Source: a virus
Taxonomy: Duplodnaviria > Heunggongvirae > Uroviricota > Caudoviricetes
Virus record (IMG/VR): IMGVR_UViG_2529292834_000009
Location: 1-8,375 of that record
Strand: one strand, 5' to 3'
Length of the DNA: 8,375 bases
Part shown: positions 1 through 8,375 of the stretch, piece by piece
Layout: the number at the start of each line of letters is the position of its first letter
How positions within the stretch are numbered: the first letter of the stretch is position 1
Program-made: the position numbers and the translations under genes
Notes under the pieces: generated by a model
The model's input: the letters and a program-made list of their open reading frames with translations, nothing else
The model's database searches: none
Told to the model about the DNA's origin: nothing

Positions 1-250
1 TGAGAAGCGGTGTAAGTGAACTGCAGTTGCCATGTTTTACGGCAGTGAGAGCAGAGATAGCGCTGATGTCCGGCGGTGCTTTTGCCGTTACGCACCACCC
101 CGTCAGTAGCTGAACAGGAGGGACAGCTGATAGAAACAGAAGCCACTGGAGCACCTCAAAAACACCATCATACACTAAATCAGTAAGTTGGCAGCATCAC
201 CATTTTTGCTTGTAATTGGCGTTCTGGTCTGATTTTTGTGGAGTAAGTTG

Positions 251-634
251 ATGCGTGATATTCAGATGGTTCTTGAGCGTTGGGGAGCGTGGGCGGCTAA
301 TAATCATGAAGATGTGACCTGGTCGTCCATTGCCGCCGGTTTTAAGGGATTAATTACTTCAAAAGTAAAATCTCGCCCGCAATGTTGTGACGATGACGCG
401 ATGATCATTTGCGGGTGCATGGCCCGTCTGAAAAAGAACAACAGCGATTTGCACGATTTATTAGTAGATTATTATGTAGTCGGTATGACATTCATGTCAC
501 TGGCAGGTAAGCATTGCTGCTCTGATGGTTATATCGGGAAAAGGTTACAGAAGGCTGAGGGCATAATTGAAGGGATGTTAATGGCATTAGATATCCGGTT
601 AGAGATGGATATCGTTGTTAATAACTCTAATTAA
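251..634 (+). CDS. quuD: Q-family late-gene antiterminator (phage 82/DLP12 QuuD type); probable ATG at 251 rather than the track's TTG at 236
   Basis: ORF track 236..634; translation from [26 protein letters not shown]... with Cys-rich region ([16 protein letters not shown]) matches my recollection of DLP12 QuuD; GGAG about 9 nt upstream of ATG 251; position immediately upstream of the lysis region as in lambdoid phages. Confidence 0.8.
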
Positions 635-773
635 TATGCCAATTGTTTACTAAAAATTATTAAAAATGGGGCGTTGAGACGCCCCCAAAAATAAAGGGTA
701 ATATATAACAGAAGGTTTATATAGTTAGAAGCAAGGTTGTGCTTCTAAAGGAAGTGGCTTGAGGGAGCCACTT
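635..773 (+). promoter_or_regulatory. Candidate late promoter / Q-utilisation region with stem-loops (668-673/680-685; 726-733/740-747; 752-759/766-773)
   Basis: Location directly 3' of the Q gene, where lambdoid phages carry PR' and qut; three perfect short inverted repeats read from the sequence; possible -35 TTGAGA (674..679) and -10 TAATAT (699..704) with a suboptimal 19-nt spacer. Promoter assignment is weak. Confidence 0.35.
651..686 (-). terminator. Possible minus-strand intrinsic terminator (distal terminator for the porin transcript)
   Basis: GC stem GGGGCG/CGCCCC (668..673 / 680..685); on the minus strand it is followed by ATTTTTAATAATTTTT (complement of 651..667). Confidence 0.35.
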
Positions 774-815
774 ATATGTTGGGGAGGCAAAGCCTCCCGC
801 AACATATCTTTTTCG
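774..815 (+). terminator. Intrinsic terminator-like hairpin with T-tract (candidate tR' analogue; also lies just 3' of the convergent porin gene)
   Basis: Near-perfect inverted repeat ATATGTTGGGGAGGC / GCCTCCCGCAACATAT (774..788 / 792..807, one bulged base, 3-nt loop) followed by CTTTTTCG (808..815) on the + strand. Confidence 0.5.
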
Positions 816-823
816 TAATCAGA

Positions 824-1906
824 TTAGAACTGATACACCAGACCTACAGCGACGATGTCGTCGGTATCAATACCAGCTGTTTTGGTAAACTTACTATCGT
901 CAATTAAGTTGATTTTGTAATCAACAAAAGTGGACATGTTTTTATTAAAGTAGTAAGTAGCACCGACATCGACATACTTGACTAAGTCTCGGTCACCATG
1001 AACACCAAGGTCTTTACCTTTTGACTGAAGGTAAGCAACAGATGGTCGCAGACCGAAGTCAAACTGATATTGTGCTACTGCTTCAAAGTTTTGTGCTTTG
1101 TTTGCAATATGGTTATTACCAAAAACGGTCATATTCTGAGTTTCAGAATATGTGGTAGCCAGATAGATATTGTTCGCATCATATTTCAGGCCTGCAGCCC
1201 ATACTTCCGCATTTTTGCCGGAGGCATTGAATTTGCTCTTACCATAGGCGACCTGACCGTCAGTGCGATCTGATTTAGCATAGGTTGCACCCACGCCGAA
1301 TCCTTCATACTCATAAGTAGTGGAGAAACCGAAACCATCACCATTGGCTTCAGTTACGTCAGTGCGGTCATTTTTACCCTGATACTGAGCAGCAAAGTTC
1401 AGGCCATCGACCAGACCAAAGAAGTCGTTGTTACGATAGGTTGCAACACCAGTGGTGCGACCAGTCATGAACACATCTGTTTGGGTCCAGGTATCGCCAC
1501 CGAATTCTGGCAGAACGTCAGTCCACGCACCGATGTCGTATGCTACACCGTAGTTACGGCCGTAATCGATTGAGCCGTAGTCACCGAATTTCAGGCCTGC
1601 AAATGCAAGACGGGTTTTGTCTTTGGAGGAACCTTGAGATTCAGCGCGGTTGCCTTTGAATTCATATTCCCACTGACCGAAACCAGTCAGTTGATCGTTG
1701 ATTTGGGTTTCACCTTTGAAGCCAAGACGGGCATAAGTAGTATCACCATCATCTGCATCGTTAGAGGAAAAGTAGTGCTTGGCATTAACTTTCCCGTACA
1801 GATCCAGCTTGTTACTGTCTTTATTATAAATTTCAGCTGCCTGAGCAGACATCGTCATCAGTACTGATGCAGCTACAGCAGAAATTGCCACTGTTAATTT
1901 TTTCAT
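824..1906 (-). CDS. nmpC: Outer-membrane general porin, OmpC/OmpF/PhoE family (phage-encoded Lc/NmpC type), apparently intact
   Basis: 360-aa ORF; N-terminal signal peptide [23 protein letters not shown]|AEIYNKD; porin-typical Gly/Tyr/Asp/Asn-rich beta-strand composition; C-terminal ...VGLVYQF (terminal Phe typical of beta-barrel OMPs); position between Q and the holin on the opposite strand, as for nmpC in DLP12 and lc in phage PA-2. Confidence 0.9.
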
Positions 1907-2494
1907 CGTGAGCCCTTTTTTTTGAACTATTATTAAAAAATGATGTCACTGCGCGATAAATATTCATCTAATCAATGTGATTATTTCAAGATGTAAGTTT
2001 TAGTTTCTCATTTAATTTGTGAAGTAGATCTCTATTTTTATCTGAACTTTTTCTATCGAAACCTATTTATGGCTCTTATTTGAACAAAAATAAACCTATT
2101 AGCTAATTTATATTAATGGCTGTTATTTATGGGGGTTCTATAATTCGGTGGTTTAATTTAAATCAACTAAAAATAACGCCGGAAATTATTTATTGGTTAT
2201 TTGTTGAGGTTTTCTTATATATTTGTGGTGGTGTTTTGAACACTCGGTAGCATTCTCATAAATATCATTCAGTGGTTTACGTACGTAAAAAATTGGTTAT
2301 GCTGTTAAGAGTGGTTACTTCGTCACACAGCTTAAACCCGCCGTCGAGCTGGTTTTTCCATTTTTTGAGTCTCGATATTAGCTGATAACTCAATACCTGA
2401 GTTATTCACTGACTCCGAGTCTGTTACGTTTCTGCTTTTTTGCGATACGTTGTATTCCCTCAATTTACACCCGCTTTGTCTGCGAGGTGGGGTT
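1907..2494. promoter_or_regulatory. AT-rich ORF-free divergent intergenic region: porin promoter/leader (minus strand) and lysis-gene leader (plus strand)
   Basis: No ORF of 60 aa or more in any frame; strongly AT-rich; short direct repeats (AACCTATT at 2060..2067 and 2093..2100; TATTTATGG at 2064..2072 and 2125..2133); perfect 14-bp palindrome TTTACGTACGTAAA at 2276..2289. Confidence 0.4.
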
Positions 2495-2710
2495 ATGAAA
2501 TCCATGGATAAGTTAACAACGGGTGTCGCCTATGGCACCTCAGCAGGTAGTGCCGGTTACTGGTTTTTACAGCTGCTCGATAAAGTCACGCCCTCACAGT
2601 GGGCAGCAATAGGTGTGCTGGGTAGCCTGGTATTTGGCCTGCTGACGTACCTGACAAACCTTTATTTCAAGATTAAAGAAGATAAGCGCAAGGCTGCGAG
2701 AGGTGAATAA
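2495..2710 (+). CDS. essD: Class II holin, phage 21 S (pinholin) type, with dual-start motif (Met1-Lys-Ser-Met4: ATG 2495 and ATG 2504)
   Basis: 71 codons from [26 protein letters not shown]...; two hydrophobic segments; charged C-terminus [13 protein letters not shown]; stop TAA overlaps the endolysin ATG (TAATG at 2708..2712); GGTGGGG upstream. The track ORF 2450..2710 starts further upstream at a less likely start. Confidence 0.85.
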
Positions 2711-3207
2711 TGCCTCCATCATTACGAAAAGCCGTTGCTGCTGCTATTGGTGGCGGAGCAATTGCTATAGCATCAGTGTTAATCACTGGCCCAAGTGGTA
2801 ACGATGGTCTGGAAGGTGTCAGCTACATACCATACAAAGATATCGTTGGCGTATGGACTGTATGTCACGGGCATACAGGAAAAGACATCATTCCCGGTAA
2901 AACGTATACCGAAGCAGAATGCAAAGCCCTCCTGAATAAAGACCTTGCCACGGTAGCCAGACAAATTAACCCGTACATCAAAGTCGATATACCGGAAACA
3001 ACGCGCGGCGCTCTTTACTCGTTCGTTTACAACGTGGGCGCTGGCAATTTCAGAACATCGACGCTTCTTCGCAAAATAAACCAGGGCGATATCAGAGGCG
3101 CATGTGATCAGCTACGTCGCTGGGCATACGCTGGCGGTAAGCAATGGAAAGGTCTCATGACTCGTCGTGAGATTGAGCGTGAAATCTGTTTGTGGGGTCA
3201 GCAATGA
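2710..3207 (+). CDS. rrrD: SAR (signal-anchor-release) endolysin, T4-lysozyme-like muramidase (phage 21 R type)
   Basis: 165 aa; N-terminal Gly/Ala-rich weakly hydrophobic SAR segment ([20 protein letters not shown]) followed by E(35)...D(44)...T motif typical of T4-lysozyme-family catalytic residues; translationally coupled to holin (TAATG) and to Rz (ATGA at 3204..3207). Confidence 0.9.
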
Positions 3208-3665
3208 ACAGAGTAACCGCGATTATCTCCGCTCTGGTTATCTGCATCATCGTCTGCCTGTCATGGGCTGTTAATCATTACCGTGATAACGCCATTACCT
3301 ACAAAGCCCAGCGCGACAAAAATGCCAGAGAACTGAAGCTGGCGAACGCGGCAATTACTGACATGCAGATGCGTCAGCGTGATGTTGCTGCGCTCGATGC
3401 AAAATACACGAAGGAGTTAGCTGATGCGAAAGCTGAAAATGATGCTCTGCGTGATGATGTTGCCGCTGGTCGTCGTCGGTTGCACATCAAAGCAGTCTGT
3501 CAGTCAGTGCGTGAAGCCACCACCGCCTCCGGCGTGGATAATGCAGCCTCCCCCCGACTGGCAGACACCGCTGAACGGGATTATTTCACCCTCAGAGAGA
3601 GGCTGATCACTATGCAAAAACAACTGGAAGGAACCCAGAAGTATATTAATGAGCAGTGCAGATAG
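3204..3665 (+). CDS. rzpD: Rz i-spanin (inner-membrane spanin subunit), lambda type
   Basis: 153 codons from [23 protein letters not shown]...; single N-terminal TM helix then charged coiled-coil-like periplasmic domain; ATG 3204 overlaps the endolysin stop; matches my recollection of lambda Rz. Confidence 0.85.
3424..3606 (+). CDS. rzoD: Rz1 o-spanin (outer-membrane lipoprotein) embedded in the +1 frame of Rz
   Basis: 60 aa [24 protein letters not shown]...; lipobox LVVVGC; Pro-rich (PPPPP, PPP); entirely nested in Rz in a different frame, the classic Rz/Rz1 arrangement. Confidence 0.8.
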
Positions 3666-3696
3666 AGCTGCCCATATCGATGGGCAACTCATGCAA

Positions 3697-3990
3697 TTAT
3701 TGTGAGCAATACACACGCGCTTCCAGCGGAGTATAAATGCCTAAAGTAATAAAACCGAGCAATCCATTTACGAATGTTTGCTGGGTTTCTGTTTTAACAA
3801 CATTTTCTGCGCCGCCACAAATTTTGGCTGCATCAACAGTTTTCTCCTGTCCAATTCCCGAAACGAAGAAGTGATGGGTGATGGTTTCCTTTGGTGTTAC
3901 TGCTGTCGGTTTGTTTCCAACAGTAAACGTCTGTTGAGCACATCCTGTAATAAGCATTGCCAGAGCGGCAGAAAACAACATTTTTTTCAT
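3697..3990 (-). CDS. borD: Bor lipoprotein (serum-resistance / lysogenic-conversion protein)
   Basis: 97 codons from internal ATG 3990: MKKMLFSAALAMLITGCAQQTFTV... with lipobox LITGC; AGGA 8 nt upstream of that ATG; near-identical to my recollection of lambda Bor; the track ORF 3697..4038 starts at an upstream less likely Met. Confidence 0.85.
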   Translation of the reverse strand: MKKMLFSAALAMLITGCAQQTFTVGNKPTAVTPKETITHHFFVSGIGQEKTVDAAKICGGAENVVKTETQQTFVNGLLGFITLGIYTPLEARVYCSQ

Positions 3991-4349
3991 CTTATTATCC
4001 TGCATTGTTAAAAACGGCAGAATCCTATGTGACAACAATTAAACGATAGTTAAATGGATTGATGAAAATTAAAACTATATAGGTGGATGCTCAGCCTATT
4101 GGAGGAGGGGGGCACTCAGAATCCTGTGGAATGAAATAAACCGCTCTTTCTGTCCATTACCCTTTTAGCTGCGCTGTATCGTCGCCGTATTCCCGCATTA
4201 ACCATGACCGTAGCCCGACGGGGAATTCCTTCTGCGTGAGTGTGCGGGAATAATCAAAAACGATGCACACCGGGTTTTACTGTGCTGACAGACGCAGGGT
4301 TACCCTCATAGTCGCTTTTCCGGTGCGATGGTGGAAGAAACCGGGATGT

Positions 4350-4544
4350 TTATTCATCATCACTCTGGATTGATGTATATGCTCTCTTTTCTGACGTTAG
4401 TCTCCGACGGCAGGCTTCAATGACCCAGGCTGAGAAATTCCCAGACCCTTTTTGCTCAAGAGCGATGTTAATTTGTTCAATCATTTGGTTAGGAAAGCGG
4501 ATGTTGCGGGTTGTTGTTCTGCGGGTTCTGTTCTTCGTTGACAT
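4350..4544 (-). CDS. Small basic protein with ribbon-helix-helix-like core (possibly YlcI/DUF3950-like); function unknown
   Basis: 64-aa ORF MSTKNRTRRTTTRNIRFPNQMIEQINIALEQKGSGNFSAWVIEACRRRL...; basic N-terminus followed by a beta-strand/helix pattern (IRFP..., ...GSGNFSAWVIEA) reminiscent of RHH DNA-binding proteins; a 64-aa gene occupies this position in DLP12 by recollection. Family assignment is inference. Confidence 0.5.
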   Translation of the reverse strand: MSTKNRTRRTTTRNIRFPNQMIEQINIALEQKGSGNFSAWVIEACRRRLTSEKRAYTSIQSDDE

Positions 4545-4699
4545 GAGGTTGCCCCGTATTCAGTGTCGCTGATTTGTATTGTCTGAAGTTGTTTTTACGT
4601 TAAGTTGATGCAGATCAATTAATACGATACCTGCGTCATAATTGATTATTTGACGTGGTTTGATGGCGTAGATGCACGTTGTGACATGTAGATGATAAT

Positions 4700-4932
4700 T
4701 ATTATCATTTTGCGGGTCCTTTCCGGCGATCCGACAGGTTACGGGGCGGCGACCTCGCGGGTTTTCGCTATTTATGAAAATTTTCCGGTTTAAGGCATTT
4801 CCGTTCTTCTTCGTCGTAACTTAATGTTTTTATTTAAAATACCCCCTGAAAAGAAAGGAAACGACAGGTGCTGAAAACGAGCTTTTGGGCCTCTGTCGTT
4901 TCCTTTCTCTGTTTTTGGCCGTGGAATGAACA
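4700..4932 (+). other. Lambda-type cos site: cosQ region, cosN (12-nt cohesive end GGGCGGCGACCT at 4744..4755) and cosB (R3 about 4792..4807; R2 4853..4867 and R1 4893..4907 as an inverted pair)
   Basis: ...CCGACAGGTTACG|GGGCGGCGACCTCGCGGGTTTTCGCTATTTATGAAAATTTTCCGG... matches my recollection of the lambda right end joined to the lambda left end; R1 and R2 are exact reverse complements (GAAAGGAAACGACAG / CTGTCGTTTCCTTTC); lies immediately upstream of Nu1. Confidence 0.8.
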
Positions 4933-5478
4933 ATGGAAGTCAACAAAAAGCAGCTGGCTGACATTTTCGGTGCGAGTATCCGTACCATTCAGAACTGGCA
5001 GGAACAGGGAATGCCCGTTCTGCGAGGCGGTGGCAAGGGTAATGAGGTGCTTTATGACTCTGCCGCCGTTATAAGATGGTATGCCGAAAGGGATGCTGAA
5101 ATTGAGAACGAAAAGCTGCGCCGGGAAGTTGAAGAACTGCGGCAGGCCAGCGAGACAGATCTCCAGCCAGGGACTATTGAGTACGAACGCCATCGACTTA
5201 CGCGTGCGCAGGCCGACGCACAGGAGCTGAAAAATGCCAGAGACTCCGCTGAAGTGGTGGAAACCGCATTCTGTACTTTCGTGCTGTCGCGGATCGCAGG
5301 TGAAATTGCCAGTATTCTCGACGGGATCCCCCTGTCGGTGCAGCGGCGTTTTCCGGAACTGGAAAACCGACATGTTGATTTCCTGAAACGGGATATCATC
5401 AAAGCCATGAACAAAGCAGCCGCGCTGGATGAACTGATACCGGGGTTGCTGAGTGAATATATCGAACAGTCAGGTTAA
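4933..5478 (+). CDS. nohD: Terminase small subunit Nu1 (lambda gpNu1), full length
   Basis: 181 aa MEVNKKQLADIFGASIRTIQNWQEQGMPVLRGGGKGNEVLYDSAAV...; near-identical to my recollection of lambda Nu1 (a few substitutions); N-terminal winged-HTH region; 3' end overlaps the start of gene A as in lambda. Confidence 0.9.
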   Translation: MEVNKKQLADIFGASIRTIQNWQEQGMPVLRGGGKGNEVLYDSAAVIRWYAERDAEIENEKLRREVEELRQASETDLQPGTIEYERHRLTRAQADAQELKNARDSAEVVETAFCTFVLSRIAGEIASILDGIPLSVQRRFPELENRHVDFLKRDIIKAMNKAAALDELIPGLLSEYIEQSG

Positions 5479-5668
5479 CAGGCTGCGGCATTTTGTCCGC
5501 GCCGGGCTTCGCTCACTGTTCAGGCCGGAGCCACAGACCGCCGTTGAATGGGCGGATGCTAATTACTATCTCCCGAAAGAATCCGCATACCAGGAAGGGC
5601 GCTGGGAAACACTGCCCTTTCAGCGGGCCATCATGAATGCGATGGGCAGCGACTATAACTGTTATTAA
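5453..5668 (+). pseudogene. Terminase large subunit (lambda gpA) N-terminal fragment; homology ends after about codon 68, then 3 foreign codons and a stop
   Basis: MNISNSQVNRLRHFVRAGLRSLFRPEPQTAVEWADANYYLPKESAYQEGRWETLPFQRAIMNAMGSDY matches the lambda gpA N-terminus by recollection; the full protein is about 640 aa, so roughly 570 codons are missing; breakpoint about 5655..5658. Confidence 0.85.
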
Positions 5669-6581
5669 TGAAAATCCGACAGCACAAGGATATCAGGCAA
5701 TTGCTGTAAACACGAATGATGCTTACACCTGCCCGGCAGGTTCTTATACGACGATATCGTGTCTGACGAAAAGTGATAATTCCCGGTGTCGTGCAAGGTT
5801 CGGAAAAATGTCTGATAATGGTGCGTTTGTTTTTCATTCAGATGCAGTTCTGGATCCTGTTACGGGAAATGTTGTTCATGGAAATAATGTGACGGTGACG
5901 GCAGAAAGAGTCGGTGAATGGTGGTTGTTTACCGCCACTCTTTTTGCAGATGCGGAAATGATAATCAGCTCAAGATTTGAAATCCTGGCGATGCCTGGAA
6001 TCAGTATTATCCCCAATGGCTCTACGTTAGATATTGCGATGCCTCAGGCGGAGATTGGGTCGTACAGGACGTCATTTATCATTACTGAAGGGGCTCCTGG
6101 CACTCGCTCCAGCGACATGGTGACAATACCTGTAAGAAACAATATTCACCGATTACCATTCAGTGCTCTTGTTGAAGTTAATAAAAACTGGGATATCCCT
6201 CCCAGCAAATCACCATTAATCTTTAATGTTAAAGATTATCAGGAAAATGGTCTGTTCACGCATGGATTCCGTGGTAATAATTTCTCTGATGCCGGTTCTC
6301 CTTTTATTTCTATGGGAGGGTGTAATAAATATGTGGCAACAACCCAGAGGAAAATCATTTCAGGCTTCCGTTGTGGCGCTGATGGAGATGTTCAGGCCGT
6401 ATGTAATGGTGAATTATCTGTTGCGGCAAAAACAACATGGACTTCAATTGTTCCACGGGCAGTATTGCGAATTGGAGGGCAGGGCACTAATGGGGAGTAT
6501 CATCTTTTTGGTCATATCCGTAATCTGCGTATCTGGCATAAAGAATTAACTGATGCGCAAATGGGGGAGAGTATTAAATGA
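5637..6581 (+). CDS. C-terminal fragment of a fibre/adhesin-like protein with a predicted concanavalin/LamG-like beta-sandwich C-terminal domain; 5' end lost at the deletion junction (possibly expressed from internal ATG 5808, or a pseudogene)
   Basis: 314-aa ORF whose first about 7 codons overlap the gpA remnant in another frame; beta-rich N/T/G/S/V composition; C-terminus ...VLRIGGQGTNGEYHLFGHIRNLRIWHKELTDAQM resembles the terminal strand motif of LamG-type jelly-roll domains; stop overlaps the next ATG (ATGA at 6578..6581). Domain call is from motif recognition only. Confidence 0.5.
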   Translation: MRWAATITVINENPTAQGYQAIAVNTNDAYTCPAGSYTTISCLTKSDNSRCRARFGKMSDNGAFVFHSDAVLDPVTGNVVHGNNVTVTAERVGEWWLFTATLFADAEMIISSRFEILAMPGISIIPNGSTLDIAMPQAEIGSYRTSFIITEGAPGTRSSDMVTIPVRNNIHRLPFSALVEVNKNWDIPPSKSPLIFNVKDYQENGLFTHGFRGNNFSDAGSPFISMGGCNKYVATTQRKIISGFRCGADGDVQAVCNGELSVAAKTTWTSIVPRAVLRIGGQGTNGEYHLFGHIRNLRIWHKELTDAQMGESIK

Positions 6582-6859
6582 AAGATTTAACACTCAAATT
6601 TGCAGACAGGGCCGACTTTTCGGCCTTTATGGAGAGTATTGGCTATTATGATGACGAGTCGATGCAGGATGATATTCTTATTGACGTGATAGGTAACGTG
6701 TACAAAGAAACCGGAGAACTGACTGAAGATGGCGAACCGGTATGTGTTAAGGAAGACGGATATTTTGTAAACGTGCGCATCATTAATGATGTAAAAAAAT
6801 CGTCAATATTCGATAAATACGCGGTTGTTGTTGAGCATCAACTTCGTGGCTGGATGTGA
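6578..6859 (+). CDS. Small acidic hypothetical protein (93 aa), translationally coupled to the upstream ORF
   Basis: ORF MKDLTLKFADRADFSAFMESIGYYDDESMQDDILIDVIGN...; Asp/Glu-rich; purine-rich GGGGGAGAG upstream; start overlaps the upstream stop. No recognisable family. Confidence 0.55.
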   Translation: MKDLTLKFADRADFSAFMESIGYYDDESMQDDILIDVIGNVYKETGELTEDGEPVCVKEDGYFVNVRIINDVKKSSIFDKYAVVVEHQLRGWM

Positions 6860-6868
6860 GGGAGACAA

Positions 6869-7573
6869 ATGGCTACATCGACAGTAATTCCAGGAGATAT
6901 CACCACGCTAAAGGGAGATGTCAGTAAAACTAAGGAAGATATTTCCTCAATTAACGGAAAAGTATCAACGCTTCAGACTGATATGACCAGTGCAAAGCAG
7001 GATATCAGCACCAGATACACAAAAACTGAAGTTGATAATAAGCTGAAAAACAAACTGGAAGTGAACGATCTGGAAAGCGGTCGTTATGGTGGAGATTTTT
7101 ACCCGTTGACTGGCCGTGAAGCGTTTTATATGTGGGGATTGGGCACGACTACAGCGGCGGCAAACCTTTATCTTAATCCTGACCCTGCAATTTCGTCTGT
7201 ACTGCGGTCAACATCGTCTATTCGCTATAAACATTCAGTAGAGACGATAGATTCAGAGCACGCCGATCTCATTTTCAGGATGCGCCCTGTGTGGTACAGG
7301 TCGCAATACGAAAATGACAGGCGTGACTGGGGATTCTACGGATTGATTGCCGAGGAAGTAGGAGAAATTGCCCCTCAGTTTGTACACTGGCGACCAGCTA
7401 ACGAAGATGATGCTCCTGAAGCTATTTCCAGCAATGGCCTTGTTGCCGAAGGTGTAATGTACGAACGTCTGGTTGTTCCACTGATTCACCATATCCAGAA
7501 GCTGACTGAAAGAGTTGATGAACTTGAGTCAGAATTAAAGTTGTTATCCGTTTCCCGAAGCGATATCGGATAA
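6869..7573 (+). CDS. Short tail-fibre-like protein: N-terminal degenerate repeat segment plus C-terminal domain resembling the self-cleaving intramolecular chaperone (peptidase S74 type) of phage fibres/tailspikes
   Basis: 234 aa; N-terminal about 14-residue degenerate repeats (LKGDVSKTKEDISS / INGKVSTLQTDMTS / AKQDISTRYTKTEV); C-terminal SSIRYKHSVETIDSEHADLIFRMRPVWYRSQYENDRRDWGFYGLIAEEVGEIAPQFV...GLVAEGVMYERLVVPLIHHIQKLTERVDELESELKLL resembles the S-D-x-R-x-K ... GhIAqEv ... coiled C-terminus pattern of S74 chaperone domains; GAGGGAGA SD upstream. Confidence 0.65.
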   Translation: MATSTVIPGDITTLKGDVSKTKEDISSINGKVSTLQTDMTSAKQDISTRYTKTEVDNKLKNKLEVNDLESGRYGGDFYPLTGREAFYMWGLGTTTAAANLYLNPDPAISSVLRSTSSIRYKHSVETIDSEHADLIFRMRPVWYRSQYENDRRDWGFYGLIAEEVGEIAPQFVHWRPANEDDAPEAISSNGLVAEGVMYERLVVPLIHHIQKLTERVDELESELKLLSVSRSDIG

Positions 7574-7583
7574 AGGAGGAGTA

Positions 7584-7877
7584 ATGGATATAACACCTTT
7601 CCTTCATGCGCTTTGTGCTGTGGCTGCGCAGCTACTGATTGGTCTTTTTACCGGGAACTGGGCTTACGGGGCGATAGCCGGTTGTACGTTCTTCATTGCG
7701 CGTGAACACACCCAGGCAGAATATCGCTGGATCGAAATGTTCGGGCATGGCAAGCGAATGAATATGCCGTGGTGGGGCGGTTTTGATACACGTGCATGGG
7801 ATGTGGCAAGCCTGATGGATTTTGCTGTGCCGGTGGTGGCGTGTCTGCTGGTCTGGCTGTTGGTTAATCGTGGGTGA
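7584..7877 (+). CDS. Small predicted inner-membrane protein (97 aa, two hydrophobic helices), unknown function
   Basis: MDITPFLHALCAVAAQLLIGLFTGNWAYGAIAGCTFFIA...VASLMDFAVPVVACLLVWLLVNRG; strong SD AAGGAGG 7 nt upstream of ATG; Trp/Arg-rich central loop. Confidence 0.5.
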   Translation: MDITPFLHALCAVAAQLLIGLFTGNWAYGAIAGCTFFIAREHTQAEYRWIEMFGHGKRMNMPWWGGFDTRAWDVASLMDFAVPVVACLLVWLLVNRG

Positions 7878-7887
7878 AAAAAGGTGA

Positions 7888-8007
7888 GCTGTATATGCAA
7901 CGGAGGAAGAAAACTCGTTGCTGGAAGCCTGGAAAAAGTATCGGGTGCTGCTAAACCGTGTGGACACTTCCGTAGCACCAGATATCGAGTGGCTTATTCA
8001 ACCATAA
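7888..8007 (+). pseudogene. Tail fibre assembly protein (Tfa) C-terminal remnant, about 39 codons, no start codon
   Basis: Frame translation [39 protein letters not shown] closely matches the conserved C-terminus of lambda-type Tfa (...[33 protein letters not shown]...) by recollection; different frame from the preceding ORF; preceded by an in-frame stop at 7885..7887. Confidence 0.6.
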
Positions 8008-8375
8008 TAAACAGTATGTATATCATAGGTTATTAATTGTGAGTTTTTTCGGTGTGTTATTTGTTTGTTTGATGTTATGCTTTTGCGCCCCAAAAGGTTG
8101 TTTAGATGTATTTTATCAATTGATTTTCAATGTCGTTTAATAAAGAAAAATTAAGCAAGCTGGATGTTGGTTTTTTGTTAATTGAATGGTTCTAATAATG
8201 TTTTTTTACTGTTGTTGAATGTGACTTGATAAGAAATGCAAGTAAAAATGATACTCTTTTTATTTTAAATTCAAACGGTTGACATATATATAGCAAGAGG
8301 TTTCAGGTGCGTTGTAGTGAGTTTATGTTAATAAAAAGTATAGTAAGCGTTGAAAAATGTAACTTTGAAATACGT
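8008..8375. promoter_or_regulatory. AT-rich ORF-free region, probably the upstream/regulatory region of a gene beyond the window
   Basis: No ORF of 60 aa or more; strongly AT-rich with T-runs; TTGACA at 8279..8284 but no convincing -10 at proper spacing. Confidence 0.3.

Follow-up and report, generated by a model that had tools for sequence, protein, structure and literature searches.

A lambda-type cos site, probably usable by helper phages, beside an intact nohD gene in a relic of the cryptic prophage DLP12

The cos–nohD locus described here lies in a window of 8,375 bp (the whole stretch of DNA that was analysed) and is what remains of the right-hand part of DLP12, a lambdoid cryptic prophage. 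With a probability of roughly 0.78, this relic carries a cos site that a lambda-type helper phage could use, does not support efficient transduction, and has recombination with infecting lambdoid phages as its realistic consequence. The preliminary description of this DNA had proposed that the cos site would act as a starting point for helper-dependent directional transduction. That idea is not new, as it is the situation of the lambda docL particles and of passive prophages, and the locus itself is the textbook DLP12 cos–nohD arrangement.

The window matched the DLP12 region of ETEC-type Escherichia coli chromosomes with 99.8% identity over positions 202–8375, and the exact truncated form of the element was found in ∼73 genomes. 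In the annotated relatives, the element is located between tRNA-Arg (argU)/intD and appY, and its genes follow the order rusA, ylcG, quuD, a porin gene on the opposite strand, essD, rrrD, rzpD, bor/iss, ylcI, nohD, a terminase-A fragment and tail-fibre remnants. Both the argU/intD–appY location and the gene order from quuD through porin, essD, rrrD, rzpD, bor and ylcI to nohD identify the element as DLP12. The coordinates of the window genes from quuD to nohD were carried over from the annotation of a relative with 99.8% identity over 202–8375 (Table 1). Near-identical annotated records left no doubt about what each part is. The element in the annotated relative contains intD, short fragments, rusA, ylcG, quuD, the lysis genes, nohD and fibre remnants only, and no head, tail or replication genes are annotated within it in two related genomes. 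The same site, the same gene order (cos, nohD and a truncated A, aaaD) and an identical NohD are found in the DLP12 (qsr') of E. coli K-12. The window differs from K-12 in the absence of ybcV and ybcW, in a porin gene without the IS5 interruption and in the IS1 end that abuts quuD. A scan of the whole window against Rfam returned no RNA family. It is expected that nohD would be transcribed from the upstream late-operon context (251–3665; quuD, essD, rrrD, and rzpD), and a promoter and terminator scan of 3600–5800 gave counts not above those of shuffled sequence, with no sign of a separate nohD promoter.

Table 1. Features of the window and the basis of their assignment.
Feature	Position	Strand	Remarks
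IS1 end	1–201		adjoins quuD
quuD	251–634	+	transferred annotation; Pfam Phage_antitermQ
Porin gene	824–1906	-	transferred annotation
essD	2495–2710	+	transferred annotation
rrrD	2710–3207	+	transferred annotation
rzpD	3204–3665	+	transferred annotation
bor/iss	3697–3990	-	transferred annotation
ylcI	4350–4544	-	transferred annotation
cosQ (GGGTCCT)	4714–4720	+	lambda bp -29 to -23; exact lambda match; invariant in 11 aligned sequences
cosN (∼22 bp)	4739–4760	+	same as lambda; single copy in the window
12-nt cohesive-end sequence GGGCGGCGACCT	4744–4755		exact; one copy in the window
I2	4761–4793	+	lambda bp 18–50; identical to lambda
cosB R3, TerS binding site	4795–4810	+	lambda bp 52–67; natural variant G54A at 4797
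cosB I1, predicted IHF bending site	4817–4843	+	lambda bp 74–100; identical to lambda
cosB R2, TerS site, inverted relative to R3 and R1	4848–4867	-	lambda bp 105–124; identical to lambda; invariant in the alignment
cosB R1, accessory TerS site	4893–4911	+	lambda bp 150–168; identical to lambda
nohD, intact Nu1-type small terminase subunit (181 aa)	4933–5478	+	likeness to lambda Nu1; Pfam PF07471
Gene A (large terminase) remnant	5453–5668	+	68 codons as in lambda, followed by 3 foreign ones and a stop
Deletion junction	5655/5656		clean, 1-bp microhomology; blastn of the window against strain FG92-1
Tail-fibre remnant	5656–8007	+	PHROG, Pfam, and RefSeq annotation of a relative
C-terminal ∼310 aa of a 781-aa fibre protein	to 6581	+	
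Small ORFs	6578–6859, 7584–7877	+	
Fibre C-terminus with S74 chaperone domain	6869–7573	+	
tfa fragment	7897–8007	+	

Alignment of window positions 4600–5000 with the lambda cos region of phage DE3, the record of which annotates the cos site, revealed a complete lambda-type cos (cosQ, cosN, I2, and R3-I1-R2-R1) at 4714–4911, with lambda bp n corresponding to window position n + 4743. Over 4700–4932, 10 substitutions and no indels separated the window from lambda, and hence all the cos spacings are as in lambda. The matches of this segment to lambda-type phages had E values of 2e-103 to 6e-119, so the resemblance is not due to chance. There was no change between 4728 and 4796, and a single substitution, G to A at bp 54 on the left edge of R3, fell inside a named subsite. 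At the sequence level, the cosN with its cohesive-end sequence, the spacing of cosQ, I2 and the tripartite cosB of a lambda-type cos were all present, in agreement with the cos site having been described as complete and lambda-like. A top-strand nick is expected between 4743 and 4744. The lambda coordinates of cosQ are presumably bp 48473–48479. Functionally, cosQ is the packaging-termination element (PMC4669245; PMC4856287), and I2 is a bent AT-rich segment needed early in packaging as well as for termination (PMC4856287). In R3, bp 56, 58, and 59 are critical for recognition by TerS, and the cosN–R3 spacing has been stressed by the Feiss laboratory (PMC4669245); these base pairs (window 4799, 4801, and 4802) and the spacing are as in lambda.

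The window cos was further compared with those of lambda, K-12 DLP12 and eight other lambdoid phages. Each difference between the window and lambda was found in at least one other lambdoid phage, while cosQ, cosN, the R3 core, R2 and most of R1 were invariant and I2 and I1 varied at one position each, in one sequence. Positions 53 and 54 read CG in lambda, TG in 2H10 and an Stx1 phage and CA in PhiR42_1, and both positions are therefore polymorphic among lambdoid phages. Window positions 4690–5655, from cosQ through the gene A remnant, were 100% identical to Escherichia phage PhiR42_1 (PV340562), including the G-to-A change in R3. PhiR42_1 carries a full Nu1-A-W-B-C-D-E head module behind the same cos, its record names the host ECOR13, and it is one of the PhiR phages, which are temperate, related to lambda and used as a panel in plaquing assays; its record and panel membership suggest that it is viable. 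By these comparative criteria, the window cos is intact, and its cleavage in vivo would be expected. The A at bp 54 of R3 could somewhat reduce the affinity for lambda's own Nu1, since a G occupies the equivalent position in all three lambda R sites, or it could raise the dependence on IHF. The view that a lambda-specificity terminase should recognise this cos thus gains support from the PhiR42_1 identity, from the variants present in lambdoid phages and from the hybrids of lambda with K-12 DLP12 (PMC3945230). For the K-12 allele, helper recognition of the DLP12 cos and the function of its Nu1 with lambda gpA are already established.

The NohD protein shares 178 of 181 residues (98%) with lambda Nu1, the changes being K48R, A75T and L132I, and residues 1–47, which include the DNA-binding winged helix-turn-helix, are identical. 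Residues 1–164 matched the Pfam Phage_Nu1 model over its positions 1–164 of 164 (E = 2.4e-101), and Nu1 is thus intact, as had been claimed. The protein is the same RefSeq entry as K-12 NohD, WP_000453611.1, and the gene is nucleotide-identical to the Nu1 gene of PhiR42_1. Since the published result concerns the identical K-12 protein, NohD of the window would work with gpA in packaging. An E. coli paper (PMC11297538) lists NohA/NohD changes in which the substitutions are of the paralogue type, and these look like read-mapping artefacts. The intactness of nohD was considered as a sign of selection, and this was rejected: the nohD–A' DNA is nucleotide-identical between the window strain and K-12, which leaves no time for decay and makes intactness uninformative, and in other lineages nohD has been cut, which argues against selection for the ORF. 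The 100% nucleotide identity of nohD to K-12 may also be read as conservation, a point against the explanation of the gene as a relic.

The large terminase is represented by 68 of the 641 residues of gpA, identical to those of lambda, with neither the ATPase (PF05876) nor the nuclease (PF20454) domain, and TerL is therefore non-functional. PHROG matches to the terminase large subunit covered residues 1–68 of the remnant only, and a Pfam search of the remnant found no domain. With TerL truncated in this way, and with no head, tail or replication genes annotated in the related genomes, the element is unable to package itself, as stated in the preliminary description. The history of the truncation was evident from strain FG92-1, which has the same DLP12 variant. 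In this strain, gpA residues 1–551, containing both the ATPase and the nuclease domains, continue in frame into the C-terminal portion of the tail-tip protein J, and the fusion is followed by an intact 781-aa side-tail-fibre-like gene. Relative to the window, FG92-1 has 3,683 bp extra, corresponding to the rest of the A(1–551)::J' fusion and the N-terminal 60% of the side-tail-fibre gene, and at the junction in the window A codon 68 runs directly into the final ∼310 codons of that gene. The DNA to the right of the junction, earlier called a cassette, is thus a tail-fibre remnant, which matches side-tail-fibre regions of lambdoid phages with 93% identity. Gene A ends differently in each case, as A(1–551)::J' in FG92-1, A(1–68)::stf' with the fibre C-terminus in the window and A(1–103)::tfa' in K-12, and in further genomes the deletion endpoints lie at A position ∼1.8 kb or within nohD (query positions 690–746). 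Judged from these endpoints, this is a typical erosion series. The deletions would have taken away gene A from codon 69 onward, every head and tail gene and a portion of the tail-fibre gene; cos–nohD is still intact here because successive deletions have not yet reached it.

Helper phages initiate packaging at chromosomal cos sites (PMC4669245). In the passive-prophage system studied by the Feiss laboratory, the helper terminase packages a chromosomal prophage, 1–4 per cell, only when it starts at an upstream cos and ends at a downstream one; cosN and cosB serve to initiate, and cosQ and cosN (together with I2) are needed to terminate (PMC4669245). Without cosQ, translocation is not arrested and the chromosome is not terminated, which is lethal, and cleavage of cos in vivo also needs proheads and gpFI (PMC4856287). 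Alone, the locus would do nothing. In a cell in which a lambda-specificity phage is growing, terminase and IHF would bind cosB and nick cosN, and the stable complex on the nohD side would dock on a prohead and pump the chromosome rightward (nohD, the fibre remnant, appY, ompT, nfrAB, cus and onward). The rightward direction of packaging, toward nohD and appY, had been correctly assigned. The head would fill with ∼48 kb to the right of 4744, but this DNA would remain uncut since there is no cosQ/cosN downstream, and mature transducing particles would be rare or absent. The exposed left end, on the side of ylcI, bor and the lysis genes, would be recombinogenic, and the relic and infecting lambdoid phages would swap alleles of cos, nu1 and the lysis region. 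Helper-driven cutting and rightward entry of DNA are thus likely, and efficient directional transduction is not.

The distance to a possible second site was evaluated in the closest complete genome, NZ_CP029981.1, which is 100% identical over 4700–5700, by taking the 75 kb that follow the locus in the direction of packaging. This segment contains appY, ompT, envY, nfrAB, rhs/vgrG, cusSRCFBA, pheP and the ent/fep cluster, and no prophage. A search of the 75 kb for a second cos (the 12-nt end with at most 2 mismatches and a nearby cosQ) returned only the DLP12 site itself, and the whole genome has a single lambda-type cos–Nu1 place. Failure of termination at the window locus would thus be expected. 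Unlike lambda, the window locus has no functional gpA, no head or tail genes and no concatemer, and without a concatemer there is no second cos to end packaging. The Feiss passive prophages and the docL particles resemble the window locus in that a repressed or defective chromosomal cos is used in trans, rightward, by the terminase of a lytic helper, but in the Feiss system a second cos is provided one genome length downstream and at the window locus there is none.

The strongest competing explanation is that the orphan cos is a helper-dependent origin of directional, lateral-like transduction that moves the fibre remnant and flanking chromosome at a biologically meaningful frequency, and we consider this improbable. 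All the elements required for initiation (cosN, I2 and cosB) are present, chromosomal cos sites do serve helpers, filled heads would keep DNase from the ∼48 kb that lie rightward of cos, and helpers are common, intact lambda-type cos-Nu1-A-W-B loci being found in 3,203 of 5,426 complete genomes. It also draws on the rare lambda docL particles that Sternberg and Weisberg, and later Sternberg, are said to have described, which reportedly start at cos and end in bacterial DNA. Such particles are an inefficient, aberrant outcome in the absence of a downstream cos. Termination failure is accordingly not absolute, and low-level docL-like events are possible, as an old and known phenomenon. Against an efficient process stands the need for a downstream cosQ/cosN/I2 where there is none within 75 kb. 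Reviews and recent papers state that cos terminases need a second cos and that protruding uncut DNA prevents tail attachment, and in the current literature cos phages such as lambda perform no lateral or generalized transduction. The lateral transduction known for pac (headful) prophages resembles the proposal in its directional packaging from an in situ site into flanking chromosome, but it needs a sequence-independent headful cut and in situ replication. The window locus has neither a headful cut nor a second site, and as DLP12 lacks a replication module there is no in situ amplification, leaving few substrate copies per cell at most. The suggested helper-dependent directional transduction is therefore not supported, with no downstream cos to terminate packaging and tail joining blocked by uncut DNA.

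The preliminary description had also suggested that the retained Nu1 might compete for or modulate a helper terminase. In its fuller form, this explanation holds that NohD, the 68-residue N-terminal peptide of gpA and/or the decoy cos reduce the yield of lambda-type phages, through titration of terminase or proheads or through dead-end complexes, and that the locus is kept as a defence. The N-terminus of gpA carries the Nu1-binding region, and two independent truncations (68 codons here and 103 in K-12) both retain it. Further, nohD is intact and identical in distant strains, and each chromosomal cos could use up a prohead. The data relevant to Nu1 give no support to interference and show a protein that simply works as Nu1, the identical NohD acting as a normal Nu1 in lambda hybrids (PMC3945230). 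Lambda grows normally on K-12, which has the cos–noh loci of both DLP12 and Qin. The deletions of other lineages that end inside nohD speak against selection for the ORF, the nucleotide identity of K-12 and the window leaves too little time for decay, and the 3600–5800 scan found no separate promoter from which nohD could be expressed. It is thus very unlikely that the locus is maintained for active interference.

A broader proposal treats orphan cos–nohD–A' loci either as a population-level anti-lambdoid defence, in which they would act as decoys at which the chromosome is cut and proheads are wasted or in which NohD paired with the N-terminal gpA peptide would poison terminase assembly, or as members of same-orientation cos pairs 38–52 kb apart that would form efficient cos-to-cos transduction units; it is unsupported and would be surprising if true. 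There is equally little to be expected from the explanation that the site is an inert relic that is never used because the R3 variant or the chromosomal context bars productive binding of terminase. It could appeal to the position of bp 54 within R3, to the reported finding, attributed to Cue and Feiss, that single R-site transitions make lambda IHF-dependent, and to the additional need for proheads and gpFI in vivo, and it is opposed by the use of the same cos as the cos of PhiR42_1, by the natural polymorphism at positions 53 and 54, by the unchanged bp 56, 58, and 59 and by the use that helpers make of chromosomal cos sites (PMC4669245).

A satellite of the PICI type was also considered and rejected on gene content. 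The cos-type PICIs (e.g., EcCICFT073) have a chromosomal cos compatible with a helper and depend on helper capsids and terminase. They excise, replicate, form cos-to-cos units and encode Rpp, which redirects the helper terminase. DLP12, in contrast, has no replication module, and no regulatory or packaging-redirection gene is annotated in it.

The reading of the locus as a DLP12 relic with a usable cos, and with recombination as its outcome, is in agreement with the distribution of substitutions. K-12 and the window are separated by 9 substitutions within the 233-bp cos region, and the next 723 bp are free of substitutions. This contrast and the complete match to PhiR42_1 both indicate recombination with live phages, in line with the published cos-proximal hotspot (PMC3945230). 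De Paepe et al. (PMC3945230) showed that lambda recombines with DLP12 across the cos region, with 10 of 19 sequenced lambda × DLP12 junctions adjoining cos; the nu1 and cos-flanking DNA of K-12 DLP12 gave viable lambda hybrids, and every recombinant that had acquired R, Rz or nu1 from DLP12 was active. The authors proposed that recombination is stimulated by terminase cutting the cos of lambda as well as that of DLP12. Cos-stimulated recombination with infecting lambdoid phages is a more likely outcome at this locus than transduction.

The prevalence of such sites was considerable. Of 5,426 complete E. coli genomes, 4,629 carried lambda-type cos–Nu1 DNA, with a median of two such places in each and with many different truncation points. 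In 3,203 of the 4,629, at least one cos–Nu1 locus continued as far as A, W and B, so that cos sites of lambda specificity are ubiquitous in E. coli in both orphan and intact form. From the qsr' hybrids onward, use has been made of the compatibility of DLP12 with lambda, and to our knowledge the DLP12 cos–nohD relic is annotated in every E. coli K-12 genome. This compatibility was shown again in 2014 (PMC3945230). The locus is, accordingly, an already known, ordinary relic and not a new gene-transfer device. Were an orphan cos shown to drive transduction or to hinder helpers, the current view that flanking chromosome is not mobilised by cos phages would need revision. Most E. coli chromosomes hold at least one lambda-compatible packaging origin, where helpers induce double-strand breaks and where dead and live phages exchange genes.

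Comparison with the DLP12 locus of K-12 showed a mosaic around cos. The 233-bp non-coding cos region of the window carries nine substitutions relative to K-12, and the 723 bp of coding DNA directly after it carries none. The lambdoid phage PhiR42_1 was found to be identical to the window over the entire 4690–5655 stretch. The mosaic relation to K-12, together with this unbroken identity to PhiR42_1, suggests a recent exchange near cos between the DLP12 relic and a live lambdoid phage. The cos–nohD part as a whole is 98.6% identical to K-12, whereas the left prophage part, which holds the porin gene, shows only 91% identity. In K-12 DLP12, the nmpC gene homologous to the porin gene adjoins an IS5. 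The K-12 prophage also lacks a counterpart of the 288-bp segment between bor/iss and ylcI and harbors ybcV and ybcW (about 1.3 kb) in the same place.

Features of the prophage (window coordinates unless another locus is named)
Feature	Position	Strand	Context or annotation
IS1, terminal ~200 bp	1–201		ends 50 bp upstream of quuD
OmpC/NmpC-type porin gene, intact, 360 aa	824–1906	−	between quuD and lysis genes
60-aa ORF	3424–3606		other frame, nested in rzpD
288-bp segment	4045–4332		between bor/iss and ylcI
314-aa ORF	5637–6581		RefSeq label "phage head spike fiber domain-containing protein"
802-aa in-frame fusion ORF	L014 (E. coli FG92-1 locus) 6252–8660		annotated "terminase gpA endonuclease subunit"

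Contrary to its RefSeq label, the 314-aa ORF is a chimera made by deletion. The terminase-A remnant supplies its start ATG, read in a different frame, and from residue ~6 onward the chimera consists of the last (C-terminal) 40% of a side-tail-fibre-like protein of 781 aa. In the fusion ORF of FG92-1, gpA residues 1–551, which span the ATPase and the greater part of the nuclease domain, are followed by the receptor-binding C-terminal portion of the tail-tip protein J. This gpA–J fusion is an earlier decay stage of the same prophage as that in the window.

The ORF nested in rzpD, which is without annotation in the RefSeq relatives examined, contains a lipoprotein-type signal (…VVVGC) followed by a tail rich in proline and, judged by its sequence, is an Rz1-type spanin partner (rzoD). 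At the left edge, rusA and ylcG occupy the place of the IS1 end in the closest genomes, whose matches to this stretch are other IS1 copies. The IS1 insertion seems specific to the source strain and was possibly accompanied by the loss of upstream prophage DNA. It may separate quuD from upstream transcription, and with it the late operon to which nohD belongs.

Many E. coli genomes contained matches that covered only the first 85–89 bases of the lambda-type cos–Nu1 query, i.e., cosQ–cosN–I2, and diverged before R3. Such partial matches are probably the cos sites of phages with other cosB/TerS specificity. Since termination by lambda-type terminase is not cosB-specific (PMC4669245), these sites could still be used by it as termination sites for packaging.

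Follow-up and report, generated by a model that had tools for sequence, protein, structure and literature searches.

Within the window (the whole stretch of 8,375 nucleotides that was analysed), a fragment of terminase gene A abuts the distal part of a phage fibre gene in one chimeric open reading frame (ORF), and the region is very probably the deletion remnant of a lambdoid Stf-type fibre gene in the prophage DLP12. The chimeric ORF itself is most likely a non-functional young pseudogene, an ordinary product of prophage erosion and not a new system. As we propose it, the ancestral gene would have encoded a 781-aa fibre in four parts, namely an N-terminal virion-attachment domain, an Ala-rich shaft, an RcGTA-like beta-sandwich (domain 1) and a terminal LamG/ConA-like jelly roll (domain 2). 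A single illegitimate deletion with one shared base would have removed terminase A codon 68 through fibre codon 473, sparing the distal 308 residues, i.e., domain 1 minus ~75 core residues together with the complete LamG-like domain, and the ORF would have stayed open owing to the recency of the event and to a chance out-of-frame ATG in the terminase fragment. The features, in window coordinates, are as follows:

4933-5478, + strand: nohD, terminase small subunit (Nu1), intact (Pfam Phage_Nu1, E=2.4e-101, positions 1-164/164; annotated as nohD in an identical locus).
5453-5655, + strand: N-terminal fragment of terminase large subunit A, ~68 codons with a GTG start (phrog terminase large subunit families, E=2e-40).
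5637-6581, + strand: chimeric ORF of 314 aa, six residues (MRWAAT) followed by fibre codons 474-781 (ORF map; comparison with REL606 WP_000290529.1; RefSeq WP_023486745.1).
5655-5657, no strand: deletion junction from A-derived to fibre-derived DNA with one base shared, the A at 5655 (window set side by side with REL606).
5655-6113, + strand: what remains of domain 1, a truncated beta-sandwich with homology to the RcGTA head-spike fibre (NF048003 profile; PDB 6tb9).
6108-6578, + strand: complete C-terminal LamG/concanavalin-A-like jelly-roll domain (residues ~158-314 of the ORF); its border with domain 1 is placed only roughly, and the two ranges share a few bases.
6578-6859, + strand: 93-aa partner gene (phrog_1361), whose ATG overlaps the fibre stop (ATGA).
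6869-7573, + strand: 234-aa short fibre protein with a C-terminal Peptidase_S74 intramolecular chaperone (Pfam Peptidase_S74, E=3.7e-6, above cutoff).
7584-7877, + strand: 97-aa gene (phrog_1443) that moves with the module, following the 234-aa gene in REL606, E. coli C and AST205.

The ORF map and a 100%-identical annotated locus (L001) in E. coli 99-3165 place the window in the late region of DLP12, a defective lambdoid prophage. Its genes run in the order quuD, an ompC/nmpC-type porin, the lysis genes essD-rrrD-rzpD, iss/bor, ylcI and nohD, after which come the 68-codon terminase A stub, the fibre remnant and three small genes related to tails; beyond these, the annotated locus continues with a tfa fragment and then appY. 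Across the whole window there were zero Rfam matches to RNA families. The porin gene (nmpC/ompC-type, 360 aa; 824-1906, - strand) is intact here and is annotated as a split pseudogene in K-12 MG1655. Relative to REL606 and AST205, the rrrD/rzpD segment at 2844-3423 (580 bp) carries 16 substitutions, as against two SNPs and one poly-G indel in the other ~4.7 kb compared, and judging from this clustering it looks like a recombination tract and not point-mutation drift.

The junction is sharply defined. As far as 5655 the terminase fragment is 100% identical to intact A genes in lambdoid phages; from this base on, identity is to the REL606 fibre gene and extends to the window end with 1 mismatch in 2,721 nt, which locates the junction to a single shared base at which terminase A codon 68 is joined to fibre codon 474. 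These two limits of identity show that the junction placed in the preliminary description is real and that its true position is at most 2 bases away. It lies at the start of an 11-bp palindrome, ATAACTGTTAT (5655-5665), and the junction-spanning tryptic peptide of the chimeric ORF is WAATITVINENPTAQGYQAIAVNTNDAYTCPAGSYTTISCLTK. The left arm, the terminase A fragment, is labelled an incomplete pseudogene in RefSeq. The same deletion would also remove head and tail genes, some 20 kb of them on the lambda map, a figure that supposes a DLP12 ancestor of lambda's size and is an estimate only. E. coli C was considered as a complete ancestral prophage and was ruled out, having the same Nu1-J deletion as REL606; because it yielded no complete ancestor, the deletion size remains an estimate.

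The intact allele of the fibre gene, carried by E. coli C and by E. coli B REL606, encodes a 781-aa protein named 'prophage tail fiber N-terminal domain-containing protein' (WP_000290529.1). The REL606 protein opens with Pfam PF08400 'Prophage tail fibre N-terminal' at residues 1-131 (E=5.8e-67) and continues into a long Ala/Ser/Thr-rich shaft, and in both strains a J remnant lies directly upstream, an order that indicates a lambda-type side tail fibre arrangement. The intact allele sits after J and before the accessory genes, as is typical of Stf; the deletion has taken the upstream genes from the window. PF08400 is absent from the window ORF, which is therefore a fragment and not a functional Stf member. 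All post-junction residues (308/308) are identical to the REL606 allele from residue 474 onward, and the match of the ORF to phrog_1419 'tail protein' (E=1e-81) covers only profile positions 474-793/793; the similarity to the fibre family, as read from these alignments, is far beyond chance. The preliminary description had taken the C-terminal region for an orphaned receptor- or carbohydrate-binding module from the tip of a fibre or adhesin. REL606 identifies what is missing from its N-terminus as the PF08400 attachment domain, the Ala-rich shaft and ~75 residues of domain 1, and the full-length gene is a side tail fibre; this, together with glycan binding by relatives, supports the fibre-tip interpretation.

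Where the preliminary description saw a single LamG domain, the LamG domain stands, and a second beta-domain, RcGTA-like and truncated, lies before it. NCBIfam NF048003 GTA_spike_fiber aligns ORF residues 8-158 with profile positions 43-181/182 (E=3.8e-11) at 43.8 bits, above the curated cutoff of 36 bits, so that the window copy spans only positions 43-181 of a domain that is complete at 1-182. A profile of the fibre family matched PDB 6tb9, Rcc01080, with E=1.3e-16; this solved relative came from the family profile, single-sequence phmmer against PDB chains giving noise (E 0.1-0.4). The C-terminal motif of domain 1, PQxExG..SSFIIT..TRxSD, is retained in the window. The motifs FKRASxATY, EPRFE and GLLIEGQxTN, nearly invariant across the fibre family and included in the Rcc01080 alignment, are missing from the window and present in REL606 and in the database variant P0002 (on contigs of 1.4-1.7 kb, gene context being drawn from complete genomes). 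Their location upstream of the junction indicates that the deletion cut through domain 1 and removed ~75 N-terminal residues.

The chimeric frame starts at ATG 5637 and runs uninterrupted to its stop codon, a TGA at 6579-6581, and its C-terminus reads ...LRIGGQGTNGEYHLFGHIRNLRIWHKELTDAQMGESIK, with the LRIGGQ...GHIRNLRIWHKELTDAQM ending reported in the preliminary description agreeing with the translation. That description had noted only internal Met codons past the junction, the first at 5808; this Met is indeed residue 58, and what had been missed is the in-frame ATG at 5637, which opens the ORF 18 nt upstream of the junction within terminase-derived DNA read in another frame, MRWAAT being A-derived DNA translated out of frame. 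RefSeq annotates a complete CDS from ATG 5637 (WP_023486745.1) under the name 'phage head spike fiber domain-containing protein'. A weak Pfam match to Herpes_BTRF1 (E=0.009, 1/28 members) was set aside as a chance match. Within the fibre CDS, at 5912-5939 (+ strand), there are overlapping hairpins that resemble intrinsic terminators, with a T-run after them, and terminator-like sites number 7 in 4500-7000 against 2.3 +/- 1.5 expected; the sites are also in the intact allele, and the excess is probably due to chance or codon-driven.

Of 5,426 complete genomes of E. coli searched with an 80-bp probe spanning the junction, 31 matched it in full, ETEC (O6:H16 and related collections) making up most of them. 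Across 1,081 bp surrounding the remnant, a single carrier deviates (99.9% identity) and the other 30 show 100% identity, so the junction is one recent event in one lineage, and the carriers are too near-identical to offer divergence from which selection could be read. Other DLP12 prophages have decayed differently. In REL606 and E. coli C, Nu1 runs into a J remnant and the fibre gene is complete; K-12 retains nohD and an A stub longer than that of the window (aaaD, 309 bp), along with tfaD, ybcY and tfaX; in AST205 nohD too is gone, and a 4-bp overlap, GATA, links the ylcI-nohD intergenic region (window ~4629) directly with what is left of the fibre. An 8-bp microhomology, GATAACTG, suggested by BLAST for the AST205 junction was rejected, since it is absent from the window and the true overlap is the 4-bp GATA. 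The window and REL606 each retain DNA that is missing from the other (A DNA in the window, J and fibre DNA in REL606), so the two arose by independent deletions from a fuller ancestor. DLP12 has decayed by at least 3 or 4 separate deletion paths (K-12, B/C, ETEC, AST205), which constitute a natural series for the study of prophage erosion; a literature search on DLP12 and REL606 returned nothing specific.

When the AST205 (L007 3495-3515), window and REL606 (L004 6922-6935) sequences are aligned, the right endpoints of the AST205 and window deletions fall within 3 bp of each other in the palindrome ATAACTGTTAT, while the left endpoints are ~1 kb apart. The shared right endpoint could mean that AST205 underwent a second, nested deletion starting from an ancestor of the window type, or else that the site is a hotspot for breakpoints, and the flanking SNPs, at which AST205 is REL606-like at 4536 and 7308, are compatible with both. 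If the two deletions were independent, a hotspot would mark off an exchangeable receptor-binding cassette. We regard as unlikely the broader alternative that codon 473/474 is a recurrent breakpoint at a conserved/variable boundary of the fibre, or that the LamG-tipped ORF is expressed as a free lectin affecting phage adsorption.

The 93-aa gene downstream of the remnant was found by tblastn in 179 phage records, as compared with 205 for the fibre, with the same taxon spread, and the order of the fibre followed by a ~92-aa gene is kept in phage phA11. It gave zero Pfam or NCBIfam matches, and its product is a candidate fibre chaperone or adaptor. Among the phage-collection matches, 8 records assigned by their labels to Campylobacter phage and 2-3 very short ones (1.6-1.8 kb) assigned to Listeria phage carry a coliphage-type fibre and the 93-aa partner, and these may be mislabelled or contaminating sequence. 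The 234-aa protein aligns with positions 1147-1384/1385 of phrog_3299 (E=6e-139). Its Peptidase_S74 domain lies at residues 116-172, and the mature part would comprise ~115 residues. Its length is the same in REL606, E. coli C and the unrelated prophage of WB61, and this conservation of the short form indicates that there has been no DLP12-specific truncation of the gene. In WB61 (L008 2643-5738), a module of the fibre, 93-aa, 234-aa and ~100-aa genes, 99.6-99.7% identical, lies in a different prophage adjoining dusA, with a slightly longer gene (309 nt) in the place of the 97-aa gene. The WB61 fibre is cut at ~codon 188 and abuts a frameshifted J, which constitutes another independent truncation.

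It is conceivable, if distinctly improbable, that the remnant persists with the 93-aa, 234-aa and 97-aa genes as a cassette reservoir from which superinfecting lambdoid phages recombine in the tip and so shift their host range. Lambda has been shown experimentally to recombine with DLP12 (R-Rz-cos-nu1-A) and with the stf-tfa remnants of Rac and Qin to give viable hybrids (PMC3945230), the fibre module recurs at 99.6-100% identity next to dusA in WB61, and its more distant versions across unrelated phage families indicate that it is mobile. Yet such recombination follows from homologous DNA and does not amount to a selected function of the remnant, and the intact allele of other strains would be a better donor. 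By analogy, the remnant could serve as passive donor DNA, but as a by-product.

The classification of the remnant as a pseudogene rests on its lack of an attachment domain, a shaft, a virion and notable translation signals, and on a crippled domain 1. The database variants include one with a frameshift (P0004) and one with substitutions (P0001), which fit neutral decay. Against this classification stand the intact RefSeq CDS, the late-operon orientation downstream of nohD and the overlap of the stop with the start of the next gene, and there may be read-through transcription and some translation; likewise, the LamG domain models well alone, and the product could, according to the models, partly fold. 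A stronger form of this objection holds that translation of the chimeric ORF, starting at ATG 5637 or at Met58 (5808), yields a stand-alone LamG-type lectin co-opted by the host that, for example, binds the cell's own surface glycan and blocks phages using the same receptor, and we consider it very improbable. In its favour, the 314-aa ORF is intact and annotated as a CDS in the orientation of the DLP12 late genes, the C-terminal domain folds confidently alone in silico and a weak AAGG lies 11-14 nt before ATG 5808. But inspection of the sequence found no Shine-Dalgarno before ATG 5637, a promoter scan found no promoter above chance near the ORF, neither a signal peptide nor an export route was found in its sequence, and domain 1 lacks its conserved core strands. 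The identity of 30 of the 31 carriers over 1,081 bp points to youth and not selection as the source of intactness, the frameshifted P0004 exists, and the sister lineages have kept and lost different parts, as neutral decay predicts. With the pseudogene reading preferred, the result matters little beyond annotation, where the 'intact' RefSeq CDS would be better labelled a 5'-truncated side-tail-fibre pseudogene.

The claim in the preliminary description that the last ~150 residues have a LamG/jelly-roll fold was borne out, at ~155 residues, by the structural model, by BFVD neighbours and by PF13385 matches in homologues. An AlphaFold model of the whole ORF (28-sequence alignment) has a pLDDT of 76 and is all-beta, with two domains and a low-confidence linker at 148-157, and domain 2 modelled alone reaches a pLDDT of 80.8 and a pTM of 0.77. 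The model is a curved two-sheet beta-sandwich superposable on LG/LNS/pentraxin domains, i.e., a jelly roll, and its BFVD structural neighbours are coliphage tail fibres and then many phage proteins labelled ConA-like or LamG-like. Pfam PF13385 Laminin_G_3 aligns residues 252-308 of the window ORF with profile positions 93-149/151 (E=0.0085) at 16.7 bits, below the gathering score of 27.6 bits; within the family, 23 of 28 sequences reach E<=0.01, the best of them 3.2e-6, and several database homologues have a precomputed PF13385 match. Neither a Ca2+ nor a sugar site was identified in domain 2, and the structure paper on DT57C LtfA/LtfB makes no mention of the domain of the LamG-tipped fibre. 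Least probable of all is that this domain is a ConA-like glycoside hydrolase or lyase (GH16-like or alginate-lyase-like) acting as a depolymerase tip and not as a binding module.

Phage relatives annotated as side or lateral tail fibres, from T5-like, T1-like, Dhillonvirus, rV5-like and lambdoid phages, share 27-44% identity over 88-98% of the ORF (phrog_1419/phrog_5939). Such fibres mediate O-antigen-specific primary adsorption in T5-like phages, and the same has been proposed for T1-like phages (PMC8594841). By analogy, the intact distal pair of domains most likely forms the receptor-recognition tip of a trimeric lateral fibre, binding surface polysaccharide (O-antigen, LPS core or capsule), and its role in the intact phage would most likely be reversible primary adsorption. 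The RcGTA head spike fibre binds capsular polysaccharide (PMC10218006), which supports a glycan-binding role for the relatives of domain 1. For defining a receptor of the fibre family experimentally, the intact REL606 allele would be a tractable model.

Among known systems the closest is the fibre of REL606 and E. coli C, whose residues 474-781 are 100% identical to the 308 of the window and which precedes the same set of genes (93 aa, 234 aa, 97 aa, tfa fragment, appY); the window differs in lacking residues 1-473, and the upstream deletion of REL606, with Nu1 fused to a J remnant, is a different one. Domain 1 is homologous to RcGTA Rcc01080 (PDB 6tb9), with the motifs RASxATY, PRF/Y, LL(I/L)E and QxExG..SS.I.T..TRxxD in common, but Rcc01080 is a monomeric, capsid-attached fibre of an alphaproteobacterial gene transfer agent and not a tail fibre, and the window copy is without the first ~42 profile positions. 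Domain 2 resembles LamG/LNS, pentraxin and CBM40 modules (Pfam clan Concanavalin; PF13385) at a sequence identity of just 7-17%.

Lambda Stf has a Gly/His-rich tip that requires the Tfa chaperone. It shares with the intact allele the PF08400 N-terminus, the Ala/Ser/Thr-rich shaft and the position after J, whereas the distal half is unrelated, the present fibre ending in head-spike-fibre-like and LamG domains and being followed by the 93-aa gene where lambda has a full tfa. The module as a whole (head-spike-like domain, LamG tip, ~93-aa partner and short S74-chaperone fibre) is common to lambdoid, T1-like, T5-like, Dhillonvirus and rV5-like phages. The T5-like (Salmonella phage phA11 Stf, 518 aa), T1-like, Dhillonvirus and rV5-like fibres have both distal domains, a ~92-aa gene next and a second fibre gene; unlike the remnant in the window, they are complete genes in functional virions, and they carry other N-terminal attachment regions.

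Follow-up and report, generated by a model that had tools for sequence, protein, structure and literature searches.

The stretch of DNA analysed here (the window, 8,375 nucleotides) is a defective lambdoid prophage of the DLP12 type, and the DLP12 region at argU of ETEC strains is 100% identical to it. The gene order is intD...quuD-ompC-essD-rrrD-rzpD-iss-ylcI-nohD-[stub]-[fibre']-hyp-fibre-hyp-tfa'-appY, and an Rfam scan revealed no RNA families in the window. The features of the fibre region described below all lie on the plus strand. Directly 3' of nohD is an N-terminal stub of the terminase large subunit (5453..5668), an aaaD-like pseudogene with a 71-aa ORF that RefSeq lists as an incomplete CDS; its K-12 equivalent is the aaaD pseudogene. 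The stub forms the left border of a deletion in which the genes for head and tail were lost and by which the stub became fused to the last ~310 aa of the side tail fibre (stf).

The fibre remnant is a 314-aa ORF (5637..6581) comprising a GTA-spike-fibre-like region and a ConA/LamG lectin-like head. A reading made from the sequence alone had called this ORF LamG-like; the alignments identify it as a truncated fibre fragment and not a complete gene. It matches positions 474–793 of the 793 positions of the phrog_1419 "tail protein" profile (E=1e-81), and it aligns with the C termini of fibres of 655–1481 aa from five phage groups at 33–40% identity. A match to NF048003 and a weak match to Laminin_G_3 were also found.

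Three intact genes follow the truncated stf. The first, orf93 (6578..6859), starts with ATG and encodes an acidic cytoplasmic protein of 93 aa, and the third, orf97 (7584..7877), also starts with ATG and encodes an inner-membrane protein of 97 aa. The ORF listing confirms both as they had been described and places them on either side of the second gene, a complete "mini-fibre" of 234 aa (6869..7573). The mini-fibre has a conserved docking-like motif at its N terminus, then a coiled coil, and at its C terminus an intramolecular chaperone of the Peptidase_S74 type (PF13884; residues 116–172, 27.6 bits against a cut-off of 22). It is 95% identical to a 234-aa protein of PhiR49_1 and 55% identical to a 231-aa protein of the T1-like phage Bas05. 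The N-terminal motif, M[AV]T.T[VI]IP.DIT.LK, is common to the second fibres of T5-like and Nonagvirus phages. Downstream of orf97 are the C-terminal 36 codons of a Tfa/TfaX-like tail fibre assembly gene (7897..8007), annotated in RefSeq as "tail fiber assembly protein, missing N-terminus."

The same genes are found in order in intact relatives. PhiR49_1 carries J-lom-Stf(812)-93-234-97-ybcY-tfa-ompT, and phage 21 carries J-Stf(686 aa)-gp23(92 aa)-gp24(97 aa). The order in ev243 is similar, and phages 21 and ev243 are both without the mini-fibre. The region in the window is best explained as what remains, stranded, of the distal part of a mobile module for the side tail fibre. In the DLP12 prophage of K-12, the interval bounded by the same two genes, nohD and appY, contains neither small ORF and has its own fibre-end module, tfaD-ybcY'-tfaX. 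Absence from such a close relative had been held to count against the two genes; since K-12 carries a different module at this site, it shows module replacement and decay and not spurious ORFs. Within the window, orf93 and orf97 are most likely passive cargo, and only transcripts that start at the Q-dependent late promoter and read through could reach them.

orf93 is an obligate companion of lectin-headed fibres

The acidic character first noted for the orf93 product is borne out by its composition (pI 4.31; 20 Asp and Glu against 10 Lys and Arg). The sequence-only reading had placed neither small protein in a family. This holds for Pfam, NCBIfam and PADLOC: orf93 has no Pfam or NCBIfam match at E<=1, and neither protein matches a PADLOC defence model at the same threshold. 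It does not hold for PHROG, where both are full-length members. Residues 1–93 of orf93 align with positions 1–92 of the 92-position phrog_1361 profile (E=2.4e-46), and residues 1–96 of orf97 align with positions 1–96 of the 97-position phrog_1443 profile (E=2.8e-58). PHROG assigns no function to either family, and RefSeq labels both proteins "hypothetical protein." Full-length homologues of the two, at 37–53% identity, occur in several phage families. The orf93 gene is present in 18% of complete E. coli genomes, and its dN/dS against diverged homologues is 0.15–0.34, indicating purifying selection.

An AlphaFold2 model of orf93, built on a shallow alignment of 14 sequences, predicts an alpha+beta fold with a pLDDT of 81.7 and disorder in the conserved LREW tail at the C terminus. 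The profile search for homologues mostly recovered close relatives that were already known and contributed few diverse sequences. No fold match was found in PDB or BFVD searches, the latter returning only uncharacterised small viral proteins, and the best hit in sequence-profile searches of the PDB had E=0.39. Homology to Tfa, which the sequence-only reading had named as the finding that would speak against it, was not detected (BLASTP against K-12 TfaD, E=42 for orf93 and E=33 for orf97), and the searches found no homology of either ORF to tail-assembly proteins.

The ATG of orf93 (6578-6580) overlaps the TGA of the fibre ORF (6579-6581) in the sequence ATGA, and the translational coupling proposed for this junction is upheld by every context analysed: in all nine, a fibre with a homologous head lies upstream, and orf93 overlaps its stop codon by four nucleotides or abuts it. 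The contexts come from lambdoid, T1-like, T5-like, Nonagvirus and rV5-like phages. In the phage collection, orf93 homologues lie directly 3' of lectin-headed fibre genes in 179 phage records, compared with 205 records for the head domain itself, and the taxon breakdown of the two sets is near-identical. The gene is kept in streamlined virulent phages (T1-, T5-, Nonagvirus and rV5-like). orf93 is therefore an obligate companion of fibres with this lectin-like head in virulent and temperate phages alike, and the conserved coupling makes a chaperone or partner role the natural reading.

One of the closest known parallels is Tfa (lambda Tfa, Mu/P2 Tfa and Caudo_TAP; functionally also T4 gp38/gp57A). 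Like Tfa, orf93 is small and acidic, lies directly 3' of a fibre gene to which it is coupled and whose distal tip it would serve, and has been inherited together with that tip by phages that are otherwise unrelated in backbone. It differs in having no detectable sequence similarity to Tfa and no PDB or BFVD fold match to it. The partners also differ, a tip of the Stf/gpH type for Tfa and a lectin/ConA-like head for orf93. A further difference is that orf93 identity does not track that of the variable head part (Spearman 0.04); it is only weakly correlated with that of the conserved last 40 aa of the head (Spearman 0.37).

Taken together, orf93 most likely serves in the assembly of the fibre or as an adaptor. 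As a cytoplasmic accessory of the fibre, it would fill the slot of lambda Tfa, and its binding site would probably be a conserved element and not the variable surface that contacts the receptor. Candidate targets are the final ~40 residues of the head, which are invariant, and the conserved peptide at the N terminus of the second fibre; the corresponding interfaces would be the fibre C-terminal strand IRIGGQ...HLFGH.RN.RIWHKELTD and the MATSTVIPGDIT peptide. Through such contacts, orf93 may aid the folding of the trimeric fibre tip or form the joint of a branched fibre.

A second possibility, tentative and in our view unlikely, is that orf93 is a structural subunit of the virion that caps the lectin head and forms the joint to which the second (S74) fibre docks by its N-terminal peptide, giving a branched fibre of the kind seen in LtfA/LtfB of DT57C or Gp22/Gp24 of Bas32. 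In six of the nine contexts, from four phage groups, a second fibre gene with the conserved N-terminal motif begins ~10 nt 3' of orf93. Bas32 has exactly the arrangement of the window, with a lectin-like-head fibre, a 92-aa protein and a second fibre, and RefSeq labels its orf93 homologue "tail fiber protein." The BASEL authors predict a distal T-shaped fibre attached to the lectin-headed proximal fibre. That orf93 identity follows phage lineage and not the variable head would also fit a structural subunit. On the other hand, the second fibre is missing from the remaining three contexts (phage 21, ev243 and the rV5-like phages), which retain orf93 nonetheless; this argues against a pure branch-adaptor role. 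Detection of orf93 in virions is not reported in the AKFV33 study, which analysed only the four major gel bands, or in the EmilHeitz study, whose cryo-EM map of the fibre (7-9.5 Å) comes with no mention of an extra subunit; we found no proteomics study able to detect the protein. By fold, orf93 shows no relation to known fibre joints.

The branched fibres of T5-like phages are another of the closest known systems. In DT57C LtfA/LtfB (PMC4728585) and Bas32 Gp22/Gp24 (PMC11990801), a proximal fibre is followed by a second fibre with an S74 chaperone, as in the window. DT57C LtfA itself ends in an S74 domain and not in a lectin head. The second fibre of the window has only 234 aa and would mature to a coiled coil of ~115 aa. 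The passages of PMC4728585 and PMC11990801 that deal with these fibres discuss no role for a small intervening protein, and the DT57C, BASEL, RBPseg, AKFV33 and rV5 papers assign none to the small proteins.

Structure and neighbourhood of orf97

The Shine-Dalgarno sequence of orf97, AAGGAGG (7573..7579), ends 4 nt before the ATG and is as strong as had been noted. The product is hydrophobic (GRAVY +0.53), and its family carries the UniRef name "Ybl63." It had been described as a two-helix membrane protein; two hydrophobic blocks are indeed seen by hydropathy, but AlphaFold2 predicts three helices (residues 4-23, 26-52 and 74-96) with a pLDDT of 94.4. The topology is ambiguous: counts of Lys and Arg residues would place the conserved loop in the cytoplasm, whereas for the phage 21 counterpart the annotators gave an N-in/C-in topology from TMHMM.

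Conservation of the family is high, with 23 invariant columns in 65 sequences. The signature HA...REHTQAEYRWI...MPWWGGF is built from residues H8, Q16, R40-E41-(H42)-T43-Q44-A45-E46-Y47-R48-W49 and M61-P62-(W63)-W64-G65-G66-F67. A dN/dS of 0.16-0.28 against diverged homologues indicates purifying selection. The family comprises 439 clusters at 50% identity; among the 150 clusters listed, all members are stand-alone proteins of 63-146 aa, and none is fused to a larger domain. The gene is present in 35% of complete E. coli genomes, in up to seven copies per genome. A PhoR match, the only one from the Pfam and NCBIfam scans, was at chance level (E=0.066) and was discarded; searches by fold and against the PDB likewise pointed to no function. 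Literature searches with ybl63 and the RefSeq accessions returned nothing relevant.

The sequence-only reading had placed orf97 where the N-terminal sequence of Tfa would be expected. It is instead a conserved stand-alone gene: intact relatives have ybcY and then a separate tfa downstream, and the Tfa remnant of the window begins only at 7897, after orf97. The GC content of orf97 is 53%, compared with 40-45% in its fibre neighbours, and equals the average of the phage backbone and the host, so that it is not a clear moron signature.

In 12 of the 14 contexts, orf97 lies directly 3' of a receptor-binding gene, and the phages are temperate types of siphovirus, podovirus and myovirus morphology. 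The upstream genes include a P22-like tailspike, P2/HP1-like fibre or Tfa genes, pectate-lyase tailspikes and an SGNH-type tailspike; in one context, orf97 is one small gene away from an upstream GpJ-like fibre. Homologues were seen only in prophages and phages of temperate type. The genomes that gave full-length matches in the phage collection are of this type and measure 38–50 kb, and seven loci of virulent phages that share the module of fibre and orf93 have no orf97. Both the linkage and the temperate-only pattern were drawn from a limited set of about 20 loci. We did not find a linkage of this gene to receptor-binding genes across siphovirus-, podovirus- and myovirus-type prophages described in the literature searched.

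orf97 is a small inner-membrane protein that travels with many kinds of receptor-binding gene and was found only in temperate phages and prophages. This combination fits a lysogeny-related envelope function and suggests an envelope or exclusion role. We infer that orf97 is not a virion or assembly component. At the cytoplasmic membrane, it could mediate superinfection exclusion or interfere with a receptor or glycan pathway. For the exclusion or abortive-infection role raised in the sequence-only reading, the strict linkage and the occurrence in temperate phages speak in favour, and the lack of a PADLOC match and of a promoter-like site of its own speaks against. On the latter point, a crude scan, and so a weak negative, detected no sigma-70-like site on the plus strand from 5400 to 8225 and nothing resembling a terminator beyond 7877.

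Receptor-masking and conversion genes are known beside receptor-binding genes, including cor (phi80/N15/T1), llp (T5), gtrABC (P22) and oac (Sf6), and the O-antigen conversion genes of epsilon15 and D3 are similarly placed. Cor and Llp are outer-membrane lipoproteins, and Gtr and Oac are larger enzymes. By analogy, orf97 resembles these systems in its position 3' of a receptor-binding gene, its predicted membrane location and its occurrence in temperate phages. To our knowledge, it has no lipobox and no homology to Cor, Llp, Gtr or Oac. It also differs from them in being highly conserved beside widely varying receptor-binding proteins and in showing no promoter of its own. A second analogy is with T4 Imm, P22 SieA and HK97 gp15, inner-membrane superinfection-exclusion proteins that orf97 would resemble as a small phage protein of the cytoplasmic membrane with few transmembrane helices. 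No sequence relation to them was found (PADLOC, Pfam and PHROG annotation all negative), and the genes encoding them, which are expressed early or from the prophage, are not known to accompany receptor-binding genes. We know of no exclusion phenotype for orf97.

A further explanation, which we regard as rather improbable, is that orf97 helps late in the lytic cycle, for example by halting the synthesis or export of receptor glycan or by conditioning the membrane. Such a helper would keep progeny off debris and cytoplasmic glycan intermediates, and the upstream partners of orf97 are all receptor-binding proteins of glycan-targeting types. The gene is coupled to or packed behind late structural genes, which it overlaps by 4 nt in JEP4 and phiHAP-1; in the window, the gap is 10 nt and holds the strong Shine-Dalgarno sequence. 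It is found inside late operons, between two tailspike genes in one Salmonella prophage and between tfa and the sheath gene in phiHAP-1. Its tight packing behind late genes suits late expression better than expression in the lysogen, and this, with the lack of flanking promoter-like or terminator-like sites, also tells against the lysogeny-linked reading. However, virulent phages with the same fibre module are without orf97, which is hard to square with a lytic-cycle benefit, and late expression would leave little time to alter a pre-existing surface glycan.

It is very improbable that orf97 is a holin, an antiholin or a similar lysis-related membrane protein. Its length of ~100 aa and its two to three hydrophobic helices would suit such a role, and in one E. 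coli prophage it lies immediately 5' of a holin-endolysin-spanin cassette. Yet in the window it is ~5 kb from essD/rrrD/rzpD, where the prophage has its own holin (essD, 2450-2710), and phages of the lambdoid, P22-like and P2-like kinds also carry it at a distance from their lysis genes. The protein ends two to three residues past its last helix and so has no charged tail at the C terminus, as holins typically do; it also differs from holins in the invariance of its hydrophilic loop, and no holin match was found in Pfam or PHROG. The Tai tail-assembly-interference system was also considered and rejected; its genes are located elsewhere in phi80 and are unrelated.

Interpretation and significance

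Both ORFs are widely conserved phage genes that travel with side-tail-fibre or receptor-binding genes, and they are common rather than exotic. We scarcely credit the proposal that either is a chance or decaying ORF: head and tail genes are gone from this prophage and its upstream fibre is truncated, leaving the products no virion to serve, but both ORFs are full length, are 91% (orf93) and 93–95% (orf97) identical to the copies in functional phages, belong to families under purifying selection and occur as identical copies on ~1000 contigs each. Having no current use in the remnant is compatible with the main explanation, whereas not being genes is incompatible with it.

The sequence-only reading is partly supported overall. 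We lean slightly towards a combined explanation in which the region originated as a stranded module, with orf93 a fibre accessory and orf97 a lysogeny-linked envelope factor. A bolder combination, speculative and on balance doubtful, is that orf97/Ybl63 represents a widespread but undescribed class of inner-membrane effector and, separately, that orf93 is the missing third subunit of lectin-headed branched fibres. The effector would be attached by temperate phages of all three tail morphologies to glycan-targeting receptor-binding genes, and its invariant H...REHTQAEYRWI...MPWWGGF site may be catalytic or target-binding. Its target would be a conserved pathway of the envelope, for example the assembly or ligation of undecaprenyl-linked glycan, or DNA entry, and it would shield the lysogen or the progeny. 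As a third subunit, orf93 may have been omitted from the current structural models of T1-, T5- and rV5-like fibres.

The local weight of these findings is small; the genes in the window are remnants in a dead prophage, and the identical proteins are already in databases. Both families are nevertheless very common in E. coli and uncharacterised. orf93 lies within the fibre loci of model and therapeutic coliphages, among them the T1-like, T5-like and rV5-like phages of BASEL and phage 21. Should it prove to be a subunit or a chaperone of the fibre, structural models and engineering work that omit it would be incomplete. orf97, for its part, is a candidate for a new exclusion or conversion function.

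Two small genes in a decayed DLP12 prophage

The acidic 93-aa ORF orf93 (6578–6859, + strand) and the 97-aa membrane-protein ORF orf97 (7584–7877, + strand) lie to the left and right of a 234-aa ORF. Their coordinates and flanking arrangement, the acidity of the orf93 product (pI 4.3) and the hydrophobicity of the orf97 product are as the sequence-only reading described them. The same is true of the translational coupling of orf93 to the upstream 314-aa "LamG-like" ORF, with whose stop codon its start shares an ATGA overlap, and of the strong Shine-Dalgarno sequence of orf97, AAGGAGG, 4 nt ahead of the start. Pairwise comparison with diverged phage copies gives dN/dS values of 0.15–0.34 for orf93 and 0.16–0.28 for orf97, which indicates that both genes are under purifying selection. 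The statement that neither product belongs to a recognized family holds for the Pfam, NCBIfam and PADLOC models, none of which matches, but not for PHROG, where both are full-length members of families of unknown function (orf93, phrog_1361, E = 2.4e-46; orf97, phrog_1443, E = 2.8e-58). Public collections contain the exact sequence of each protein from ~1000 contigs, in every case as "hypothetical", "Prophage protein" or "Ybl63". Among 5426 complete Escherichia coli genomes, orf93 is present in 988 and orf97 in 1900, the latter with as many as 7 copies in one genome.

The right half of the window matches, at 100% identity, part of the chromosome in 86 complete E. coli genomes, most of them from ETEC O6:H16 and its relatives. 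The annotated order in strain M9682-C1 is tRNA-Arg, intD ... rusA, ylcG, quuD, ompC(nmpC), essD, rrrD, rzpD, iss/bor, ylcI and nohD, followed by an incomplete CDS, a "phage head spike fiber domain-containing protein", a hypothetical protein, a "tail fiber domain-containing protein", another hypothetical protein, an N-terminally truncated "tail fiber assembly protein", appY and ompT. The region represents DLP12, a cryptic lambdoid prophage. In E. coli K-12, the interval between the corresponding nohD/aaaD and appY flanks holds tfaD-ybcY'-tfaX and lacks the fibre remnant, orf93, the 234-aa gene and orf97.

Elsewhere in the window, the nmpC/ompC-like porin gene (824–1906, − strand) is intact, whereas the K-12 copy is split by IS5, and ybcV and ybcW, which occupy the borD-ylcI interval in K-12, are missing (4040–4350). 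A 60-aa ORF (3424–3606) in the +1 frame of rzpD (3192–3665) has a lipoprotein signal (…LPLVVVGC) and is an RzoD/Rz1-type o-spanin, as in K-12.

The 314-aa ORF (5637–6581) is not a complete gene. Its match to the "tail protein" profile phrog_1419 spans positions 474–793 of 793, and it aligns at 33–40% identity with the C termini (~300 aa) of side or lateral tail fibres that are 655–1481 aa long. It is therefore what is left of a side tail fibre gene (stf), the C-terminal ~40%; a deletion fused the middle of that gene to a terminase large-subunit stub (5453–5668), with the ATG at 5637 at the junction. Its RefSeq "head spike" label stems from a match to NF048003 (GTA spike fibre). Intact lambdoid phages preserve the ancestral arrangement: J-lom-Stf(812 aa)-93-234-97-ybcY-tfa...ompT in PhiR49_1 and J-(lom)-Stf-92-97, without the mini-fibre, in phages 21 and ev243. 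A 36-codon C-terminal remnant of the tail fibre assembly gene tfa (7897–8007) lies 20 nt past orf97; since intact relatives have ybcY, on the reverse strand, and then a short tfa between orf97 and this point, a second small deletion has occurred here. The proposal that orf97 sits where the Tfa N terminus should be is wrong. Both orf93 and orf97 are intact, catalogued and uncharacterized, stranded beside a truncated fibre in a decayed prophage, and are real but ordinary for this window.

orf93 and lectin-headed fibres

Homologues of orf93 were found by tblastn in 179 phage records. The lectin-like fibre head alone was found in 205, with nearly the same taxon breakdown, so that the two co-occur nearly one-to-one. 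Nine contexts were compared, from lambdoid (the window, PhiR49_1, phage 21, ev243), T1-like (Bas05), T5-like (L6jm, NG_A1), Nonagvirus (JenP2) and rV5-like (Gotham) phages; the T5-like Bas32 has the layout of L6jm and NG_A1. In all nine, orf93 either overlaps the stop codon of a fibre gene or directly adjoins it, and the last ~300 aa of that fibre are homologous to the window remnant. In AKFV33 the equivalent position holds an 88-aa protein that has diverged too far for tblastn to detect. Copies of the rV5-like and T1-like coliphage fibre module also turn up in records labelled "Campylobacter phage" (A12a, C12, C14 and others, ~135 kb) and "Listeria phage LM 4-11-1", those from the Campylobacter records being ~96–97% identical to the rV5-like one; mislabelling or contamination of these records is therefore probable.

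The last 40 residues of the lectin head are 56–82% identical among fibres, and the remainder 32–88%, mostly 35–50%. In all lectin-headed fibres these last 40 residues carry the highly conserved sequence IRIGGQ..G..HLFGH[IV]RN[FL]RIWHKELTD.Q (window 6460–6578). The identity of orf93 does not track that of the variable head part (Spearman 0.04) and weakly tracks that of the last 40 residues (Spearman 0.37). At the DNA level, identity of the window to PhiR49_1 sets in ~115 nt ahead of the fibre stop codon, which marks a mosaic junction within the lectin head.

In six of the nine contexts a second fibre gene starts ~10 nt downstream of orf93, each time with the N-terminal motif M[AV]T.T[VI]IP.DIT.LK. 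In the window this is the complete 234-aa mini-fibre gene (6869–7573), whose product is 95% identical to its 234-aa PhiR49_1 counterpart and 55% to a 231-aa protein of Bas05 annotated by the BASEL authors as "putative lateral tail fiber chaperone". The N-terminal ~16 residues of the mini-fibre (MATSTVIPGDITTLKG) match the motif common to second fibres of 203–576 aa in T1-like, T5-like and Nonagvirus phages, which is probably a docking peptide. The autoproteolytic Peptidase_S74 intramolecular chaperone domain starts at residue 116, so the mature mini-fibre would be just a coiled coil of ~115 aa, in which no receptor-binding domain is evident.

As a unit, the three genes recall the branched fibres LtfA/LtfB of DT57C and Gp22/Gp24 of Bas32. 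However, DT57C LtfA ends in S74 and not in a lectin head like that of the window-type fibre (PMC4728585). The Bas32 proximal fibre was modelled with a galectin-like head together with a T-shaped distal fibre, and the passages of that paper dealing with these fibres do not discuss the 92-aa protein encoded between them (BASEL 2025, PMC11990801).

AF2 models orf93 (pLDDT 81.7) as a small α+β domain whose LREW tail is conserved yet disordered, and fold searches with the model gave weak generic matches only. orf93 resembles Tfa-type assembly proteins in its position and coupling to a fibre gene but failed the homology test. We read it as a putative fibre accessory factor in the Tfa slot, and the suggestion of a chaperone-like partner is reasonable given the coupling to a lectin-headed fibre in all nine contexts. 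Its target would be a conserved part of the fibre tip or the branch junction. That virulent phages keep the gene argues for a requirement in fibre function. It may be either a transient chaperone or a retained fibre subunit; the literature searched contains no virion proteomics or cryo-EM settling its presence in the particle.

orf97 and receptor-binding genes of temperate phages

The AF2 model of orf97 (pLDDT 94.4) has three helices (4–23, 26–52 and 74–96). An alignment of 65 family members has 23 invariant columns, including H8, Q16, R40-E41, T43-Q44-A45-E46-Y47-R48-W49, M61-P62 and W64-G65-G66-F67, and far more distant members keep a core GRE..QAEYR.I. An exhaustive representative search gave 439 clusters at 50% identity; the 150 clusters listed contain no fusions, all being stand-alone proteins of 63–146 aa. 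Lys plus Arg counts place the conserved loop in the cytoplasm, at odds with the N-in/C-in TMHMM topology given by the phage 21 annotators. The fold search was uninformative.

In lambdoid phages orf97 follows the 92/93-aa gene or the S74 mini-fibre. Its homologue overlaps the stop codon of the tailspike gene in P22-like JEP4 and that of tfa in phiHAP-1, ahead of the sheath gene, the slot of Z/fun in P2. In HP1-like prophages of Aeromonas and Leclercia the gene directly follows S74-type fibres, and in prophages of Citrobacter and Salmonella it comes after pectate-lyase tailspikes. A further E. coli prophage has it behind a tailspike of SGNH type, and in Comamonas one small gene separates it from a GpJ-like fibre upstream. 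This scoring left out two loci, an unannotated Aeromonas phage and one at a contig edge. Full-length matches in the phage collection are all in temperate-type genomes of 38–50 kb, and orf97 is absent from all seven virulent-phage loci with the same fibre-orf93 module. In phage 21 the homologue gp24 is followed by an opposite-strand sitABCD iron/manganese transporter operon (7386–10835 of that locus), so the position past orf97 serves as a cargo insertion site.

The linkage to receptor-binding genes with many different specificities, the temperate-only range and the invariant site together suggest a lysogeny-related envelope function, which would be exerted on a conserved host component. The exclusion role on which the sequence-only reading had speculated gains somewhat from the survey of contexts and stays a tentative inference; exclusion or conversion is rated a little short of an even chance. 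Counting against a lysogeny-related role are the tight coupling of orf97 to late genes, the lack of any promoter-like or terminator-like site around it and the lack of a match to any PADLOC defence model. That orf97 is a late lytic helper is unlikely, and that it is a lysis protein is very improbable. With cor, llp, gtr and oac, orf97 shares only a place next to a receptor-binding gene, and with Imm, SieA and gp15 only the character of a small inner-membrane protein; it belongs to none of these families.

Two broader patterns are proposed: orf93 may be an obligate companion of lectin-headed fibres, and orf97 may be a membrane protein of temperate phages linked to receptor-binding genes.

Follow-up and report, generated by a model that had tools for sequence, protein, structure and literature searches.

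The 234-aa protein encoded at positions 6869..7573 (+) of the window, by which the whole analysed stretch of 8,375 nucleotides is meant, is probably a small second subunit of a lateral tail fibre. Its own intramolecular chaperone (IMC) would bring about the trimerisation of the chain and then cut itself off, and the gene has been stranded here in a DLP12-type defective lambdoid prophage. A fibre rather than a helper protein is suggested by a 346-aa allele with shaft motifs and by the likeness of residues 50-223 to the C-termini of side tail fibres (Stf). The same length of the gene in inducible phages, the low dN/dS values, the length changes by whole heptads and the kept N-terminal peptide argue for a functional gene.

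The reading frame of this mini-fibre gene has an ATG start codon with a GGGAG Shine-Dalgarno sequence, 9 nt past the stop codon of the upstream gene. The product corresponds to RefSeq WP_000235988.1, 'tail fiber domain-containing protein'. No promoter-like site was found directly upstream of the gene, the genes being tightly packed behind the late operon, and no terminator was detected for it, as the terminator-like sites were all located inside the stf remnant.

The N-terminal peptide (codons 1-22; 6869..6934, +) follows the pattern MATxTxIPxDIxxLKx(D/N)VS and is common to the short and long alleles of the gene. Twelve of its first 19 residues (M1, A2, T3, T5, I7, P8, D10, I11, L14, K15, V18, S19) were invariant in alignment A1. 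In comparison with Drexlerviridae, 14-15 of the 22 residues are kept and the nucleotides differ at 24-29 of the 66 positions, nine of these differences falling in codons that are changed only synonymously. As the amino acids are kept despite the nucleotide changes, the peptide itself is under selection, and judged from its conservation it may be a docking or anchor segment.

Residues 8-49 (6890..7015, +) form six uninterrupted heptads, PGDITTL / KGDVSKT / KEDISSI / NGKVSTL / QTDMTSA / KQDISTR, with the pattern xxD[I/V/M]xx[L/T/I/A], in which position a is occupied by I, V, I, V, M, I and position d by L, T, I, L, A, R. Such clean heptads are a signature of a trimeric coiled coil, which is the predicted shaft of the protein; the assignment is based on the heptad register, an AF2 helix over residues 11-47 and insertions or deletions of whole heptads among homologues. 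Matches to the heptads in the PDB sequence search were the tail needle gp26 of P22 (4lin) and a repeat within LtfA of DT57C (8hqz). The repeat was visible in the protein only, and a DNA tandem repeat as the source of the fibre-like repeats was rejected, since Tandem Repeats Finder detected none at the DNA level.

The segment ahead of the putative cleavage site, residues 71-115 (GTTTAAANLYLNPD...VLRST; 7079..7213, +), is conserved, with T94, N99 and R113 invariant or nearly so, and in the mature protein it would form the distal tip. No recognisable receptor-binding domain was found in the mature part (residues 1-115). The 234-aa protein is also devoid of the Pfam phage_tail_N domain (PF08400), the N-terminal tail-attachment domain of Stf.

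Residues 116-234 (7214..7570, +) are a genuine S74 / IMC domain, in which an alpha/beta core is followed by a long helix at the C-terminus (198-233). The Pfam family PF13884 (Peptidase_S74) was matched by residues 116-172 over profile positions 1-57 of 58 with 27.6 bits and E=3.7e-6, the gathering cut-off being 22 bits. In the PDB sequence search, the chaperone part of LtfA from the L-shaped fibre of DT57C (8hqz) was matched with E=2e-8 over residues 109-222, and the ICA domain of MyRF (7dc3) was matched as well. The AF2 monomer model was confident over residues 129-233, where the alpha/beta core is followed by the long terminal helix, and disordered over residues 62-114. With Foldseek, the top rank went to the MyRF ICA domain (E=6.6e-6, probability 1.0), and the chaperone domains of K1F and GA-1 came next.

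The predicted cleavage and catalytic site is T115|S116-S-I-R-Y-K121 (7211..7231, +; codons ACA TCG TCT ATT CGC TAT AAA). Both S116 and K121 were invariant in two alignments, one of 6 and one of 39 sequences, the members of the larger one being 30-96% identical to the window protein. T5 pb1 is cut between Thr1263 and Ser1264, and Ser1264 is activated by Lys1269 (PMC4690869); the spacing of T115|S116...K121 equals that of T1263|S1264...K1269. At its second position, the motif has Ser instead of the usual Asp (SSIRYK vs SDxxxK). In the K1F/T5 mechanism, an upstream 'sensor' Arg, contributed by a neighbouring chain, and an Asp permit cleavage only when the trimer has folded correctly. The conserved R113, N99 and T94 lie in the part that is disordered in the monomer model and could not be aligned with confidence to these sensors, which are Arg1250/Asp1239 in T5. 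Cleavage at the predicted site would yield fragments of 12.5 kDa (residues 1-115) and 13.8 kDa (residues 116-234). The earlier note had described a stand-alone frame of 234 aa with fibre-like degenerate repeats, a C-terminal region resembling S74 and a possible cleavage near SSIRYK. The frame is real and the repeats correspond to the six consecutive heptads; the resemblance to S74 was confirmed by the Pfam score and the top fold matches, and SSIRYK remains a plausible site given the invariant Ser and Lys and their T5-like spacing.

In the window, an ompC/nmpC-type porin gene is followed by the lysis genes essD, rrrD and rzpD, then by iss/bor, ylcI, nohD, a terL stub and 'stf. The 5' stub of terL (5453..5654, +), 71 codons long and matched over residues 1-68 by the PHROG terminase large subunit, ends at a deletion junction. 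The window shares 99.96% identity from position 5655 on with L007, an IMG/VR prophage contig that has a complete stf (783 aa), and the homology to the intact stf starts at window position 5655, equal to position 4078 of L007 and to codon ~476 of 783. It follows from this starting point that a single deletion, with its junction at 5654/5655, brought terL' and 'stf together and cost the prophage all of its head and tail genes as well as the first 475 codons of stf. The remaining 3' part of the side (lateral) tail-fibre gene (5655..6581, +; approximately residues 476-783 of the 783-aa Stf) was matched by NF048003 (E=3.8e-11) and by phrog_1419 over positions 474-793 of 793. This part comprises a GTA-spike-fibre-like domain and, as its tip, a LamG/ConA-like one, the match to Laminin_G_3 being weak. 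The listed 314-aa ORF (5637-6581) is a chimera, the start codon of which lies within the terL stub.

Between the lateral-fibre and mini-fibre genes, a 93-aa acidic protein is encoded (6578..6859, +; phrog_1361, E=2e-46), which is 46-54% identical to its Drexlerviridae counterpart and may be an adaptor or assembly factor. The PDB sequence search with this protein resulted in noise only, and its AF2 model was unusable (pLDDT 46.8), probably due to a shallow alignment, the sequences of which were 85-97% identical. Directly downstream of the mini-fibre gene lies a gene for a predicted 97-aa membrane protein (7584..7877, +; phrog_1443, E=3e-58). This protein matches phage 21, 4A7, ev207 and others with differing fibre genes; it is common to many lambdoid phages of whatever fibre type and probably does not belong to the fibre.

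The prophage is thus without virion genes, as had been stated before, since only the lysis genes, nohD and the terL stub precede the 3' part of stf. The description of the mini-fibre gene as a possible remnant is correct for the locus, which was formed by the terL'/'stf deletion, but not for the gene itself, which is full-length and conserved. With all genes for head and tail lost in the deletion, there is no virion here to which the product could be attached, and in this E. coli genome the gene is most likely inert cargo of the defective prophage. At most, the locus is a recombination stock for incoming lambdoid phages, which have been shown experimentally to acquire DNA from DLP12 and other K-12 remnants (PMC3945230).

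Outside the defective prophage, the gene is the third of a three-gene module in which a lateral fibre of 650-810 aa is followed by an acidic protein of 92-93 aa (phrog_1361) and an S74-bearing protein. The same order was detected in the temperate lambdoid phages PhiR49_1 and 2G7b, in Nonagvirus ESCO3 and in the virulent Tempevirinae (Drexlerviridae) KarlJaspers, PeterMerian and ~40 others. The lateral fibre of the module has a C-terminus with a GTA-spike-fibre-like and a LamG/ConA-like domain ending in HLFGH(I/V)RNxRIWHK. In intact relatives, the upstream lateral-fibre genes carry phage_tail_N (PF08400; E=1e-68), whereas in the window the first gene of the module is shortened at its 5' end. 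In the inducible lambdoid phages PhiR49_1 (PV340568) and IdasGreatGrand, the 705-bp mini-fibre gene is preceded by a full-length stf, and homologues of 225-231 aa are present in virulent Drexlerviridae. About 723 of the 5426 complete E. coli genomes had 80% or more of the three small genes, and the usual neighbour in those genomes was an intact 'prophage tail fiber N-terminal domain' protein. With the 93-aa protein as a query, 80 IMG/VR loci were fetched, and in 68 of these the contig reached far enough downstream to include gene 3. In all 68, gene 3 started 9 nt past the 93-aa gene and its N-terminus was MATSTVIP(G/D/E)DI(T/K)TLK.

The mini-fibre gene is neither an oddity of one prophage nor a shortened side tail fibre, being conserved as the third gene in the modules of functional lambdoid phages, Drexlerviridae and Nonagvirus. 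A truncated remnant of a long Stf was also considered and rejected because of the same length and start in intact inducible phages and dozens of prophages and because of the purifying selection. The three-gene lateral-fibre module is widespread but undescribed. No experimental study of the 234-aa protein or a close homologue was found in the literature, and the module is not mentioned in the Eligo STF engineering preprint. The S74 fibres in the SH6 and AAS23 papers are longer than the 234-aa protein.

Gene 3 occurs in two forms, a short one of 225-234 aa with the coiled coil only and a long one of 345-351 aa. The 346-aa allele occupies the same locus, 9 nt past the same 93-aa gene, and has the same first ~22 residues, followed by a body of ~200 residues with T4 gp34/gp37-type shaft motifs and an IMC with the canonical SDRDLK. 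The long allele was matched by Pfam S74 with E=7e-14, by phrog_4563 ('tail fiber protein') and, in the PDB, by 6f45 and 4uxe. When the last 300 residues of the upstream fibres were clustered at 80% identity, at least 7 types of lateral-fibre tips were obtained, mutually 33-51% identical. The largest of these, cluster 0, contained 21 long and 13 short alleles, and cluster 2 contained 12 short and 3 long ones. Since the short and long alleles share tip clusters, gene 3 assorts independently of the lateral-fibre tip, which speaks against a chaperone tailored to that tip.

The HMMER scan of 1.84 billion representative proteins resulted in 3556 matches. In nearly all of the best 150 of these, the match fell on the very C-terminal end of a far longer protein, and the matches to long fibres began at query residue ~85-93. 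The closest relatives among the same 150 were lambdoid side tail fibres (phage_tail_N + Phage_fiber_2 + S74) and P2-type fibres. Further S74 proteins of 217-241 aa that stand alone are present in metagenomes, and the small size by itself is therefore not unprecedented. The annotated PHROG matches of the 234-aa protein were all fibre, tail, tail-needle or minor-head proteins. Taken together, the protein reads as a mosaic, in which the docking peptide of gene 3 and a few heptads would have been combined with the 'tip + chaperone' cassette from the end of a long fibre.

In comparisons with 21 different alleles of 234 codons, dN/dS values of 0.12-0.32 were determined, with constraint on both halves of the protein. 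The identities to divergent short homologues, mostly of Drexlerviridae, were 67% for the N-terminal peptide, 35% for the coiled coil, 64% for the segment before the cleavage site, 70% for the chaperone core and 40% for the terminal helix. The length of the coiled coil varied among the homologues by whole heptads (-7, -14 and +21 residues). The conservation of the tip segment is a point against a fibre, as receptor-binding tips are usually diversified.

In a phage with an intact module, the assembly of the mini-fibre could proceed as follows. The N-terminal 22-residue peptide would dock to a conserved partner, either the LamG-tipped lateral fibre or the 93-aa protein, the six-heptad coiled coil would serve as a short trimeric shaft, and the conserved stretch of ~45 residues before the cleavage site would be the distal end. 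The three chains would be set in register by the IMC and its C-terminal helix. Once the upstream segment has folded, S116, activated by K121, would cut the T115-S116 bond, by which the 13.8-kDa chaperone fragment would be released and a mature chain of 12.5 kDa (37 kDa as a trimer) would be formed. The mature 115-residue trimer would remain on the virion, anchored via the conserved N-terminus.

The main rival to a fibre subunit originates from published annotation and is considered unlikely. According to it, the protein is a trans-acting assembly chaperone that is not part of the virion, helps the neighbouring LamG-tipped fibre to trimerise or fold and is then discarded. The homologues of the BASEL phages are annotated as 'putative lateral tail fiber chaperone', and the gene sits downstream of stf, where lambda has tfa. 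The LamG-tipped lateral fibre has neither an IMC nor a Tfa of its own; the mature part of the mini-fibre is tiny and without an obvious receptor-binding domain, and its tip is conserved, not hypervariable. However, no Tfa-type chaperone (lambda Tfa, Mu U, P2 G) was found among the Pfam, NCBIfam and PHROG matches, Caudo_TAP included. In all characterised S74 proteins, the domain works in cis on the adjacent upstream segment (PMC4690869), and both this segment and the Ser-Lys dyad are conserved in the mini-fibre. No co-variation is seen between the form of gene 3, short or long, and the tip type of the lateral fibre, the long allele bears fibre-shaft motifs, and the same cassette ends genuine long fibres. 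A similarly low probability is assigned to the short allele not being a receptor-binding fibre but a minimal 'blank' or regulatory branch, either a 115-residue coiled-coil stub or an uncleaved capped form, that takes the place of the receptor-binding 346-aa allele at a docking site of the LamG-tipped lateral fibre and tunes or masks the host range, or to the IMC being a separately encoded folding device that acts with the 93-aa protein. Either of these would be a new use of the S74 domain.

It is rather improbable that the protein is not cleaved and the S74-like domain is kept as a permanent trimerisation knob or a transient cap. The deviation of SSIRYK from the usual SDxxxK, the Pfam score only modestly above the cut-off and the IMC core as the most conserved part of the protein are in agreement with such a variant, and fibre 'chaperone caps' have been proposed in work cited in PMC11990801. 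Nevertheless, all 39 aligned sequences have the nucleophile Ser and the general-base Lys at the canonical spacing, the Thr-Ser scissile pair is the same as in T5 pb1, and the long-fibre relatives with the SS(I/R)RYK subtype are ordinary Stf proteins. The least credible explanation, held to be very improbable, is a domesticated gene that is kept for the host, e.g. for surface interference with phage adsorption or for defence. The intact ORF, which is near-identical to the intact-prophage copy even though the virion genes were lost, and the recurrence of the truncated locus type in several genomes (L014, L016) could be referred to in its favour. The near-identity, however, is better accounted for by a deletion in the recent past or by refreshment through recombination than by long-term selection in the host, and the evidence for purifying selection comes entirely from phage-borne alleles. 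No signal peptide or membrane segment is evident in the sequence. A component of a defence system was rejected, as PADLOC gave no matches for the gene and its three neighbours; together with the lack of an own promoter, this leaves nothing in support of the other role that had been suggested for the protein.

If the preferred reading, a self-cleaving second fibre subunit, is correct, the protein would be about the smallest natural fibre with a self-cleaving IMC, with ~115 mature residues. It would then be a convenient minimal system for IMC-driven trimerisation and could be used as a compact scaffold for engineered fibre tips. The database label would also be corrected, as the 'chaperone' is probably a fibre subunit. 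The lateral-fibre module moves among temperate lambdoid phages, virulent Drexlerviridae and Queuovirinae and has two interchangeable alleles of gene 3; the mobility and the allele exchange have a bearing on host-range prediction and phage engineering.

Among the known systems, T5 pb1 and DT57C LtfA/LtfB likewise have a C-terminal S74/IMC domain with an alpha/beta core followed by a C-terminal helix, and the fibre of DT57C is likewise built from more than one polypeptide. These proteins are 1076-1396 aa long and carry large receptor-binding domains before the IMC, whereas the mini-fibre has just ~115 residues, mostly coiled coil, ahead of the predicted cleavage site. The IMCs of the K1F endosialidase (PDB 3gw6) and the GA-1 neck appendage (3gud) are the founding members of MEROPS/Pfam S74. 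Compared with these, the mini-fibre has no enzymatic or beta-helical body upstream and contains SSIRYK in place of SDxxxK. MyRF (7dc3) is a eukaryotic membrane-bound transcription factor, and the likeness to it reflects a shared domain, not shared biology. The 735-aa lambdoid Stf P0186 is 58% identical over residues 50-223, including the pre-cleavage segment and RSTSSxRYK. Stf proteins of this type carry an N-terminal domain for tail attachment and a long shaft, both of which are missing from the mini-fibre; the latter starts with the 22-residue peptide that also begins the 346-aa allele. The same architecture is found in the 'TC7' tail-fibre scaffold of the BASEL fibre atlas (coiled-coil N-terminal region + S74), the members of which are 559-581 aa long (10.1101/2024.10.28.620165); the mini-fibre is less than half of that size and absent from the atlas data set. 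As a further precedent, the S74 domain and its coiled-coil tail were absent from the mature fibre in the cryo-EM of a BASEL phage (10.1101/2024.10.28.620165). The proteins QXV84028 and QXV82288 of Bas05/Bas06 (Drexlerviridae, Tempevirinae) are true homologues of 225-231 aa, 57-61% identical and located in the same three-gene module, and their GenBank label as a chaperone is an annotation. Their genes, located beside replication genes in virulent siphoviruses, encode a coiled coil with two heptads fewer. The gene of the window is thus an unusually small member of the well-known S74-terminated phage fibres.

Over its C-terminal 300 residues, which consist of a GTA-spike-fibre-like part and LamG, the lateral fibre (stf product) fell into at least seven allele clusters in the IMG/VR loci L007-L086 and in the compared loci L001 and L005, with mutual identities of only 33-51%. 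In the same loci, the two alleles of the Peptidase_S74 mini-fibre gene (gene 3), encoding 234 and 346 aa, were shuffled against these tip clusters. A conserved block, which looks like a recombination linker, ran from the final ~27 codons of the fibre gene through the 93-aa gene and took in the 22 initial codons of gene 3.

The 93-aa acidic protein (phrog_1361) is encoded at 6578-6859 in the window, and at 5720-5998 and 5710-5988 in the compared loci L003 and L004, respectively. In lambdoid phages, Drexlerviridae and a Nonagvirus, this gene and the S74 gene showed strict linkage, and among E. coli prophages the protein was 85-100% conserved irrespective of the fibre tip type. No Pfam or NCBIfam family was found for the protein, and its AF2 model, with a pLDDT of 47, was unusable.

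A variant of the predicted cleavage motif was observed in P0017, a Drexlerviridae-type homologue of 231 aa, where the sequence RSTSFSRYK has Phe in place of the motif's second Ser. P0017 retains both the Lys and the nucleophile Ser; therefore, the position following the nucleophile is tolerant (D, S or F).

The fibre gene of the window is truncated. The first ~68 codons of terL are joined to stf codon ~476 at 5654/5655, and this fusion is the product of one deletion. The terL stub, the 5' part of the large terminase gene, belongs to a short ORF at 5453-5668 that runs past the junction; the stub contains the ATG of a chimeric ORF of 314 aa (5637-6581), which was made by the deletion fusion and is labelled in RefSeq as "phage head spike fiber domain-containing protein". 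Two IMG/VR contigs, L014 and L016, carry this truncated terL-stf form as well.

Elsewhere in the prophage, an intact OmpC/NmpC-type porin of 360 aa is encoded at 824-1906 (-); the K-12 DLP12 copy of this gene is interrupted by IS5. The Rz-like gene rzpD (3192-3665, +) encloses, in its +1 frame, an ORF of 60 aa (3424-3606, +) with the lipobox LVVVGC and a proline-rich tail, which is the classic Rz1/o-spanin arrangement. The iss/bor lipoprotein gene (3697-3990) follows closely downstream, on the minus strand.

Immediately 3' of gene 3, a hydrophobic protein of 97 aa (phrog_1443) is encoded at 7584-7877. Phage 21, 4A7, ev207, 1W and 3W are among the many lambdoid phages that carry this gene at ~95% DNA identity and whose fibre genes otherwise differ; possibly the gene is a moron or an exclusion gene, not a fibre component. 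The module is also followed by a short remnant of tfa, a tail-fibre assembly gene (7897-8007), annotated as a pseudogene in the RefSeq record of the matching genome, and therefore the locus formerly had a Tfa-type chaperone region too. Such a region is present at the locus in PhiR49_1 and 2G7b, lambdoid phages carrying the module, as it once was in the window.
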